Below, one piece after another: positions 1 through 64,000 of a stretch of DNA of 64,000 nt. Position 1 is the stretch's first letter. Each line of letters starts with the position of its first letter. Location of the stretch: NCBI GenBank assembly GCA_963663965.2, contig CAXXFK010000023.1, positions 32,001 through 96,000 on the forward strand. The letters run 5' to 3'. The notes below the pieces were generated by a model, which saw only the letters and a list, made by a program, of their open reading frames with translations, had not been told where the DNA came from and searched no databases. The translations under genes and the position numbers were made by a program. The DNA comes from Sedimentisphaerales bacterium. GTDB taxonomy: Bacteria > Planctomycetota > Phycisphaerae > Sedimentisphaerales > SM23-30.

Positions 1-2142
1 TCCCAGATATCCGGCCAGATCGACCATTTCCGGCCGCCCGGCCAGCGTCCCCGCGGTAACAACACGCCACTTGGCCTGTCCACCCGCCGATTCCGGCCCG
101 AAAGCTTTATTAAACAATGCCTCCCCGGTAACACCACTCGCTTCATACGGCCCCGATACCTGCCAGATCGTTATATACCCCTCCAGTTGCTCAGCCCGTT
201 TCAAGATCTCTGCCGCCTGCCTGCGCACAGGATCACTTGTTGACTTCGCCTGCAAGGTGCGGACGGTCTTCAGCGCCACCTCCGGGGCCGTCAGGGTCAG
301 TCCTTCCGCGATCTTCAACGCGGCCAGTTCCGCCTCCATCTTCACCCCTGCTTCATTTAAAAATGGCATCACCAAGTCCAGGGCCCGTGCGTCAGACACG
401 TTAGCCAGCACCCCCAGAACCTGCTTCTTATCTTCAACCCGCTCTGCCGCCCCCACCAGAACCTTGCAAATATCCAGCTTCACCGAAGCCGGCCGCGGAT
501 CCATGGCAATTAATCGCGCGCAGCCCCGCATAATCACCACCCGCAACACCGGGTCACTGGTATTTTTCAATTCCGCCGCCAGACGATCCAGCGCCCGGAT
601 ATTCGGCCAGCTCGCCAGCGCCCGCACCGCCGTCTCCCGTACCTCGGGATTATCCGCCCGTAAATACCTTCCCACCGTCTCCAGAGCCTTGGCATTACCA
701 ATCCGGCCCAGCACCCGCAATAACGAACATCGAATTGGAATACGATTCGCCTTATCCAACTCAGCCGCCACCACATCCGCGCGAGCAGCTTCATCCTCGA
801 TGTTACCAGCCAGCGAAACCACCGCCCGCTCCACCTCATCCCGGTCCGAATCTCCCTTCATATCAACAAGAAAACTCAGCACCGTCGGCAAATCCTCAGC
901 CGTACCCAATTGTCCAATCGCCTTCACTGCCACCTGACGAACCAAACCTTCCGAACTCCGGGCCTCATCGATCAAAATCGGTGTGGCGCTTGAAACATGT
1001 CGCAACGCCAGCAATCCGATATAAATGGGACGATCCGCCTCTGGTGCCTTTTGCATAATCCCTGTCAGGGCGCGATCAACCCCGTCGCCCTCCAGCCCTT
1101 CCAGTGTCGATATAATAACCTGTTTCTCCTGGGCGTTAGAATTCCCTGCCATCAGCTCGCACAAAGCGGCCAGACTGTCAAGCCCGCCAATACGCCCCAG
1201 GGCTCCAATCGCCGCTTGCCGAACCTCTCGATCACCCTGCTTGGCCGCCTGAATCAATCCCGGCACCGCCGCCGGATTGCCACCGTCACCCAGCGCGCCA
1301 ATCACCAGCGCCCGCGCGTCCGCTGGCAGACCGCTCAACTGCCCCGCCACCTGCAGAACCAAACCCTCATCATTGGATTCCGAAAGATAACCTGCGGCCA
1401 TCATCCTTGCCGCCATATCATTTCCCTTCAACGCGCCCGTCACCCATGCCTTCGCCTTATCCGGCGCTGCATGCAACCAGCCTCTAATGGCCGCCATCCG
1501 TACAAACGCCGGCCATTTTTCATCCTGCAATTCCTGATAGATTCCCGCAGCCACTCCCACCTCATTCCGCCGCCATAACCCCTCCGCGGCCACCAGCGAC
1601 GCCTCGGCAGCCGGCAGCCGGATCTCGGGCGAATTGTCTTTCCGCAATCCCGCCAATACCTCAGCCGCCCGTTCAGTCCCGATTGCCCCCAGCGCCCGGA
1701 TCGCCGCCCGCGCCACATCACGATCACTGCTCCCAGTCAGTTTACTCAATGGCTCCACCGCCCCCGTCTCGCCCCGCTGGCCCAGCGACTGGATGATTCC
1801 CAACTTCACAGCGCCTTCAGCCGGCCCCAGCGCCGCCAGCAACGCGCCCCCGGCCTCCGGATACGGCATTACTTCCAGAACGCTCCGCGCCGACCTCGAA
1901 CAGGCCGGCTCCGTTAATAAAGACGCCAGCGCCGGAATACTCGCCCGGCTGCCAATGCCCTGCAATTCGCGACACGCCGCGTCTTTCGCCTCCGCCGTTC
2001 CGTTACTCACAAGAACCTTGATCAGTTCCCCTTCCCGGCCACTCGACACACCTTCCGCCCCCATCGCTTTATCCTGCCCCATAACCGCCAACATAACCAC
2101 AATGACGCCTATCCGGATTGCCGTTCCCATCTGCCGTTTCAT
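1..2142 (-). CDS. HEAT-repeat (PBS lyase-like) secreted protein, 3' end runs off the window
   Basis: Not in the ORF track because it has no stop in the window. Manual translation from ATG 2142 (GGAG upstream) gives MKRQMGTAIRIGVIVVMLAVMGQ, a signal peptide, then repeats such as VKLGIIQSLGQRGETGAVEPL and VARAAIRALGAIGTERAAEVL. It lies directly downstream of the Gfo/Idh/MocA gene. Confidence 0.85.
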   Translation of the reverse strand, partial: MKRQMGTAIRIGVIVVMLAVMGQDKAMGAEGVSSGREGELIKVLVSNGTAEAKDAACRELQGIGSRASIPALASLLTEPACSRSARSVLEVMPYPEAGGALLAALGPAEGAVKLGIIQSLGQRGETGAVEPLSKLTGSSDRDVARAAIRALGAIGTERAAEVLAGLRKDNSPEIRLPAAEASLVAAEGLWRRNEVGVAAGIYQELQDEKWPAFVRMAAIRGWLHAAPDKAKAWVTGALKGNDMAARMMAAGYLSESNDEGLVLQVAGQLSGLPADARALVIGALGDGGNPAAVPGLIQAAKQGDREVRQAAIGALGRIGGLDSLAALCELMAGNSNAQEKQVIISTLEGLEGDGVDRALTGIMQKAPEADRPIYIGLLALRHVSSATPILIDEARSSEGLVRQVAVKAIGQLGTAEDLPTVLSFLVDMKGDSDRDEVERAVVSLAGNIEDEAARADVVAAELDKANRIPIRCSLLRVLGRIGNAKALETVGRYLRADNPEVRETAVRALASWPNIRALDRLAAELKNTSDPVLRVVIMRGCARLIAMDPRPASVKLDICKVLVGAAERVEDKKQVLGVLANVSDARALDLVMPFLNEAGVKMEAELAALKIAEGLTLTAPEVALKTVRTLQAKSTSDPVRRQAAEILKRAEQLEGYITIWQVSGPYEASGVTGEALFNKAFGPESAGGQAKWRVVTAGTLAGRPEMVDLAGYLG

Positions 2143-2203
2143 CGATTGATCTCCCATAAGATTTACTGCTAATGAATTTTGTTTTTCTTCCAGACCACGG
2201 GTA

Positions 2204-3505
2204 TCATACCTGCCAGGGCGCCCGGCTGGCCTTCTGTCGCATCCGATTCGCCTCGTCATCATTGACAAACGCCTCCTGGTCCGGATCCCAATTCAGATCC
2301 CGCCCCAGTAATAAACAGAGTGTGATCGCGTGGTTCGTGGTCATCGACCGGTGCATCACTTCCGCGTTCGCCACCGTCGAACGCCGGCTTCTCACACTGG
2401 CCAGAAAATCCAGCACATGATTGAAAGGCCGCCCGCTCTTCACCGCGTAAGCGCTGATCACCCGCTTATACTCGCCCAGCAATGCCGGCGATGACACATC
2501 CGGCTTGTCATACCCATCCGCGATAGAGACCCAGCCTTCACTGCCCTCAAACCGCACGCCGCAGGTCCCCCGCCAGCCCTCAAAATTCAAGGCCAGCTTC
2601 ACGCCATTGGCAAAATAACTCTCCATCCAGTTCCCCGACCGATTGCCCGGATACACATACTTCACCGGCGAACTGGTCTCCGCCCCCACCGCCGCCTGAC
2701 ACTGCAGGATCGTATGACTGCCCCAGCCGGCTACCCCCGCCCCAAAATCCTGAAATACGCCCCAGGCCCCGCAACCGCCCAGGTAGCCGGCGTTGTAGGG
2801 CCGCCGCGGCGCCGGACCCAGCCACAATTCCCAGTCCAGTTCCTCTTTCGACGGCTCCGGCTGCGCGGGCAAAAGCTCGTTACGACTCACATCCTGGACC
2901 GCCGACCATAAATGTGCCCGCACCACGCGCAACTCACCCAATAATCCCTGCCGGGCCAGCTCGGTGGCAAAGATAAAATTCGGCTCACTCATCCGCTGGG
3001 CGCCCGTCTGAAAGATCCGCCCATAACGCCTGGCCGTTTCCGCCACGGCCCGGCCTTCCGCGATGGTCATACTGCCCGGCTTCTCGCAATACACATCCTT
3101 GCCCGCGCTCATCGCCAGTACCGCCGCCGTCGCGTGCCAGCGGTCGCCGGTCGCGATCAGCATCGCGTCAATATCGCCCCGCTTCGCCAGTATCTCGCGC
3201 AGGTCACGGTATGTCTCACAATCCGAATTGCCATACTTGCCATCCACCATCTGTTTCGCCCGCACCCGGTTCGCTCCCAGCACATCGCACACCGCCACAA
3301 ACTGCACCTCCTGCTGACCCAGCAGCCAGCCCAGATCGCTCTGGCCCCGGCCACCCATGCCAATACCACCCATCACAATCCGCTCACTCGGCGCGACAGA
3401 ACCATCTTTCCCCAAAACCGACGACGGGATCACCAGCGGGGCCGCAACCGCCATCAGTCCGCTCTTTAACACTGCTCTGCGTGTCAACTTCGTATTCATG
3501 ATCAT
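2204..3505 (-). CDS. Gfo/Idh/MocA family oxidoreductase with Tat signal
   Basis: TRRAVLK twin-arginine leader, GIGMGGRG Rossmann motif, IATGDRWH and DVYCEKP. Confidence 0.93.
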   Translation of the reverse strand: MIMNTKLTRRAVLKSGLMAVAAPLVIPSSVLGKDGSVAPSERIVMGGIGMGGRGQSDLGWLLGQQEVQFVAVCDVLGANRVRAKQMVDGKYGNSDCETYRDLREILAKRGDIDAMLIATGDRWHATAAVLAMSAGKDVYCEKPGSMTIAEGRAVAETARRYGRIFQTGAQRMSEPNFIFATELARQGLLGELRVVRAHLWSAVQDVSRNELLPAQPEPSKEELDWELWLGPAPRRPYNAGYLGGCGAWGVFQDFGAGVAGWGSHTILQCQAAVGAETSSPVKYVYPGNRSGNWMESYFANGVKLALNFEGWRGTCGVRFEGSEGWVSIADGYDKPDVSSPALLGEYKRVISAYAVKSGRPFNHVLDFLASVRSRRSTVANAEVMHRSMTTNHAITLCLLLGRDLNWDPDQEAFVNDDEANRMRQKASRAPWQV

Positions 3506-3700
3506 TCTCCATAGCGATGACTTTAATCGTCATTTAAGATGGCTGGATATGGATCTCCCAGCCAATTCATTGTCTGATATCTTTGCCTCGAGAAGGCTGT
3601 TGTCTATCGAGCATTAATGATTTTAAAAAGAACCGGATATTTTTAGAGGCTCTCTTAATGTTACCGCGCGGAACATCTGCTTGCAAGCGCGATTTAACCT

Positions 3701-5839
3701 TCATTCCAGCGAAACGCCCATCTCTTCAAATTGGGCCGCGGCATTCAGAAAATGGGCCGTCATCCAGAAAACGGTCCAGCTTTCATGGTAGGTGCCTCGC
3801 ATCCGGGTCACGTCATTAACAGGCAGGCCCTGCACAAAATTGGTATGATTAAGCTGTTCGCCCTGGCTGCCATACGCGTCCAGCATCTGCCCGCAACTGC
3901 GGTACATCACAATGGCCAGCTTCTTCAGATCATCCCGTCCTGTCAGTTCGCCCATACGATAAACCTGCGGGGTATAGACCACCCCAAAAACATCCAGATG
4001 CTGATTCTGGGCCGAAACCACCGTCCAGCCCCGGGTTCTCAAATCATGATCGCGCAACCGGCCCGCCGGCAGATCAATATCCCAGATGACCGTATAGCTC
4101 AAAGTCACATCCAGCGCATGTTCCGCCCATTTCAGGTATTTGGATTCGCCAGTCATCTCATAAACCGCCAGAAATGCCTGAAAACCCGCCCAGGCTCCCT
4201 CCTTGTCTTCGCAACTGGCATCCAGCGTACCGCCCCAATAGGGTTCTGTCATATCCAGGTGACGCTGGGCGTAATGACCGGCAGCTTTCAACGCGGCCTG
4301 CCGGTAAATCTCCTTGCCAAACCATTGATATCCTTTGCACAACGGAGATACCAGGAATCCCTCATTGGTTGATTTCGGCCGCCAGCCTTCTTCCAGGATT
4401 CGCGCCGCGTGAAAATCACAGGCCTTGCGCAAAAAGGCCTCCCACTTCGAGGTGTCCACCGAACTCAACTTGCGGCCCGCAAGAATCGCACGGGCAAAAT
4501 TCTCCATCGCCTGACCCTGCGAAACCGGGTCCTGCTCCGTCCACCGGTCCTGATCGGGAGCGTAACGGTTGTGAAATCCATGCTGATTAAATGGCGAAGC
4601 GGTCAACAGATCGAGGGAACGTTGTGCTTTGGATATGCCATCAATGGCATCCAATCTCTCTCCCAGCACCAATAACGCGTAACCCGGTGCGGCAGCCTGC
4701 CCGCACCAGCCCATGACATAATCGTTTCTATTCGGGTACATCCGGAATCCGGCCGACTGACCGTTCTCATGCCAGCGCGACAGGGCAAATTGATACTTCG
4801 CTCGTAAAATCTCGTTATAGGTCGGCAAACCCTCGGTACTGAATGGCTGATAGATTTTCAGCGCCTCTAATAACGGAACACGGAATCCCGATCCTTTCTG
4901 ATCGACCGGATACACTTGAAGATAAAATGTCTTCTCAATAATACCTCCCGGCGGTACGGTTAAATAGGTATCGGAATATGGAAAGAACTTACGTTGATTA
5001 GCCTTGACATGGCCCCGGCGGCCATTGATCGAACAAGGCCCGGATAACATTGCCACTTCGCTAAAGGTATCATGTCCCTCGACACCTGCCGACCACCATT
5101 GATCGCTTTTATTCGCGTAAGGTGCCAGAGACGGCAACATATGAAGTGCCGCGCCGCAATACCGGTTATCATTTTCCCATTCCAATGCCGCAAATGGCAT
5201 CGCCAGCCGATGCTCTTCACAAAACAGCTCCTCGCCTGGCTTACCGGTATAAATAGCGACACGCTCACTACCTGAACGAGCCCCCGATGGATTACCATAA
5301 TAACAGAAGCCCGGCAGGACCACTTCCGCTCCGCTTTGCGGGACCTGCCAGCGGATCGAAAGGGTTGTCTTCCCTGCCGGCTGACTCCCCGTCCACTGCC
5401 AGCGCCGTACGACACGCACCCGCCGACCTTCAGCAATATAAGAATCGCGTATATTCCATTGCCCCTGATCGGTCTCCACTTTCCCGGCCAGAACCAGCCA
5501 CGACCCGATACGTTGACAAGTCTCCACCTGACCATGCCGCCAGGCCGCCGGCCAGTCATCTTTCCAATCCATCGCGATCGACCAGAGCCCTTCAGCCGGT
5601 TGCCTGAGATAATTGACGTTATCAATAGAAAGCCCCACCCGATAGCCCCCATCCTGTTTAGCCACTTCCAGACGACCGTCGCCCACTTCAAGAATCTCTT
5701 GAACCGTTGATTGTGCCAATGCGCCGACACCCTGGCCCATAAAAATCGTCACGACAAAACAAAACAGACCATAAAACCTGATTATATCCCAGGCCTTTTC
5801 AGCACGTTGTGCAAACGCCACTCGCCGGATTAACATCAT
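3701..5839 (-). CDS. Secreted hypothetical protein, probable glycoside-hydrolase-like (alpha/alpha)6 barrel
   Basis: 712-aa ORF with a hydrophobic N-terminus. The C-terminal half has six-hairpin-like helices (AVYEMTGESKYLKWAEHA; YWGGTLDASCEDKEG). The family assignment is an inference. Confidence 0.6.
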   Translation of the reverse strand: MMLIRRVAFAQRAEKAWDIIRFYGLFCFVVTIFMGQGVGALAQSTVQEILEVGDGRLEVAKQDGGYRVGLSIDNVNYLRQPAEGLWSIAMDWKDDWPAAWRHGQVETCQRIGSWLVLAGKVETDQGQWNIRDSYIAEGRRVRVVRRWQWTGSQPAGKTTLSIRWQVPQSGAEVVLPGFCYYGNPSGARSGSERVAIYTGKPGEELFCEEHRLAMPFAALEWENDNRYCGAALHMLPSLAPYANKSDQWWSAGVEGHDTFSEVAMLSGPCSINGRRGHVKANQRKFFPYSDTYLTVPPGGIIEKTFYLQVYPVDQKGSGFRVPLLEALKIYQPFSTEGLPTYNEILRAKYQFALSRWHENGQSAGFRMYPNRNDYVMGWCGQAAAPGYALLVLGERLDAIDGISKAQRSLDLLTASPFNQHGFHNRYAPDQDRWTEQDPVSQGQAMENFARAILAGRKLSSVDTSKWEAFLRKACDFHAARILEEGWRPKSTNEGFLVSPLCKGYQWFGKEIYRQAALKAAGHYAQRHLDMTEPYWGGTLDASCEDKEGAWAGFQAFLAVYEMTGESKYLKWAEHALDVTLSYTVIWDIDLPAGRLRDHDLRTRGWTVVSAQNQHLDVFGVVYTPQVYRMGELTGRDDLKKLAIVMYRSCGQMLDAYGSQGEQLNHTNFVQGLPVNDVTRMRGTYHESWTVFWMTAHFLNAAAQFEEMGVSLE

Positions 5840-6316
5840 TTGACTCCTGTATACTGCTTACGATTGAAAATGCCCGCTGGGCCGTGATATAAGTTCTACA
5901 CGAGTAAAAAACTTATCTTGCGAGCAATCGGGAATTGTCATACCCATTGGGTATATCAGACAATCATTGGCCAGGCCGATATGTTAACACCCCTAAGATG
6001 CAATTCTAAACAAACCGGCGCCATCTTCAAATCTTCTGAATATCTTGTCTAACTTGACTAACGATCAGAGAAATCAACCATTGCTTTTTACTGAAATTAT
6101 GGCATGATAAGAATCTGCGGACAATAAATAAGCCAGATTGCAACATTCCATATCATAACGTTGTTAGTAAATAGGAGCCTCTATCAATCGTTTTAAGGTG
6201 CCGGAACACATAACTTGGAACAAGATAATCCTTTTATCAGTAAGTAGTTATTGCCATTTTTCCTGACAGGATCATACCTGAAGGTCCTGTTTAAACCACT
6301 AATCCAGAATTTTGGA

Positions 6317-9300
6317 ATGCCAATGCCCAGAGCCTGTATCCTTTTTCTGTCGTTACAAATGGTGTTTTGCCTTAGTCCTTCGGGTATCGCCGAGGAGAAT
6401 ACCGATCCATTCGATTTAACCACCCTTAATATCCCCGCCCTGCGCCGGGCCGCCGCCGACATTATCCAGATGGCCCCCGAAAAGGCCGGCCCGATCAATG
6501 AATGCCTGCAATCCCTCACCCGCCTCGAATCTCAAATCGATAAGATCACCGCCGCGCTCACCCAGAACGATCCCCAGGCCCGCCAACAAGCCCAACAACT
6601 GCTCCAACTGCAACGCCAGATCCTGCTCAGTAATCCCATCCTGGACCAATACGACGAGATCATTCTGATCAAACGCAAACAAGAGGGCAACCTGGCCCTG
6701 CCCGCCAACTGGGAAAGCAACTCCAGCCTCAATCCCTACGGCTGGGATAATGAAATCGTCCTGATCTCCCTGAAAAATCCCGATCAGCCGCTCCGCACAC
6801 TCTTCAAACCCGCCGCCGCTGAATGCCTTACCGATATCGACCTCCATTTCAACGCCGATAAAATCATGTTCTCCATGCCCGGCGCCAATCAACGCTGGCA
6901 GATTTTCGAATTGAATCTCACCACCCATGACCTGGAACAACTGCCGCTTATTATAGAGCCGGACGTCGATAATTACGATTCCTGTTATCTGCCCGATGGC
7001 AATATTATCTTTTCTTCCACCGCGCCATTCATCGGGGTGCCCTGCGTTCAGGGCGCTTCCCATGTGACCAACCTCTACCACTTCAACCGAACCACCGGCG
7101 CCATTCGCCGCCTGACCTTCGACCAGGAACACAACTGGTGCCCGACCGTCATGCCCAACGGCCAGGTACTTTATCTGCGCTGGGAATATACCGATACCCC
7201 CCACTTCACGACCCGCATCCTCTTCACCATGAATCCAGATGGCACCAACCAGCGCGAATTCTACGGCAGCAATTCCTACTGGCCCAATAGTATCTTCTAT
7301 GCCCGCCCCATCCCCAACCAGGAAAACGCCTTTATCGGTATCGTTACCGGCCATCACGGTGTCGCGCGGATCGGCGAACTGGTCCTTTTCGATACCGCGC
7401 GCGGCCGCCGCGAAGCCGAAGGCGCCTTGCAGCGCATCCCGGGCTATGGCCAGAAAATCGAGCCGGTTATCGTCGACCGGCTCGTCGACAACTCCTGGCC
7501 CAAATTCCTGCATCCCTGCCCGCTCAACGAAAAATATGTCCTGGTCGCCGCCCAGCTCACCCCGCAATCTCAATGGGGACTTTACCTGGTGGATATTTTC
7601 GACAATATCTTGCTCCTCCGCTCGCAACCGGGCTATGTCCTTTTCGAACCGGTTCCGCTGATCAAAACACCCATCCCCCCGATTATCCCATCCCGGGTTG
7701 ATCCCGGCCAGACCACCGCCACTATGTACATTACCGACATTTACCGAGGCGACGGTCTTAAAGAGGTGCCCCGTGGCACAGTCAAAAAGCTGCGCCTGTT
7801 CACCTATCAATTCGCCTATCACGGTATGGGCGGCCAGGTCAACCGCGTCGGCCTGGATGGCCCCTGGGATGTCAAACGCATCATCGGTACCGTTCCGGTC
7901 GAAGCGGACGGCTCGGCCATGTTCTCCGTACCGGCCAATACCCCCATTTCCATGCAGCCCCTGGACCAACAGGGAAAGGCCATCGCCCTCATGCGCAGCT
8001 GGGCTACGGCCATGCCCGGCGAAATCCTCTCTTGTGTGGGTTGCCATGAACCCCAAAACAGCACACCCGTTACCGGCCCTACCATCGCCGCCGGCCAACC
8101 GCCCGCTACCACCAAACCCTGGTACGGCCCCACCCGCGGCTTCAGTTTCAACCGGGAAGTCCAGCCGGTACTGGATAAATATTGCGTCGGCTGTCATGGT
8201 GCAGAAAATTGCGAATATCCTGATAACCCTGACTTTACCTGTCGGCCGCCGGTCCAGGTTAAGGCCGCCAACCAGACTTATGTTCAAGGCACCCAATTCC
8301 CCCCCGCTTACCTTGCCCTGCGCCAGTTCGTCCGCACTCCCACCATCGAAAGCGACAGCCACCTGCTCGATCCCTATGAATTCCACGCCTCCAATACCGA
8401 ACTGATCCAGATCCTGCAACAAGGCCATCATAACGTGACCCTTGATGCGGAAAGCTGGGATCGTCTTGTCACCTGGATAGATCTGAACACCCCCGCCCAC
8501 GGCAGCTGGCGCGAAGTTGTCGGACCCGATAAAGTCAACCACCAGTATCAGCGCCGCCTGGCGATGATGAAAAAATATTCTTCCCGCGATGACGATGAAG
8601 AATTCATCAATCCCCAGCCCCGGAATATTGTTTTTCAGCAACCAGCCCCTGCTCAGATAAATCAAACCCGGACACCTGCCTGTTCCGGCTGGCCCCTCAC
8701 CCCTCAACAGGCCCGGCAATCACAGCAGGAATCGTCACCCGCCCCACTATCCCTGCCCTTGAACGACAGCCTTGCCATCGAAATGGCATGGATTCCCGCC
8801 GGTGAATTTATCATGGGCGCTCCATCTGCCCGCACGGACACACCGCCGCGTAAGGCTCAAATCGAATCCGGTTTCTGGATGACGAAATTTGAAATCACCA
8901 ATCGCCAGTTCGCCTGTTTCGACCCCCAACATGACAGCCGCCTGGAAAACGGCGACTTCCTCCAGTTCAGTCCCCGCGAACGGGGCTACCCCCTGAACCA
9001 GCCCGATCAACCGGTCTGTCGCGTCTCCTGGCAGCAGGCCACAAAATTCTGCCAATGGTTGTCATCGAAAACCGGCCGCTCATGTTCTTTACCCAACGAA
9101 ATCCAGTGGGAATATGCCTGCCGCGCCGGTAGCGGCCAGACCCACTGGTTCGGCGACTCTAACACCAATTTTGCCCCATTTGCCAATCTCGCCGACAAAA
9201 AACTCCGGTTCATGGAAACCATCGACTGGGGCCTTCCCGCCGGCGCCATCCCGCTCTGGCGGCCGGCCGTTGAGACGGTTGATGATGGCTTCCGCGTTTC

Positions 9301-9562
9301 CGCGCCCGTTGGATCTTATCAACCCAATCCCTGGGGCCTGTTTGACATGCTCGGCAATGTCGCCGAATGGACCGATACCCCCGCCCCGGCTGACCCCTAT
9401 GAACCCTATGAACCCTCTCCAGATTCCACCGAGTCATATCGTATCGTACGCGGCGGCTCCTGGTACGATCGCCCAGGCCGCGCCACCGCCTCCAGCCGGC
9501 AAAAATACCACCCCTGGCAGAAAGTTTACAACGTAGGCTTCCGCATCATTTGCACCAACTAA
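6317..9562 (+). CDS. Multidomain protein: beta-propeller + hydrazine-synthase-alpha-like middle domain + CxxCH heme motifs + C-terminal FGE/SUMF1 domain
   Basis: PD40-like repeats (YLPDGNIIFSST, YLRWEY), GTVPVEADGSA, SCVGCHE and YCVGCHG. The C-terminus has LPNEIQWEYACRAG, PNPWGLFDMLGNVAEW and RGGSW. Start placed at ATG 6317; the ORF track starts at 6251. Confidence 0.85.
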   Translation: MPMPRACILFLSLQMVFCLSPSGIAEENTDPFDLTTLNIPALRRAAADIIQMAPEKAGPINECLQSLTRLESQIDKITAALTQNDPQARQQAQQLLQLQRQILLSNPILDQYDEIILIKRKQEGNLALPANWESNSSLNPYGWDNEIVLISLKNPDQPLRTLFKPAAAECLTDIDLHFNADKIMFSMPGANQRWQIFELNLTTHDLEQLPLIIEPDVDNYDSCYLPDGNIIFSSTAPFIGVPCVQGASHVTNLYHFNRTTGAIRRLTFDQEHNWCPTVMPNGQVLYLRWEYTDTPHFTTRILFTMNPDGTNQREFYGSNSYWPNSIFYARPIPNQENAFIGIVTGHHGVARIGELVLFDTARGRREAEGALQRIPGYGQKIEPVIVDRLVDNSWPKFLHPCPLNEKYVLVAAQLTPQSQWGLYLVDIFDNILLLRSQPGYVLFEPVPLIKTPIPPIIPSRVDPGQTTATMYITDIYRGDGLKEVPRGTVKKLRLFTYQFAYHGMGGQVNRVGLDGPWDVKRIIGTVPVEADGSAMFSVPANTPISMQPLDQQGKAIALMRSWATAMPGEILSCVGCHEPQNSTPVTGPTIAAGQPPATTKPWYGPTRGFSFNREVQPVLDKYCVGCHGAENCEYPDNPDFTCRPPVQVKAANQTYVQGTQFPPAYLALRQFVRTPTIESDSHLLDPYEFHASNTELIQILQQGHHNVTLDAESWDRLVTWIDLNTPAHGSWREVVGPDKVNHQYQRRLAMMKKYSSRDDDEEFINPQPRNIVFQQPAPAQINQTRTPACSGWPLTPQQARQSQQESSPAPLSLPLNDSLAIEMAWIPAGEFIMGAPSARTDTPPRKAQIESGFWMTKFEITNRQFACFDPQHDSRLENGDFLQFSPRERGYPLNQPDQPVCRVSWQQATKFCQWLSSKTGRSCSLPNEIQWEYACRAGSGQTHWFGDSNTNFAPFANLADKKLRFMETIDWGLPAGAIPLWRPAVETVDDGFRVSAPVGSYQPNPWGLFDMLGNVAEWTDTPAPADPYEPYEPSPDSTESYRIVRGGSWYDRPGRATASSRQKYHPWQKVYNVGFRIICTN

Positions 9563-9575
9563 ATACGGATATAAT

Positions 9576-10421
9576 CTAAGACTTTCGTTGTTTTTTCAGA
9601 TGTTTCAACAATATCCCATGGGCCGGCGCCGCCATTTCGCCATGGTTAAATCCCTGTAGTTCATAAAGTTCGGTCTTTTTATGGCCCGCCACCTTCATCA
9701 TCCGCATCATATAGGCGTTTTCTTCATAACGCCCCAGCATCTCCAACTCCCGGTCGCCCGTAATCAGAACCAGCGGCGGCGCGTCATCACGAACAAAATA
9801 AAGCGGCGCCATCTCATCCACCACTGGCCGCGTGCCCGGTATGCCACGCTCATCCCGGACCGTAAAATGCGTAATGGTATGCCCACTAAAGGGGATCAAG
9901 CCGGCAATTTGATTTGCGTCGATGCCATAAGCCGCCAGATAATGTTTATCCAATCCAACCATGCTCGTCAAATACCCGCCCGCTGAATGACCGGACACAT
10001 AAATCCGCTTGGCATCCCCGCCATAAGCCTCGATATGCTTAAAAGTCCACGCCACCGCCGCCGCCGCGTCTTCAACATAAACCGGACAGGAAACCTTCGG
10101 ATACAACCGGTAATTCACCGCAATAACGGCGAGCCCCTGATTCTTCAACTCATTAGGAATAAATTTCTCCCCCCCGGTCAGCCCACCGCCATGAAACCAC
10201 ACCACGGTATCATAACCTTTTTGATCCACCGGATAATAAACATCCAGACGGCACCGCTCCTTCGCGTAGTCATCCAGCTCCCCACCCGACAGGTCTCGAT
10301 ACAGAATATTCGTCTCAATCTGATACCCATCCGCCTCTTCACCCCTTGTATAATTGGATAGCACTCCGCCGCAAACCACCAGAACCAGCGCCAAACGAGA
10401 TATCGAAAACCTACAATTCAT
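9576..10421 (-). CDS. Alpha/beta hydrolase (HSL-like carboxylesterase/lipase), secreted
   Basis: HGGG oxyanion motif, GHSAG nucleophile elbow and signal peptide. ATG 10421 has an AAGGA RBS. Confidence 0.9.
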   Translation of the reverse strand: MNCRFSISRLALVLVVCGGVLSNYTRGEEADGYQIETNILYRDLSGGELDDYAKERCRLDVYYPVDQKGYDTVVWFHGGGLTGGEKFIPNELKNQGLAVIAVNYRLYPKVSCPVYVEDAAAAVAWTFKHIEAYGGDAKRIYVSGHSAGGYLTSMVGLDKHYLAAYGIDANQIAGLIPFSGHTITHFTVRDERGIPGTRPVVDEMAPLYFVRDDAPPLVLITGDRELEMLGRYEENAYMMRMMKVAGHKKTELYELQGFNHGEMAAPAHGILLKHLKKQRKS

Positions 10422-10986
10422 AATATATCCTTTCATATCAAACAACATCATATCCCCCAATTTCCTGTCACCCCATATTAAAAAAACCACCCATCATTAC
10501 CACCAAATTTTTATTATACACAGTGTTTATTATTTTGTTGACAACGATCCACCCAAAACAAAAAATGACCGTAACACATGAAATAAAAATACCTTATCGA
10601 TTGTTTGTCTTCGGACACACTATGTCATTTTAATTAAATTGGGCCGCCCATAATTTTCCGCCCCATTCAAAACAAAGCCAATCTCACTAGAGCAACCGTG
10701 GCCACATCCCGATACTCCCCAGGTGCCATCCAACCGATCAGCATCCATTCTCAAACGAACCCAATAATACTTATCTGGCGCCTAACACCCTATATACAAA
10801 CACGTTACAACACTATCAACCCGGCTGAACATCTTCTCATATCACCCCCTCCTGTCAATCCGCCCTGGCCCCTCCATCAATTTTTTCTTTGCAATCGCTC
10901 TTTTGTGTAATAAGATGCAACGGACACAGACATCCATAAATATAAGAAAACATTAGTCTTACTATATACCTTAACAGGATATCCCC

Positions 10987-12054
10987 ATGAAATTCCGAGT
11001 CCGATACAATCCATCGTACCCCAGCCAATTGCCTCAATTTAAGGGGCAGATCCTCATCATTATCATCGGCGTTTTTATCCTGCTCTGGCTGCTGTTCTCC
11101 ACCTTTTACATGGTCGAGGCCGACAGCCAGGGAGTCCTCTTGCGTTTCGGCCGCTTCGATCGCCTCACAGAGCCCGGTCTGCACATGAAAATGCCCTGGC
11201 CCATCGAAACCGCCATGGTCATCCCCGTCCAGCAGGTCCAGTCGCTGGAGTACGGCTTCGAAACCGTCCGGCCCGGCCGCGACACTCAATACCGCACCCC
11301 CACCAAAGAAATGCGCACCATCGCCGAAATGCTTACCGGCGATCTCAACCTCGCCCATGTTGAATGGATCGTGCAATATCGCATCAACGATGCCTACCAA
11401 TACCTCTTTAAAGTCGGTGGCAAGTCCACCCCCCAGTCCACCATCGACGATATCATCAATGATATCTCCGAATCGGTCATGCGCCGCCTGGTCGGCGATG
11501 CCAGTGTCGATGAAGTCATCACCATCGGCCGCGACCAGATCGCCATGGAAGCCAAAGTCGATATCCAGGACATGCTCGACAAATTCGAAACCGGCGTGCA
11601 GGTCGTCACCGTCAAATTACAAACCGCCTCGCCACCCGAAGAGGTCAAAGACGCCTTCGACGAGGTCAACCGTGCCCGCCAGAAAAAAGAAAAAGTCATC
11701 AACGAAGCCCTGGGCGAAAAAAATCGCCAGATCCCCGCCGCCCGCGGCCAGCGCGACCGCGTCATCAGCGAAGCCGAAGGCTATCGCGAACGCGTCGTCC
11801 GCAGTATGGAAGGCAAGGTCAACGCCTTTCTCGCTCAGCTGGCCCAATACAAAAAGGCCCCCGAAATCACCCGCACCCGACTCTACCTCGAAACCATGGA
11901 GTCCATCCTGCAAGTCGCCCCCGATGTTACCGTTCTGGATAGCCAGATCTCCGGCATCCTGCCCCTGCTCGATTTAAACAATCCACAAAAAAAATCTATC
12001 GGGCCCTCTCTGCCCACCCCCTCGACTCCCGCTAATAATGGAGGCCGGCAATGA
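10987..12054 (+). CDS. hflK: FtsH protease modulator HflK
   Basis: SPFH domain, MLTGDLNLAHVEWIVQYRI, PPEEVKDAFDEV and APEITRTRLYLETM. Overlaps hflC by ATGA. Confidence 0.95.
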   Translation: MKFRVRYNPSYPSQLPQFKGQILIIIIGVFILLWLLFSTFYMVEADSQGVLLRFGRFDRLTEPGLHMKMPWPIETAMVIPVQQVQSLEYGFETVRPGRDTQYRTPTKEMRTIAEMLTGDLNLAHVEWIVQYRINDAYQYLFKVGGKSTPQSTIDDIINDISESVMRRLVGDASVDEVITIGRDQIAMEAKVDIQDMLDKFETGVQVVTVKLQTASPPEEVKDAFDEVNRARQKKEKVINEALGEKNRQIPAARGQRDRVISEAEGYRERVVRSMEGKVNAFLAQLAQYKKAPEITRTRLYLETMESILQVAPDVTVLDSQISGILPLLDLNNPQKKSIGPSLPTPSTPANNGGRQ

Positions 12055-13001
12055 AAATCAATAAACTCATTATAGCCATCGTTGCGTTCGTTATCCTGCT
12101 GATCATCCTGAGCGGCCTGTTTATCGTCGAAGAAGGCGAACAGGCGGTCATCACCCAGTTCGGCAAACCCGTGCGCAGCATAACCGAGGCCGGCCTCAAT
12201 ATCCGCATCCCCTTTATCCAGCGCATCCATGTCCTGGAAAAACGACTGCTGCCCTGGGACGGCGACGCCGAAAACATGCAGACCCGCGACAAAAAACGCA
12301 TCTTTGTCGATGTCTGGGCCCGCTGGCGCATTGTCGACCCCATGGTCTACTTCCAGCGCGTTCGCACCGAAATCCGCGGCTACAAAATACTCGATGACCT
12401 GGTCGACTCCGCAGTCCGCGACGTCGTTGCCCGCTACAACCTCATCGAAGTGGTCCGCAGCTCCAACCGTCAGCTGCAATACGAATCGAATGAATTAATG
12501 AACGAAGCCTTCGCGCTCGATCCCATCAAAGTCGGGCGCGCCAAAATGGAAAACGAAATCCTCTCCGTCGCTTCTAAAGATATCAAAGAAGAATACGGCA
12601 TCGAACTGATCTTGGTCAAAGTCAAGCGCGTTAACTATATCGAGTCAGTCCGGCCCACCGTCTACGACCGTATGCGAGCCGAACGGCTGCGCATCGCCAA
12701 CCTGTTCGAATCGGAAGCCAAAGAAGAAGAAAACAAAATCCTCGGCCAGATGCAAAAGGAACTCGAACAAATCACCGGAGAAACCGAACAGCGCTCCGCC
12801 GAAATTCGCGGTGAAGCCGATGCCGAAGTCATTGCAATCGCCGCCGAAGGGTTCTCCCAGGAACCCGAATTCTACCAGTTCCTCCGCTCGCTCGAGTCGC
12901 TCAAAAACTCCCTCCAGACCAACACCCGGCTGATTCTTTCTACCGACAATCCATTCCTTGAGCCCGTCAAACTGGGGCCCGCCTCATCGCCTTCAAAATA
13001 A
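12051..13001 (+). CDS. hflC: FtsH protease modulator HflC
   Basis: EGEQAVITQFGKP, TRDKKRIFVD..ARWRI, VYDRMRAER and PEFYQFLRSLE. Confidence 0.95.
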   Translation: MKINKLIIAIVAFVILLIILSGLFIVEEGEQAVITQFGKPVRSITEAGLNIRIPFIQRIHVLEKRLLPWDGDAENMQTRDKKRIFVDVWARWRIVDPMVYFQRVRTEIRGYKILDDLVDSAVRDVVARYNLIEVVRSSNRQLQYESNELMNEAFALDPIKVGRAKMENEILSVASKDIKEEYGIELILVKVKRVNYIESVRPTVYDRMRAERLRIANLFESEAKEEENKILGQMQKELEQITGETEQRSAEIRGEADAEVIAIAAEGFSQEPEFYQFLRSLESLKNSLQTNTRLILSTDNPFLEPVKLGPASSPSK

Positions 13002-13064
13002 TTGGGGATCATTAAGCCCGGTCTTTTGAACGGGGCCCAATGATACCGCTCACCGAGACATAAT

Positions 13065-13111
13065 AAAAAAACGATCCCGCAAAATTCAATTGGCGGGATC
13101 GTTGCTTTTTT
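13065..13111. terminator. Bidirectional rho-independent terminator
   Basis: AACGATCCCGC/GCGGGATCGTT stem flanked by A and T runs, between convergent genes. Confidence 0.8.
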
Positions 13112-13135
13112 AGCTCTTTCCGAATTCCAATACGT

Positions 13136-13285
13136 TTAGGCAACTGCCTCCACGTGGTACACCATTGTCGTCGCTTCCGGCTTGGCTTCCGGATCGGGTG
13201 TCGTCGGCTTGGATTCTTCTTTCTTGGCGCATCCACTCAGCGCGAACAGGCCCAGTATCGTTACGATACACAACAGCTTTTTCAT
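13136..13285 (-). CDS. Small (49 aa) lipoprotein
   Basis: GGAGG RBS, MKKLLCIVTILGLFALSG-C lipobox, followed by a terminator. Confidence 0.75.
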   Translation of the reverse strand: MKKLLCIVTILGLFALSGCAKKEESKPTTPDPEAKPEATTMVYHVEAVA

Positions 13286-13477
13286 AATAAACCTCCATTC
13301 AATGTTCGGGTTTAAAAACATCTGATTGATTATTAATTCCAGCTTCACCAGGCACTGGAAACACTCATTTTTCTACATTGATCATTATCTTAGTCGAAAA
13401 TTAAAAAATGTCTTACAAAAAAAGTAAAAAAGTTTACTTCCTTGCCCGGTTTAAGCAGCAATTGGCCCTGCTTTACT

Positions 13478-14080
13478 TCAAAACGTATTGTTTATAACCA
13501 CTTCACCCAGCGGCAGTTGCCCCGGTTTGGGCCAGGCCGCCTTGGTGCCCTTGCCCACGGCCACAAACATCGCCACCACATGATTCGCCGGCAGCTTAAT
13601 CAGCTTGCCAACCGCATCATAGTCAAAACCATCCATCGGACACGAATCATAACCCATTGCCTTCGCTGCCAGCATGATCGTCTGGGCCGCGATCCCGCAC
13701 GACCGCATCGCCTCATCCCGTTCAACCTGACTTTTACCCCGGTAATAGACATCGATCGCCGGCACCAGAAAATCCTGCACCTCTTTCGGCGCGTTCACCC
13801 AGTAGCGATTAGGTTCTTTCTCCCACGCCTTTAAATCGGCACACAATACGATCAATAACGACGCGTCCGTCACCTGGGCCTGATCCCACGCCACCTTCCG
13901 AATCTTATGACGTAATTCCGGATCTCGCACCACAACAAACCGCCAGTTCTGAATATTGAAGGCCGTGGGGGCCTGAATCGCCAGTTCAAAGAGCTGTTTT
14001 TCTTCCGATTCTGACAATTTGTGCCCTGCATCATAATGTTTTACCGCGCGACGGGCTCGGATGGCTTCAAAAGTGTCCAT
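13478..14080 (-). CDS. Nitroreductase family protein
   Basis: RRAVKHYD, APTAFNIQNWRFVVV and GYDSCPMDGFD. Confidence 0.93.
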   Translation of the reverse strand: MDTFEAIRARRAVKHYDAGHKLSESEEKQLFELAIQAPTAFNIQNWRFVVVRDPELRHKIRKVAWDQAQVTDASLLIVLCADLKAWEKEPNRYWVNAPKEVQDFLVPAIDVYYRGKSQVERDEAMRSCGIAAQTIMLAAKAMGYDSCPMDGFDYDAVGKLIKLPANHVVAMFVAVGKGTKAAWPKPGQLPLGEVVINNTF

Positions 14081-14276
14081 ATTATCTCCTTCTATATAAA
14101 AGAGTTATGTTGTTTTTAAAATTTATTCTAACAAACAGTCGTATGATTTTAGGCCCGCTCCAGCCGGTTTTTCAAATTCAACCGTCCCTAATACAAACTT
14201 ATACTGGAAATTCTCAGAAAAAATGCTATACTGCATCCCTTCAAAATGGTTGACCATTAATCCACAGGGAATTTCT

Positions 14277-15524
14277 ATGCAATTAACACGATTTGGCGAA
14301 AAGTTACAACATAAATCAGGCATCAGCCTCCTCATGGACGACCTCGATCATGCCATGAATGTCAACCGTGATATGCTCATGCTCGGCGGTGGCAATCCGG
14401 CTTTCGTACCTCCCGTCCAGCAGGTCTTTCGCGCCTGCATGCGCGACCTGCTCAACAATGGCGACAGCTACGAAAAAGCCCTTGGCATTTACGACGCCCC
14501 CCAGGGCAATACTGCCTTTATCGAAAACCTCAGCGCCCTGTTTCGCGCCGAGTTCGGCTGGGATATCACCCCCAAAAATATCGCCCTCACCACTGGCAGC
14601 CAGTCTGCCTTTTTTGTTCTGATGAACATGTTTGCCGGCGAAGATCGTCTCGGCCGCCAGAAAAAAATCCTCCTGCCCCTCGCCCCCGAATACATCGGCT
14701 ACACCGATATCGGCATCAGTGGCGATATCTTCCGCAGCTTCCAGCCCGAAATTGAACTGCTCGATAACCGATTCTTCAAATACCGCGTCAACTTCGACGC
14801 ACTCGAAATTGGTGACGATGTCGGCGCCGTCTGTCTGTCGCGCCCAACCAATCCCACCGGCAATGTGCTGACGGATGACGAAATTACCCGCCTGGTCCGG
14901 ATGACCACTGATAAAAACATCCCGCTCATCCTCGACAATGCCTACGGCACCCCATTCCCCAACATTATCTTCACCGACGCCCAGCCCATCTGGACCCCCA
15001 ATACCATCGTCAGTATGAGCCTGTCCAAATTCGGCCTGCCCGGCACCCGTACCGGTATCATTATCGCCCGGGAAGAGATTGTCCAGGCCGTCTGCGAATT
15101 CAACGCCGTGCTCAGCCTGGCCCCCGGTGGCATGGGCGCCGCCATCGCCAACCGCCTGGTCAAATCCGGCGAAATCCTCCAACTCAGCCGTGAAGTCATC
15201 AAACCCTTCTACCTGGAAAAATGCCAACACGCCGTCGCGATCTGGCAGCGCGAACTCCAAGGCCTCGATTACCGCATCCACAAGCCCGAAGGCGCCCTCT
15301 TCCTCTGGCTCTGGTTCAAAGACCTGCCCATTACCAACGAAGAACTCTACCAGCGCCTCAAAAAACGCGGCGTCCTCATCGTCCCCGGACACTATTTCTT
15401 CCCCGGCCTCCAGCAACCCTGGCAGCACGCCCATGAATGCTTCCGCATGACCTACTCCCAAAGCCCCCAAACCGTCGAAAAAGGCATCGCCATCATCGCC
15501 GACGAAATCAAACGCCTGTTCTGA
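14277..15524 (+). CDS. avtA: Valine--pyruvate aminotransferase
   Basis: MLGGGNPA, YDAPQG, PLAPEYIGY, SRPTNPTGNV, DNAYGTPFP, SLSKFGLPG (PLP Lys) and HKPEGALFLWLWF. Confidence 0.9.
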   Translation: MQLTRFGEKLQHKSGISLLMDDLDHAMNVNRDMLMLGGGNPAFVPPVQQVFRACMRDLLNNGDSYEKALGIYDAPQGNTAFIENLSALFRAEFGWDITPKNIALTTGSQSAFFVLMNMFAGEDRLGRQKKILLPLAPEYIGYTDIGISGDIFRSFQPEIELLDNRFFKYRVNFDALEIGDDVGAVCLSRPTNPTGNVLTDDEITRLVRMTTDKNIPLILDNAYGTPFPNIIFTDAQPIWTPNTIVSMSLSKFGLPGTRTGIIIAREEIVQAVCEFNAVLSLAPGGMGAAIANRLVKSGEILQLSREVIKPFYLEKCQHAVAIWQRELQGLDYRIHKPEGALFLWLWFKDLPITNEELYQRLKKRGVLIVPGHYFFPGLQQPWQHAHECFRMTYSQSPQTVEKGIAIIADEIKRLF

Positions 15525-15611
15525 CCAAAATTTCACAACCGTAACATACTTCAATAAAACGTTTTACAATTAATATTTGCAATTATGCATTTTGAATGCA
15601 TAATTGTAATA

Positions 15612-16838
15612 ATGGCCTTATCCAATTACATCACACGCGAACTTGAACGCCCGATAAAACAGGCCGCCCGGGATTTCCCGGTCATTGCCCTCACCGGCCC
15701 CCGCCAGTCCGGCAAAACGACCCTCCTGAACCATCTTTTCAGCAAAACCCACCGGTACCTCTCCATGGATCGCCCCGACATTCGTCAGGCAGCCCAACAC
15801 GATCCCAAAGGCTTCTTCACACTTTATCCGCCTCCGGTCCTGCTGGATGAAATTCAATACGCCCCCGAGCTGCTATCTTATATTAAAAACATCGTCGACC
15901 AGCACCGTGACCACAAAGGTCAGTTCATCCTGACCGGTTCCCAGAATTTTGCCATGTCCCAACAGATTTCCGAAAGCCTCGCCGGACGCGTCGCCATGTT
16001 GACATTACTGCCGCTGTCCTTTCGCGAAATCACCGGTCGCATCAATCGGCCGGCCCTGTGGGAAATCCCTTTTAGCAGATCGAACGAACCGGAAAACAAC
16101 GACTCCGAACAGCTATGGCCCTTTTTGCGGCGCGGCGGCTACCCCGAGCTGATCCGCGAACCGCACCGGGACGCTCAACTCTGGCACAGCAGCTATATCC
16201 AAACCTATCTGGAACGCGACCTGCGTTCACTTCGACAGGTGGGTGATCTGGGCCAGTTCCAGATCTTTATGCGCGCCCTGGCGGCACGCAATGGCCAGTT
16301 GCTCAACCTGACCGAATTAGGCAATGAATTGGGCCTGGTCACCAATACCGTAAAAGCCTGGATCTCGATTCTGGAAACCAGCTACCAAATCCTGCTCCTG
16401 CGGCCCTGGTTTACCAACACCGGCAAACGCCTGGTCAAAACTCCCAAACTATACTTCACCGATCCCGGCACGCTCTCATACTTCGCCGGCATTCAATCAA
16501 AAGAACACATATTAAGCCTCCCCCAGGGCGGCGCCCTGTTTGAAACCGCTGTCATTATGGAAATTATCAAATATTTCCGCAATCTCGGCCGGGAACCCCG
16601 TGTTTATTTCTGGCGCACTTCGACCGCTCAGGAAGTGGATCTGATCGTAGAATCCGGCCCGGCAATTATCCCCATTGAAATAAAACTGTCTTCAACTCCC
16701 CGCCCCAAAATGGCCGACAGTATCCGCGCCCTCCTGCGCGACCAGCCGCAAATAAAAACCGGCTATGTCATCCATACCGGCCCGGACACCCTGCCCCTGG
16801 GCGATCAGATTACTGCCATACCATTTGGGCGAATATAA
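15612..16838 (+). CDS. AAA+ ATPase (AAA_14 + DUF4143 type)
   Basis: GPRQSGKT Walker A, LDEIQ, LTGSQ, GGYPE, KRLVKTPKLYF and C-terminal EVDL...IEIK. Confidence 0.9.
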   Translation: MALSNYITRELERPIKQAARDFPVIALTGPRQSGKTTLLNHLFSKTHRYLSMDRPDIRQAAQHDPKGFFTLYPPPVLLDEIQYAPELLSYIKNIVDQHRDHKGQFILTGSQNFAMSQQISESLAGRVAMLTLLPLSFREITGRINRPALWEIPFSRSNEPENNDSEQLWPFLRRGGYPELIREPHRDAQLWHSSYIQTYLERDLRSLRQVGDLGQFQIFMRALAARNGQLLNLTELGNELGLVTNTVKAWISILETSYQILLLRPWFTNTGKRLVKTPKLYFTDPGTLSYFAGIQSKEHILSLPQGGALFETAVIMEIIKYFRNLGREPRVYFWRTSTAQEVDLIVESGPAIIPIEIKLSSTPRPKMADSIRALLRDQPQIKTGYVIHTGPDTLPLGDQITAIPFGRI

Positions 16839-16856
16839 TTTTGCCGGAACACTATC

Positions 16857-17537
16857 TTATCCCGCATTCAGATCTCTCACAAAATGCGACTCCGGCTTCA
16901 ATTCCGATGGTTCAAGTCCCAATATGTCCGCAATGATCTGACATAGATCGGACCAGATCTGCCGATCGTTCACTCTGTGATTCAGTTCTACAAGCGCTTT
17001 CGATAAATCCCCCAATGTCCTACAATGACTCGGGACGCTATAGCTTGCGTTCCGATAGGAGAAGCGCTTTCGATAAATCCCCATCAAAACGCATAAAGCC
17101 GCCAGACAGAATCCCGCCTTTATATATCCATAAAACAGTAAAGCAATTGAAATAACAACAAGAATTACCCAGAAAGCAAAGATCATCAATCCTTTTCCGC
17201 TGATCCCCGGCTCAAGTTTGGGAAATACCCACTTCGTTTGTTCCTCTAACCTTTCCCACAGCGTTTTTAACGTTTCATTTTCTGACAGGGCCGAAACCGG
17301 CATATTCGGTCGAATCATCTTACGAGGCCAAGCCGTTAGGTTAACCAGAGCCCTGCGCAACCGATAAAAAACCCGCTGCTCTGAACAACTCTCCACCAGA
17401 GGCCGGCTTCGTACTTTCGATTTAATCAACTCATAATACTTCCCAACCGTTTCGCATTGACTTGCTTCGTCTTCAGAGATCTGAATACCAAAGCGATCTT
17501 CCACCGCCATAACTATTTCTATCATATCAAGCCCCAC
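16857..17537 (-). CDS. Membrane protein with split acyl-carrier-protein-like segments
   Basis: The N-terminus MGLDMIEIVMAVEDRFGIQISEDEA..TVG and C-terminus IIADILGLEPSELKPESHFVRDL are ACP-like. Two transmembrane helices lie between them. Confidence 0.7.
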   Translation of the reverse strand: MGLDMIEIVMAVEDRFGIQISEDEASQCETVGKYYELIKSKVRSRPLVESCSEQRVFYRLRRALVNLTAWPRKMIRPNMPVSALSENETLKTLWERLEEQTKWVFPKLEPGISGKGLMIFAFWVILVVISIALLFYGYIKAGFCLAALCVLMGIYRKRFSYRNASYSVPSHCRTLGDLSKALVELNHRVNDRQIWSDLCQIIADILGLEPSELKPESHFVRDLNAG

Positions 17538-17547
17538 GGTTCACCCC

Positions 17548-17790
17548 TTAATACGCTTGTTGGCGAGATTGCCTCAGTTTATTTGATTTTGATTTAGAAT
17601 GATACCTTTGCACGGCCTGAAAATCTTTTTTCTCTAATTCCGGATTGTCAGTGATTAATTCCTCTTCAGAAATACCACCGGCCAGAGCCCGTAAAAATTG
17701 TTCGACGGTTATCCGCATACCCCTTATAGTCGGTTTTCCCGGCATAACTTTGGGATTTATAGCTATCCGTGATAATATATTTTCAGACAT
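17548..17790 (-). CDS. DUF433 domain protein (putative antitoxin)
   Basis: RIAINPKVMPGKPTIRGMRITVE...PELE signature. Confidence 0.8.
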   Translation of the reverse strand: MSENILSRIAINPKVMPGKPTIRGMRITVEQFLRALAGGISEEELITDNPELEKKDFQAVQRYHSKSKSNKLRQSRQQAY

Positions 17791-17893
17791 CTATAGCCTC
17801 ACTTTCTGTTTTTAATTACTTTGTCACTTTATATCAAATTTTAATCATTATTCAAGTAAACCCGCTCATTTCATCGATCTGTCCCCCGTCGCA

Positions 17894-17922
17894 TTGACTT
17901 ACCCCATCAAAAATGCTATAAA
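17894..17922 (+). promoter_or_regulatory. Probable sigma70 promoter of trpBA
   Basis: TTGACT-17 bp-TATAAA with a TG extended -10. Confidence 0.55.
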
Positions 17923-18026
17923 AGTACATAAAGTTATCATGGCCTGCCCAACCCGGCGATTTAGACCATAACCGATTTGTCTTAAGTAAGTTATCCAATA
18001 TCAGCATTCGAAACGGAACCTGAATT

Positions 18027-19208
18027 ATGAAAAACCCAGGACGCTACGGCCAGTTCGGCGGCTATTATGTGCCGGAAGTACTCATGCCCGCCTTGGAAGA
18101 AATCGAGCAGGCATTTTACCGCTGGCAGTTTGATGAGCAGTTCAATCGTGAATTATTTGAATTGCTCACCGATTACGCCGGCCGGCCCACCCCGCTCTAC
18201 CTGAGTCCCTCACTCAGCCGGCGCGTCGGCGCCCAGGTCTATCTCAAGCGCGAAGACCTCATGCACGGCGGCGCCCACAAACTCAACAACACTCTCGGCC
18301 AGGGCCTGCTCGCCAAATACATGGGCAAAAAGAAACTCATCGCCGAAACCGGCGCCGGCCAGCACGGACTGGCTACCGCCACCATCGGCGCCAAAATGGG
18401 CATGGAAGTCAAGGTCTTCATGGGCTGCGTGGATATCGAACGCCAGATGCCCAATGTCCAGAAAATGCGCCTGCTTGGCGCCGAAGTCATCTCCGTTACC
18501 AGCGCCACCGGCACCCTCAAAGACGCCATCAACGATGCCATGCGTTACTGGACGGCGCATGTGGATGACACCTTCTACCTCTTCGGCACTGCCGCCGGAC
18601 CGCATCCCTATCCCCAGGTCGTCCGCCATTTTCAGAAGGTCATCGGCGATGAAACCCGCCACCAATGCCTCAGCAAACTCGGCCGCCTGCCCACTGCGGT
18701 CATTGCCTGCGTTGGGGGCGGCAGCAATGCCATCGGCATGTTCGCCGGCTTTATCGAAGACGAAAAAGTTCAGCTCATAGGCGTCGAAGCCGCCGGCGAA
18801 GGTCTCGATACCGAACGTCACGCCGCCACTCTGCAAAAAGGCGGCGTCGGAGTTCTGCATGGCGCACGATCCTATATCCTCCAGGACGAAAACGGCCAGG
18901 TCCATGAATCCCATTCGATCAGCGCCGGCCTCGACTACCCCGGCGTTGGGCCCGAACATAGCTACCTCAAGGAAACCGGCCGGGCTGAATATGTCGGTGC
19001 CACCGATGATGAAGTCCTCGATACGTTCTTGCTGCTCACCCGCGAAGAGGGCATTATTCCCGCCTTCGAAAGCACCCACGCCATCGCCTGGTTGCTTAAT
19101 AACGCCGATCGTTTCCAATCCGACGATGTGGTCGTCGTCAATCTCTCCGGACGCGGTGACAAAGATGTCGACGCCTACATCCGATACCGGCCCGAATCTG
19201 CTAAATAA
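18027..19208 (+). CDS. trpB: Tryptophan synthase beta subunit
   Basis: [49 protein letters not shown] and NLSGRGDKD. Confidence 0.98.
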
Positions 19209-19210
19209 CC

Positions 19211-19239
19211 GTAGATGGGCAAGCACTGTTTGCCCATGC
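19211..19239 (+). repeat. GTAG-headed REP-like palindrome
   Basis: GTAG-ATGGGCAA..TTGCCCAT between trpB and trpA. A similar element lies at 35556. Confidence 0.5.
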
Positions 19240-19275
19240 TGAGTTTTTGCATAAAACCGCATTAAGGATGCCAGC

Positions 19276-20067
19276 ATGCTCACTTATAAACAACTCTTTG
19301 CCAACCTCAATCGCCCGGCCTTTGTCCCCTTTTTCGTTCTGGGCGATCCCAATTACAACGAGTCACTCCGACTGATCAAGGCCGCCATCGACGCCGGGGC
19401 GGATGTCCTCGAACTTGGCATCCCCTTCAGCGATCCTACCGCCGATGGCCCCACCATCCAGAAAGCCGATGTCCGCGCCCTTGAATCCGGTATGACCTGT
19501 AAAAAGGCGCTCAACCTTATTGCTGAAATCAAGCAATACCGCGACATACCGATCGGCCTGCTCATGTATTACAATATCATCGAAAAATACGGTCGCGAAA
19601 AATTTTATCTCGACGCCGCCCGCGCCGGGGTCAACAGCGTCCTGGTCGCCGACCTCTGTGTCGATGACGCCGACGAGGTCCAGCCCCTTATCGAAAAGGC
19701 CGGCCTCGACTCCGTCTACATGGTCACCCCCAACACCGCCGAAAGCCGCCGCGACAAAATCGCCCGGCTCTGTACCGGCTTTATCTATACCGTCTCCACC
19801 CTCGGCGTCACCGGCGCCCGCGCCCAGCTGAGCGACCTGGTCCTGCCCCTGGTTCACGATCTCAAACAACGGACCCCCATCCCCGTCTGTGTCGGTTTCG
19901 GCGTCAGCCAGCCCGATCATGCCCGACAACTTGCCGCCGCCGGCGTCGACGGCGTCATTGTCGGCTCCGCCATCGTCAATATCATCGATCGCAACCTCAA
20001 TAACCTTGATATGGCCGAATCCGAACTCAAACAACTCATCGCTGACATGAAGGCGGCACTGGAATAA
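19276..20067 (+). CDS. trpA: Tryptophan synthase alpha subunit
   Basis: ELGIPFSDPTADGPTIQ, GVTGAR, VGFGVS and DGVIVGSA. Confidence 0.98.
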   Translation: MLTYKQLFANLNRPAFVPFFVLGDPNYNESLRLIKAAIDAGADVLELGIPFSDPTADGPTIQKADVRALESGMTCKKALNLIAEIKQYRDIPIGLLMYYNIIEKYGREKFYLDAARAGVNSVLVADLCVDDADEVQPLIEKAGLDSVYMVTPNTAESRRDKIARLCTGFIYTVSTLGVTGARAQLSDLVLPLVHDLKQRTPIPVCVGFGVSQPDHARQLAAAGVDGVIVGSAIVNIIDRNLNNLDMAESELKQLIADMKAALE

Positions 20068-20288
20068 TCCTGAATGCATAACTATTAAAATTTAAAATAG
20101 TTTACACCAAAGGGTCTGCCAGACCCCAAAACGCCTCGATAACAATCATTTCATATTTTTTTATTTTCAAGTGGAATTGCCTTGAACCCCGGCCAATAAT
20201 CGAAAAAGATTAGCTCTTAAGTAAAGAGTCGTGCCGGATGTTCGCATTCTTGGCATACAAAACCTCTATGGTCACAGGGAGATCGAAA

Positions 20289-23200
20289 ATGAAAAACAAC
20301 ATCTCATTGGTTGGGCGTTATTATTTATTATTTGTCTATTATATCCTGTTTTGCGCCGGTATTCTGCCCGCCAAAATGATATACGTCAAAGTTAATGCCA
20401 ACGGCAACAACAATGGCGCCGACTGGACCAACGCCTACAACCACCTTCAGGATGCCCTGCAAAATGCCCAGCTGGGCGATGCCATATTAATCGCCCAGGG
20501 CTATTATTACCCCAACACGAACACTCAGTACCCCAATGGGACCAAAGACCGCACCCTGTCATTCACCCTGAAAAACGGCGTAACACTCGCAGGTGGCTTC
20601 GCGGGCGACCCCAAAAAACCTCTCTCCCGAAATCCGTCCTTATACAAAACCTATCTCAGCGGCGATATTGGTATCCTTGGCAACACGGCCGATAACAGCT
20701 ACCACGTCCTTTACGCCAACGCCGTAACCAATGCCACAGTCGATGGTGTTTATATCATCTACGGCAACGCCAATGCGAGCTCAGGCTCCAACGCATCCGG
20801 CGGAGGACTCTATCTCTACAACTGTTCGCCCGAAATCAATAATTGCCAGTTCAAATTTAACGAAGCGCATACCGGCGGGGCAATCTATGGCGCGATCGTT
20901 TCTCCCAACATCACCGAATGCCGTTTCGAAGAAAATTCCTCCTCTCAAAAAGGTGGCGCTATTTATGTCGCCGCCGCTTCCAGCCCAACTCTGGAAGGCT
21001 GCACCTTCTATAATAACATAAGCAATTACGGCGGCGCATTATACAGTTATAACGGCATGCCCGACCTTATCAACTGCGTTTTCGACCAGAACATGTGTTA
21101 TTTTGGCGGCGGTGCGCTCTATTACGAAATGAGCAACGGCGCCATCCTTCAGTCAATTTTTTGCAATAATGTCGCGATCCCCTGGGAATCCCCTCCGCCC
21201 GGCGGTGCGCTCTACTGCCGGGATAGCAATCCCCAGATCATTAACAGCGTCTTCTGGAATAATTTCAGTATGATTACCGGTGGCATCTATGGCAATTCCG
21301 CCCCAGCCATCACCAATACCATTCTCTGGAATAACGGCAGCTCCAATCTCTATGACCAGATCGATTGTACTTCCGCCTCGGTCAATTACTGTTGTATAGA
21401 AGGCTGGGATGGCTCCCTCGGCGGAACGGGCAACATTGCCGCCGATCCCCTCTTTGCCGATCCCGTTAACCTCAATTTCAACCTGGCTGCCGGCTCTGGC
21501 GGTATCGACGCCGGCCAGAACGCCGCCCTCGGCGACCTCCTCATGAACGACTTCTATGGCAATCCCCGCTATGGTAACGATCCCGCCACTCCCGACACCG
21601 GTAGCGGCGCTGCCCCGATTATCGATATCGGCGTCGCCGAAATCCCCTCACCCTCCGTTATCTTTGTCCGCACCGACGCGCCCGGCCCCGATCACGACGG
21701 ATCCAGTTGGAGCAAGGCCTATTTATACCTGCAAGATGCCTTGGAAGTTGCCGTTGCCGGTCAGCAGATCTGGATCGCCAAAGGCGCCTATAAACCCGAC
21801 CAGAGCAAAGACCACCCCTCCGGCACCGGCAACCGCGACGCCACCTTCGATATCAACGATGGCATTGCCCTCTATGGGGGGTTCGCGGGCAACGAAGATC
21901 CCGAAACGTATGACCTGGCCCAACGCCAGTTGCAACTCAATGAATCGATCCTGAGCGGCAATATTGGCTCCACCGGCACATCAACCGACAACTCCTATTC
22001 CATCGCCACCCTGGAAGGCGTCGGCGGTTCTGTCGTAATCAACGGATGCCTTTTTCAGGAGGCCTGGGCTGATGGCACTGAATCGAAACAGAAAATGGGA
22101 GGTGCACTCTACTGTGATGGGGTCGCTCCCATCATGTCCCAGTGTATTGTCCGTAATTGCCATTCCATATGGCATGGCGCCGGCATTTATACCAATAACT
22201 GCGATCCTGTTATCCTAGATTGTATCTTCAGATTCAACACGATCGATACCAACTATGGCGGAGCCGGTTTATTTTGCGGCAATGGAACATTAAAATTAGA
22301 ACAATGTCTTTTTCAACGTAATCAGGCAAAAAATGGCGGAGCCTTGCATGTACTTCAATCGGAGGTTTTCATTACCGAATCCGAATTCTTTTATAACCAG
22401 GGCTCTTATGGCGGCGGGGCCCATTTTTACGGTTGCCCGTCAGTCACGCTTGACCGTTGCGTTTTCTCAGGCAATCAAGGATTCAGCGGCGGGGCTCTAT
22501 CCGCTCAATGGGATTCATTTGCTATGTACAATTGTTTGTTTTATAACAATACCGCCGACCTGGGCGGCGCGGTCTATATCTGGGAAACCAGCTCTGCCCG
22601 GGCCGCCAATTGCACCCTGGTTGATAATACCGCCAACCAGGGCGGCGGCCTCTTCGCGGTGAATAATACGGTCGATGTCAGCAATACAATCTTGTGGAAT
22701 AACCAGGCTCGGATGCCGGAAGTCCAGGATAACCAGTTAAAAGGAGGCGGATCATACCATTACAATATCAATTACTGTTGCGTACAAGGCTGGTCCGGCA
22801 GCCTCGGCGGCGCCGGCAACACCGGTAACGACCCCCGCTTCTACGATTCGGATGTCCAGGATTATCATTTGCGCCCCGGTTCACCCTGTATCGACGCCGG
22901 CGATAACGACACCCTCCCCGATTTTGCCACCCTCGATCTGGACGGCCGCAACCGCTTCTATAACGACCCGTTCTCGCCCAATACCGGCCACGGCATTTCT
23001 CCCCTCGTCGATATGGGCGCTTATGAATATCGTTTGCACTATCGGGTCAGGCCCCCTCTCCCCACGCCCAATCCCAACCCGCAACTCAACGACGATGTCA
23101 CCGAATTTACCAATCTACAGGACGCGCTCACCGCTGCACAAACTGGCGATGCTATCTGGGTTTCCGCCGGAACCTATACGCCCGATCAGGGCGGTCTATA

Positions 23201-24614
23201 CGCCGCTGGCGATCAGAACGCCACCTTCCGCCTCAACAAAGGCGTCCGGCTCTATGGTGGATTCCCCGTTGATAATGACGCCTGGGAATCCCGCAACCCA
23301 ACTCTCCACGAAACCATTCTCAGCGGCGACCTGGCCGGCGATGACGGCCCCAATTTCACCAACTACACCGACAACTGCCTCCACGTCCTCGATGGCTCCG
23401 GTACCGACCAGACCACCATCCTCAACGGCTTCACCATCTCCGGCGGCAACGCCGGCCCCAACTACCATCCCGCCAATAAAGGTGGAGGCATCATTATCTT
23501 CCCCGGCAGCCCCACCATCAAACTATGCCACTTCACCGCCAACTCAGCCGCCGGCCATCGCGGTGGCGCCATCTTCAATAAAAGCGACAGCAACCCCTGG
23601 ATTACCCAATGCCGCTTCACCGCCAACCGGGCCGGCGAAGGCGGCGCCATCTGCAACGAAGGCGATTGCAGCCCGCTCATCGAAAACTGCGAATTCACCG
23701 GCAATGCCGCCGTCGCGACTGCCTATGGCTACGGCTCCGGCGGCGCCATCCACAACCGCGCCAATAGCAATCCCATTATTCGCCGGTGCCGCTTTATCGA
23801 TAACACCTCCAATGACGATGCCGGCGGAATCATGAATTACAGCGATTGCCACCCAACCATCGAACAATGCCTCTTTAGCGGCAACGCCTCCAACGACAAG
23901 GCCGGTGCTGTATACGATCGCACGTATTGTGCCTCCACCCTTAAAAACTGCACCTTCTATAACAATCAGGCCGCCTACGGCGGCGCCCTCTATGCCTGGG
24001 AATACTGCACCGGCTTCGTCCTGAATTCCATCTTCTTTAAAAACGCCGCCACCTACGGCCCCGAACTGGCCTCCCATAACCGCAGCAATGTCAGGATCGA
24101 TTATTGTTGCATCGATCCCGAAGCCACCCTCATCGATGGCAATTCCCAGATCCAATGGGGCGTTGGCAATATCAGCGAAGATCCCCGCTTTGTCAACGCC
24201 GCGGCCGGCGACTTCCACCTCCTCAGCAAAGGCTGGTACCTGAAAAACGACTCCTGGGCCTGGTCCGGCTCTACCAGCCGTTGTATCGACGCCGGCTGCC
24301 CCGGCTCGCCCTTGCAGAATGAACTCGCCACTGTTCCGTCCGATCCCTCCAATACCTACGGCATCAATCTCCGGATCAACATGGGCATTTACGGCGGCAC
24401 CGACCAGGCCTCTATGCCCCCCCATCACTGGGCGCTCCTGTCCGATTACGACAACGACGGCATCGCCGCCCTCACCGATTTCAACCTGCTCTCCAACACC
24501 TGGCTCTCCACTGACAGTTATCTACCCGGTGATACCAACCGCAACGCCGCTACCGATCCGCCCGATATGCAACTGCTGGTCGAGGACTGGCTGGCAACCA
24601 CCACCTGGCATTGA
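20289..24614 (+). CDS. Large secreted right-handed parallel beta-helix protein (three modules) with dockerin-like C-terminus
   Basis: Three repeats of LQDAL..A..GD.IW...G.Y.P...F.L..GV.LYGGF, many GGA/FxxN repeats, DP.F..D.HL..GSPCIDAG module ends, and a terminal GDTNRNAATD...DWL. Confidence 0.85.
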   Translation: MKNNISLVGRYYLLFVYYILFCAGILPAKMIYVKVNANGNNNGADWTNAYNHLQDALQNAQLGDAILIAQGYYYPNTNTQYPNGTKDRTLSFTLKNGVTLAGGFAGDPKKPLSRNPSLYKTYLSGDIGILGNTADNSYHVLYANAVTNATVDGVYIIYGNANASSGSNASGGGLYLYNCSPEINNCQFKFNEAHTGGAIYGAIVSPNITECRFEENSSSQKGGAIYVAAASSPTLEGCTFYNNISNYGGALYSYNGMPDLINCVFDQNMCYFGGGALYYEMSNGAILQSIFCNNVAIPWESPPPGGALYCRDSNPQIINSVFWNNFSMITGGIYGNSAPAITNTILWNNGSSNLYDQIDCTSASVNYCCIEGWDGSLGGTGNIAADPLFADPVNLNFNLAAGSGGIDAGQNAALGDLLMNDFYGNPRYGNDPATPDTGSGAAPIIDIGVAEIPSPSVIFVRTDAPGPDHDGSSWSKAYLYLQDALEVAVAGQQIWIAKGAYKPDQSKDHPSGTGNRDATFDINDGIALYGGFAGNEDPETYDLAQRQLQLNESILSGNIGSTGTSTDNSYSIATLEGVGGSVVINGCLFQEAWADGTESKQKMGGALYCDGVAPIMSQCIVRNCHSIWHGAGIYTNNCDPVILDCIFRFNTIDTNYGGAGLFCGNGTLKLEQCLFQRNQAKNGGALHVLQSEVFITESEFFYNQGSYGGGAHFYGCPSVTLDRCVFSGNQGFSGGALSAQWDSFAMYNCLFYNNTADLGGAVYIWETSSARAANCTLVDNTANQGGGLFAVNNTVDVSNTILWNNQARMPEVQDNQLKGGGSYHYNINYCCVQGWSGSLGGAGNTGNDPRFYDSDVQDYHLRPGSPCIDAGDNDTLPDFATLDLDGRNRFYNDPFSPNTGHGISPLVDMGAYEYRLHYRVRPPLPTPNPNPQLNDDVTEFTNLQDALTAAQTGDAIWVSAGTYTPDQGGLYAAGDQNATFRLNKGVRLYGGFPVDNDAWESRNPTLHETILSGDLAGDDGPNFTNYTDNCLHVLDGSGTDQTTILNGFTISGGNAGPNYHPANKGGGIIIFPGSPTIKLCHFTANSAAGHRGGAIFNKSDSNPWITQCRFTANRAGEGGAICNEGDCSPLIENCEFTGNAAVATAYGYGSGGAIHNRANSNPIIRRCRFIDNTSNDDAGGIMNYSDCHPTIEQCLFSGNASNDKAGAVYDRTYCASTLKNCTFYNNQAAYGGALYAWEYCTGFVLNSIFFKNAATYGPELASHNRSNVRIDYCCIDPEATLIDGNSQIQWGVGNISEDPRFVNAAAGDFHLLSKGWYLKNDSWAWSGSTSRCIDAGCPGSPLQNELATVPSDPSNTYGINLRINMGIYGGTDQASMPPHHWALLSDYDNDGIAALTDFNLLSNTWLSTDSYLPGDTNRNAATDPPDMQLLVEDWLATTTWH

Positions 24615-24997
24615 TATCGCGCCTTTAACAGTAGAGGCCGCTTGCCGCCCTGAATGAGTTTTTAGAGGCGACCCATAGACAGTTCGCCGCTAAGACACAA
24701 AACTCCCTTTGTCTGCTATTAAGATGATTTGACTTGTATTGACCGCCGGCTTTTGTTAAAATCCAATAAGTCATTTTTGGTAGCTGTTCTTTCTAAAATT
24801 GAAAAAGAATGACAGCGCGCAAATCGGGATATTGATACCATTGGCGATTGAGTTCTGCCATTAACGATTGATAATGCCCGCCAGGCCGCCGGCAAACCAC
24901 TGGGTATCGAATTCGCCAACACCGCCCTCGACACCTGGGCCCAGGTTGACAATGTCCTGTTAACAAAGTAGCCACCAATAACCTCCTCCAACCCGTC

Positions 24998-25033
24998 GTA
25001 GAAACGCGACCCCTCGCGTCTCTACTTTTTTTT
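24998..25033 (+). repeat. GTAG-type REP-like palindrome with T-tail (possible terminator)
   Basis: GTAGAAACGCGA-CCCC-TCGCGTCTCTAC followed by a T run. Confidence 0.55.
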
Positions 25034-25091
25034 CAGAGCCGGTAATCGTTATCCCGCCTGATATCGAACCACACGCAACGAATTCCCCCCA

Positions 25092-25526
25092 TCAAGCCCG
25101 AACCGCGTTTTTGATCTCCACCGGAACCAGCCTTTGCAAAAAAACAAACCAGATCAAAACCGAAGCGATCACGGGTAATAATAACACCAAATAGCTCGCC
25201 GAAAAATTGCCGGCGACACAGAAAAATCCAACCACCCACCAGAACACCATCCAGCCGATCGCCCGGCGAACGCTAATGATCACTTCTATGCCTGAATTCT
25301 CGTTTACTGCCAGGGTCATTGCCGAAACAAACTGAAACGGATTGATGCCAAACCAGTTATTACCCGACCACCCCCGGAAATCGAGACTGAAAACACAAAA
25401 CGGCGTCGCCGTTGACTTCAGCGTGTAGCCTTCCACGATAGAGTTTACCGATCGACTATCCAGCAGCGACCGAAGCCTCACCACCGTTTCATCTCGATTC
25501 AATTCTGACTGAACAAGCAGATTCAT
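25092..25526 (-). CDS. Hypothetical membrane protein
   Basis: The ORF from MNLLVQSEL has two C-terminal hydrophobic helices. The ORF-track start at 25658 is likely too long. Confidence 0.55.
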   Translation of the reverse strand: MNLLVQSELNRDETVVRLRSLLDSRSVNSIVEGYTLKSTATPFCVFSLDFRGWSGNNWFGINPFQFVSAMTLAVNENSGIEVIISVRRAIGWMVFWWVVGFFCVAGNFSASYLVLLLPVIASVLIWFVFLQRLVPVEIKNAVRA

Positions 25527-25731
25527 ACCATTCCCTGCTGTTATAGGATTACACAATGCGCCAGCGATATAGTTATCATATTGATGTCGTCCAGGCAACC
25601 ATTGGGGCCGATGAATAATCTGTCTGTTTCTCTGGACTTGCCCGGAATGATTTTTCAATCAAACCAAAATGCGACAGGCTCGCAAGCATCTGAAACGGCA
25701 GGTTATGCCGGGCGGCCCAAGGATTGTCTTC

Positions 25732-27576
25732 CTATATGATTTTTTCGATGATAATGGTCTGGCCATCGGTAAAGTGTGCGGTTTTAGCATCCTGCGGCGA
25801 GAGGCGTATGACTTCTGAGTCCGGTTCGATTTCGGCGGATGCTTTTATGTGGACAGATCGGAGGCCGCCGTATATCCAGTTGGTATGGCTGGCATAGAGC
25901 AAATCGCCCGGTTCCGCCGCCATCGTATCCAGAGCCGGCCGGGGAACAACCGCGACGTTTTCTTCCGTAATTTCAGGATCGATTCTGACCGTCAGCCGGG
26001 CCTTTTTGCCAGGTGTACGGTTCGGCTCTGACCCCTTGAAGATTTTCATGGCATCCAGTTGCGTACCGGCGATCAGACCTCTAATTTCCTCAATGGGTTT
26101 GGGCTTGGTAAAGAAGGTAACAACCACCCCCAGCGTCCCGGATGCAATAATGCCAAACAGGGCGCGCATGAATTTGTAACTGTCCGGCCCCATGCCAAAA
26201 TCCAGCGGCCCTACCAGCGCGTCCGGCCAGACAAACGAGCACGCGATCAAAATCGCACCCCCGACGATCGTGGCGAAAGCCGCCGCGGGAGTGTAGCGCT
26301 TCCAGGTTATGGCAAAGACAATCGCCATCAATACCGGCGGGGTAATCGCCGCGGTAAACTTGCCATGGGCGCCATAGATGGTATCTTTCATAAAGATGGG
26401 CACCAGGGCCAGGCCCGCCGCCGCCGCCACCAGACTGGTAATTCGGGCCACCAGAAGATAGTGCCGGTCGGAGCTTTGCGGCTTGACATACGGTTTCCAC
26501 ACATCATTCACGAAGATCGCACTGACCGCGTTGATCAGAGAATCGGCCGTACTCATCAGGGCCGCCGTCAGAGCGGCCAGCACAAATCCAAAGATGCCCG
26601 GCGAGCAGAGGAAATACGCCGCCTTGACAAAGGCATCCGGCGCCTCGGTCTGGAGTTCGCCGTTATTGACCAGCGCCTTGGCAATCCACCCGCCGCAACT
26701 CGTTGCAATCGCCGCCAGCGGTGAGAGTATCAATATCCAGCATACCACCATGCGGCGCGAATCTTTGACGCTTTTCAGCGACAGAAATCGCATGATAAAT
26801 CCCTGGTGCATCAGCATGAGCGCGCCGGTATTGGCCAGCCCATCCTGGACGTATATCCCGATAAAACTGAATTTGGGCGGATCGTTGAAGTCAGAAAAGG
26901 CGTACTTGTGCGATTCGGGCAGCAGGGACCAGAAATCGTAGAAACCGCCAAAATGGACAATAGCGGCGACAAAGATACCCAGCCCCGCAACCAGCAGGAT
27001 AATCCCCTGGACCAGGTCTGTCATGATAACCGCCGTCTGACCACCGGCATAAACGTAGAGCGCGACGGCCACGGCGGTAATTGTGGCCCCCGTCATGATA
27101 TTCCACCCCAGCAGGGTATGCAGGGTTTTGCCCAGTGTGATCAGGTTGATACCGATGTATCCAACGATATAGATCAGGATAATAATGGTGGCGGCCAGAC
27201 GGGTAGATTTATTGAAGCGTTTTTCCAGATATTCCGGAATGGACTGGATTTTCATATAGTACACAATGGGTATCCAGATCAAAACCAGAATAGGCATCCA
27301 GAACCAGTCGTTCAGGTAGGACTGGGTGCTTGAAATCCCGTAGGAGAATCCCGCCGCGCTGTATTTGATAAAACTGTAACTGCCGACCACCGTGGCGATG
27401 CATGAAAAGGCGATGAGCCACCACGAAAAGCGCTGGCCCCCGAAGAAAAAGTCCTTGGTCGTGGCGGTATAGCGGCCGAAATACAAACCAAAACCCAGGA
27501 CCGCGACGAAATAAAATATCATCACTGCGTAATCGAGCCCCGAACCCATGGCCTGTGGCGTTGCCTCTGCGATCAT
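25732..27576 (-). CDS. Sodium:solute symporter (SSS) family protein
   Basis: DFFFGG, SIPEYLEKRF, YVYAGGQTAVIMTDLVQG and AALMSTADSLINAVS. Confidence 0.93.
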   Translation of the reverse strand: MIAEATPQAMGSGLDYAVMIFYFVAVLGFGLYFGRYTATTKDFFFGGQRFSWWLIAFSCIATVVGSYSFIKYSAAGFSYGISSTQSYLNDWFWMPILVLIWIPIVYYMKIQSIPEYLEKRFNKSTRLAATIIILIYIVGYIGINLITLGKTLHTLLGWNIMTGATITAVAVALYVYAGGQTAVIMTDLVQGIILLVAGLGIFVAAIVHFGGFYDFWSLLPESHKYAFSDFNDPPKFSFIGIYVQDGLANTGALMLMHQGFIMRFLSLKSVKDSRRMVVCWILILSPLAAIATSCGGWIAKALVNNGELQTEAPDAFVKAAYFLCSPGIFGFVLAALTAALMSTADSLINAVSAIFVNDVWKPYVKPQSSDRHYLLVARITSLVAAAAGLALVPIFMKDTIYGAHGKFTAAITPPVLMAIVFAITWKRYTPAAAFATIVGGAILIACSFVWPDALVGPLDFGMGPDSYKFMRALFGIIASGTLGVVVTFFTKPKPIEEIRGLIAGTQLDAMKIFKGSEPNRTPGKKARLTVRIDPEITEENVAVVPRPALDTMAAEPGDLLYASHTNWIYGGLRSVHIKASAEIEPDSEVIRLSPQDAKTAHFTDGQTIIIEKII

Positions 27577-27797
27577 GCGTCACCTCCCGACGCCCAGAAC
27601 GGGGCCCAGAACGTAAAAATGCTGACCAGCGCAAGCATGAAGACAAAGCCGGCCACCAGGATAACCAGCAAACGCCGGTCTTCGGGGATTTTTAGGTCGA
27701 GGTAATTTCCCTTAAGGCCGCCCGCGATACCAATAATGCACAGGATCGCTCCGATACCGAATTGGCATATAATCGGCCACACTCTCAGCATGTTCAT
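27573..27797 (-). CDS. Small two-TM membrane protein coupled to the SSS gene
   Basis: AAGGAG RBS, 4-nt overlap with the SSS start, two hydrophobic helices. Confidence 0.75.
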   Translation of the reverse strand: MNMLRVWPIICQFGIGAILCIIGIAGGLKGNYLDLKIPEDRRLLVILVAGFVFMLALVSIFTFWAPFWASGGDA

Positions 27798-27943
27798 GGC
27801 AACTCCTTGATGGTTGACAGGATGGTCGTTAATCCATTGACTATATTCACGGTTGTTCTAATGTAGCCTGGAGAAAAACGCTCTCGTCTCGTTGCGCGCG
27901 GAGTGCCCGCTCGCAAGCCCTGAATGAATTTTAACGGGCCCCC

Positions 27944-28768
27944 TTATTGTAGCAGCTGCTCTCGCAGCCATTCAGGACGGTTCGTCGTAATGCCGGCCAC
28001 TCCAAGATCGACGAGTCGTTTCGCCTCCTGGGGGTCGTCCACCGTCCAGACATAAAGTTTCTGGCCGGCGGCCTTTACCGCATCCATAAATTCCTGATTG
28101 ACGCCCGCGTAGTGCAGATCGAGCCCATCCAGTCCGTTTTCGACGGCAACATCGATCAGGGATGGGTCATGGGGGAGGTATTGCTTGGTAACCTCATCTT
28201 TGTCGGTTCCCTTGAGCCAGTACACCGGGATCCGGGGCAGCTGTTTTTTCGCCGCCGCGGCCGTTTCCAGGCCGAAAGAGATGATAACAATCTGTTTGGA
28301 TTTGCCGCTTTTTTCTATCATCGGTACCAGAACCGGCAGAATTTCCGGCCCGCACTTGATTTCCACGTAGAGCTTTTTGCCCCGGGGGATCCTCTCGATA
28401 ATATCTGCCAGAAAGGGTATCGGCTCGCCCTGGTATGCTTCGGACTTGAATGAACCGACATCGACCTTCCTGAGTTCGTCGGATGTGGTATCCGCGATTT
28501 TCAAATCGACGTTTCCGGTTCTCTTGGTGCTGGAATCATGCATGACCATGATCCGGTTATCCCTGGACAGGTAAACATCGACCTCGACATCGGCATTCTT
28601 TTCCCAGCCGAGCATCACCGATGCCATGGTATTCTCCGGGGCGATATAAGACGCCCCCCGGTGGGCGATAATTTCAACTTTTTCTTCGGCTTTCATAGGC
28701 CGCCCGGCGCAGCCGGCGGTGATCATCATAACAAATCCAATCAAAACAGTTACAGCAACGTATTTCAT
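27944..28768 (-). CDS. Glycerophosphodiester phosphodiesterase (probable lipoprotein)
   Basis: IIAHRGAS..APENT, EVDV, MHD, VEIK, VWTVDD, GITTNRP and a TAGC lipobox. Confidence 0.93.
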   Translation of the reverse strand: MKYVAVTVLIGFVMMITAGCAGRPMKAEEKVEIIAHRGASYIAPENTMASVMLGWEKNADVEVDVYLSRDNRIMVMHDSSTKRTGNVDLKIADTTSDELRKVDVGSFKSEAYQGEPIPFLADIIERIPRGKKLYVEIKCGPEILPVLVPMIEKSGKSKQIVIISFGLETAAAAKKQLPRIPVYWLKGTDKDEVTKQYLPHDPSLIDVAVENGLDGLDLHYAGVNQEFMDAVKAAGQKLYVWTVDDPQEAKRLVDLGVAGITTNRPEWLREQLLQ

Positions 28769-29277
28769 TTTTTGCTCCCTTAACTATTTTTTCTATTTTC
28801 TGACAATACAACGCCACAGCATACCGCCTTATTTCCATATAAGCAATATCTAATTGTTATCTAACACTCGCAACCCAAGACACCATTTCCCCGGCAACAC
28901 CAGCGCCGACACCCCACCGCTCCCCAGAACCCCTGCCGACGCCGACATCCCCATAAATCACAGCAAACAAAATCCGGCCGGCCAACCCCAATACAACCAT
29001 AAGTCGCTATATATCAACCACTTACTACCCATATGGCCCTCTTTCTCCCGCTTGGACCGATAGCCCCATTCTCTAACTCAGACCGCCGCCAACAAATTCG
29101 TTGCCAACAAATCTGTTGCAACCCGCCGCGCAATTCGGCCAGATAACCACCAAACGCCCCATCCCACATCACAAAACCATCACTAACAGCTTCGATTATC
29201 TATCCCCTATCGATCCCGTATTGCTCATGAAGAACACCAGCGGCTTGGCCGTCAGGAGAATCGGCTTGTTTGGTTCT

Positions 29278-29760
29278 TCAATGTATCCATTGTCGCCTGA
29301 CTTCAACAACGTTGTCATTTTCGTCCATTAATAGATCAAATTGCCAACCAAAACGACCACAATCAAATCTGAAAACAATTGCTTTTTCATTTTCATTTAG
29401 CGGCCAGAAAGGAAAATTATAAGATCCCTTTCTATGATTTGGGTCATGCTTAAGCAATAGTAGAACTTCTTCTGTCTTTAAACCAATAAGGTTCTTCTTT
29501 TCCGCCTCCATAACTCTAGCTGCTGCGTTTATTGCCGATACGGGCGAAACGAAATAAGTCACATCCCCGGTATCATCTACCGTTTGCATTTCGACCAGTT
29601 TCCACATCTTCGCCTTATCTGTATCCAAATCGGTAGAAGCAACAACTTGAGAATCTGGCTCTTCATCATCTATACTGTTTTTCGCATCCTCGGATGAATT
29701 ACAGGAAGACAAGAAAAGGCTAGCCATTAACAAGAGTGGTATGATTCGGTAAATTTTCAT
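29278..29760 (-). CDS. Hypothetical lipoprotein (cassette-like)
   Basis: GGAG RBS, MKIYRIIPLLLMASLFLSS-C lipobox, AT-rich, flanked by decayed attC-like palindromes. Confidence 0.7.
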   Translation of the reverse strand: MKIYRIIPLLLMASLFLSSCNSSEDAKNSIDDEEPDSQVVASTDLDTDKAKMWKLVEMQTVDDTGDVTYFVSPVSAINAAARVMEAEKKNLIGLKTEEVLLLLKHDPNHRKGSYNFPFWPLNENEKAIVFRFDCGRFGWQFDLLMDENDNVVEVRRQWIH

Positions 29761-29875
29761 ATCTTCTCCATTTAGTTCATCGCTGCCGTTAGGCGGCCGC
29801 TGCAAAGCGTTAATATGTATTTAGTCGTTTTCTGTGTTTTCATACACAATTAATTTCAAACAGGCCAATCAGTAC

Positions 29876-30484
29876 TCATCGATCACACCACAAAATCAAC
29901 CGCACATCATCTGGCGCGCCAAATCCTCTCAGTTCCTGAATGATATTCGAGAGGTGCGTTTCTCCAAAAGCTTTGCGATATGTTTCCGTCCAAGTAACGA
30001 TACAACCATTACGCATCATCTCGGAATAGCTAAGGATCCCCTCAGGTAGCCCATGTTGATTCGGATTGAATTTCACCGCATCTTCTTTTGAAACCATTGC
30101 TTCTCGAACAATTAAGTTCTTATCCCATTCAAAGTCAAGAATCTCTTGCAGCGTTACCCAGCTGGAATGCGCCACATCTTGGCCTATTGAATAATAATCT
30201 GCGGCAACTTCGGCACAGGCATCCTCTGGAAAACCGCGCTCCGGCACAATGGGCGAGATGGGGTCTTTGGACCAGGCATAACGCTCATTTATCAGTATGG
30301 CCGCATAAATTTTTGAATCACCGATTTCTATCGGCCGCGGAATCATGGCTGGATAGGGACAGGGCTTCTCATCCGGATATGGCTCATCTGAACAATAGCA
30401 ATCCGGATTAGGCACCATTTCCGTAGCACGTTGCCATATCTTATCGATCCGGATTTCAGGGTAAGCCCAAACCGAAATAGACAT
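29876..30484 (-). CDS. Hypothetical protein
   Basis: 202-aa ORF with an AAGGAG RBS. It contains RGFPED, HSSWVTLQEILDFEW and DDVRLILWCD motifs but no recognisable function. Confidence 0.7.
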   Translation of the reverse strand: MSISVWAYPEIRIDKIWQRATEMVPNPDCYCSDEPYPDEKPCPYPAMIPRPIEIGDSKIYAAILINERYAWSKDPISPIVPERGFPEDACAEVAADYYSIGQDVAHSSWVTLQEILDFEWDKNLIVREAMVSKEDAVKFNPNQHGLPEGILSYSEMMRNGCIVTWTETYRKAFGETHLSNIIQELRGFGAPDDVRLILWCDR

Positions 30485-31019
30485 TTAAAGACTCCTTATA
30501 TCTCGAATCTATATAAAACACAGTATATATTATTTTGTTGACAACTCCTGAAATCAAAATAAATCTTTAAGATCAAGTCGCCGAATTTCATATCAAAATT
30601 GAAACCGCCCTAAAGATATATAATCACAAATATTATGTTAATAAGTTCCAAGTAAGCTAAACTGCGACAGGGGCAATTCTTCTTCCTTCAACCAGTTATT
30701 TGCCATTAATGCCAGATCTTTAACCTCTTCCGGCTGTTCCTTCACTTGCTTCACTATCTTCTATGAAGCCAGAGGTCAAGAGGGAAAAGTGGTTTATATG
30801 GCATTTTATTGTATTTCCTTATTTCAAAACATGTTATCCTGTCCTTGCCCTTGCGGAGGATAAGGCAACGCTGAGGAGCGACCTGAGCGCCGTCAAGGGG
30901 TCCGGGAAGGCAGGCGGCGTACCTACGCCGCCCCTCCTGCCTTTTTGGACGATAAGCGATAAACCTGATCAAACAAATTTTCGCGCAGCGAATCCTTATT
31001 TTTATTCGATAAAATGCTC

Positions 31020-31200
31020 GATTGTTTCAGCCTTCTATCCGGGGTGTCCAGGTCTTCTTTTTTTACCATGGTCCCATTCCATCGTTTACGATACGGCTTA
31101 ATCTTCACGTCAGGCTCTAGACCCATCAAGTGAAACAAGGTTCCATATCGATGTCAATCAAGCAAAATCTAAGCATTCGTTAAAATCAGTCAAAGAACGG
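31020..31200 (-). ncRNA. Putative bridge/seek RNA of the IS1111-type element (boundaries approximate)
   Basis: Four short segments match the reconstructed target (TTCACT, CGTGAAGAT) and the donor junction (CATGGTA, ATAGAAG), in target-loop then donor-loop order. Confidence 0.65.
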
Positions 31201-31221
31201 TACGCGATCAAAACGTATTTT

Positions 31222-32277
31222 TTATCCGGATACGGCAGCCTTCAGCGGCGGCATCTGCCAGGGCGTCCCATCGCGCAACATCGCCCACATCCGCACAAAC
31301 AACCGCCGCGCCACCGCGATAATCGCTATCTTGGAGCGTGTCTTGCTGTCGCGCCGGATCCGCTGATACGTTTCTCGTATCCACGGATTGGTTCGCTGGC
31401 CCAGCCAGCAGATCTCCACCAGCAGACTTCGCAGCAAACGATTGCCATCCTTACTGATGCGGCCCTGCCGGTCGATCGTTCCCGATTGATACTGGCGCGG
31501 GGTCATACCGATATAGCAGCCCACCTGCTTGCAGTTCTGAAACCGGTGGGGATTATCGATTAAAGCGGCCACCGCTTCGGCCGTCCGTTCGCCCACGCCC
31601 GGAATGGTCGTGAGCAATTGCACGTGCCGGTCCGTTTGGTTCAGGGCATGCAGTTTGTTGTCGATCACCAACAACAATTCGCCCAGAGTGTGCAATAACT
31701 CCAATTCCACCCACAAGCTGCCACGCCAGAGCGCCTCCACCGGCACCTCGGCCATGGGACAGGCCAGACTCCGCAAATGGGCGATCTGTTTTTGCGACCA
31801 GCCGTTTTTGCCGGAAGGCATCGGCAGGGCCTGACGATCCAGCAGCGCCCGGATGGTGTTTTTGCATTGTGTTATTCGTTCGACGATACTTTTCCGTTCA
31901 TTAATCAAGGCCCGTTTCTCGCGCACCGCCTTACCCGGCACATAGACGGTCGGCAGATCGCCCAGTGCCGTCCGACGGGCCAGCCACAGCGCATCCTTGC
32001 GATCCGTCTTCTTTTTCAGGCGTTTACCCCGCCACTCCTCACTATTGGTATTGGCCACTCGATAATCAATCTCCAAATCATCCAATAAATCGCAGATCCA
32101 ACCAATGATACCACAGGCCTCGAAAACCACACAATCGGCCGAATGAGTCACCACCAGATCGTGAATCGCCTGCGGACGGGTGGGAATCGTCCAATATTCC
32201 TGGGCGCCGCTGCCAATTTGATAACGACACGCTACACTCTTGAATTTTCCTAAATCAATTGCCATAATAGTCTTCAT
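31222..32277 (-). CDS. IS110 family transposase/recombinase
   Basis: DEDD RuvC-like residues (AIDLG, FEAC, KTDRKDA), IPGVG, QYQSG (catalytic Ser) and RISKDGNRLLR. AGGAG RBS before ATG 32277. Confidence 0.95.
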   Translation of the reverse strand: MKTIMAIDLGKFKSVACRYQIGSGAQEYWTIPTRPQAIHDLVVTHSADCVVFEACGIIGWICDLLDDLEIDYRVANTNSEEWRGKRLKKKTDRKDALWLARRTALGDLPTVYVPGKAVREKRALINERKSIVERITQCKNTIRALLDRQALPMPSGKNGWSQKQIAHLRSLACPMAEVPVEALWRGSLWVELELLHTLGELLLVIDNKLHALNQTDRHVQLLTTIPGVGERTAEAVAALIDNPHRFQNCKQVGCYIGMTPRQYQSGTIDRQGRISKDGNRLLRSLLVEICWLGQRTNPWIRETYQRIRRDSKTRSKIAIIAVARRLFVRMWAMLRDGTPWQMPPLKAAVSG

Positions 32278-32585
32278 AGCCAGAATGCTCCTGTAAAAAG
32301 GTGTCATGAGCGCCCCCCGGGCAGCTCGTGTTCATATACAACAAATGTGCATTATAGCACGAACCACCGCAACGGGACATTCTGGCTTTCATGATATCTT
32401 CACGGTAAATAATGTATTTTGGTTTTTTGCCTTCCCCGGCTGTTCCTCCACTCTCTTCACTACCTTTAAGGGTATAGCTGGTTTATATTCTTATTCCATC
32501 CCCACCTTCAGCCGCATCCAGTTCACCTCTAAACAAAATTGTGTCATGCTACTATTTGTAAATATACAACATAATTCCCTTTGTT

Positions 32586-33374
32586 TTAATACACCGCCGC
32601 CGGCAACCGTACCGCCTGGCCGGGCGATGAATGAAGCTGTTCCGAAATCGACTCTAGAAACTGCTGAAAAACCTCCGCCGTTAGACGCTCATTCCCATAA
32701 TGATACCGGTAAATTGCGCTCATTTCCTCCGGTTTATAACGCCGGGCCGTTGTCACAATATACCGGGCCAGCCTTGGCTGTAGCGAAAAATTCAATTGTT
32801 CCGCAAGCGCCAGGGATTTTACCAGACACCGCAATGGATCCGGATTGGCTTCCAGATTGATATCGATGGATTCGTTTAAAATGGCCTCAAAAAATCCTTT
32901 GGAATAAATTGTCCGCATTCTGCCCGACCGTACAAAAAGCTGCACGGCAATTGCGTCAATATCCAGAAAAGTCGTCTTGGTATAATCCTCAAAATGCTCT
33001 CGATAACCAACCAGTCGTTGCTTAAAGGCCCAGGTCTCACTTAAGGGCCATATGTCTATTTTGTTTTGTATGACTTGAAACGAAACGCCGCCAAAGCGAT
33101 TCATTTTAGGCTGGTACGCTTTGAATAAATCCCGGATGCGTTCCGCATCATGATCGCGCACAATGATATCGATATCCCTGATTTCATTCACCCTTACCAG
33201 AACCAGCCGCCTTACCGCCCCCCCACATAAGTAAGCCGAATCCTCGCCATATTGTTCGCGAATAAATTCCAATACTGTCCTGGCGTCATCCCCCCACGAA
33301 TCGCTATTCTGAATAAAACGATTCAGGCGACTCTGCAAGCGCTGTTCTAATTGTTCGATTTTGATGCTATCCAT
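32586..33374 (-). CDS. Small class II (CCA/poly(A) polymerase head-like) nucleotidyltransferase
   Basis: YLCGGAVR...RDIDIIV (GG plus DxD), NRFGG, IDIW, TTFLDIDAIA and PDPLR. Only 262 aa. The start overlaps the dGTPase stop by 8 nt. Confidence 0.75.
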   Translation of the reverse strand: MDSIKIEQLEQRLQSRLNRFIQNSDSWGDDARTVLEFIREQYGEDSAYLCGGAVRRLVLVRVNEIRDIDIIVRDHDAERIRDLFKAYQPKMNRFGGVSFQVIQNKIDIWPLSETWAFKQRLVGYREHFEDYTKTTFLDIDAIAVQLFVRSGRMRTIYSKGFFEAILNESIDINLEANPDPLRCLVKSLALAEQLNFSLQPRLARYIVTTARRYKPEEMSAIYRYHYGNERLTAEVFQQFLESISEQLHSSPGQAVRLPAAVY

Positions 33375-34751
33375 GAGTCAGGTCTTTGTGCAGACTGCAT
33401 GCGTACGTGTCTGTCATGCCACAAATATAATCCGTTACCAGCTGCAATCGACAATAATCAGCCGGATATCTTTGCGCCTTATCTTCTATTGTCCGCTTAA
33501 ATATCTCGCGATAGTTGCTGGACATTAATTTGTAAATTTTATTTTCAAAGTTCTTTGTGTCTTTCCCCTTTTCTGAAGCCCCCCTCCAGAATAACGCCAT
33601 TAAATCATGGATCACACGGTATCCCATAATTTCCAGCTTTAAGGTCTCGGTGGATTGGTAAACATACTTTTTTCCAATGGCCTTACACGCCTTGATCAAT
33701 CCGCTGGCATCACAATCTTTATACAACTCACCATGATATTGACCGGATATCATATCCTGATAGTTCGACTGAAAGGCTCGAATGACAGAGTCTGCCAGTT
33801 TGCCAATATAAAACACACGAAATGCCTGCACGAAAGCCTCATCCTGATTTTTACCGGTCAGTTCGATATCATATTTTTTCGAGCGATCGATAAGATCTTT
33901 TGAAAGTTTTTCGCAGTCATCCAAAATTGAAGCATCAGCGTCCATCTCTTTTCTAACCAAATTAACCATTTCCTCCCAGCCAATCACACCCTTCTTAACA
34001 CCATCTTCAAGATCGACCACAGAATAAACAATATCGTCACAAGCCTCTACGATATAAGTAATCGGATTTCGATGCTTGCCCGTACCGGTCTCCTGGCGGA
34101 TCTTTTCGACTAAATCGGATTCCGTGGAAAAATAGCCAAGCGTCTTGGTCTCATGACAGGCGTCATCGATCTCCTGAGACGATGCCAGATATTTACAAGC
34201 CGCCGACATTGTCGCGCTGGTAAAATTCAATCCAAACGGATCGGCCAATATCTGTAATTTCGAAATCAGACGTACTGTCTGTGCGTTGCCATCAAAATGG
34301 GAAAAATCGCCCGCTAAGCCTTCATCATTAATGTTGATAGCATGTTTGTTTGCTCAAACCACTCCTGAATCGCCACCTCGCCGGCATGCCCGAAAGGAGG
34401 ATTACCCAGGTCGTGGATCAAACCACAGGTCGCGGCGATTGTTTTTATCGAGTCAATTTGTGCCTCTTCTGATATTTCCCCCTCCTCCAATAACCAGCGT
34501 CCAATTGCACCTGCTACATCCCGGGCAACAGTAGACACTTCCAGCGAATGAGTCAGACGGGTCCGCACCGAATCATTGGGATCTAGTGGAAACACCTGGG
34601 TTTTATCATGCAAACGACGTACTGGTGAGGAAAATACCGCCCGATCATAATCGCGATCAAATTGTGTCCGATGATCGCCGGTTTTTGCGGATGATTGTCC
34701 GGTGATTAATTCCCTGACACGCTTTATTGATAATAAAGTCTCCCATTTCAT
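33367..34751 (-). pseudogene. dgt: HD-family dNTP triphosphohydrolase (dGTPase), split by a 1-nt frameshift near 34350
   Basis: The 5' part has RRLHDKTQVFP, RTRLTHSLEV and HDLGNPPFGHAGE. The 3' part, in another frame, has FDGNAQTVR, EACDDIVY...DLEDG and DYICGMTD. Restoring one A in GAGCAAACAAACAT joins them into a ~460-aa protein. This could be a sequencing error. Confidence 0.85.
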
Positions 34752-35101
34752 CACCATAATCAAAATTCCATATTTTCTGCAAATTTCTGACTGCCAGACG
34801 AAATTCGTAATACGTTTTTCTTATTATAAATTCACACACCTCCCTTGGCAAAACAAAACTATATCCCGAAAATCAGACGCTTTCCTGCCCAATCAACTCA
34901 CCAAATTCAACCTATTTATAAGACGCCATTTAAATGACACAGTGAATATTATTTCGTTGACAAATCCCAAAAAAACACAAATCCATATATATCAGCCAGT
35001 TATTATCACATAAGTCCCATTCGACCTATTGGACCAATATTTTATAAAATTACAATCTATAATAATGTATGGTTAATTATAAAATAATTGTGAAACAATA
35101 T

Positions 35102-35130
35102 TTGACAATCAATAAACGCTGTTCTATAAT
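35102..35130 (+). promoter_or_regulatory. Consensus sigma70 promoter
   Basis: Exact TTGACA-17 bp-TATAAT, preceded by an AT-rich tract. Confidence 0.8.
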
Positions 35131-35489
35131 CCCACAGTCGCCCCAATAGCCCCTGAACCACCCGCCTGATCCAAGCGTGCTCCGCCCCAACCGGCCACGC
35201 CCGCAGAGCCTCTCTGCGCATTTTGAGGGTTATGATGCGTTCTGGGCGACCTAATTCGGGCGCGGCTTGTGGGTGCATGTTCTCGGCCCAGCGCGATCGT
35301 GTGCGAACCGGAACGAAACGAGCCGATCAGATAAGGTTGTTATAACAACACGAATGAAATGGAAATCAACAAACTAAAACAACCTGACATGCTAATTGTA
35401 AAAGCCCCGAAGATCGAAGATCCGCCTCAGGAGGAGCCGACCGTTTCTAGCCGGGGTTCGTAAGGCCCCGGTCAGCGATTGTAATTGTA

Positions 35490-36318
35490 ATGTTTTTAAC
35501 CCAAGCCTCCCCGGAGGCGTACCGACAGGATTTCGCACCGGAAGCGAAAGATAATGTAGGATGGGCAACCCCCGGATGCCCATGCCGCAGGTCCGCCGTG
35601 GCGGGCTGGTTAAATAAACCATGAGCGCAGCGAATACCAACACAAAACGAAACAAACCCAATGATAAAAATAATCGCCTTAACCTATACCACGAATTGAG
35701 TTTAACAAAAAATATAAAATCATCCGCCGAACGGCGGATACCCAAAGCAGCCCAACGGGCAAGTATAAAATAGCCCAGGGTAGAGCGAATCCCGTAAAAC
35801 GGGACGAGCGCCACCCTGGGTAACAAAACAGAATTTGAATATTTTAAACCCACGCCTCGCAGAGGCGTACCGCCAGGATATCTCGCAAAAGAGATAGATA
35901 AAACTAACCATGAGCGCAGCGAATACCAACATAAAACGAAACGAAGCCAATGACAAAAAATATCACCCTAACCCCAACAACGAAATGAGCTTAACAAAAA
36001 ATAAAAAAACATCCGCCGAACGGCGGATACCCAAAGCGGCCCAACGGGCCGGCATAAAATAGCCCAGGGCAGAGCGAATCCCGTAAAACGGGATGTGCGC
36101 CACCCTGGGTAACGAAACAGAATTTTAAATTTTAAACCCACGCCTCGCAGAGGCGTACCGCCAGGATATCTCGCAAAAGAGATAGATAAAACCAACATGA
36201 GCGCAGCGAATACCAACTTAAATCTAAACGAACCCAATGACAAAAAATATCACCATAACCTCAGCAACGAAATGAGCTTAACAAAAATTAAAAACTCATC
36301 CGCCCCAAGGCGGATACC
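35490..36318 (+). repeat. Tandem array of ~288-bp hairpin-rich units (about 2.4 copies plus a degenerate upstream part)
   Basis: ATGAGCGCAGCGAATACCAAC recurs at 35621, 35910 and 36197 (periods 289 and 287). The two full units carry the hairpins ATCCGCCGAACGGCGGAT, GCCCAACGGGC, CCCAGGG..CCCTGGG and ACGCCTCGCAGAGGCGT. Confidence 0.92.
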
Positions 36319-36373
36319 ACAATTTTGCATTTTAAATTCTAAATTTTAAATTTCTAAACAGGAGGTACCAACC

Positions 36374-37213
36374 ATGTCATCGTCACTCAGAAGACTCAGA
36401 GCCAACCGTCGTAACGCCCAGAAATCCACCGGCCCCAAAACCCCAGAGGGCAAGGCCATCTCATCGAAAAACGCCATCAAGCACGGCCTCAGCGGCCAGG
36501 ACCCCGCCCACCTCATCGTTCCCGGCGAATCCGAACTCACCTACCTCGAGTTCCGCGCCGCATTGTTGCAGGACCTCAAACCAACCACCTACCTCCAGCG
36601 CCACATCGCCGACCAGATCGTCTCGGCCGCCTGGCGACTGGAACGGATCGGCCGCATCGAAGCCGAAATGGTTGACGCCCGTGTTTATAAACTCCGGCTC
36701 ACCAACGAAGAAATCCGCAAAGACACCGTCATCGACCAGCCTTTCGCCCACTCCAGTATCTACTTACCCCGCCATAACGAAGTCGGCACCGCCTTCACCC
36801 TCGAAGTCCCCGCCTTCAACTGCCTGGCCCGCTACGAAGCCCACCTCAACCGAATCTTCCAGGCCAATCTTAAGCTCCTGCAACAGTTGCAATTACAACA
36901 AAAACCAAACGAACCCAATGCCTACCCCCCACAGTACCCATTTCCCGACTTACCCCGCGTCCACATTCCCGACCCGCCCAGAATCCCCACACACCCCAGC
37001 GAAGCCAAACTCGCCCCCGAATACATCAAAGACCGACTCCCCGAATTGATGAAAGACCACAGCGTAACTGACGACCAGGTCTTCAGTTACGCCTGCAACC
37101 GCTACGAAGCCCTCAACGATTTCGCCAACCAGAACGGCGAAGAAGCCCTCCACGCCCTCGGTATCCCCACCAAACCCCCGGCCGATATCCCCATCCAGGA
37201 GGATAAGAAATGA
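36374..37213 (+). CDS. Uncharacterised 'ANRRNAQKSTGP...NAxKHG' family protein
   Basis: AGGAGG RBS. The N-terminus RANRRNAQKSTGPKTPEGKAISSKNAIKHGL is followed by IVSAAWRLERI...E and LARYE motifs. Confidence 0.85.
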   Translation: MSSSLRRLRANRRNAQKSTGPKTPEGKAISSKNAIKHGLSGQDPAHLIVPGESELTYLEFRAALLQDLKPTTYLQRHIADQIVSAAWRLERIGRIEAEMVDARVYKLRLTNEEIRKDTVIDQPFAHSSIYLPRHNEVGTAFTLEVPAFNCLARYEAHLNRIFQANLKLLQQLQLQQKPNEPNAYPPQYPFPDLPRVHIPDPPRIPTHPSEAKLAPEYIKDRLPELMKDHSVTDDQVFSYACNRYEALNDFANQNGEEALHALGIPTKPPADIPIQEDKK

Positions 37214-37331
37214 TGTAACCCGAAACACCATAACACCATCCCAACATCAGTGGATTAATCCCACCCCATTAATCCGCCCGCATCCGTTGCGCCCACACAG
37301 AATGGATTAACCATCGGGGCCAACAGCCCCC

Positions 37332-37360
37332 TTGCCAATAGTCGCAGGATGGCTTAAAAT
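37332..37360 (+). promoter_or_regulatory. Possible sigma70 promoter of cstA
   Basis: TTGCCA-17 bp-TAAAAT. Confidence 0.4.
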
Positions 37361-37407
37361 ACGTGAACACTTGAAATGAACAAACTAAATCTGACAAAGG
37401 TAATCTA

Positions 37408-39150
37408 ATGACGACAATCCTGTTAATGCTGGGCTCGTTTGTTGGTTTTATCATCGCATACAATACCTACGGCCGCTTCCTGGCTACCCGCATCTTCAAA
37501 CTCAATCCCGACGCCCCTGTTCCCAGTCGCGAACTGACTGACGGCGTTGATTACGTTCCCAGCCGCAAAGGCGTTATCTTCGGCCACCACTTCACCAGTA
37601 TCGCCGGCACCGGCCCCATCGTTGGACCGGCCATCGGCATCATCTGGGGTTGGCTGCCCGCCCTGCTCTGGGTCTTGCTGGGCAGTATCTTCATCGGCGC
37701 CGTTCACGACTTCGGCTCGCTGGTCGTTTCCCTGCGCAACGAAGGCAAAAGCGTCTCCGAAATCGCCGCCCGCTATATCAATTCACGCGTCCGCTTCATC
37801 TTCTTCTTCATCGTCTTTCTCGCCCTGCTGATCATCATTGCCATCTTCGGCATGGTCATCGCCGTCGTCTTCAACATGTTCCCCTCCTCCGTCATTCCCG
37901 TCTGGGCTCAGATCCCCATCGCCGTCTTGCTCGGTATCGCCATCTACAAAAAGAACATCCCCGTCCTGCCCGCCACCGCCATCGCGGTCATCGCCATGTA
38001 CCTGTTCATCCTGCTTGGCGCGGTTATCGACAGCCACTGGCCCGGCAAAATCCTGATCCCCGACCTCTCCTGGATGCCGGCCACCGGTTCCTGGACGATT
38101 ATCCTGCTGATCTATGCCTTTATCGCCTCCACCCTGCCCGTAACCACCCTGTTGCAACCGCGCGATTATACCAACGCCTGGCAATTATTTGTCATGATGG
38201 CATTGCTCGTCGTGGGAGCATTGGCCTCCGGTTTAACCGGCCACCTGGAACTGGCCGCCCCCGCCATCAATACCGCCGCCACCGGCGCGCCGCCTGTCTG
38301 GCCTTTTATGTTCGTCACGATCGCCTGTGGTGCGGTCAGCGGTTTCCACTCACTCGTGGCCAGCGGCACCAGCCCCAAACAAATCTCCCGTGAACCCGAC
38401 AGCCTCTTTATCGGTTACGGCTCCATGCTCACCGAAGGCGCCCTGGCAGTATTAATCCTGGTCTGCGTTTCCGCCGGTATCGGCATGCTCTACACCACCG
38501 CCGACGGCCAGAGCCTCTCCGGCCAGGCGGCCTGGCTGCATCATTACCAATCCTGGTCCGGCGCCAGCGGTATGGGCGCCAAACTCGCCGCCGTTGTCAA
38601 TGGCGCGGCCAATATGATGCAAACCCTCCATATCCCGCTGGCAATCGGCAAAGTTCTCATGGGCGTCTTCATCGCCTCTTTCGCCGGCACCACCCTCGAT
38701 ACCGCCGTCCGCCTCCAGCGCTATATCGTCAGCGAACTGGCCGGCGACCTCAAACTCCTCCCCCTCCAAAACAAATGGAGCGCCACCTTCTTCGCCGTCC
38801 TGACCGCGGCCGGCCTGGCCTTCGTCTCCGGCGCCAACGGCAAAGGCGCCATGAAACTCTGGCCGCTGTTCGGCACGATCAATCAGCTATTGGCCGTTCT
38901 GGCCCTGCTGGTCGTCACCATGTATCTGCGCCGCCGCCCCGGCCGGGCCTGGTTGCTCACCCTGGTTCCATGCCTGTTCATGCTGATTATTACGACCTGG
39001 GCCCTCACCATTAAAATCGGAGATTTTTATCACGAAACCCAACCCAACTGGCTGCTGGTCAGCCTGGCCTCGGTCGTATTAGTCCTTGCCATCTGGATCG
39101 TGCTGGAAACCGCGATCCTGTTATTTAAACAAATACCCGACAAACATTGA
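37408..39150 (+). CDS. cstA: Carbon starvation protein A family transporter
   Basis: DGVDYVP, FGHHFTSIAGTGPIVGP, QPRDY, TIACGAVSGFHSLV, TTLDTAVRLQRY and LWPLFGTINQLL. Confidence 0.95.
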   Translation: MTTILLMLGSFVGFIIAYNTYGRFLATRIFKLNPDAPVPSRELTDGVDYVPSRKGVIFGHHFTSIAGTGPIVGPAIGIIWGWLPALLWVLLGSIFIGAVHDFGSLVVSLRNEGKSVSEIAARYINSRVRFIFFFIVFLALLIIIAIFGMVIAVVFNMFPSSVIPVWAQIPIAVLLGIAIYKKNIPVLPATAIAVIAMYLFILLGAVIDSHWPGKILIPDLSWMPATGSWTIILLIYAFIASTLPVTTLLQPRDYTNAWQLFVMMALLVVGALASGLTGHLELAAPAINTAATGAPPVWPFMFVTIACGAVSGFHSLVASGTSPKQISREPDSLFIGYGSMLTEGALAVLILVCVSAGIGMLYTTADGQSLSGQAAWLHHYQSWSGASGMGAKLAAVVNGAANMMQTLHIPLAIGKVLMGVFIASFAGTTLDTAVRLQRYIVSELAGDLKLLPLQNKWSATFFAVLTAAGLAFVSGANGKGAMKLWPLFGTINQLLAVLALLVVTMYLRRRPGRAWLLTLVPCLFMLIITTWALTIKIGDFYHETQPNWLLVSLASVVLVLAIWIVLETAILLFKQIPDKH

Positions 39151-39349
39151 CCCCGCCGCCCGTCCTATAAAAAAAATGCCCTTGAATATCAACGGTCATC
39201 CGAAAACTTCAATACTCGGCCGTCCGATATAATTGCGGTCTATGGCCCTGATAATAAGCCCATAAGATACCGGTGCCATATTCCTGATATTACTAGTTTA
39301 TTTAACAATGACTTATGCCGATATTCAGGCTAACTGACGTAAAGTTGTT

Positions 39350-40066
39350 TTGCGTAAACAGATAATAAATGAGCAAGATAGAAAACACGGAATACGGTTT
39401 CAAATTATCGTGAAGACAACCATTACATCTTGTTTTCGCATCCGTCGCATTTGGATGTTAGCCCTGACAGCTGGCCTGATCTGGTTATATTTGTTCGCCG
39501 GCCAGGGCGCTTCTTTGTTTGCCGCCCTTAACGCTCAGCAGGTCGCGGAATACGAATTAAAATCCGCCTTTATCTACAACTTCCTCAAATTTACCCAGTG
39601 GCCCAAGGAATATGACAAAAAGAAAGACATCGTCATCGGCATTTTCGATCCGGATGTCTACGCTGTCTGCGATAAAGTCTTGCGCCACAAAACGATCGAT
39701 AAAAAACAGGTCCAAACCGTCCAGCTGACCAAAGACCTTTTCAAAGACAAAGAAGAGCTCAACAAAAACGATCAGGCCATGATCAAACAGATGCAGGAAT
39801 GCCATATTCTGTTTATTCCAGAAAGCCAGAAAATTGATCTGAAAGCCCTCAAAACCTTAACTGGCAAACTCCCGATTCTGCTGGTCGGTGAAGAAAAAGA
39901 ATTCCTCGAACGCGGTGGTATGATCAATTTCCTGATACTGGATAAAAAAGTTCGCTTTGAAATTAACTTGATTGAAACCGATAAAGCCGCCATTCAATTC
40001 CGCTCTCAACTGCTGCGACTCGCTGTACGTGTTATCGAAAAGAAAGAAAAAGATCAGGAGCAATAA
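39350..40066 (+). CDS. YfiR family (DUF4154) protein; true start probably downstream (39410 or 39455)
   Basis: EYELKSAFIYNFLKFTQWP, CHILFI and GGMINF...KVRFEINL...SQLLRLA. Confidence 0.88.
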   Translation: MRKQIINEQDRKHGIRFQIIVKTTITSCFRIRRIWMLALTAGLIWLYLFAGQGASLFAALNAQQVAEYELKSAFIYNFLKFTQWPKEYDKKKDIVIGIFDPDVYAVCDKVLRHKTIDKKQVQTVQLTKDLFKDKEELNKNDQAMIKQMQECHILFIPESQKIDLKALKTLTGKLPILLVGEEKEFLERGGMINFLILDKKVRFEINLIETDKAAIQFRSQLLRLAVRVIEKKEKDQEQ

Positions 40067-40073
40067 CCAGCCA

Positions 40074-40706
40074 TTAAGCCTGTATTGAACCGGGTATCAC
40101 CTCCATAATTCTGCGGGGCTTTTTATTCTCAAGCCATACCAGAAGTCCATACCCAACCAATCCCCCCACAACGCCGCCCAGATGAGATGCGGCAACTGGC
40201 ACGCCGATCTTGTCTGTATGCATGAAATCAAACACCATCTGCCCTGTCCCCAGCTCGATCAGGCTTTTCAACAAAACCACTGCCAGGCTGATTTGCCCAA
40301 TGCGATAGAGAGGAGAGTTTCGCCCCATTTTGATTAACATCATGGCATACAAAGCCATCAAGCCATGATCGATGCCAGACAAGCCGCAATAACCCGTCGC
40401 AGAAATCCCCGGCAAAACAATGGCAACAGCAACCACGGTGCCCATCGCACATCCCAGCATCAGGACAATTCGTTTCCAAAGCCTGTTCACCGGTAAAGCG
40501 GTATAAAGCGAAAAAAACGCGACACCGTCCAGCAGCAAATGATACCAGCTGACATGGACAAATGAATGTGTTATTAACCGCCACCATTGCCCCGCCAGAA
40601 TCGGATCGATTTCCAAAATCAGTCCGCGTGATACCTCGCCCCAACACAAAGGCAGATTTACCATAACAATCAACAAGCCAAAAATAATTGTGTCAATTTG
40701 TTTCAT
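40074..40706 (-). CDS. Rhombosortase (rhomboid-family intramembrane protease)
   Basis: GQWWRLITHSFVHVSWYHLLLD, YCGLSG catalytic Ser and SHLGG catalytic His. It is adjacent to a GlyGly-CTERM-like protein. Confidence 0.85.
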   Translation of the reverse strand: MKQIDTIIFGLLIVMVNLPLCWGEVSRGLILEIDPILAGQWWRLITHSFVHVSWYHLLLDGVAFFSLYTALPVNRLWKRIVLMLGCAMGTVVAVAIVLPGISATGYCGLSGIDHGLMALYAMMLIKMGRNSPLYRIGQISLAVVLLKSLIELGTGQMVFDFMHTDKIGVPVAASHLGGVVGGLVGYGLLVWLENKKPRRIMEVIPGSIQA

Positions 40707-40761
40707 GATAAAATTCTCAATAGCCGGCGGCGTTCTAAACACCGCCGGCAGATCCCCCGCC

Positions 40762-42867
40762 TTATACTTTGGCCTGTTTTCGTTTCATCCATATTGCCAA
40801 CACGACAAACAATGGCCCAACCGGACCAGAACCAAATCCAATCCCCGGCGAAGAGCGGTCGCCAAAAGCGCCGTTACGCCCCGATGGATCATTGCGGTCT
40901 TGATCCACGCGATGATTGCGGATCGCCTGGTTCTCTTTGCGCGCCTGAGCCTGACGTTCCCGCTCAACACGATCGCGATTGCGATTTTGCGTCCCCTGGC
41001 TCTCTTTTTCTTCCTCACTCAAAACCAGCATCGACGTATAATCCGTCACTAAAGAATATGCTTCACCCAGCTCTATAACTTTCTGGCGCAAGCCTTCCGA
41101 TTCACCATCCTGTCGAATCTTCTGCATAATCTCATCAACACGAGACAAGGCCCATAATCGTTCCAGTTCTGGATTATCCTGATCCACGGCGGGCAAATCA
41201 GCCCGGCAACGCCACGAATGCTCCTGGCCGGATATTTTAGCATTTAACTCCAATTCAACCTTACCCTCACTTTTATAATGTCCAAAAACCACCAGTTGTT
41301 GACCTTGATAAAGATTGCCAGGCTTTGCCGGCGTTAAATCGCTGACCTTCTCCCCATGAAACGTTAATGTAACATCATGAAGGTTTTCATAGAGAATCTT
41401 CGCCTTGGCTTGAATAATCCGCCCAATAATGTCGTCAGTGACTCCAACATTCATGGCAAATCCGCCCGATTCCTGTGCCAATGTCTCCATTAAAGGCTGG
41501 TTGGCGCTGTTTCCCATTACAAAGGTGAACAGCCGGATATCGTATTGGCGTAACAATTTAATAAACTGATCATGCCCGGTTGGCCCAATATTGGCCACAC
41601 CATCCGTAACCAATATAATACCCGTTGTACGATCATCATCCAAACGATCATAAGCGAGTTTAATGCCATCATATAAATTGGTCCCGCCATTAGCCCGAAT
41701 ATTACGAATTTGATTAAGTGATGATTGAACGTTTTCAGGAGTCGCGGCAATGAACCCTCCGGTCAAATCCGCGGCTCGATTGTTAAATGTAATAATTCGA
41801 TAACGGTCCTTACTGCTCATCTGCCCAATTACTTTTACTACTCCGTCTATCAACGTTGATATTTTATCTCCCCCCATACTGCCGGAGGCATCCAGAACAA
41901 AAATCCAGTCGACGCCTTCAGTTATGGGTTTCAGGTCTGCCGCCGGAGTTACTATCGCCATAAAAGTTCCGACAGAAGAGGCATCCTCTCGATACGGAAT
42001 AATTTCAATCCGGGCCGGCACACTATCATCTAAACGATAATAAACCAGAATATCTTTGCTAAGATTGCCACCTTCTGGTTGCTCAATTGACAAAATGTAA
42101 TGCTCACTAGTACCGTCTGCTCTTTCTTTATCCGTTATTTTTTTAACGGTCGCCACATCCATCCATTGAGGCGCTCGAACATCTTTAATCGGAAATGCTG
42201 ATTTTAATTCCAGTTCAAACCGAAATGAGGCTTCGACTTTATCATCTACCGACCAAAACGCGATTCGCTCTTCATCTACACCCCCCTCTGCCAGCGGGTA
42301 AAGATAGCGTCCAACATTCAAATCAATCATCAGTGGTTGATAATATACCAATCGAACCCGGGTTGTATTATTCGCCCGCACGGGATAAACCGATACTTCA
42401 AAGACCCGATAATCATCTTTTTCGGCCAATGCCGTATCGTTGCCTTTCTGAATCTGTTCATCATGGACCTGCCGGGCCCGTTCTTTCTCCAAAACTTCGC
42501 CAACAATTTCTTTTCCGTCAATCCATAAACTTAATTCAGACAAACTGGCCTGGTCAGGAAGTGGAAATGAATATATTGCCTGCAAATCATCTGAACCGCG
42601 ATTTCCAAACACCTGATCAACCTCAGTTCTGGCAAATCCATTATTAATGGTCACTTTTACATGATGAGATTGTAAAAAAATCTGATTCTCATCCTGGGTG
42701 CGATTGGATTTCAATAATCCCGCGGCCATGGATTGACTATTTAAAACAAATATAACTGCCATCATCAAAGCACATAAACAATAGAACGACCCGTGAAAAT
42801 TTGCTTTTATTCTGATGATTTCTTTGAATTTTTTAGTTTCATCTTTTGCCATTTGTTGAGATTCCAT
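40762..42867 (-). CDS. VIT + VWA domain protein with GlyGly-CTERM-like tail
   Basis: VIT (ARTEVDQVF..YSFPLP), MIDAS (VLDASGSM, GGTNL, VTDG), YSLVTDYTSMLV, and the tail GFGSGPVGPLFVVLAIWMKRK. Confidence 0.9.
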   Translation of the reverse strand: MESQQMAKDETKKFKEIIRIKANFHGSFYCLCALMMAVIFVLNSQSMAAGLLKSNRTQDENQIFLQSHHVKVTINNGFARTEVDQVFGNRGSDDLQAIYSFPLPDQASLSELSLWIDGKEIVGEVLEKERARQVHDEQIQKGNDTALAEKDDYRVFEVSVYPVRANNTTRVRLVYYQPLMIDLNVGRYLYPLAEGGVDEERIAFWSVDDKVEASFRFELELKSAFPIKDVRAPQWMDVATVKKITDKERADGTSEHYILSIEQPEGGNLSKDILVYYRLDDSVPARIEIIPYREDASSVGTFMAIVTPAADLKPITEGVDWIFVLDASGSMGGDKISTLIDGVVKVIGQMSSKDRYRIITFNNRAADLTGGFIAATPENVQSSLNQIRNIRANGGTNLYDGIKLAYDRLDDDRTTGIILVTDGVANIGPTGHDQFIKLLRQYDIRLFTFVMGNSANQPLMETLAQESGGFAMNVGVTDDIIGRIIQAKAKILYENLHDVTLTFHGEKVSDLTPAKPGNLYQGQQLVVFGHYKSEGKVELELNAKISGQEHSWRCRADLPAVDQDNPELERLWALSRVDEIMQKIRQDGESEGLRQKVIELGEAYSLVTDYTSMLVLSEEEKESQGTQNRNRDRVERERQAQARKENQAIRNHRVDQDRNDPSGRNGAFGDRSSPGIGFGSGPVGPLFVVLAIWMKRKQAKV

Positions 42868-43107
42868 AATCTGTTCCTTTTTGAATTTATTTATCAATAC
42901 GGTTAATCGCTCAACGCGTGTGCTGTGTAATGTATATTTATATACAATATATACCACACACGATGTGCTGTCAAGCTGGGAAATAAAACTGTTGTTGCCC
43001 AAACAATTTAATCAGACCAGATATGTTTTGTAACTTATTAATAAGTAATAAGTTGTAAAAAACTAAAATATATACAATTTCTTAGAAGATTCTGCTATGA
43101 TTTTGCG

Positions 43108-44517
43108 ATGACACAGAACTGGCTACAACAGCGCTGGAAAGGCCCAGGCGGAATCCAGCAACTTTTGATGGTATCATTCCCGCTAATATTGAGCTATGGG
43201 ACTTCTACCATTCAAATGTTCGTTGACCGCATGTTTCTTGGGCATCACAATTTAGATGAAATGGCTGCCGCATCCCCGGCCAGTATTACCGCGTTCTTAT
43301 ATGTCAGCCTGTTCATGGGAACGGGCGGATATGTGAACACTTTTGTCGCGCAATATACCGGCGCAGGCCAACCTCATCGGATCGGCCCGGCAGTTTGGCA
43401 GGGTATTTATTTGTCTTTTATTGCCGCGTTATTCAGCTTCCCATTAATTCGACTGGCAGAGCCGATTTTCGATTTCTATGGTCATGCTCCCGCTATTCGT
43501 CAATATGAGATCGAATATTTTCAAATTATGTGTTTCGGGGCCGGCCCCTCAGTTCTGGCGGCGACCATGTCAAGTTTCTATACCGGACGCGGTAAAACAT
43601 GGACCATTCTCTATGTCAACATTTTGGCAACGGCTGTTAATATCGTTCTCGACTGGGTTATGATATTTGGCAACTTGGGTTTTCCAGAAATGGGAATTGC
43701 CGGAGCGGCCTGGGCCACGGTTATTGCCCATTGTGTTAACGCGGCTATCTATGTTTTTCTACATTTTAGAAAAATTAACCGAACCCTGTATGCCACCCAT
43801 TATGCCCGTTTTAATCGAGACCTCTTTGGCCGGCTGATTCGCTACGGTCTGCCACACGGTATTCAGTTCATGCTGGAAATGCTTGGGTTCACGCTGTTTA
43901 TTGCTTTAGTGGGCCGACTGGGAAGTGAGGCACTGGCGGCCACAAATATTACTTTTCAATTAAATATGTTCGCCTTTTTGCCCATGCTTGGTTCGGGGAT
44001 CGCATTAACGGCGCTGGTTGGTCAGGCTCTGGGGCAAAATGATATCGCCCTGGCACGGCGCACAACCTGGAATGCCTTCTTAATGACTTATGCCTATATG
44101 GGAGTTATTGCCCTTTCATTCATTCTGTGGCCGGAACACCTCGCGTCGGTGTTCCGATCCAAAGGAAATGAAGCGGAATATGCCGCATTGATTCCAGCGA
44201 TCCGAATACTGGTGCGTTTTGTCGCGTTTTACTGCCTGTTCGATACCTGCACGATCATTTTCTCCGCCGTCCTCAAGGGAGCGGGTGATACTCGCTATGT
44301 CATGGTTGTATCGGTAATTATGAGCTGGTTGATCATGGTAATTCCTTCATATCTGATTATTGATAACCAATGGGGCGGCCCTTATGCACTCTATCTGGCC
44401 TGGTGTTGTGCTACTGCGTATATCTGTTCGCTGGCCATTATGTTTTCTCTGCGTTATCGAACAGGAAAATGGACTAAAATGCGCGTTATCGAAATGACGA
44501 CTGCCGAGATCGATTAA
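43108..44517 (+). CDS. MATE family efflux transporter
   Basis: FVDRMFLG, FVAQYTGAG, MGIAGAAWAT, LVGQALG and LKGAGDT. Confidence 0.93.
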   Translation: MTQNWLQQRWKGPGGIQQLLMVSFPLILSYGTSTIQMFVDRMFLGHHNLDEMAAASPASITAFLYVSLFMGTGGYVNTFVAQYTGAGQPHRIGPAVWQGIYLSFIAALFSFPLIRLAEPIFDFYGHAPAIRQYEIEYFQIMCFGAGPSVLAATMSSFYTGRGKTWTILYVNILATAVNIVLDWVMIFGNLGFPEMGIAGAAWATVIAHCVNAAIYVFLHFRKINRTLYATHYARFNRDLFGRLIRYGLPHGIQFMLEMLGFTLFIALVGRLGSEALAATNITFQLNMFAFLPMLGSGIALTALVGQALGQNDIALARRTTWNAFLMTYAYMGVIALSFILWPEHLASVFRSKGNEAEYAALIPAIRILVRFVAFYCLFDTCTIIFSAVLKGAGDTRYVMVVSVIMSWLIMVIPSYLIIDNQWGGPYALYLAWCCATAYICSLAIMFSLRYRTGKWTKMRVIEMTTAEID

Positions 44518-45284
44518 TTCCAGGGAGCATAATACATTCTCACAGTTTTATTTTGTTCGAACCAGTGCAGGTCATTCCATTTTGTCCAATGGGCAGAGGT
44601 ATCTATCATGCCGATGGCAAGCCCTTCCACTTTGGGTAGCGACCCACTCTCGGGCGGCAGATAGCTGGCGGACCGATCTTGAATGTGGGGCATTTTTGCG
44701 CCCCACTTCCCTCCCGAACTTATCGTATCCCAGTGATAACAAGAAAACAATGTCGGCGAAGTGGCCTTTGTGCGGCTATCGGTAATACGATTAACAGATC
44801 GATATGTTTTACCGCTTTGTGTGATTGGGCTTAGAGGATTATCCGGCTGATCATAGCGCCGGCCATAATAAATGAAGCCGATTGAGGTCCCCCCCAGGTA
44901 AAAACCGTTGTCGGTTTTGGGTGGCTCGTAAAAAAATTCCGTAATTTTCTTTTCCCAATCACCACAAATCGCATGTTGTTGATCTATCTGATATTTCTCA
45001 TGGATCGCCAGGCAACTGGAAAAATTGGTTTCACTCCAATATTCCGGCTGAGTTTCGTCTGGATGGATATTTCCCTGGGGCAGCCAGTCATTATAATCGT
45101 TTGCATACATATTACATGCCAAGGCACATTGGCGTTCGTTTGACAGACAAACTGTTCGTTGGCTGTTTTTGCGCGCGCGTCCTAATGCGGGCAATAATAT
45201 GCTAATGAGTAAAGCCAGAATTGAGACAACTACTAATAACTCTATTAAGGTAAACGCTCTGGCAGTTGGTCTGTTATTCATCAT
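44514..45284 (-). CDS. Prepilin-type N-terminal cleavage/methylation protein (DUF1559-like)
   Basis: AFTLIELLVVVSILALLISILLPALGRAR...CLSNERQ...MYANDY. Confidence 0.88.
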   Translation of the reverse strand: MMNNRPTARAFTLIELLVVVSILALLISILLPALGRARKNSQRTVCLSNERQCALACNMYANDYNDWLPQGNIHPDETQPEYWSETNFSSCLAIHEKYQIDQQHAICGDWEKKITEFFYEPPKTDNGFYLGGTSIGFIYYGRRYDQPDNPLSPITQSGKTYRSVNRITDSRTKATSPTLFSCYHWDTISSGGKWGAKMPHIQDRSASYLPPESGSLPKVEGLAIGMIDTSAHWTKWNDLHWFEQNKTVRMYYAPWN

Positions 45285-46726
45285 CAGCTCCCAGATGCTT
45301 GTAGTTTTGTTAATGTGAAGCTTCCCGATTCATTTCCGTCAAAAGTGCCGCTAATTTTATTCTGTTCCAGTGTTCCTTTGGCGGTGCCGGTCCAGTTATA
45401 GCCTTCGCCACTTAAATAAATAGTATTGTTCTGGAAGCTAAATTCTTTGACTTGACATATTTCTGACGCCCAATCTTCAAACGATTCTTTCATAACCATG
45501 GAGTATTTCCGGCCATCACGGGTAATTATAGCAACAAAATCGCCCCGTTCTCCATATTGAGACTCATAAACTCCCCGCCATTTCCCGATCAGCGCCATTT
45601 CCGTTACCGAATCCATTTCGGTCCCAGATTCCAGTAGTTTTGTTAATTTAAAAGTGCCGGATTCGTTCCCGTCAAAAGTGCCGCTAATTTTATTCTGTTC
45701 CAGTGTTCCTTTGGCGGTGCCTGTCCAGTTATAGCCTTCGCCACTTAAATAAATAGTATTGTTCTGGAAGCTAAATTCTTTGACCTGACAAATTTCTGGC
45801 GCCCAATCTTCAAATGATTCTTTCATGACCATGCTATATTCCTGGCCATTATTGGTAATTATGGCAACAAAATCGCCACGTTCCCCATATTGTGATTCAT
45901 AAACCCCCCGCCACTTTCCAGCCAGTTTCACTTCTGATGACGAATCTATCCCCGCCAATTTAACCAGAGACGCGGGAATTTGCTTCTGTTCGTAATCGAA
46001 AACATACATCATGTAATTGCTTTTACTGCTCTTAAAATAGACTTTCAATTGAAGTGGCAATAGTGACCGTCTGCCGACGGTGATCGTAATCTCGTTAATA
46101 GAAAAGTCATTTTGCGGCTTGCCAAAACGATAAACCAAAAAGTCTTCGCCAACCTCAATTGGTTTGCTCGCATTGATTTCTTCGGCTGGGTACGCAAAAA
46201 TTCCCTGCGTCAATACTTTAAACAAATCCTGTTCTCCGGCTATTTCATTCAGGCCATCGAACCACGAAGAATCCTTATGAGTCATGTCGCCCTGTCGATT
46301 ATATTCTGTTCGAGATTCGCCGTCGTCAATTCGGCAGCCGCCATTGGCGAGTTGATCAATGACCCTGCCATTAACATACCATGACTCCTGGCTGGATTGT
46401 AAACCATTTTCATCAAACTCAAATCCATAAAAATGTACCTGGCCGATGGTCCGGGCCTGGCTGACAACATCGGCCCAGGCGACATTCCCATTATTGAGCT
46501 GATCTAAAATCCATATACCGGAAAACAAACTAAAGACCAAAAGTGCGGCGGCGACATAACGCCAGGCAAAATGGTAACCAGGAGCAGCGTTTTTCTTCAT
46601 GTTCCAATCAATTGGCGAATCACTTTCTAACTGGTTCAGACTTGCACACAAATTTTCTTTCAAGTGGGCTGGTGGTTGAATTGCAGGCGTGTTTTTTAAA
46701 ATTGATTCAATATTTCGCTTATTCAT
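45284..46726 (-). CDS. Putative transmembrane anti-sigma factor with duplicated C-terminal domain
   Basis: Follows the ECF sigma gene. It has an N-terminal cytoplasmic helix, a TM segment, a VAWADVV motif, and two near-identical ~95-aa C-terminal domains. Confidence 0.7.
   Translation of the reverse strand: MNKRNIESILKNTPAIQPPAHLKENLCASLNQLESDSPIDWNMKKNAAPGYHFAWRYVAAALLVFSLFSGIWILDQLNNGNVAWADVVSQARTIGQVHFYGFEFDENGLQSSQESWYVNGRVIDQLANGGCRIDDGESRTEYNRQGDMTHKDSSWFDGLNEIAGEQDLFKVLTQGIFAYPAEEINASKPIEVGEDFLVYRFGKPQNDFSINEITITVGRRSLLPLQLKVYFKSSKSNYMMYVFDYEQKQIPASLVKLAGIDSSSEVKLAGKWRGVYESQYGERGDFVAIITNNGQEYSMVMKESFEDWAPEICQVKEFSFQNNTIYLSGEGYNWTGTAKGTLEQNKISGTFDGNESGTFKLTKLLESGTEMDSVTEMALIGKWRGVYESQYGERGDFVAIITRDGRKYSMVMKESFEDWASEICQVKEFSFQNNTIYLSGEGYNWTGTAKGTLEQNKISGTFDGNESGSFTLTKLQASGS
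45301..45919 (-). repeat. Intragenic tandem duplication, period 333 bp
   Basis: GTAGTTTTGTTAAT at 45301 and 45634. The protein repeat GKWRGVYESQYGERGDFVAII...GTFDGNESG occurs twice. Confidence 0.92.
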
Positions 46727-46742
46727 GATAGACTCCTGTTTT

Positions 46743-47270
46743 TCAAGTATGACTAATCCAATGTTTTAAACTATTTAATGCTTTACGAAGCCGGTATTTA
46801 ACCGTACTAACGGGACAACTTAATACTGAAGCGGTTTCTGAAAGGCTCAGATTTTCATAGTAGTGTAAATGAATCACCTGCCGCCGATCTTCATCAAGCC
46901 GTTCTACCAAACGATAAAGTTCTGCGGCCTGTTGGCGGCCATGAGCCACCTCATCAGGGGGCCCAGTCTGGTCAGGGATATCCCACCAGTCGTTATCGTA
47001 GTTGGGAGCCAATTTGCCTTTGCGTTGCCAATCGACAAAAAGATGGTAAGCTATCCGCAAAAGCCATGTTTTCATCGAGCTACGGCCTTCATAGCCGATC
47101 AATCCGCGCCAGGCTTTCAGGCAAGTTTCCTGGGTCAGGTCTTCGGCCAGAAGAGGATCTCCGCAAAGCCGATATAGATAACGGTAAATACTTTCATAGT
47201 TAGAAAGTATCCATGACTCAGCCAAATCTGGATTGTGGGAATTATCCTGACAGGATTTTGATTTAAACAT
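46743..47270 (-). CDS. ECF RNA polymerase sigma factor
   Basis: AEDLTQET, TWLLRIA and LSLSETASVLSCPVSTVKYRLRKA. Confidence 0.93.
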   Translation of the reverse strand: MFKSKSCQDNSHNPDLAESWILSNYESIYRYLYRLCGDPLLAEDLTQETCLKAWRGLIGYEGRSSMKTWLLRIAYHLFVDWQRKGKLAPNYDNDWWDIPDQTGPPDEVAHGRQQAAELYRLVERLDEDRRQVIHLHYYENLSLSETASVLSCPVSTVKYRLRKALNSLKHWISHT

Positions 47271-47439
47271 AGAAGAATAATAAAATTACATTATTGGATC
47301 CAATGTCGGCAACTTAACTGATATCAGTTTCACTATTAGACGAGATTTGACATAAGCCTGGCCAATAGTTTTTTAATTTTTTTTTAAAATTGCCATTATC
47401 TTGTCTGAGTTCTTGAAATGAGCACTAAAACTCGATAGG

Positions 47440-49743
47440 ATGATATATTATATGAAAACCATGCATTACAGGCTTGTCTGGGCCTGCCTGTTGATCTGGG
47501 AGACTTTAGTTCTGGGTCAATCTCAGCCCCATGATATTCAAGCGGCCTCGAAGGTCATCAATAATCCAATTCTTTTTGTCGTGCGCTATCAATATCAGGC
47601 CGATCATCATAATACTGCCACATTATTTCAGAATGGCGAGATTAATTCAGGCAAATTTCGGCCACCGGGCTCACTAAAAAGTCTTGATATGACAACCGGA
47701 CAGGTTCGCACAATCCTGGATGCTCCTGACGGTGTTATTCGAGATCCTGAAGTCGGTTTTGATGGAAAACAAATTCTGTTTTCGATGCGTACCAACGCTG
47801 CTGACGATTATCATATTTACGAAATCAACGCCGATGGAACCCATTTGCGCCAGCTAACCCACACTGCAGGCGTAAATGATATCGATCCGTTATATTTGCC
47901 TGACGGGCGGATTGTATTCAGTTCGACACACGAGCCTAAGTATTGTATGTGCAATCGCCATATCATGGCCAATTTGTTTGTTATGGAGTCCGACGGCAGC
48001 AAAATGCGTCAACTGGGTAAGAGTACCCTGTTTGAGGGCCATAGCGCCTTGTTGCCCGATGGCAGGATAATCTATGACCGCTGGGAATATATCGATCGTA
48101 ACTTTGGTGACGCACAAGGATTGTGGACTGTTTATCCTGACGGAACAAACCATGCGGTTTACTGGGGGAACAATTCCGGATCACCCGGAGGAGTTATCGA
48201 TCCCCGGCCCATTCCGGGCACACAATGGCTGGCGTGTATTTTCGGTTCTTGTCACGATCGGCCCTGGGGGGCCCTGACAATCATTGATCGTCGACTGGCA
48301 ACTGATGGCCGGCATGCGATGGTCCAAATCTGGCCAGAAGTAATGCGTAATAAAGTTGACGATACGCGCAACGACGCGTGGGATACCTTTATGGCAACCA
48401 AGCTGAAATATGAAGATCCCTGGCCGCTTGACGAACAACACATCCTCTGTTCAAGAATGACCGGCCAGGGAGAACAGATGGGAATTTATCTGATTGATAC
48501 TCAGGGAGATGAAACATTACTACATTTCGAAAAACCAGGATGTTATGATCCAATGCCACTGGCGCCACGCGTGAAACCCCCTGTCATCACTGACCGGATT
48601 GAACCTGAAAATTTGTATGGCCAGATTTATCTTTATAACGCTTACGAAGGCACCCACATGGCCGGCGTCAAACCGGGTGAGGTCAAGTGGCTGCGAGTGA
48701 TCGAATCTCCAGAAAAACGATCGTGGACTCATCCCTCCTGGAACGGACAGGGCCAGCAGGCACCGGCGATGAACTGGCACAGCTTTGAAAGCAAGCGCAT
48801 CCTGGGAACCGTTCCGGTTGAAGCAGATGGCTCAGCGTACTTTAAAGTCCCGGCCGGCAAATTTGTTTATTTTCAGCTACTGGATATAAACAAAATGATG
48901 ATCCAGTCGATGCGCAGTGGAACCATTGTTCAGCCGGGTGAGGCTGTTGGCTGTATTGGTTGTCACGAACCACGCCAGGCCGCCCCTCAAACTGGCAAGC
49001 TGGACGTCCCGATTGCGTTACGAAAACCTCCTCATGCACTTTCTGGCTGGATGGGTCCCGCTCGAATGTTTTCTTATCTGGCTGAGGTTCAACCGATATT
49101 TGATCATCACTGTCTTAAATGTCACGATTATGAGGGCCGTGGAGCAGACAAAGCACTTTTGGCGCCGGACAAGTCGCTGGTATTTAACGCCTCTTATATG
49201 GATTTATGGAGACAAAAACTAACCGGCTCAATTGGAGGCGGCCCGGCCCAGATACAACCGGCTTATAGTTGGGGTTCTCACAATAGCCGGCTTATCCGTC
49301 ATTTAGCCAAGGGCCACAAAGACGTCTCATTGTCCAGGGAAGAAATGGAGCGACTAACGACGTGGATTGATTTAAACGGGATTTATTATCCCGAATACAG
49401 TAGCGCCTATCCAGATAATCCGGCGGGGCGGGCTCCAATTACTAATGATCAACTTCAGCAACTGGGTCAATTAACCGGTGTTAATTTCGGCCAACAATTA
49501 GGCTGGAACACTTGCCAGAGGGCACAAATCAGCTTTGACCGCCCGGAATTAAGTTTGTGCCTGAGGCAGATAACAGACCTGGCAATTTACAAAAAAGCGC
49601 TGGCCATTATTGAATCAGGCCGCGAGAATCTACAGGTCAGACCCCGTGCGGATATGCCAGGATTCAAGCCCTGTCCGACAGATCTGCAAAGAGAAGAAAA
49701 ATATCGCAACTTATGTCTGATAAATGAGACACACAACAAGTAA
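47440..49743 (+). CDS. Hydrazine-synthase-alpha-like beta-propeller/cytochrome c protein
   Basis: DPLYLPDGRIVFSST, YDRWEY, GTVPVEADGSAYF, CIGCHE and CLKCHD. A paralog of 6317-9562 without the FGE domain. Confidence 0.85.
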   Translation: MIYYMKTMHYRLVWACLLIWETLVLGQSQPHDIQAASKVINNPILFVVRYQYQADHHNTATLFQNGEINSGKFRPPGSLKSLDMTTGQVRTILDAPDGVIRDPEVGFDGKQILFSMRTNAADDYHIYEINADGTHLRQLTHTAGVNDIDPLYLPDGRIVFSSTHEPKYCMCNRHIMANLFVMESDGSKMRQLGKSTLFEGHSALLPDGRIIYDRWEYIDRNFGDAQGLWTVYPDGTNHAVYWGNNSGSPGGVIDPRPIPGTQWLACIFGSCHDRPWGALTIIDRRLATDGRHAMVQIWPEVMRNKVDDTRNDAWDTFMATKLKYEDPWPLDEQHILCSRMTGQGEQMGIYLIDTQGDETLLHFEKPGCYDPMPLAPRVKPPVITDRIEPENLYGQIYLYNAYEGTHMAGVKPGEVKWLRVIESPEKRSWTHPSWNGQGQQAPAMNWHSFESKRILGTVPVEADGSAYFKVPAGKFVYFQLLDINKMMIQSMRSGTIVQPGEAVGCIGCHEPRQAAPQTGKLDVPIALRKPPHALSGWMGPARMFSYLAEVQPIFDHHCLKCHDYEGRGADKALLAPDKSLVFNASYMDLWRQKLTGSIGGGPAQIQPAYSWGSHNSRLIRHLAKGHKDVSLSREEMERLTTWIDLNGIYYPEYSSAYPDNPAGRAPITNDQLQQLGQLTGVNFGQQLGWNTCQRAQISFDRPELSLCLRQITDLAIYKKALAIIESGRENLQVRPRADMPGFKPCPTDLQREEKYRNLCLINETHNK

Positions 49744-50068
49744 ACCATGAAACCGCTTTATCCCAAGCCCAGGAAAATATTTTTCCTGGGATATTCCCTA
49801 TAATTGATATATTCGGCAATACTTGCCCATATTAAAACATTAATGGGTGGAACTGCCGTTTGAATTGATGGTGGCAATTTTTTTTAATTTTATGGCATAC
49901 ATATTTGCTTAATCGATTATAATGAAGATTAAAAGTATCGGTTTTAAGCCAGAAGCCGGATTAGTGAAAAGGCCACTATATTTTCCGGACAGATGGGCAA
50001 GTTCAGTTTTATCGTAATTCGGTTCTTCTTAGAATATCTATTAATCCTTATTTATGGAGGATGGTGCA

Positions 50069-51757
50069 ATGAAGAAAATCGTTTTAATTGTTCTACTGAT
50101 ATTGGGATTGTCGGGCTATGCAACCGCTCAGGAAAAGCTGGACACTATATATATTGAGGTGGTTGTGAATGTGGTAGACAGCACCTCCACCCACAATATA
50201 AATAAACATCTGGATGAAGCCAATAAGATTCTCAAGCAAGCCGGCATTGAACTGGTATTAGTCAAAACCAATAATCCGGTAAATTACGGCAACAATGACA
50301 GTTCATTAACTCGAGAAGAGCGCGACAAGGCGCGCGATCACGGTCGAGAAGAACTGGACAAAGCCTGCGGCAAGGGAAAGGGTATTAAGGTAACCTTGAC
50401 GGATACTCCGATGGAAGGCAAGACGGCAACAGGGGTTGCCATCCACGAGAATTCAACGGTTATTGTAAAACCACGCTCAGATAACGCGGCCACTGGACGA
50501 ACGATTGCGCACGAGGTCGGTCATTCTCTAACGCTGAACTATGATTTTTACGATGAGGCAAACAAGGGCAGGTTGATGTATGGCGTGACGGGCGGCGGCA
50601 CCAAGCTGACTGATGATGAAATTAAAGAAATTCGCAAGCGTGCCAAACAGATCGCCAAGGAACAAAAAAAGGCCCAGAAAACGACTAATAATAAAAAAGC
50701 GACATCCAAGACCGGCCAGGTAACCAATAAGTTTGGCCACCAGAAAGATTCACGCCAGGATTTAATCATTTTTCCACCGGACCTACCGATCGATCCGGGC
50801 AATCCAATTCTGAGTGGATTTGACTTGCGCGGTACTGACATTTTCTGGGATCCAGGGGTGGATCCATTGCTGGTAAATATTCGCGTTCAACCCCAAGGAT
50901 TATTGCCAGGCGGTGACTTTACGGTGGATTCCTTTTTCGATGTTTTTTATCAGATCGAACTTATCGCCACTCCAGGCGGATTGCCTGACCGCATTGTAAA
51001 TATTCACGCGTTTAAGGACATAAGCATGCCCGAACCCATTTTTGACTGCCAAGTCATAGATCCAATCAGCGGAACTCCTTTAATCGACTTACCGGTATTG
51101 CCAACCGTAAATCTGGAAATCTGGTCAGGAGGAATTGATCCAGGTGTTGAACCTGCAAATGTTTCTTTGGCCGTGGATGTCCCCTTGCCAGTACTATTCG
51201 ATCCGATCGATTTCAAAAGGATGGAAGACGTTGTTTTCCAAACGACGGTCCATGGGGTAATTATTCTGCCCGATATCCCGGGAGAGATCTTGATACAAGA
51301 CCTGCCCGAAGAACCGGGAGTATTTGATTTAGACCAAGATATCTGTCGTCCTGAAATCAGCGTTACGCCGCTCAATTTCCCGACATTGGATCCGTCTATT
51401 CCAATTCTTCCCCCCCTGCCATCAGAGGCAGTTTTAATTGTTGAAGGTTGCGGATTTAATGGAACGATAGACGTGCGGGCCAATACCCTGCCAGTAGCAA
51501 CTGTTTCTGACGGAAGCCAGTTTAGAGTATTCCTGGGCGCGGAAGCACTGGGCCCATATCTGCCGGAAGAATTAGAAATTCTTGTCCAGGAAACCGATGA
51601 GAGCTTACCCAAGCGAAACTGGGCTGTCATTAACCTTGATATACTACCAGAGATTCCTGGTGACATTAATATGGATGGTCGAGTTGACATTCTTGATTTC
51701 GAAGAATTGTCTCATTGGTGGTTATATGAATTGATCGCGGAAACAGACATATTTTGA
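50069..51757 (+). CDS. Secreted putative zinc metallopeptidase with dockerin-like C-terminus
   Basis: Signal peptide, TIAHEVGHSL (HExxH) with downstream LMY, a DSFFDVF motif, and GDINMDGRVDILDF...WWL. Confidence 0.7.
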   Translation: MKKIVLIVLLILGLSGYATAQEKLDTIYIEVVVNVVDSTSTHNINKHLDEANKILKQAGIELVLVKTNNPVNYGNNDSSLTREERDKARDHGREELDKACGKGKGIKVTLTDTPMEGKTATGVAIHENSTVIVKPRSDNAATGRTIAHEVGHSLTLNYDFYDEANKGRLMYGVTGGGTKLTDDEIKEIRKRAKQIAKEQKKAQKTTNNKKATSKTGQVTNKFGHQKDSRQDLIIFPPDLPIDPGNPILSGFDLRGTDIFWDPGVDPLLVNIRVQPQGLLPGGDFTVDSFFDVFYQIELIATPGGLPDRIVNIHAFKDISMPEPIFDCQVIDPISGTPLIDLPVLPTVNLEIWSGGIDPGVEPANVSLAVDVPLPVLFDPIDFKRMEDVVFQTTVHGVIILPDIPGEILIQDLPEEPGVFDLDQDICRPEISVTPLNFPTLDPSIPILPPLPSEAVLIVEGCGFNGTIDVRANTLPVATVSDGSQFRVFLGAEALGPYLPEELEILVQETDESLPKRNWAVINLDILPEIPGDINMDGRVDILDFEELSHWWLYELIAETDIF

Positions 51758-51780
51758 TTTGGTAATTCTAAATCCTTAAT

Positions 51781-51802
51781 GCCCGCCGTGTGCGGGCTTT
51801 TT
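51781..51802 (+). terminator. Rho-independent terminator
   Basis: GCCCGC-CGTGT-GCGGGC-TTTTT. Confidence 0.75.
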
Positions 51803-51920
51803 CATATAAAATCTTTCAAATTATTGAAAATTCGAATGACCCTGTAATGAAATAGATTTCAACCCGACTGCTAATATAAACTATTGCTTTTCCACAATAT
51901 TTATATTGGGAACCATTATC

Positions 51921-52133
51921 ATGATATTTCCATTTGTGGCTTTCTGGGTAATCTTACTGCTGGGATGGAATAAATTTGAACTTAAAGGAAGGTTAATCTG
52001 GATTGCCCTCTGGATTGGTTCAATATTGGGACTTTGTTATGGGAGCACACCTTTTATTTTTGTCACCGTTCAGGCCGTTCTGGACGCCATTCTGGTTTTG
52101 TATATTTTTGGCGGGGATATCAACATCCGGTAA
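51921..52133 (+). CDS. Small membrane protein
   Basis: 70-aa hydrophobic ORF ending QAVLDAILVLYIFGGDINIR. Confidence 0.65.
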   Translation: MIFPFVAFWVILLLGWNKFELKGRLIWIALWIGSILGLCYGSTPFIFVTVQAVLDAILVLYIFGGDINIR

Positions 52134-52160
52134 GACCCGGTTAATATTGATGTTAGAATT

Positions 52161-53714
52161 TTAGCCCCGAGCCCCGCGAAGTATTACGCGGTTTCCATCA
52201 GTCCATTGGTCGCGATACCAGGTGGAAGGCCGGTCTTCATCGGATATCTCGGCAAGTTTCTGGTTCATTTTCGCCCGAAGCTCTTGTAACTTGTCTTGAT
52301 GACCGGAATTTGACACCAGATTATTCATCTGATAGGGATCGTCAAGGTTATCAAAAAGCAGTTCGAACCCATCCACTCGATAGCGGGCATAAGTGTATCG
52401 CTTGTCACGGATGGCGCGCCATTCGTAGCCATCTTCCCAGGAAGCGCAAGCGCCGGTGTTTTGCATAAGAGCAAATTCGGGCTCCGGGCCGTGTTGTCCT
52501 AAGGCGGTCTGGCTTAGATTTTCGCCCTCAACACGATTCGGTATGGGAAGTTTCATAAGGCCCAACAGGGTGGGCATAAAATCGACCGTGGAGATACAGG
52601 CGTCTGAAACCGTTCCTGCCGGTATCTTGCCGGGCCAGCGCATAAGGAATGGGATCCGCGCGGCTTCTTCGTAGAATGTATTTTTGGCCGCCCGGCCTTG
52701 AGAACCAAACATTTCGCCATGATCAGAAGAAAAAACAACTATGGTATTATCAGCCAGTCCGGCATCGTTAAGAAAACTCATAAGCCGGCCAAAGTTCCTG
52801 TCCAGATTGGCGGTCATGGCATAATAGATTCGACGGTTGGTTTCCAGGCTGGCCCGGCCACTGGCCGACATGTCGGACCAGTTGTCTGAATAGGGTTCAT
52901 CGTTTTCCGGTTTATAATTGGGGGGATTGGGCAAGCTGACATTCTTATAATTATTATAGTCTTCCGCGGGAACATTGCCTATGTTCCATGGCGCATGCGG
53001 AGTACCCCAGGAAAGGAACATGGCGAACGGCTGGGAGGATTTGGCCGCCCGGCATTTCAACCATTGAATGGCCAGATCTGTCTGGCCATCGGGTTCATAA
53101 ACGCCTTCACCATAATGAATTTTTTCTGATGATTCCGTATGATAAAAAGCATTGTCACCATAATAATCGTGACGGAAATTATAGGCTGCCCAGAAACCAT
53201 TGAAGCCAAGCCGGTGTGGACCGCGCGGCACAAAGGAATTTGCCGGATTGTAATGATCGCCCAGATGATTCGCATAGAGATGCCATTTGCCAATATAAGC
53301 CGTATGATATCCGGCGCGGGTGAGAATGTGGCCAATACATTCCTGATATGGATTCATGCGGAGTTCGTTAATCACCATTCCGGTTGTTGTAGTATATTTC
53401 CCGGTAAAGAGATTGGCACGATAGGCTGAACAGACCGGCGTATTGGAAACGCAATACTTGAAGTTAACGCCCTGGGAAGAGAAGGTATCAATATTGGGAG
53501 TTTGGGCGTGCTGAGCGCCGGGATAATTGGCCTCATTCCAATAGCGGGCATAGCCGCAATGATTGGTTCCGAGCTGGTCGGCAAAAACATAAATCAAGTT
53601 GGGGCGATCGGTATTGGGGCCCGCGGCAAAAGAAGGCGCCAACTGACATATTGCCATACCGGCGGCTCCCAGACAAGTGCGTTTCAGAAAGGTGCGGCGA
53701 TCTATGGATTGCAT
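52161..53714 (-). CDS. Sulfatase (Cys-type) with Tat signal
   Basis: DRRTFLK, RPNLIYVFADQ, PVCSAYRANLFTG, YIGKWHL, SSDHGE and FDNLDDPYQMNNL. Confidence 0.93.
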   Translation of the reverse strand: MQSIDRRTFLKRTCLGAAGMAICQLAPSFAAGPNTDRPNLIYVFADQLGTNHCGYARYWNEANYPGAQHAQTPNIDTFSSQGVNFKYCVSNTPVCSAYRANLFTGKYTTTTGMVINELRMNPYQECIGHILTRAGYHTAYIGKWHLYANHLGDHYNPANSFVPRGPHRLGFNGFWAAYNFRHDYYGDNAFYHTESSEKIHYGEGVYEPDGQTDLAIQWLKCRAAKSSQPFAMFLSWGTPHAPWNIGNVPAEDYNNYKNVSLPNPPNYKPENDEPYSDNWSDMSASGRASLETNRRIYYAMTANLDRNFGRLMSFLNDAGLADNTIVVFSSDHGEMFGSQGRAAKNTFYEEAARIPFLMRWPGKIPAGTVSDACISTVDFMPTLLGLMKLPIPNRVEGENLSQTALGQHGPEPEFALMQNTGACASWEDGYEWRAIRDKRYTYARYRVDGFELLFDNLDDPYQMNNLVSNSGHQDKLQELRAKMNQKLAEISDEDRPSTWYRDQWTDGNRVILRGARG

Positions 53715-53761
53715 TTAAGACACTCCGTTCAAGCAAAAACATTTTAAGCTATCGTATAAAA

Positions 53762-55057
53762 TTAGTAAGGTAAATTCTGACAATCGGGGTCGGGCGTGAA
53801 GCATTCAAACCATTCCCGAATAAAAATCTCGAAATCGTTGATATCAACCTGGCAATCAAGATTCAGGTCGGCGACATGGAAACCATGCGAACCACAGTCA
53901 TTGTCTTCAATATTTATTAAACGATCCGGCAGATTAATCCCGAACCAGGGGGAGGCAGAATCGACATCCACTTTAATCGCGAGATGGGTATCGTGGACGG
54001 CTCGCTCCATATCGGGATCATCAATCGCTGAAATTGTGATTGCCTGCGGCGTTTGCCAATTAGCGGACGTGAAAACAATCTCGGCAGGTGTTGCTTGAAT
54101 CTGATCGGGATCAAGGATATCATAAAATCGAACCGTAACCGGTAGGTTGCCTGGGTTGTCCGCCAGGCGAATGAAGATTTCGTCGCCGTAGCCACCTTCG
54201 CGAACATAGGTTTCATTATCTGTTTCCTCGATCAAAATATCGGAGGTGGTGAAAGGCAGGGCATATTTCCCGCTGAGATAATGCCCAATCTGAGTCATCT
54301 GGGCGGTAGTCAATTGCTTATTGTAAACAAGCACTTCCGCCAGGTCGCCATCATAGAAATCGGGATACCAAACGGCGTCAGGGCTCATGCCACAACCGAC
54401 AGAGATATGGTTACCAGCGCTATCGAATGTGATCGTATTGGCCGGATTATTGGCTTGTATTGTCTGTGCCTCAATGCCATTAACCGCATAAAACAGGTTA
54501 TCATGCCGACCTCCTTGAGGCATCTGGCGAACGGCGATATGAAAGACCCCGGCGCTGATAGGATTCTGGCCGGTGGGAGTAAGCGAGTATCCGTTATTAT
54601 AACGACAACCCGAACGGCTGGGAGCCACCTCAACTCCAACCAGATGTGAGGCGGTTCCAATGGCGGAACCAACCTGCACAACGCGCTCGACTCCCGTGCT
54701 GGTTCCACCCGTGCAAACAGTTAAGATCGTCAGACCGGCGTCCGGATCGGGCAGATTCCAGCTCGGCGAAACCAGCACGTCTTGATTGCTACGAACAAAA
54801 CGAACCGCAGGCAAACCATTAATGACACCGGCACGATAGGTCGGAATGCCATAACCCGGATCTGTCGATACGGTGCCACCGACACTGTCGGAGACCGCCA
54901 GATCTGACCAAGTTAGGACGGGGTCGTCATTGCTTAGACTGGTTATTGCCGACGCATCCAGATGAATAATCAGGCCATCATTGACCAAATCAGCAACGGC
55001 GATGGAAGTCAGAAATGATATTAGAATTATAGAAGATGTTTTTATCATCAGATTCAC
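53762..55057 (-). CDS. Secreted LamG/ConA-like + Calx-beta-like + dockerin-like protein
   Basis: HLDAS...WSD, INGLPAVRF, GDLAEVLVYN, FTSANWQTPQ.ITI.AIDD and ADLNLDCQVDINDF...WF.C. Confidence 0.75.
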   Translation of the reverse strand: MNLMIKTSSIILISFLTSIAVADLVNDGLIIHLDASAITSLSNDDPVLTWSDLAVSDSVGGTVSTDPGYGIPTYRAGVINGLPAVRFVRSNQDVLVSPSWNLPDPDAGLTILTVCTGGTSTGVERVVQVGSAIGTASHLVGVEVAPSRSGCRYNNGYSLTPTGQNPISAGVFHIAVRQMPQGGRHDNLFYAVNGIEAQTIQANNPANTITFDSAGNHISVGCGMSPDAVWYPDFYDGDLAEVLVYNKQLTTAQMTQIGHYLSGKYALPFTTSDILIEETDNETYVREGGYGDEIFIRLADNPGNLPVTVRFYDILDPDQIQATPAEIVFTSANWQTPQAITISAIDDPDMERAVHDTHLAIKVDVDSASPWFGINLPDRLINIEDNDCGSHGFHVADLNLDCQVDINDFEIFIREWFECFTPDPDCQNLPY

Positions 55058-55080
55058 CGTAATCGTGTTGGGCCGGTTGA

Positions 55081-56286
55081 TTAAGGACGCATGTCATCAC
55101 AATTGGATTCAGGCATAGTACACCGCAACCACTGTTGAACAAGTAAAGTAAAATCAATCAGATCAATCTGGCAATCGCGATTGAGGTCGGCCGGATTGCC
55201 CACCCAGGCACCACAGTCATTTTCAGTAATTGCAACCGCAATGTCTTCTATTGATGTTCCGGAATAAGATGAAGCCGTTTCAACTATTACGCTGAACAGA
55301 ACGGAAACAGAATGCACATATGATTCCCGGATTGAGTCATCAACGGCAGTAATTGTAATCGTTTGCGGAGTTTGCCAATTGGCAGTATTGAAGACTAATG
55401 AGCTGGGGAAGAAACTTAGTTGGGTGTTATCTGAAGCACCCAATTCAACCGTGACGGGATAGTCCTGGGGATCATCTGTTACCGCAATTGAAATTTCATC
55501 AGCAAGGCCACTTTCGCTAACGGCAGTAAAACCCGTCGTCTCAGTAACTGTAATGGAAAATGATGGCAGGATTTCGGGCGCGAGGGCCGCGAAGATCTGG
55601 CCGCGAGGATTACTGCCGGCAGTTCCAGTAAAATTTGACGCCATATTCGCATCCCATAGCGCGTTCTGGCCCAGCAGGGCATTGGTAAGCCCTCCCAGCT
55701 GGCCGGAAGTAATGCTGCCGGTTCCCAGAAAACTGACCGACTTATCGCCCGATAAATTAGCTGAAGCAGAAGTCCCGGTAATCGTAAAAGTCTTAAGCTC
55801 ACCCTTCAGGCTTGTCCTCAAAATACCGTTAACCGTATCGTAGGATGCCCAGGCAACAATATCTTCGCCAGCGGTTACGGTTCCGACAATGACAGCGGCG
55901 GCACTATCGCTCACATCTGTATCATTTAAGCCGTTTTGGGTATAACCGTTACCGTTGCCGCCATTGGAGCCCTTGGTCGCAAATATTAAATTGCCGCCAG
56001 ACAAATACAGTCCATTGCCAAAAGAAGTGCCGCCGCACTCAATTAAAATAACGGGGCCGCCGGCAGTCAAATCGGCCGGCGCCGGATTGAACCGGACAGC
56101 CAAGGTAACCTGTCCAGTGCCATCAATTGGAGCAATGTCGTCTACGCTGCCCGCTTGTCGCGTGGTCAAATCAATCGCCGCTTGTGAATCCAACAATCCT
56201 GGAACCAGATCGCCGGCTTGAACAGCAAGGACGAAAGACAACAGTATTGACATAGAGATTAATCGCGTTATAAGCATGTTAAGCAC
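55081..56286 (-). CDS. Secreted protein with lectin-like, Calx-beta-like and dockerin-like domains
   Basis: The N-terminal domain is paralogous to 56360-58516 and the C-terminal part to 53762-55057. It ends ADLNRDCQIDLIDF...QWL.C. Confidence 0.75.
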   Translation of the reverse strand: MLNMLITRLISMSILLSFVLAVQAGDLVPGLLDSQAAIDLTTRQAGSVDDIAPIDGTGQVTLAVRFNPAPADLTAGGPVILIECGGTSFGNGLYLSGGNLIFATKGSNGGNGNGYTQNGLNDTDVSDSAAAVIVGTVTAGEDIVAWASYDTVNGILRTSLKGELKTFTITGTSASANLSGDKSVSFLGTGSITSGQLGGLTNALLGQNALWDANMASNFTGTAGSNPRGQIFAALAPEILPSFSITVTETTGFTAVSESGLADEISIAVTDDPQDYPVTVELGASDNTQLSFFPSSLVFNTANWQTPQTITITAVDDSIRESYVHSVSVLFSVIVETASSYSGTSIEDIAVAITENDCGAWVGNPADLNRDCQIDLIDFTLLVQQWLRCTMPESNCDDMRP

Positions 56287-56359
56287 CCAGAGTGAGGGAA
56301 AAGGGCGGCCGGGCAGTATCGTGGCCCGGCCGGTCCTAAAAATATAAACTAAATATTAA

Positions 56360-58516
56360 TTATGGGCACTGGGGTACCGGAATGAAACCACAATCGAGCC
56401 ATTGGCCGGCAAAATGTGCCAGGTCATATAAATCAACCAGGCAATCGGGTTCACCGTCCGGTCCGTTAATATCCATTGCCGGGCGGTTTACGCATATTTT
56501 TCCGCCGGCAATATCGGTATAAACGATTGCCACTTCGGTGGGACTCAGGGCATAATTCCAAATCCGCGCGTCATCAATTGTGCCATTAAATGGCGGGGTA
56601 CTGACACCCGCTTTGGTGTTATTGGCTCCAAGTTTAATGGTGGCGTCTGACAGGCTGATGGTGGTGCCGCCGGCGCTGGCAACGGGCTCGCCATTCTTAT
56701 ACAATACGGTTGCCGCGGGGCTGACTGAGACAAGCCAATGAGCCCAGGCGCCGGCATCGTCAATCGGGGCAGAAACACCAGCAACGCCAGGGCCGCCGAA
56801 GTTAACTGTATTAGAAGCAGTCACTTCATAGTACCAGCCTTCATAATTCTGCCCGGCATCGTCCTGATTTCGTTTGGTAATCAGTCCCTGATAGGCCCCA
56901 TTGGCGCCGGCCCAGTTACACCAGATCGACAGGGTCATTTCGCCGGTCATTTCTGTGGGCTCCCAGTCGTTGGCATCTGCCACAGCAAGGGGATCGATAG
57001 TGAGATCAAGGGCTTCAGCGGTCAGGGCGTTAAAACCGGGCGCGAACTGCGATGTGGCCGGGGCAACATCGGGTCTGGCGTGGTGGCCTTCGCCGCTGAT
57101 ATCCTGATAAAGGCCATTTTGATAATCATCCAAATCAAGCGTCCAATGCGCCACCAGGCGTTTAACGCCAAGATTGGCAGCATCTGAATCCACCGGGCCG
57201 CTTGAGTTTGCGACTTGACAGTAATAAGCGCCTTCGTCGGCAATTTTAACATTATTAATAGTAAGCGTGCTCATATAATCTGTTCCCAGATTATCCGTGC
57301 TAATAATAATATCCGGCCCGCTTAATTCTTCTGCCTGGCCGACCTTGAACCATTTAGCGGTTGCAAGCGATTTGCTGGAGAATTCACAGATAAATATCGC
57401 GGGGTTGTCCGGGAAGGCTGAAGTATTGGCTGGGGCAGCGGTCACGGCAGGTATCGAGGGAAGCGCTTTGAATATCCAGAGCGGTCCATAAATATTATTG
57501 GGATCTCCTTTAGGCTTGCCGGACACCTGTTCTTCAACTGTCCAATAAACAGTCTCATCCAAATCAAAATTATTAAAACTAACAGAAACACTGCTGTCGC
57601 CAGCCGCTACAAATTCATCAAGAAGAGAAACCGAAAGATTAGGATCGGAATAAGCATTAACAAAATGACCTGTAACAGCAGGATTTATGCTTCCGACATT
57701 GGCGGGATCTTCGGCGGCATCAAAGGCGAGTTGAGTTAATACTGCCGGATCAATTGCAATGGCGCCATTGGCAGGATTGGGATTATTGGGCAGCCAGTCG
57801 GGCGAAATAGCTGATGCGAAAATCTGGCCCCGGATGGAACCAAGGCCGCTACCGATCAGGTTCGCCGCCTGGTTGGCATCCCAGAGGGCGCCCTGGCCCT
57901 GGCTGGTACTAGTCAGGCCGCCTAATTGGCCGGCATTAATTGTGGTGGATCCTAAAAAGCTAACCGATTCGTCACCAGACAGATTCGCATTGCCCTTGGA
58001 GCCCGTTATCGAAAAAATCTTAATGCGATTATTTATACTGCAAACCAAAGCGCCGGTATTGGCATTATAAGAAGCATAAACTTCATTTTGAACACCGGCT
58101 TCAATCGGACCAATCGTTACTGCCGCAGCACGATCAGATACGTCGGTATCGTTAAGGCCGGTCTGTGTGTAGTCGTTACCTCCAGCGGCATTGGAGCCTT
58201 TCGTTGCAAATATGAGATTGCCGCCGGCCAGATACAAACCATTACCGTAAGTCGTGCCTCCAACCTCGATAATAATCACGGGGCCAATCGCCGTCAAGTC
58301 GGCCGGTTCAGCCGTGAAACGCGCCGCCAGCGTGATTTCGCCGCCCGTTTCAATCGCCGCAATATTGCCCGCCGCGCCGGTCTGGGGAGCGGTAATATTA
58401 ATGCGCGCGGTGGCATCGTCTACAAACGGAACGATTTCACCGGCCTGGAGAGATGCCGCCAATAATACGAATATTAGCAGCAACAACCGTTGTTGTTCCA
58501 AGCCATTTCTTTTCAT
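56360..58516 (-). CDS. Secreted Ig + LamG + dockerin-like protein
   Basis: GGAGG RBS, NPNPANGA, Ig DEGAYYC, LVAHWTLD...FNGTIDDARIWNYALS and DINGPDGEPDCLVDLYD...QWL.C. Confidence 0.8.
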   Translation of the reverse strand: MKRNGLEQQRLLLLIFVLLAASLQAGEIVPFVDDATARINITAPQTGAAGNIAAIETGGEITLAARFTAEPADLTAIGPVIIIEVGGTTYGNGLYLAGGNLIFATKGSNAAGGNDYTQTGLNDTDVSDRAAAVTIGPIEAGVQNEVYASYNANTGALVCSINNRIKIFSITGSKGNANLSGDESVSFLGSTTINAGQLGGLTSTSQGQGALWDANQAANLIGSGLGSIRGQIFASAISPDWLPNNPNPANGAIAIDPAVLTQLAFDAAEDPANVGSINPAVTGHFVNAYSDPNLSVSLLDEFVAAGDSSVSVSFNNFDLDETVYWTVEEQVSGKPKGDPNNIYGPLWIFKALPSIPAVTAAPANTSAFPDNPAIFICEFSSKSLATAKWFKVGQAEELSGPDIIISTDNLGTDYMSTLTINNVKIADEGAYYCQVANSSGPVDSDAANLGVKRLVAHWTLDLDDYQNGLYQDISGEGHHARPDVAPATSQFAPGFNALTAEALDLTIDPLAVADANDWEPTEMTGEMTLSIWCNWAGANGAYQGLITKRNQDDAGQNYEGWYYEVTASNTVNFGGPGVAGVSAPIDDAGAWAHWLVSVSPAATVLYKNGEPVASAGGTTISLSDATIKLGANNTKAGVSTPPFNGTIDDARIWNYALSPTEVAIVYTDIAGGKICVNRPAMDINGPDGEPDCLVDLYDLAHFAGQWLDCGFIPVPQCP

Positions 58517-58615
58517 TGTAGATCCTCCGAGAAAAAAGAGTAAATAACCGAGAAATATATTGAGTATTCCATAAAAATCCATGCCAGACGGTCCGGCAGG
58601 CCATAACAAACGATT

Positions 58616-60361
58616 TTATTCCAGAACTAAATATGGTTGAGCAAATATGCACCAATCATTAAAAGAGTGGCGGCCATTTTTGCCCATGGGGGTTCCTTCG
58701 CCGCCATCCGTTGTCACTAAAGAAAGAAATCGATCATCGGGCGCTAAAGAAATGTCAATATTGCCAACCTGACTTATCCGGGCTTGTTTTTTGACATAAC
58801 GGATCTGGCCGTCTACCAGCACCCAGAAATCAGCACACCCGGCGACCTCTTCGGGATTGGGGTAATCTTCAGCAATTCCGCAAAGGGACTGGAAGCGGGC
58901 AATATTGAAATTGCTATAGGCCTGGCGGATGGCGCCCAGATCAAAAGTGATGCCGGCATTCGCATGCATGAACAAGGCGGGGTGAGCGGGAACGCCATAG
59001 ATGACATTATTCATCTTGATTGGGCGACCAATAATCTTCTCAACATTAATAACACCCCCCCAGCCGGTTCCAGAGGTCAGAGGCGCCTCGATAAATTGAT
59101 GGCCCTGCGTGCTGATTTGTACTGGGGCCTGATTGCCATCCGGGATGAACACGCCATCGATAAAGCCATTGCCGGCCACATTATGAAAAGCATTATCCCC
59201 GTGAATGCTAATGAGATCCAATTCGTCTTTATAAGGATTCACCCATTGGTCGGCAATTGGATTTTGGAGCAGTCTTATCCCGGTAAGCGTATTGATACAT
59301 GCTCCCGCCTGGCCCGTTCCCAGCCCATTGCCGCCGCCGACAATATCAGCCAGATTAATCGTTTTTTGCCCGTGCCACACCAATTTCGATTTTGAGTTCA
59401 TGCCCTGAACAAATGAATTATCAGCAAGCTGAATTTCATGAACAGAGGCATTATCACCATCGATCTCTCTGGCTCTTCCGGCCAATACATCGCAGGTGGT
59501 TTTTTTGCCGCGATAGAGCCCGGCAATCAACATTGTTTTGCCTTTAAAAACATGCAGTTGCGTTTTATTGGTATCATCAACCAACACGCCAAATTCGGTT
59601 CCCAGATCAATTATCTGAGAGTTAAGGGTGTTGACAGTAAAGCCCTTTCCCTCTGGCTGAACTTTAACATAACAGCGCCCTTGTGACATGGTCAATTCCC
59701 GGGCCGTTACCAGCTCATATATCGCCGGCCCTTCGATTAAGACTTCGGCGCCATGATCGAACTGTATCTTTACAATACCCTCCATAATGCGGTAACGATC
59801 CTGAACCATACTACCACTGTCCCGTGGGACTCGATAAGCATCATCCCATTTTACATTCATTTGATCGGCCAGATGCGCCACCACCTGTCGGGGTTGTATC
59901 GCACTTTCTCTCATAATCCAGCGATCCAGCCATAAAATAGACAGACAAAGTATTACTACAGCCGCCGCTTTCAGCGCGAAACGGCGCCCATCGGCCAAAG
60001 TTAATTGCCGACGCCGCAGTACTTCTTTTTGATAATCGGATATTTGCTCTCCATCGCCTTCTTCCTGGCCCAGGGCTTTACGAATGGCGGATTCTGTCAG
60101 GTCCGCTTCAACAACTTGCTGAAAATAATTTTGTCGTTCATTTTCAAGCAACCGGACCTGATTTTTGTCAACAGAATCGATATTGCCAATCTCCTGCAGG
60201 GCCAAGGTTATGTTGAGCAGCCTATAATATTGGCGGCGCGCTTCTGGATTATTAGCAATGAAATGATTAAGCCGCTGCGCTTCTTCAGTCTGGATATCGC
60301 CATTAAACGCTTTCATTAACAATGTGTCGAATTCGAATTGTTCCCTGCGCTGTTTGGTCAT
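58616..60361 (-). CDS. FecR-like anti-sigma factor with C-terminal NPCBM-like domain
   Basis: GAEVLIEGPA, GFTVNT...IIDLGTEFGV...HVFKG, INLADIVGGGNG, HANAGITFDL and FLSLVTTDGG. Overlaps the sigma gene. Confidence 0.88.
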   Translation of the reverse strand: MTKQRREQFEFDTLLMKAFNGDIQTEEAQRLNHFIANNPEARRQYYRLLNITLALQEIGNIDSVDKNQVRLLENERQNYFQQVVEADLTESAIRKALGQEEGDGEQISDYQKEVLRRRQLTLADGRRFALKAAAVVILCLSILWLDRWIMRESAIQPRQVVAHLADQMNVKWDDAYRVPRDSGSMVQDRYRIMEGIVKIQFDHGAEVLIEGPAIYELVTARELTMSQGRCYVKVQPEGKGFTVNTLNSQIIDLGTEFGVLVDDTNKTQLHVFKGKTMLIAGLYRGKKTTCDVLAGRAREIDGDNASVHEIQLADNSFVQGMNSKSKLVWHGQKTINLADIVGGGNGLGTGQAGACINTLTGIRLLQNPIADQWVNPYKDELDLISIHGDNAFHNVAGNGFIDGVFIPDGNQAPVQISTQGHQFIEAPLTSGTGWGGVINVEKIIGRPIKMNNVIYGVPAHPALFMHANAGITFDLGAIRQAYSNFNIARFQSLCGIAEDYPNPEEVAGCADFWVLVDGQIRYVKKQARISQVGNIDISLAPDDRFLSLVTTDGGEGTPMGKNGRHSFNDWCIFAQPYLVLE

Positions 60362-60906
60362 ATTCGCTCCTCGGCTGAAACCTGGCGGTCAATACACTGC
60401 TGGAGTTGGTTCTGGATGCGAGCCAGACTGCGATAGACACTTTGGGTTTTACGGCCAATTCGCTCGGCAATTTCTCTAATCTTAATATTTTGAAAATATT
60501 TCAACTGGATCAGATCCAGGTCGGGCCGCGCAACCTTTCGCAGGCAGTCGCGCAACAGGCTTAGATAATGATCGGTAATCTGGATATCGGACTGGGATTG
60601 GCTATCAATCTGGATTTCTTCAATGGTTTGATCATCAAACAGCACAATCCTGTCGCGGGCATTGCGTCGACGAAATTCTTTAACACGATAAAAAGCGACC
60701 GCCCGGGCCCAGGCAAGAAAATCTGTGCCAGATTCATACTGGTCAAATTTTTCCCACAGAAACCTGGAGGTTTCCTGCAGGATATCGTCCGCATCGCTAA
60801 AGTTGGCCACCAAACTCAAAATATACGCGTAAATCTTTCTTTGATTGGCGCTTAACAACTGAACATATTCATTGAGTCGATTCGTTTGTTGTTGAAAATC
60901 ATTCAT
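60358..60906 (-). CDS. ECF sigma-70 factor (Planctomycete/Verrucomicrobia type)
   Basis: IYAYILSLV..DADDILQET...LWEKF..YE.GTDFLAWA and VYRSLARI...L..CI. Confidence 0.93.
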   Translation of the reverse strand: MNDFQQQTNRLNEYVQLLSANQRKIYAYILSLVANFSDADDILQETSRFLWEKFDQYESGTDFLAWARAVAFYRVKEFRRRNARDRIVLFDDQTIEEIQIDSQSQSDIQITDHYLSLLRDCLRKVARPDLDLIQLKYFQNIKIREIAERIGRKTQSVYRSLARIQNQLQQCIDRQVSAEERI

Positions 60907-61393
60907 TTAAATACCATATTTTTCGTATAACTTACCTGTAATAGCTAAGGCCATTGCCTCAGGAAAAAACAACATCAAAAATTATATTCCTAATAACTCT
61001 ATTGTTATTTCATATTTTAAACCTTAAGTTTCAGTGCAACCAGAATACCCTTTCAAGAATAGCCCGCGTTGTGTATCACATAATTCTGACACGTTTTCGG
61101 TACTGAAACCATTCAACTCTGGACTTTGGCGATGATTATCCGGTCATCGCCAATAATTTAAGAACACACATTTGAGTTTATTTCTCATTAAGCGTTCGTA
61201 ATTTATTATAAAAATAGACGTTATAAGCATATTTCATGTAATTGGGTTCGTTTGGATTGGACCTGGTTCTGAGCTATATTGTCGGCATCCAGGACAAGAT
61301 TAACAACGACTAATGTTAATTTGGATAAGATTGGGTTCGTTTGGATACGGGCATGGGGGAAATGCAAATGCATACAGATACACGAATCCCAAT

Positions 61394-61427
61394 AAAAAAC
61401 CCTGTTGATTGGACTCAACAGGGTTTT
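61394..61427. terminator. Rho-independent terminator downstream of the FAD oxidoreductase
   Basis: AAAACCCTGTTGA-TTGGAC-TCAACAGGGTTTT. Confidence 0.75.
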
Positions 61428-61459
61428 GTTATTAAAAGAATTAAATGACTATCAAAAGT

Positions 61460-63688
61460 TCAACTATGGGTTAGGGTCACAAGCCACTGACGAGTCATTT
61501 CATAGAGGTCGTATAGATTGACATAACAATCCGGGCGGCCATTGGGACCGGTCAGATCGGCGGCCAAGCCCAGGCCGGCGGCAATAATATCATCACAGGA
61601 AGTCACCTCTGGTTTTACCGGGGCGACAACAATCGCATCAACGATGACATAACCATCCGTATTTTTATTAGATATGAGCAGGGAGCCGCTGCCTTCCGAA
61701 AAGGAATATCGGCCCAGCAAATTCCATTTTGCGCCATTCGATCGTTGATTAACAGAAAAAACCGCCTGTCCGCCATCATGATTAATAATGATCGGAACAT
61801 TCGATGCGCGATTGTCGTGGGCCGTCCAGCGGACATAAATGTCATACTGGCCCGCCTGATCCATATTAAAGGCAAAAGTGACGGACTTGCTTCCCTTACC
61901 AGCATTTCCATCGTGAAAATAATTTACTCCGGCATAACCCGGCGTACTGCTGCTACTGGTCCAGTCGCCGGTGAAATTAACCTGGGCGGCGTTTTCCGAA
62001 TCGATGATTGTGCCCTCGATATCTTCCACATCCAGATCCCAATAGATCCGCTGGCCGCGCTGCTGGAGAGTGGTTTTTAATTGTTGATAATCAACCGTTT
62101 GCAAATCGGCCTTACCGGTGGTCAGCGCCTGCTTAATGGCTACTGCCGAGGATTGGGCAAGGATCATAAAGACCGGCTCCATGCGGACCGAGCCATAGGC
62201 AATATGTGAAGCGGAAACACAAACCGGCACCGCCAGATTGGAGCATTCGCCCTGGCGCGGCACAATCGCGCGGTAACTCAGACGATAAGGCGCGCTGTTG
62301 CCAATTTGAACATCGCCATCGTTTTTAACATATCCTGAGCGGGTCACAAATCGGAAGCAGTTGTGGGAATCCATACCATAAGAGGCCAGCCCAACCGTAT
62401 CGGCAGCTTTGGTTCGGCCGACAAAATCGTTTTCAGTAATTACATAATCAGAAACCATTCGGCGTGCCTCCCGGACATAAAGCTGGCAGGGCCAGTTATT
62501 GGTTTCGGTAAATTCATCGCCGGCCAATCCCCATATTTTCATTTTCGTTTGGATCGTGGGGGCGATCTGGGCTACGGCCGGATCGTTGCTGACGAACCAC
62601 CAGTATCCCTGCATATAGGTAATGTGGCGCTGGAAGAGTTCTTCGCGAACCTGATAGCTGCCTTCCGGCCAGTCAAAGTTCTGGCCGATAAAGTCGGATG
62701 ACACAGCGCCATGATTGTTGGTGTCGGTCTTGCCGCCCTGGATACGATCGAATTTGTTAAAGAAATTATCGAATTCGGTGCCATAGCCAGCCTTAAGGTA
62801 GCGTTCCAGCAGCACATACCAGCTCCGGTCATAATCGGCTGGCTTGGGGAAAGGTATCCGGTTGGAGGCGACATCGGTCATACAAACCCGAAAATTATAA
62901 GCCTGGATTCGATGGTCGCCCTGACCGTTAACGGGGATCTCTGTTTCGATTCCGGGCAACAATCCGCTGGCTGGATCACCTTCAACGACATAAGGGCTGA
63001 CATCCCGCATAAACTGGTGTTTGTCTCGCACCTGCTGGCCATTGCCGGTTTCATTATAAGCGGCATTGCTTTCACGGCCGGTCGTATACGTTACCCCGGC
63101 AGCCGCCATTAAATCTCCTTCGTAAGTGGCGTCGATAAAATAATCCGCCTGGATCGTCAGGCCATTTTCCGTACGAATTCGAACGATCCGGTTATTCGAC
63201 ATAACGATACCGCCCGGACTGCGGTCCAAATAGGCTTTGAAATAGACGGCTACGCCGGCCTCCTGCACCATATCCTGAAAGACTGCCAATGCCACCGAGG
63301 GCTCGAAGGCCCAATTTTCGCTCTGGCCATATTTGGCCCCTACCCGCTGATAGAACTCCCGCGAGATGCCCTGGACCGCGTCTTTTCTGCCAAAATCCGT
63401 CCAGCCCAAACCGCCCGCACTCAGGCCGCCCAGCCGGATACCGGGATGGATAATTACGGAATCGACGCCCAACCGACTGAGTTCCAATGCGGCCACAACA
63501 CCGGCTGAAGTGCCGCCATAAATACAGACCCCGGTGGAAATCGTCTTATTTAGATTTTCCGTTGGCGGGAAATAGTAATGAAGTAAATTCTCGGCGCGGG
63601 TAACCGTCTGCATCCCGGTTACCAACAAACAAACGCTAAAAATCAAAAAATGAAGTTTGTTAATCGTAAGGGTCCTGCGCATATTCAA
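61460..63688 (-). CDS. Secreted FAD-dependent oxidoreductase with xanthan-lyase/golvesin-like CBM and dockerin-like tail
   Basis: IYGGTSAG, FIDATYEGDLMA, QAYNFRVC, YVREARRM, SASHIAYGSVRMEPVFM, NRASNVP...NQR and DLTGPNGRPDCYVNLYD. Confidence 0.88.
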   Translation of the reverse strand: MNMRRTLTINKLHFLIFSVCLLVTGMQTVTRAENLLHYYFPPTENLNKTISTGVCIYGGTSAGVVAALELSRLGVDSVIIHPGIRLGGLSAGGLGWTDFGRKDAVQGISREFYQRVGAKYGQSENWAFEPSVALAVFQDMVQEAGVAVYFKAYLDRSPGGIVMSNNRIVRIRTENGLTIQADYFIDATYEGDLMAAAGVTYTTGRESNAAYNETGNGQQVRDKHQFMRDVSPYVVEGDPASGLLPGIETEIPVNGQGDHRIQAYNFRVCMTDVASNRIPFPKPADYDRSWYVLLERYLKAGYGTEFDNFFNKFDRIQGGKTDTNNHGAVSSDFIGQNFDWPEGSYQVREELFQRHITYMQGYWWFVSNDPAVAQIAPTIQTKMKIWGLAGDEFTETNNWPCQLYVREARRMVSDYVITENDFVGRTKAADTVGLASYGMDSHNCFRFVTRSGYVKNDGDVQIGNSAPYRLSYRAIVPRQGECSNLAVPVCVSASHIAYGSVRMEPVFMILAQSSAVAIKQALTTGKADLQTVDYQQLKTTLQQRGQRIYWDLDVEDIEGTIIDSENAAQVNFTGDWTSSSSTPGYAGVNYFHDGNAGKGSKSVTFAFNMDQAGQYDIYVRWTAHDNRASNVPIIINHDGGQAVFSVNQRSNGAKWNLLGRYSFSEGSGSLLISNKNTDGYVIVDAIVVAPVKPEVTSCDDIIAAGLGLAADLTGPNGRPDCYVNLYDLYEMTRQWLVTLTHS

Positions 63689-63720
63689 TCCTCATTACTA
63701 GATCGGGTTCGGAAAAAGAT

Positions 63721-63755
63721 TCAAACCGGCCCCTGAGATATCGGGGCCGGTTTGA
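63721..63755. terminator. Strong intergenic hairpin (terminator or stabiliser)
   Basis: TCAAACCGGCCCC..GGGGCCGGTTTGA. Confidence 0.6.
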
Positions 63756-63782
63756 GCATATAATTTATAACATTTTATACTA

Positions 63783-64000
63783 TTACGGAAGCTGTATGCA
63801 AGCTTCGCCTTCGGGATCATTGCATAGCAGCCATTGGGTGGCCATAACCGCCAGATCGTACAGGTTAACCGCACAGTCCGGCATGCCTTCGGGGCCGGTC
63901 AGATCAGCACTCAAAGTGGGATTAAGATAGCGGCCGGTTACGTCATTGAACACAAGCAGGTCTTCACAGACCGCTTCGTTCAGGGCAATAACGACTTCGT
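63783..64000 (-). CDS. 3' end of a protein with dockerin-like tail (partial)
   Basis: Manual translation gives ...LSADLTGPEGMPDCAVNLYDLAVMATQWLLCNDPEGEACIQLP-stop. Confidence 0.8.
   Translation of the reverse strand, partial: EVVIALNEAVCEDLLVFNDVTGRYLNPTLSADLTGPEGMPDCAVNLYDLAVMATQWLLCNDPEGEACIQLP

What the first reader, a model, noticed from the sequence alone, without database searches (positions are those of the whole stretch)
30730..32410. IS1111-type element with readable bridge-RNA target and donor guides
Seen: removing the element reconstructs the target CTTCACT-AT-CTTCACG, and the circle junction (donor) is TCATGAT-AT-CTTCTAT. Four segments occur in order on the transposase strand of the 3' non-coding end. 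TTCACT (31134-29) equals target-left. CGTGAAGAT (31109-01) is the reverse complement of core+target-right. CATGGTA (31070-64) is donor-left with one A>G. ATAGAAG (31038-32) is the reverse complement of donor-right. Each pair is separated by a short potential stem. Established: IS110/IS1111 recombinases use such bispecific RNAs. Inference: this is a programmable recombinase with an AT core.
Basis: partly seen in the sequence, partly recalled or inferred. Interest (0 to 1): 0.75.

Follow-up and report, generated by a model that had tools for sequence, protein, structure and literature searches.

The report
RNA-guided jumping gene with passenger RNA
This is an intact IS1111-type insertion sequence whose own guide ("bridge" or "seek") RNA spells out its landing site, a kind of system known since 2024; it also carries a second small RNA gene that turns up inside many unrelated jumping genes.

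Summary
The element is real: 1640 bp (window 30758-32397), transposase on the minus strand. A second, identical copy sits at a near-identical site, and an unoccupied site with the exact target lies elsewhere in the genome.

A 144-nt structured RNA lies downstream of the transposase gene (31159-31016, minus strand). A covariance model built only from 29 relatives finds it as the sole hit in the 64-kb window (105 bits). Its stems covary: 23 of 26 pairs show compensatory changes.

They sit at the positions where relatives carry sequences matching their own flanks or ends.

The fourth, CATGGTA, is not supported. It lies inside a hairpin. Positional homology points instead to GAUGG (31083-31079) in the multiloop.

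The AT core is plausible but not fixed, because donor and target share 7 nt. No RNA data exist.

Verdict: a new member of a known kind (IS1111 seekRNA/bridge RNA). The scan has found this kind before in other genomes.

Unexpected: the distal right end holds a convergent, about 165-nt small-RNA gene on the plus strand (about 30844-31004). Its conserved core recurs next to transposases of at least six families in metagenomes and matches no Rfam family.

The parts
30758..32397 (-). Whole insertion sequence, 1640 bp counting one copy of the AT shared by both junctions (equally 30756-32395).
   Evidence: An identical 1640-bp copy lies in G000:C30 with different outer flanks. An empty site lies in C36. 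One contig of run X1 joins 30757 to 32398.
30749..30757 (.). Target half-site plus AT on the low-coordinate side (CTTCACT-AT on the + strand; right target AGTGAAG on the transposase strand).
32396..32404 (.). AT plus target half-site on the high-coordinate side (AT-CTTCACG on the + strand; left target CGTGAAG-AT on the transposase strand).
31222..32277 (-). Transposase/recombinase gene, 351 aa from ATG 32277 (MKTIMAIDLG; an in-frame ATG also lies at 32307), stop included.
   Evidence: ORF list. Pfam PF01548 + PF02371. NCBIfam NF033542. Invariant D8, E53, D92, D95 and S265-G266 in a 4-way alignment.
32381..32392 (-). Left-end subterminal inverted repeat ATGAAAGCCAGA, 3 nt (ATC) inside the AT.
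   Evidence: the same motif occurs in relatives
30763..30773 (-). Right-end subterminal inverted repeat (TCTGGCTTCAT on the transposase strand), followed by AGAAG and then AT.
30774..30779 (-). Outward-facing -35 hexamer TTGACC in the right end. Joined to the left end it gives TTGACC-17-TATCAT, a candidate circle-junction promoter.
   Evidence: 10 of 12 matches. A TTG-hexamer lies at the same distance in 25 of 25 distinct relatives' right ends, 18 of them TTGACA.
32351..32359 (-). Extended -10-like TGCTATAAT upstream of the transposase gene in the left end.
   Evidence: Read. TGTTATAAT lies at the matching place in relatives B and C. Not tested further.
31016..31159 (-). Bridge/seek RNA scaffold, 144 nt.
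   Evidence: Model R2, built without this sequence, gives 105.1 bits, E 3.4e-29, the only hit in the window. Stem covariation.
31129..31134 (-). Guide 1 (right-target guide): UUCACU, complementary to the top strand AGTGAA next to the core.
   Evidence: own flank 4.97 vs other flanks 2.84 mean longest match
31111..31125 (-). Small hairpin (UGGGU...GCCUG) between the two target guides.
   Evidence: helix 5, 95.7% paired, 4 of 5 pairs with double changes
31101..31109 (-). Guide 2 (left-target guide): CGUGAAGAU, which equals left target + AT.
   Evidence: p = 0.002 alone. Relatives carry their own left flank + core at this place.
31079..31083 (-). Candidate right-donor guide GAUGG in the multiloop; GAU is complementary to the first three bases (ATC) of the left end.
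   Evidence: Positional homology: ACT ends pair with AGU in 15 of 19 rows, GCT with AGC in 2 of 3, ATC with GAU here. Short, so moderate confidence.
31040..31076 (-). Donor-arm hairpin (closing stem UGGG/CCCG).
   Evidence: helix 6, 97.8% paired, 3 of 4 pairs with double changes
31032..31038 (-). Guide 4 (left-donor guide): AUAGAAG, which equals the last bases of the right end.
   Evidence: It covaries with right ends: ATAGAAG, ATAGAAA (relative B) and ATAGGAG (C-type and L050).
31166..31193 (-). Promoter-like site TTGACT-16-TAGATT just upstream of the RNA. Weak: it is not conserved.
   Evidence: Only 2 of 34 relatives have such a site, against 46 of 680 shuffles.
30809..31004 (+). Passenger small-RNA gene, convergent with the bridge RNA. 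Promoter TTGTAT-17-TGTTAT (30809-30837). Stem 30848-30856/30890-30899 encloses the conserved core GGAGGAUAAGGCAACGCUGAGGAGCGACCUGAGCG. Long hairpin + U5 (30900-30950). GCGAUAAACCU (30956-30966). Terminal hairpin + U-run (30980-31004).
   Evidence: see Noticed in passing and the full report

Best explanation
Window 30758-32397 is an intact, recently active IS1111-group member of the IS110 family.

What it encodes (shown):
- Its DEDD recombinase gene is followed on the same strand by a 144-nt bridge/seek RNA.
- An outer stem (GAUUG/CAAUC) closes a three-way junction.
- One arm carries an internal loop with the two target guides on either side of a small hairpin. UUCACU pairs with the top strand of the right target. 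CGUGAAGAU pairs with the bottom strand of the left target plus core.
- The junction itself carries the donor guides on either side of a second hairpin: AUAGAAG for the right end and, probably, GAUGG for the left end.

How it most likely works (inferred from the family):
- The element excises as a circle.
- Joining its ends creates a TTGACC-17-TATCAT promoter.
- The recombinase-RNA complex pairs the circle junction with sites of the form CGTGAAG-AT-AGTGAAG. These lie in a dispersed repeat of this genome.
- Strands are exchanged at a dinucleotide within the shared GAAGATA, most likely AT.

The distal right end additionally carries an unrelated, convergent small-RNA gene of unknown function.
For: - Protein family.
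- Two identical copies at near-identical sites, an exact empty site, and 16 sites within 2 mismatches against 1.1 expected.
- Subterminal inverted repeats and a 464-nt 3' versus 120-nt 5' non-coding end.
- The RNA scaffold is found full-length, always on the transposase strand downstream of the gene, in 45 of 69 related loci at E <= 1.3e-5.
- A model built without the window or its closest relative hits only 31159-31016 in 64 kb (105.1 bits).
- Stems: 90.7% paired, 23 of 26 pairs with compensatory changes, 0 of 500 shuffles as high, slid controls 22-41%.
- Guides versus flanks in 35 element/flank sets (22 distinct guide pairs): the variable part of the left-target guide gives own 4.37 vs other 2.18; the right-target guide gives own 4.97 vs other 2.84.
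- Examples: relative B has CACGAAAAU for the flank CACGAAA-AT; relative C has CGGACACCUU for AA-GGTGTCCG.
- The left-donor guide follows the right end (ATAGAAG / ATAGAAA / ATAGGAG).
- Guide order and the multiloop donor site agree with PMC11187229 (section 9) and PMC11208160 (section 12).
- Junction promoter.
Against: - No RNA data: no listed run is on record as RNA, so neither expression nor RNA ends are shown.
- On this sequence alone only the 9-mer is individually significant.
- The right-target guide is 6 nt and does not reach the core. The left-donor guide stops before AT.
- The proposed right-donor guide is only 3 Watson-Crick pairs plus one wobble.
- The left-target and left-donor guides, aligned to the family, point to different core positions (AT versus AA).
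- The alignment used for stem counts was fitted to the model, which favours the structure.
- The promoter-like site upstream of the RNA is not conserved.
- The empty-site contig (depth 2, 30 letters on the shorter side) could come from the paralogous site in C36.
Confidence: 0.9

Rival explanations
1. One reading: CAUGGUA (31070-31064) is the right-donor guide and pairs with TATCATG through one G-T wobble.
For: It is a 6-of-7 match with a wobble at the odd position, in the expected order between the target guides and AUAGAAG.
Against: - The best exact match to the expected guide is no better than shuffles (p = 0.89).
- The segment lies inside the donor-arm hairpin, whose closing stem covaries.
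- Relative B keeps CCAUGG there although its left end is ACAATGA, not ATCATGA.
- C-type relatives have a plain stem at this place.
Confidence: 0.12
2. The core is AA, as in most relatives, not AT. The right end would then stop at ...TTCATAG and the left end would begin GATATCATGA.
For: - The left-donor guide AUAGAAG is identical to that of relatives whose right end is CATAG + AA.
- In relative B the copies differ right after CATAGAA, which is easier to explain as variation in the target than in the element's end.
- Donor and target share GAAGATA, so AA is allowed.
Against: - The left-target guide ends ...GAAG-AU exactly where relatives end ...AG-AA.
- The 3-nt spacing between core and ATGAAAGCC holds with AT (ATC) as in relatives (ACT).
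- B's guide 1 and its right-donor candidate both carry AU at the core position.
Confidence: 0.25
3. The guide matches are a by-product. The target is a near-direct repeat (GTGAAG..GTGAAG), so a hairpin in the RNA could match both halves by chance, and the recombinase would recognise the site by protein-DNA contacts.
For: Guides 1 and 2 are complementary to each other (UUCAC/GUGAA) and the MFE fold pairs them. The single-sequence fold is not better than shuffles (z -0.65).
Against: - Relatives whose two target halves are unrelated (C: TTAAG-AA-GGTGTCCG; L081, L085, L102, L106) still carry both matches at the same positions.
- The own-versus-other contrast.
- Published experiments on the family (PMC11187229 abstract; PMC11208160 abstract).
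Confidence: 0.03
4. The distal right-end module (30809-31004) is not an RNA gene. It would be a DNA-level feature, such as an inward-facing terminator/insulator or a protein-binding site that different insertion sequences have captured.
For: It contains two terminator-like hairpins. It occurs in both orientations relative to the neighbouring transposase gene. No expression data exist.
Against: - One conserved pair shows 21 G-U against 3 unpaired cells on the promoter strand; these would be A-C mismatches on the other strand.
- A sigma-70-like promoter is enriched at a fixed distance upstream on that strand: 37 of 75 loci against 123 of 1500 shuffles.
- The 33-nt loop is nearly invariant while the flanking stem covaries.
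Confidence: 0.2

Closest known systems
IS1111-family elements with seekRNA (ISEc11, ISPa11, ISKpn4, ISPst6; Siddiquee et al. 2024, PMC11187229; abstract and sections 6, 8, 9, 13 read)
   Same: - DEDD transposase of about 350 aa with a G-x-P----SG motif (GMTPRQYQSG).
- Subterminal inverted repeats and a long non-coding region downstream of the gene.
- Insertion into a repeated sequence at one defined position.
- An RNA with the top-strand match 5' of the bottom-strand match.
- A promoter formed by joining the ends.
   Different: - No sequence-level relation to those elements was tested here.
- The host is a planctomycete.
- The target is a different repeat.
- This element carries an extra small-RNA gene in its right end.
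- No experiment exists for it.
IS621 / ISCro4 bridge recombinases with bridge RNA (Durrant et al. 2024, PMC11208160, passages read; solved structures 8wt6 and 9t56)
   Same: - A bispecific RNA with separate target and donor guides.
- The left guides are identical to the top strand and include the core; the right guides are complementary to it.
- The C-terminal domain matches by sequence (E 3.3e-14 and 5e-16).
   Different: - The RNA lies at the 3' end, not the 5' end.
- The guide order is reversed.
- The donor guides sit in a multiloop, not an internal loop.
- Long subterminal repeats are present.
- Only the C-terminal half aligns by phmmer.
ISPpu9 of Pseudomonas putida with the Ssr9 small-RNA module (Pares-Guillen et al. 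2025, PMC12288879; abstract only)
   Same: An IS110-family element that carries a separate small-RNA gene downstream of the transposase gene. The authors regard it as a selfish passenger.
   Different: - No similarity between Ssr9 and the passenger here was tested.
- The passenger here is convergent with the transposase gene.
- It also occurs in IS3-, IS21-, IS256- and IS30-like contexts.

Membership tests
IS110 family, IS1111 group | DEDD (RuvC-like) N-terminal domain plus Transposase_20 C-terminal domain | tested here: met
   PF01548 at 45.8 bits and PF02371 at 89.6 bits. NF033542 'IS110 family RNA-guided transposase' at 206.8 bits, cut-off 140.
IS110 family, IS1111 group | Conserved acidic residues and the G-x-P----S/T-G motif | tested here: met
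   D8, E53, D92, D95 and S265-G266 are invariant among four proteins of 37-66% identity. The motif reads GMTPRQYQSG. That these are the catalytic residues is taken from the literature (PMC11187229, section 6), not tested.
IS110 family, IS1111 group | Subterminal inverted repeats of 7-17 bp | tested here: met
   ATGAAAGCCAGA (32392-32381) versus ATGAAGCCAGA (30763-30773): 11-12 bp with one extra A, 3 and 5 nt from the junctions.
IS110 family, IS1111 group | The longer non-coding region lies downstream of the transposase gene | tested here: met
   464 nt downstream (31221-30758) against 120 nt upstream (32397-32278).
IS110 family, IS1111 group | Sequence-specific insertion at one position of a defined target, with no long duplication | tested here: met
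   Two copies at CGTGAAG-AT-AGTGAAG and CATGAAG-AT-TGTGAAG, and an exact empty site. Only two insertions are available.
IS1111 seekRNA / bridge RNA | A structured RNA in the 3' non-coding region with segments matching both strands of the target, top-strand match first | tested here: met
   scaffold; guides track flanks. The order UUCACU then CGUGAAGAU agrees with PMC11187229, section 9.
IS1111 seekRNA / bridge RNA | Donor (element-end) guides | tested here: inconclusive
The left-donor guide AUAGAAG is supported. The right-donor guide is only a short candidate (GAUGG).
IS1111 seekRNA / bridge RNA | The RNA is made, binds the transposase and is required for transposition | not testable with these tools
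   No RNA run is listed; no experiment.
IS110 family, IS1111 group | Circular intermediate with a junction promoter | tested here: inconclusive
   The joined ends give TTGACC-17-TATCAT, and the -35 is conserved in 25 of 25 relatives' right ends. No circle was observed (one search shows only a possible empty-site contig).
IS621-type bridge RNA (IS110 group) | RNA encoded in the left end, two simple internal loops, left guide before right guide | tested here: not met
   The RNA is in the right end, the order is reversed, and the donor guides are in a multiloop. It works like an IS621 bridge RNA but is not of that subgroup.
Any Rfam 15 family (for both RNAs) | Match to a curated covariance model | tested here: not met
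   No relevant match at E <= 10 in window 30400-32800. Only tRNAs at gathering score in 20 loci that carry the passenger RNA.

The most novel reading that the evidence does not exclude
The element is a composite. Besides its own bridge RNA it carries a member of an undescribed, widely dispersed small-RNA family. This passenger has its own sigma-70-type promoter, a covarying stem around a nearly invariant 33-nt loop that displays GGAGGA and a UGAGGA hairpin loop, and two terminator-like hairpins. It hitchhikes in the ends of insertion sequences of at least six unrelated transposase families (IS3-like, IS21, IS110, IS256, IS30-like, DUF1670-associated). It would then be a selfish or transposition-modulating RNA shared across transposon families.
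Probability: 0.45. Interest if true: 0.7.

Novelty: new member of a known kind. Interest (0 to 1): 0.4.

Why it matters
The bridge-RNA part adds a well-documented natural example from Planctomycetota:
- two copies, an empty site and about 30 relatives whose guides track their targets;
- it shows how the IS1111-type RNA places its donor guides in a three-way junction;
- it shows that a clade can shift its core from AA to (probably) AT.

This is useful for cataloguing programmable recombinases, but it is not a surprise.

The passenger small RNA is the part that could matter more. A single conserved RNA gene riding in many unrelated transposon families would point to an RNA-based function that is useful to transposons in general. 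Possible functions are control of read-in transcription, titration of a host factor, or pure selfish spread. I found no description of it, but I searched only Rfam 15 and the held paper library.

Tried and rejected
- Rfam at E <= 10 on 30400-32800 gave only a chance snoRNA-like match.
- Single-sequence folds of the non-coding end were no better than shuffles (z -0.65 and -0.90), so structure had to come from relatives.
- The search for related loci with the single protein found no relative. It worked with an alignment.
- Sequencing runs: no RNA holder is listed. Laid contigs of 4 runs gave one depth-2 contig joining 30757 to 32398, with 30 letters on the shorter side. This may be the paralogous empty site, so it is not used as proof of excision.
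- A promoter for the bridge RNA: the window has TTGACT-16-TAGATT, but only 2 of 34 relatives have such a site against 46 of 680 shuffles. Rejected as a family feature.
- The ORF 30763-31101 (+, 112 aa) across the passenger RNA is not coding: in relative B the matching frame is closed, and the similarity lies at nucleotide level (read).
- The passenger RNA as part of the bridge RNA: model R2 hits none of the 80 metagenome loci that carry it.
- Passenger RNA in plasmids: no blastn match in 72,556 plasmid records.
- Its core sequence appears in no paper of the held library. Two word searches for a transposon-borne structured RNA found nothing relevant.
- Relative D (37% identity, 4 copies) was not fitted to the guide scheme. 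Its non-coding end aligns poorly and it was left out of all counts.
Full report
**1. The observation**

- The only long ORF between 30.7 and 32.4 kb lies on the minus strand, 31222-32307, 361 aa. A likely start is the ATG at 32277 (MKTIMAIDLG, 351 aa).
- Pfam gives DEDD_Tnp_IS110 and Transposase_20. NCBIfam gives 'IS110 family RNA-guided transposase' at 206.8 bits against a cut-off of 140.
- A search of the window's own genome (7.24 Mb, 42 contigs) found a second copy in contig C30. It is identical over all 1640 bp.

On the transposase strand the two copies are flanked as follows:
- copy 1: CCGTGAAG-AT|element|AT-AGTGAAGC;
- copy 2: CCATGAAG-AT|element|AT-TGTGAAGG.

Contig C36 holds two unoccupied look-alike sites. 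One has the exact 17-mer CCGTGAAGATAGTGAAG. The other has GT in place of AT on this strand (AC on the strand shown).

Genome-wide the 17-mer has 1 exact site, 16 sites within two mismatches (1.1 expected) and 41 within three (16.5 expected). Most lie in a dispersed repeat. So the target reconstruction is confirmed.

**2. Chance on this sequence alone**

I shuffled the 464-nt non-coding end 5000 times, preserving dinucleotides.

| Segment | Match | p |
|---|---|---|
| Left-target guide | 9-mer CGTGAAGAT | 0.002 |
| Right-target guide | 6-mer TTCACT | 0.17 |
| Left-donor guide | 7-mer ATAGAAG | 0.086 |
| Right-donor guide | best exact match 5 nt | 0.89 |

The first three together occurred in 0 of 5000 shuffles. 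Single-sequence folding says nothing (z -0.65).

**3. Relatives**

A search of 25 genomes of the same family found three multi-copy relatives:
- B: 66% identity, 9 copies, in G012;
- C: 48% identity, 9 copies, in G006;
- D: 37% identity, 4 copies.

A scan of one genome per species with a 4-protein alignment found 188 candidate stretches that encode a relative. Of these 79 loci were kept. Most come from Planctomycetota, with some from Acidobacteriota and others.

Copies of B and C define their ends.

| Element | Left end begins | Right end closes | Flanks |
|---|---|---|---|
| Window | ATC-ATGAAAGCCAGA | TCTGGCTTCAT-AGAAG | CGTGAAG-AT / AGTGAAG |
| B | ACA-ATGAAAGCCAGA | TCTGGCTTCAT-AGAA(A) | CACGAAA-AT / TCACGAAAG |
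| C | ACT-ATGAAAGCCAGA | TCTGGCTTCAT-AGG | TTAAG-AA / GGTGTCCG |

**4. The RNA**

Aligning the non-coding ends shows a shared scaffold with variable segments.
- At the place of the window's CGTGAAGAT, B has CACGAAAAT and C has TTAAGAA. Each equals its own left flank plus core.
- At the place of TTCACT, B has TCGTG and C has CGGACACCTT. Each is the reverse complement of its own right flank.

A covariance model from these three sequences was run on 69 loci.
- It gave 47 matches. Of these 45 were full-length at E <= 1.3e-5 and two were weak (E 0.64 and 0.8).
- All lie on the transposase strand, downstream of the gene.

Stem counts on the 34 distinct sequences:
- 90.7% of cells are paired;
- 23 of 26 pairs have compensatory changes;
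- 0 of 500 shuffles reach the observed values;
- partners slid by 1-3 columns give 22-41% paired.

This alignment was fitted to the model, which favours the structure.

As an independent test I rebuilt the model from 29 relatives only, without the window or B. It finds one hit in the 64-kb window: 31159-31016 on the minus strand, 105.1 bits, E 3.4e-29, full length.

**5. Guides against flanks**

I could place both ends for 40 of the 47 matches. I then dropped 5 whose left end was clearly mis-assigned: L100, L101, L108, L086 and L049. That left 35 element/flank sets with 22 distinct guide pairs.

The measure is the longest common word between a guide and a flank. The shared AGAA/core part was excluded.

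| Guide | Own flank (n = 35) | Other elements' flanks (n = 735) |
|---|---|---|
| Left-target guide | mean 4.37 | mean 2.18 |
| Right-target guide | mean 4.97 | mean 2.84 |

The 'other' set includes related elements with similar targets, so the contrast is conservative. Not every element fits: L071, L084 and L091 have poor right-target matches.

The left-donor guide follows the right end:
- ATAGAAG with CATAGAAG;
- ATAGAAA in B;
- ATAGGAG where the end is CATAGGAG (C-type and L050).

**6. The fourth guide**

- B keeps CCATGG there although its left end differs.
- C-type relatives have a plain stem there.

In relatives, the five bases just 5' of AAUGGG read AGUUG or AGUUU. This is the complement of the first three bases of the left end (ACT) plus one or two core bases. 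The counts come from 27 distinct rows:
- ACT pairs with AGU in 15 of 19 rows;
- GCT pairs with AGC in 2 of 3 rows;
- the window has ATC with GAU, two changes in concert;
- B (ACA with UAU) fits at 2 of 3 positions;
- L061/L063 (TCT) does not fit.

So the likelier right-donor guide is GAUGG, 31083-31079, in the three-way junction. This matches the remark in PMC11208160 (section 12, passages read) that many IS1111 bridge RNAs hold donor-binding nucleotides in a multiloop.

The order of the target guides, top-strand match first, is the one stated for IS1111 seekRNAs in PMC11187229 (abstract and section 9).

**7. The core**

Donor (CATA-GAAGATA-TCATG) and target (CCGT-GAAGATA-GTGAAG) share seven bases. 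The exchanged dinucleotide therefore cannot be read from sequence.
- For AT: the left-target guide, the 3-nt spacing to the inverted repeat, and B's guides.
- For AA, as in most of the clade: the left-donor guide, and the variation among B's copies.
- I rate AT at about 0.7.

**8. Other features**

- The right end carries an outward -35. Joined to the left end it gives TTGACC-17-TATCAT.
- A TTG-hexamer sits at the same distance in 25 of 25 distinct relatives' right ends, 18 of them TTGACA. This fits the junction promoter described for the family (PMC11187229, section 8).
- A promoter-like site precedes the RNA in the window. It is not conserved, so the RNA may be processed from the transposase transcript.
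- The closest solved structures are ISCro4 (9t56) and IS621 (8wt6), matched over the C-terminal half only.
- No RNA run is listed.

**9. The passenger RNA**

The window and B share about 200 nt of right-end sequence that other relatives lack.

It also hit:
- 6 viral contigs;
- 5 of 401 sampled genomes of the phylum, with 0 for the reversed control pattern;
- only the two element copies in the window's own genome.

The 80 fetched loci share an architecture:
- a sigma-70-like promoter;
- a variable stem around a nearly invariant loop, GGAGGAUAGGGCAACGCUGAGGAGCGACCCGAGCG;
- a long hairpin with a U-run;
- GCGAUAAACCU;
- a last hairpin.

Evidence that it is an RNA on the promoter strand:
- On 69 sequences the stems are 86.1% paired, and 0 of 500 shuffles reach this.
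- One pair reads GC 38, GU 21, AU 4, CG 3. This fixes the RNA strand as the promoter strand, which is the window's plus strand.
- Promoter-like sites score 9 or more in 37 of 75 loci against 123 of 1500 shuffles. Thirty of the 37 lie 15-23 nt upstream.
- The window's copy (30840-31005, +) folds as predicted, z -3.51.

Context:
- By my count of the table, neighbouring ORFs in 47 of 80 loci are of these types: rve-type (18), IstB (8), IS110 (6), DUF1670 (7), HTH_38 (4), Transposase_mut (2) or other transposase-like proteins (2).
- Both orientations relative to the neighbouring gene occur.
- In five contigs of one IS3-type element the module lies inside the right inverted repeat.

Searches for a known identity found nothing:
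- the bridge-RNA model hits none of these loci;
- Rfam finds nothing;
- no plasmid record matches;
- no paper in the held library has the core sequence.

Its function is unknown. The nearest published parallel is the Ssr9 module of ISPpu9 (PMC12288879, abstract only).

**10. Verdict**

- The finding is real and well supported, with one guide reassigned and the core left open.
- It is a new member of a known kind. Earlier reports of this scan reached the same verdict for similar elements in other genomes.
- The passenger RNA deserves its own follow-up.

Noticed in passing
window 30809-31004 (+ strand), inside the element's right end: A convergent small-RNA gene. It has a promoter TTGTAT-17-TGTTAT, a covarying stem around a nearly invariant 33-nt loop, and two terminator-like hairpins. 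The same module occurs in 118 or more metagenome stretches, next to transposases of IS3-like, IS21, IS110, IS256, IS30-like and DUF1670 types, in both orientations. It has no Rfam match, no plasmid match and no paper with its sequence.
   Followed up: partly
window 30700-30757 and 32398-32480; G000:C36 13650-14400; many other contigs: The target lies in a dispersed repeat of about 60-100 bp built on GTGAAG heptads (…TTTACCGTGAAGATAGTGAAGCAAGTGAAGGAACAGCCGG…). It has 16 sites within 2 mismatches of the 17-mer. Several variants (CCATGAAGATCGTGAAG, CCGTGAAGTAAGTGAAG) recur with conserved flanks. The nature of the repeat is unknown.
   Followed up: partly
L003 1016-1414 (+), G000:C36, between the two empty target sites: A 132-aa ORF (MKPEPEITELARNVIGCAIEVHKVLGPGLLESAY…) sits between two copies of the target repeat. 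From memory it resembles the GxxExxY/PD-(D/E)XK-like small proteins, but no family search was run.
   Followed up: no
L017/L019 (G012:C1 about 713-719 kb), L018 and L024 (G006): Relatives B and C occur as closely spaced or tandem copies. For example, two B copies lie 2 kb apart. In L018 a C copy's right flank runs straight into another left end (…CATAGGAGGTGTCCGGGTGAATTAAGAAACTATGAAAGCC).
   Followed up: no
run X3 (sediment metagenome) on window 30853-30893: Several short, high-depth contigs from another study match only the 40-nt core of the passenger RNA at 95% or more. This was the first hint that the core is far more widespread than the element.
   Followed up: yes
L117, L129, L140, L175, L178, L182, L184: Pairs of DUF1670 (PF07900) genes lie directly upstream of the passenger RNA, co-directional with it. 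This suggests an uncharacterised mobile element built on DUF1670 proteins.
   Followed up: no

Follow-up and report, generated by a model that had tools for sequence, protein, structure and literature searches.

A likely Clover-family anti-phage gene pair with a frameshifted dGTPase gene in a Sedimentisphaerales bacterium

The window analysed here, a stretch of 64,000 nucleotides from the genome of a Sedimentisphaerales bacterium (Planctomycetota), contains a dGTPase gene followed by a nucleotidyltransferase (NTase) gene, and the two most likely constitute an anti-phage module of the Clover family, a member of a known system whose dGTPase is broken in this copy. This reading is based on gene anatomy, homology, linkage, ligand-contact conservation and a patchy distribution, all of which were observed, and on a modelled fold. 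Clover consists of the dGTPase CloA and the NTase CloB and was described in Salmonella enterica SA20044414 and E. coli H5, where p3diT inhibits CloA, dTTP activates it, and CloA without CloB is toxic and kills the cell (Yamaguchi et al., PMC12265719). The system had been named in a first-pass annotation of the locus and exists as described there (PMC12265719). The accompanying suggestion that an oligonucleotide made by the NTase restrains the dGTPase in a Clover-like manner is supported, at the level of sequence, by the match to CloA, the retained allosteric residues, the gene linkage and the homology of the NTase. The features of the locus are listed below.

33367..34751, minus strand: dGTPase gene (cloA-like, frameshifted), with ATG 34751 aligned with CloA residue 1
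32586..33374, minus strand: NTase gene (cloB-like, intact, 262 aa), with invariant catalytic D67, D69 and D107
33367..33374, minus strand: stop/start overlap ATGGATAG of 8 nt, the conserved junction of the dGTPase and NTase genes
34326..34353, minus strand: frameshift zone of the dGTPase gene, between the closing TGA (C frame) and TAG (N frame)
34823..34851, minus strand: candidate sigma-70-like promoter TTGCCA-17-TATAAT (11/12), about 70 nt upstream of the ATG
31222..32307, minus strand: IS110-family (RNA-guided) transposase gene, matching Pfam Transposase_20 and DEDD_Tnp_IS110 and NCBIfam NF033542
29000..36500, no strand: low-GC stretch (GC about 0.40-0.48 except in the IS) containing the pair, the IS, two unknown ORFs and a repeat array

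The first-pass annotation had described an AT-rich unit of two same-strand genes with an 8-nt stop/start overlap and an IS nearby, and this anatomy was recovered. The start codon aligned with the first residue of CloA, the overlap occupies 33367-33374, and the pair measures 2166 bp from ATG 34751 to the NTase stop at 32586, with a GC of 0.40-0.47 against 0.50-0.63 in the flanks. The IS is represented by the transposase gene 278 nt downstream of the pair (NF033542, 206.6 bits at a cut-off of 140). The overlap is conserved in the family, the same -8 junction being found in 40 of the 55 loci with both ends callable, which suggests translational coupling of the dGTPase and the NTase. Sigma-70-like sites number 8 in the region and 7.1 +/- 2.5 in shuffled sequences, so the promoter at 34823..34851 is only a candidate. 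The low-GC stretch is flanked by ordinary genes, GDPD and SSF on one side and CstA on the other. Among the small neighbouring ORFs, termed cassette-like on first reading, 29278-29805 and 36374-37213 matched no family, the small ORF 29876-30484 belongs to the phage family phrog_10141 of unknown function, and an Rfam scan of 28500-37500 returned no matches.

The dGTPase matches Pfam HD and HD_assoc, and its two parts match the PADLOC dGTPase model (E 5.8e-36 and 1.2e-35) and score 171.9 and 207.8 bits with NCBIfam NF002205 (cut-off 439). Among solved structures, the C part matches the Salmonella CloA chains 9p8s-9p8v at E 7e-54 with the next structure at 2e-25, and the N part also matches CloA best, at 2.6e-33, with a narrow lead over 9.7e-31; judged by these search E values, the window dGTPase is nearer to CloA than to other dGTPases. 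The chains 9p8s-9p8v form the Salmonella CloA octamer and were taken as CloA because the published residue numbers (T25, R29, R34, D37, R38, F41, R46/47, Q53, H69, N75, N382, D389 and R411) match the chain when shifted by +2. The HD motifs attributed to the gene on first reading are all present (metal His, HD, H..E dyad and DD), and the catalytic set (H69, H117/D118, H126/E129 and D242) is complete over the two parts and invariant or nearly so in 39 family members.

The p3diT contacts published for CloA are T25, R29, R34, D37, R38, F41, N75, N181, Q311 and R314 (PMC12265719). Nine of these ten residues are identical in the window dGTPase, with T in place of N75, and all eight dTTP side-chain contacts (R47, D61, Q172, K256, S418, N420, T449 and Y452) are identical as well, counts in which many of the residues fall within the general dGTPase motifs RDYDR, RRL, KTQVF and GMTD. 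A444, a main-chain dTTP contact of CloA, is Y in the window. The second dGTPase of the same genome, used as a paralog control, deviates at F41, Q172, K256, Q311, R314, S418 and N420. Among 39 intact NTase-linked homologs, R29, R38 and S418 are each kept in 39/39 and R314 and Q172 in 38/39, and the position of N75 is occupied by T in 18, S in 7 and N in 6. N75 makes a base-specific contact to the second thymine (T2) in CloA (PMC12265719), and its replacement by T, together with a variable T25 in the family, means that the signal may not be p3diT. In the octameric 'four-leaf' assembly of CloA, the tetramers meet through stacking of H263 (PMC12265719); this residue is E in the window dGTPase and variable across the family, so an octamer is not assured. 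The octameric-dGTPase paper PMC13519002 contains no mention of Clover, CloB, NTase or Planctomycet.

The class II head that had been assigned to the NTase is evident from the motif GG...DxD...hDh, in which G51, G52, D67, D69 and D107 are invariant in 40 homologs, and T135, F136 and N177-P178-x-P180 are invariant or nearly so in the family. The active site of CloB, [D/E]h[D/E]...h[D/E]h with Asp 71/73 in the Salmonella enzyme (PMC12265719), has its counterpart in D67-I-D69 and I-D107-I. The library matches of the NTase are solely weak ones to the CCA/poly(A) polymerase head, including Pfam PolyA_pol at E 7.6e-4, below the cut-off. An AF2 model with a pLDDT of 92.3 resembles poly(A) polymerases and the CCA- and A-adding enzymes of class II in Foldseek (E 8.6e-9 to 1e-5, TMq 0.44-0.60), with alignments of 225-278 columns that cover only the head and neck of these 344-517-aa targets. 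The model accordingly predicts an NTase that comprises the head and neck of a class II CCA-adding enzyme but neither of the parts that bind tRNA, body and tail, in line with the tail-less form proposed earlier for the 262-aa protein.

The probable assignment of the NTase to the CloB type is indirect and runs through a putative system on a Phaeobacter plasmid. The dGTPase on that plasmid matches CloA at E 5.4e-139 (next 1.9e-56) and lies upstream of an NTase whose family aligns with that of the window NTase in hhalign (99.93%, E 1.1e-35, 220 columns, 22% identity); this profile comparison makes the window family a homolog of the NTase that accompanies a close relative of CloA. Searches of the PDB by sequence, profile and fold found no CloB, and the 41 close relatives of the Phaeobacter NTase include no sequence named as coming from Salmonella, E. 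coli, Xanthomonas or Methylobacterium. A blastn search of 5,426 E. coli genomes with a 288-nt conserved stretch of cloA matched 78 genomes, the 50 matches listed all falling under dgt, and the one match inspected had an mtnN-dgt-degP context. For comparison, CloB homologs were defined in the published work by a BLAST E < 0.005 against the Salmonella or C. difficile CloB (PMC12265719). In the ESM Atlas, clusters of 262-264-aa 'hypothetical proteins', commonest in Pseudomonadota and Myxococcota, appeared with a score of 0.97 and are a lead only.

The NTase profile matched 1,887 cluster representatives. Linkage of the two genes, which the first-pass annotation had put forward as a point to check, was found in 54 of 58 genomic loci from about ten phyla, where a dGTPase of the CloA type lies directly upstream of the NTase relative; in the other four loci, the dGTPase is 2.9 kb away in one and absent in two (L012 and L052), and upstream sequence is missing in one. 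The clade of the window pair is environmental and includes Planctomycetota, Acidobacteriota, Verrucomicrobiota, Armatimonadota, Myxococcota and others. No NTase partner accompanies the 'plasmid' dGTPases of Listeria and Aliarcobacter (31% identity), and among viral contigs 24 pattern matches yielded no confirmed case. Possible enrichment of such pairs among defence genes was scanned with PADLOC in 14 of the 31 homolog loci that reach 11 kb, covering 101 of their 203 flanking ORFs. PADLOC matched 18 ORFs in 9 loci at E <= 1e-8, a raw, uncontrolled count, and strong defence systems (Septu, short pAgo/TIR, AbiLi and RmrA) adjoin the pair in 4 of the 14 loci. In the window itself, PADLOC matched none of 15 neighbouring ORFs, so that no recognisable defence island surrounds the pair.

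The dGTPase gene is not one open frame, a feature that goes beyond the first-pass description. As assembled, it is split by one frameshift: the N part (145 aa) runs from 34751 to 34317 and is ended by TAG at 34316-34314, the C part opens in another frame after TGA at 34356-34354 and runs from 34353 to 33370 with its stop at 33369-33367, and these two closing codons place the frameshift within 34326-34353. The break corresponds to one missing base or an equivalent change and lies in a variable surface loop between '...EWF' and 'DFxxF(E/D)GNAQ', which is 21-44 aa long in homologs that run unbroken across it. A programmed -1 frameshift was rejected as unsupported, the zone 34326-34353 containing no X_XXY_YYZ heptamer. 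On balance we favour a real frameshift over an artefact, and the Clover-type module is probably inactivated in the source genome. The competing account, in which the same module is intact and working and the frameshift is a low-coverage metagenomic assembly error in a hypervariable loop, is unlikely but retains appreciable weight. The depth is only about 4.9, and the contig of run X1, obtained with a second assembler at that depth, is identical over 2501 bases with 0 differences and 0 gaps, though probably built from the same reads; runs X2 and X3 have next to no coverage of the stretch. A single break with all motifs intact on either side is what an assembly error would leave, and the genome assembly consists of 42 contigs with 94.6% completeness and 5.4% contamination, but the site itself, CAAACAAACA, has no long homopolymer, and no start codon was found between the break and the essential FDGNAQ motif. 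Six dGTPases are broken among the 58 loci and the window, and four of them break in the same loop in unrelated lineages. The breaks in L043, L050 and L058 could reflect assembly trouble in this loop, but that of L050 is a nonsense codon and not an indel. A survey of 27 N-terminal fragment proteins, hand-picked from 120 listed among 1,900 matches on contigs of at least 10 kb, showed no clear excess of break points at the loop: homology ends at reference positions 128-170, in or near the loop, in 12 and at 171-257 in 15, counts that are confounded by truncation at contig edges.

Two further readings concern what the pair does. That it comprises housekeeping genes, an ordinary Dgt for dNTP pools next to an enzyme for tRNA CCA repair or poly(A) addition, is highly improbable, even though the NTase has a class II CCA fold with weak matches to the CCA/poly(A) head and the best NCBIfam model of the dGTPase is a generic dGTPase equivalog (the generic PRK01096 outscores the anti-phage dGTPase models). 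The NTase lacks the tRNA-holding body and tail (262 vs 344-517 aa), is strictly paired with one dGTPase type across phyla, has a full-length match in only 1 of 40 relatives, and lies in low-GC DNA adjoining an IS. Elsewhere in the same genome, contig C36 encodes another dGTPase, a housekeeping-type candidate, and a further open frame of 433 aa, a candidate CCA enzyme, weakly resembles the head region of that family (E 7.2e-5). In Listeria and E. coli, dGTPases of the housekeeping type sit in a conserved chromosomal neighbourhood, and the window dGTPase is a second, accessory copy and not, as the first-pass annotation had left possible, the housekeeping Dgt. E. coli Dgt (PDB 4x9e) and the second dGTPase of the genome share the superfamily and catalytic residues with it, but the C part matches 4x9e at only E 3.1e-24 against 7e-54 for CloA. 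A related two-gene system with different chemistry, in which the signal has other bases or another length or activates the dGTPase, is somewhat less remote and still improbable. CloB-like NTases also occur with patatin, ParB/HNH and other effectors (extended-data legend, PMC12265719), two NTase loci (L012 and L052) have no dGTPase, and the identity of the NTase to the Phaeobacter-type family is 22% over 220 columns. Of 39 family members, 25 have T or S at the N75 position, and T25 varies, but the phosphate-binding R29, R34 and R38, together with N181, Q311, R314 and the whole dTTP pocket, are kept, and p3diT has been found with a distant Xanthomonas CloB too (PMC12265719).

Compared with known systems, the window NTase shares the predicted head/neck fold and the GGxVR...DxD motif with class II CCA- and A-adding enzymes and bacterial poly(A) polymerase, and differs from the CCA-adding enzymes in lacking their body and tail, in having family-specific sequences, TTFL and PDPLR, as putative equivalents of motifs B (RRD) and D (EDxxR), and in its presumed product, a free dinucleotide instead of an extended tRNA. 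Stand-alone anti-phage dGTPases of the Tal et al. 2022 type, for example the Shewanella SpdGTPase (PDB 9P8W), are likewise HD-domain dGTP triphosphohydrolases, and the PADLOC dGTPase model matches both window parts; however, SpdGTPase is far more distant (E values of 3.2e-18 with the N part and 6e-4 with the C part), and the stand-alone enzymes act alone as hexamers, whereas the window type is paired with an NTase. Hailong (oligo-dA) and Panoptes (2'3'-c-di-AMP) are similar in that a constitutive nucleotide holds a toxic effector off, but their NTase families, effectors and triggers are unrelated (cited in PMC12265719). The closest likeness is to Clover itself, in the gene order of dGTPase then NTase, in length (2166 bp against cloned operons of 2203 bp from Salmonella and 2200 bp from E. 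coli), in CloA as the best solved relative with its p3diT and dTTP side-chain contacts largely or wholly kept, and in the catalytic Asp 67/69 against 71/73 of Salmonella CloB (PMC12265719). The window pair differs from Clover in its frameshifted dGTPase, the N75 to T and H263 to E changes, the moderate identity of the C part to CloA, the lack of a recognisable defence island, and its planctomycete host, a lineage outside the groups named in the paper (Proteobacteria, Bacillus, Clostridia, Myxococcia and Flavobacteriia; PMC12265719). Members studied by experiment are so far known only from Proteobacteria.

For the Clover-family pair we infer the enzymatic activities, the signal and the defence role that follow. 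In uninfected cells, the CloB-type NTase would constitutively produce a 5'-triphosphorylated dinucleotide (p3diT in Salmonella), which would occupy the allosteric pocket of the dGTPase and keep the enzyme off. An intact CloA-type dGTPase would be switched on by the rise in dTTP during phage replication, and the activated enzyme would starve the phage of dGTP, with the production of the two proteins presumably coupled in translation through the conserved 8-nt overlap. In the window, the effector would be dead as assembled, leaving the gene of the harmless 'antidote' NTase alone, and with the dGTPase broken nothing at the locus need be functional. Loss of the effector before the NTase is the expected order of decay because CloA without CloB is toxic, and a copy whose toxic effector has gone first fits that published toxicity.

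The window copy leaves the known Clover mechanism unchanged. Read structurally, the model suggests that the CloB-type enzyme is a CCA-adding enzyme reduced to its head and neck. A more speculative view, which we regard as a long shot, is that the environmental clade represents a variant of Clover that uses a signal chemistry of its own, and whose dGTPase is perhaps recurrently switched off at one surface loop; if true, the loop breaks would mark either a mutational hot spot that turns a costly effector on and off or a split form that is tolerated. As a likely member of the family, the pair would extend the control of a dGTPase by a Clover-type nucleotide signal well beyond the groups originally reported to have it.

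The dGTPase gene (gene 1) and the nucleotidyltransferase (NTase) gene (gene 2) lie head to tail and overlap by 8 nt (ATGGATAG), in a low-GC stretch that also holds an IS110-family transposase, small ORFs, and a repeat array (frames of the pair read from sequence):

34751–33367, minus strand: gene 1, dGTPase, upstream member, ATG 34751 to TAG 33369–33367
33374–32586, minus strand: gene 2, NTase of 262 aa, downstream member, ATG 33374 to TAA 32588–32586
31222–32307, minus strand: IS110-family "RNA-guided" transposase, matching NF033542 at 206.6 bits, downstream of gene 2 and 278 nt from its stop
29876–30484, minus strand: small ORF of 202 aa, matching phrog_10141 (E 3e-13), a phage family without assigned function, in the low-GC stretch
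29278–29805, minus strand: small ORF of 175 aa, no family match, in the low-GC stretch

The GC content of the pair is 0.40–0.47 vs. 0.50–0.63 in the flanks, which, with the frames, bears out the AT-rich two-gene unit with an 8-nt stop/start overlap described in the first-pass annotation. Family searches with two ORFs of the low-GC stretch gave no match. Just upstream of the pair, 35494–36318 carries three tandem copies of a ∼288-nt unit (87–99% identical, strong AT skew); this is a genome-wide repeat family, matched 122 times across more than 20 contigs of this genome, mostly as short tandem arrays, and no match to the unit in Rfam was seen. Elsewhere in the window, a 1,458-aa protein (20238–24614, plus strand) that combines Chlamydia-PMP-type repeats with a DUF5123-like region is probably a large surface protein.

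The two parts of the dGTPase match Pfam HD and HD_assoc and score 171.9 and 207.8 bits with NCBIfam NF002205, the sum still being below the cut-off of 439; the NCBIfam models for anti-phage dGTPases gave lower scores. In a search of all solved structures, the best matches are the eight-chain entries 9p8s–9p8v, titled "dNTP triphosphohydrolase," clearly for the C part (E 7e-54, next 2e-25) and by a narrow margin for the N part (2.6e-33 vs. 9.7e-31). These chains are CloA, the dGTPase of the phage-defence pair Clover: with an offset of +2, every residue numbered in the available text of PMC12265719 finds its letter in the chain. The data availability statement of that preprint gives 8P9S–8P9V for CloA and 9P8W for the Shewanella enzyme; the matching octameric chains in the PDB copy are 9p8s–9p8v, adjacent to 9P8W, and the preprint has probably transposed the digits. 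In the printed alignments, the window dGTPase has the full set of catalytic residues, all eight dTTP side-chain contacts (R47, D61, Q172, K256, S418, N420, T449, and Y452), and nine of the ten contacts to p3diT, the inhibitory dinucleotide of Clover (T25, R29, R34, D37, R38, F41, N181, Q311, and R314), the tenth, N75, being replaced by T. Across 39 intact NTase-linked homologs, R29, R38, and S418 are kept in all 39, R314 and Q172 in 38, N181 in 37, N420 in 35, K256 in 30, and Q311 in 26, and the stacking residue H263 of CloA is not conserved; the control, the second dGTPase of the genome, departs at F41, Q172, K256, Q311, R314, S418, and N420. By its sequence, gene 1 is classed as a CloA-type dGTPase.

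The NTase matches known families weakly, including the Pfam PolyA_pol head (E 7.6e-4, below cut-off), a CCA-enzyme model (6.4e-4), and phrog_1614 "nucleotidyltransferase" (2.2e-6). In PADLOC, a check suggested in the first-pass annotation, the dGTPase model was matched by both parts of gene 1 (E 5.8e-36 and 1.2e-35), and the NTase had no match. The search candidates include 141 close NTase relatives from planctomycete MAGs, mostly without a name or "hypothetical," and, at E ≤ 0.001, a profile from 40 of these matches 1,887 cluster representatives, 524 of which reach ≤1e-30. The invariant residues, which include G51 G52, R66 D67 x D69, G95 G96, D107 x W109, T114 W115 A116, T135 F136, and N177, fit the active-site motif [D/E]h[D/E]…h[D/E]h given for CloB, the Clover NTase, in PMC12265719. 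A confident AlphaFold2 model (pLDDT 92.3, pTM 0.89) gave 48 PDB matches at E ≤ 0.001 in Foldseek, of which ranks 1–46 are taken up by class II CCA-adding, A-adding, and poly(A)-polymerase enzymes 344–517 aa long; the alignment covers their head and neck (TMq up to 0.60), in agreement with the earlier description of a CCA-like head without the tail. A link to Clover is offered by a plasmid of Phaeobacter piscinae, where the dGTPase gives a full-length match to CloA (E 5.4e-139, next 1.9e-56) and the 259-aa protein downstream defines an NTase family whose alignment with that of the window NTase reaches a probability of 99.93% (E 1.1e-35, 220 columns). Gene 2 may accordingly be described as a CloB-type minimal nucleotidyltransferase, tied to CloB indirectly through this Phaeobacter partner family. 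Operon length and catalytic aspartate positions reported for Clover also agree with the window pair (PMC12265719, available text).

The pair is a conserved module. Scanning one genome per species yielded 58 loci encoding an NTase relative, assigned by record title to Planctomycetota (22), Acidobacteriota (11), Myxococcota (9), Verrucomicrobiota (4), Armatimonadota (4), Proteobacteria (3), Bacteroidota/Rhodothermota (2), Sericytochromatia (1), Dormibacterota (1), and Negativicutes (1). The same dGTPase type lies immediately upstream in 54/58, which upholds the gene-pair conservation put forward earlier as a check. Among the others, L041 has a truncated dGTPase 2.9 kb from the NTase, a Cystobacter MAG (L012) and an Armatimonadota MAG (L052) have no adjacent dGTPase, and L049, where the upstream sequence is absent, is not scorable; an extended-data figure of PMC12265719 lists other effectors for CloB-like NTases. 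Both ends are callable in 55 loci; 40 of these share the exact 8-nt overlap, and part of the other 15 may come from choosing the first start codon. Bacillus thuringiensis, B. cereus, and P. piscinae also carry the pair on plasmids; Clover-bearing classes named in PMC12265719 include Alphaproteobacteria, Bacilli, and Myxococcia, and the pair was found here in all three groups.

A housekeeping role was set aside, given that the 7.24-Mb genome (42 contigs, 94.6% complete) carries its second dGTPase on contig C36 and a separate 433-aa open frame weakly matching the CCA-enzyme head region, and that, of 40 relatives drawn from its family or order, G015 alone matches the NTase over the full length (E 5.7e-123), the other 33 matches being weak (E 5e-9 to 8e-4) and confined to the head region of 374–468-aa open frames. 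The pair is accessory. Around its homologs (101/203 flanking ORFs, 14/31 loci scanned), PADLOC at E ≤ 1e-8 matched 18 ORFs in 9 loci. For example, the pair is adjoined by a complete-looking Septu PtuA/PtuB with a DpdF-like helicase (L004:58-4307), by a TIR-APAZ protein, short pAgo, and HNH protein (L016:6864-10775), by AbiLi (L018:8027-9070), and by RmrA (L029:3273-4484). These surroundings are consistent with defence islands, but the counts do not prove enrichment, and PADLOC matched none of the 15 neighbouring ORFs in the window.

The window copy is broken. Read from 34751, the dGTPase frame runs for 145 residues to TAG 34316–34314, and the remainder lies in a second frame closed upstream by TGA 34356–34354, which places the frameshift (loss of one base or an equivalent change) within 34326–34353. 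A contig assembled from run X1 (2,812 nt, depth 4.9) is identical over the entire 2,501-base stretch, with 0 differences, but was probably built from the reads that also made the assembly; a polishing slip is thus excluded, a low-coverage error retains a substantial chance, and the balance tilts modestly toward a real frameshift. Elsewhere, the same variable loop is frameshifted in L043 (4955-5075) and L058 (4935-5060) and carries an in-frame TAA immediately past EWF in L050 (4960-5080); the dGTPases of L051 and L041 are broken beyond it, and the NTases of L056 and L058 are damaged. The breaks fall inside this loop, ∼6% of the gene, in four of six broken dGTPases, a pattern that at first resembled a hot spot.

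Four independent NTase-linked dGTPases (window 34326–34353, L043, L050, and L058) are broken between "…EWF" and "DFxxFEGNAQ," by three frameshifts and one TAA. Among 27 short N-terminal fragments, hand-picked from the matches listed (120 of 1,900) on contigs of at least 10 kb, there was no clear excess at the loop, 12 ending near it and 15 beyond.

The anatomy, homology, and conserved residues of the pair are direct observations, and its chemistry and defence function are proposed by homology. The NTase would constitutively make a 5′-triphosphorylated dinucleotide, which would occupy the R29/R34/R38/N181/Q311/R314 pocket and hold the dGTPase off until a phage-driven rise in dTTP filled the adjacent pocket and switched on dGTP hydrolysis; the weakest step is which bases the signal carries, because N75 is replaced. 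Clover is already published, and the window pair is a further member from a lineage unnamed in the available text of PMC12265719. The window copy is probably a decayed Clover member, and an intact copy would, by homology, act like Clover.
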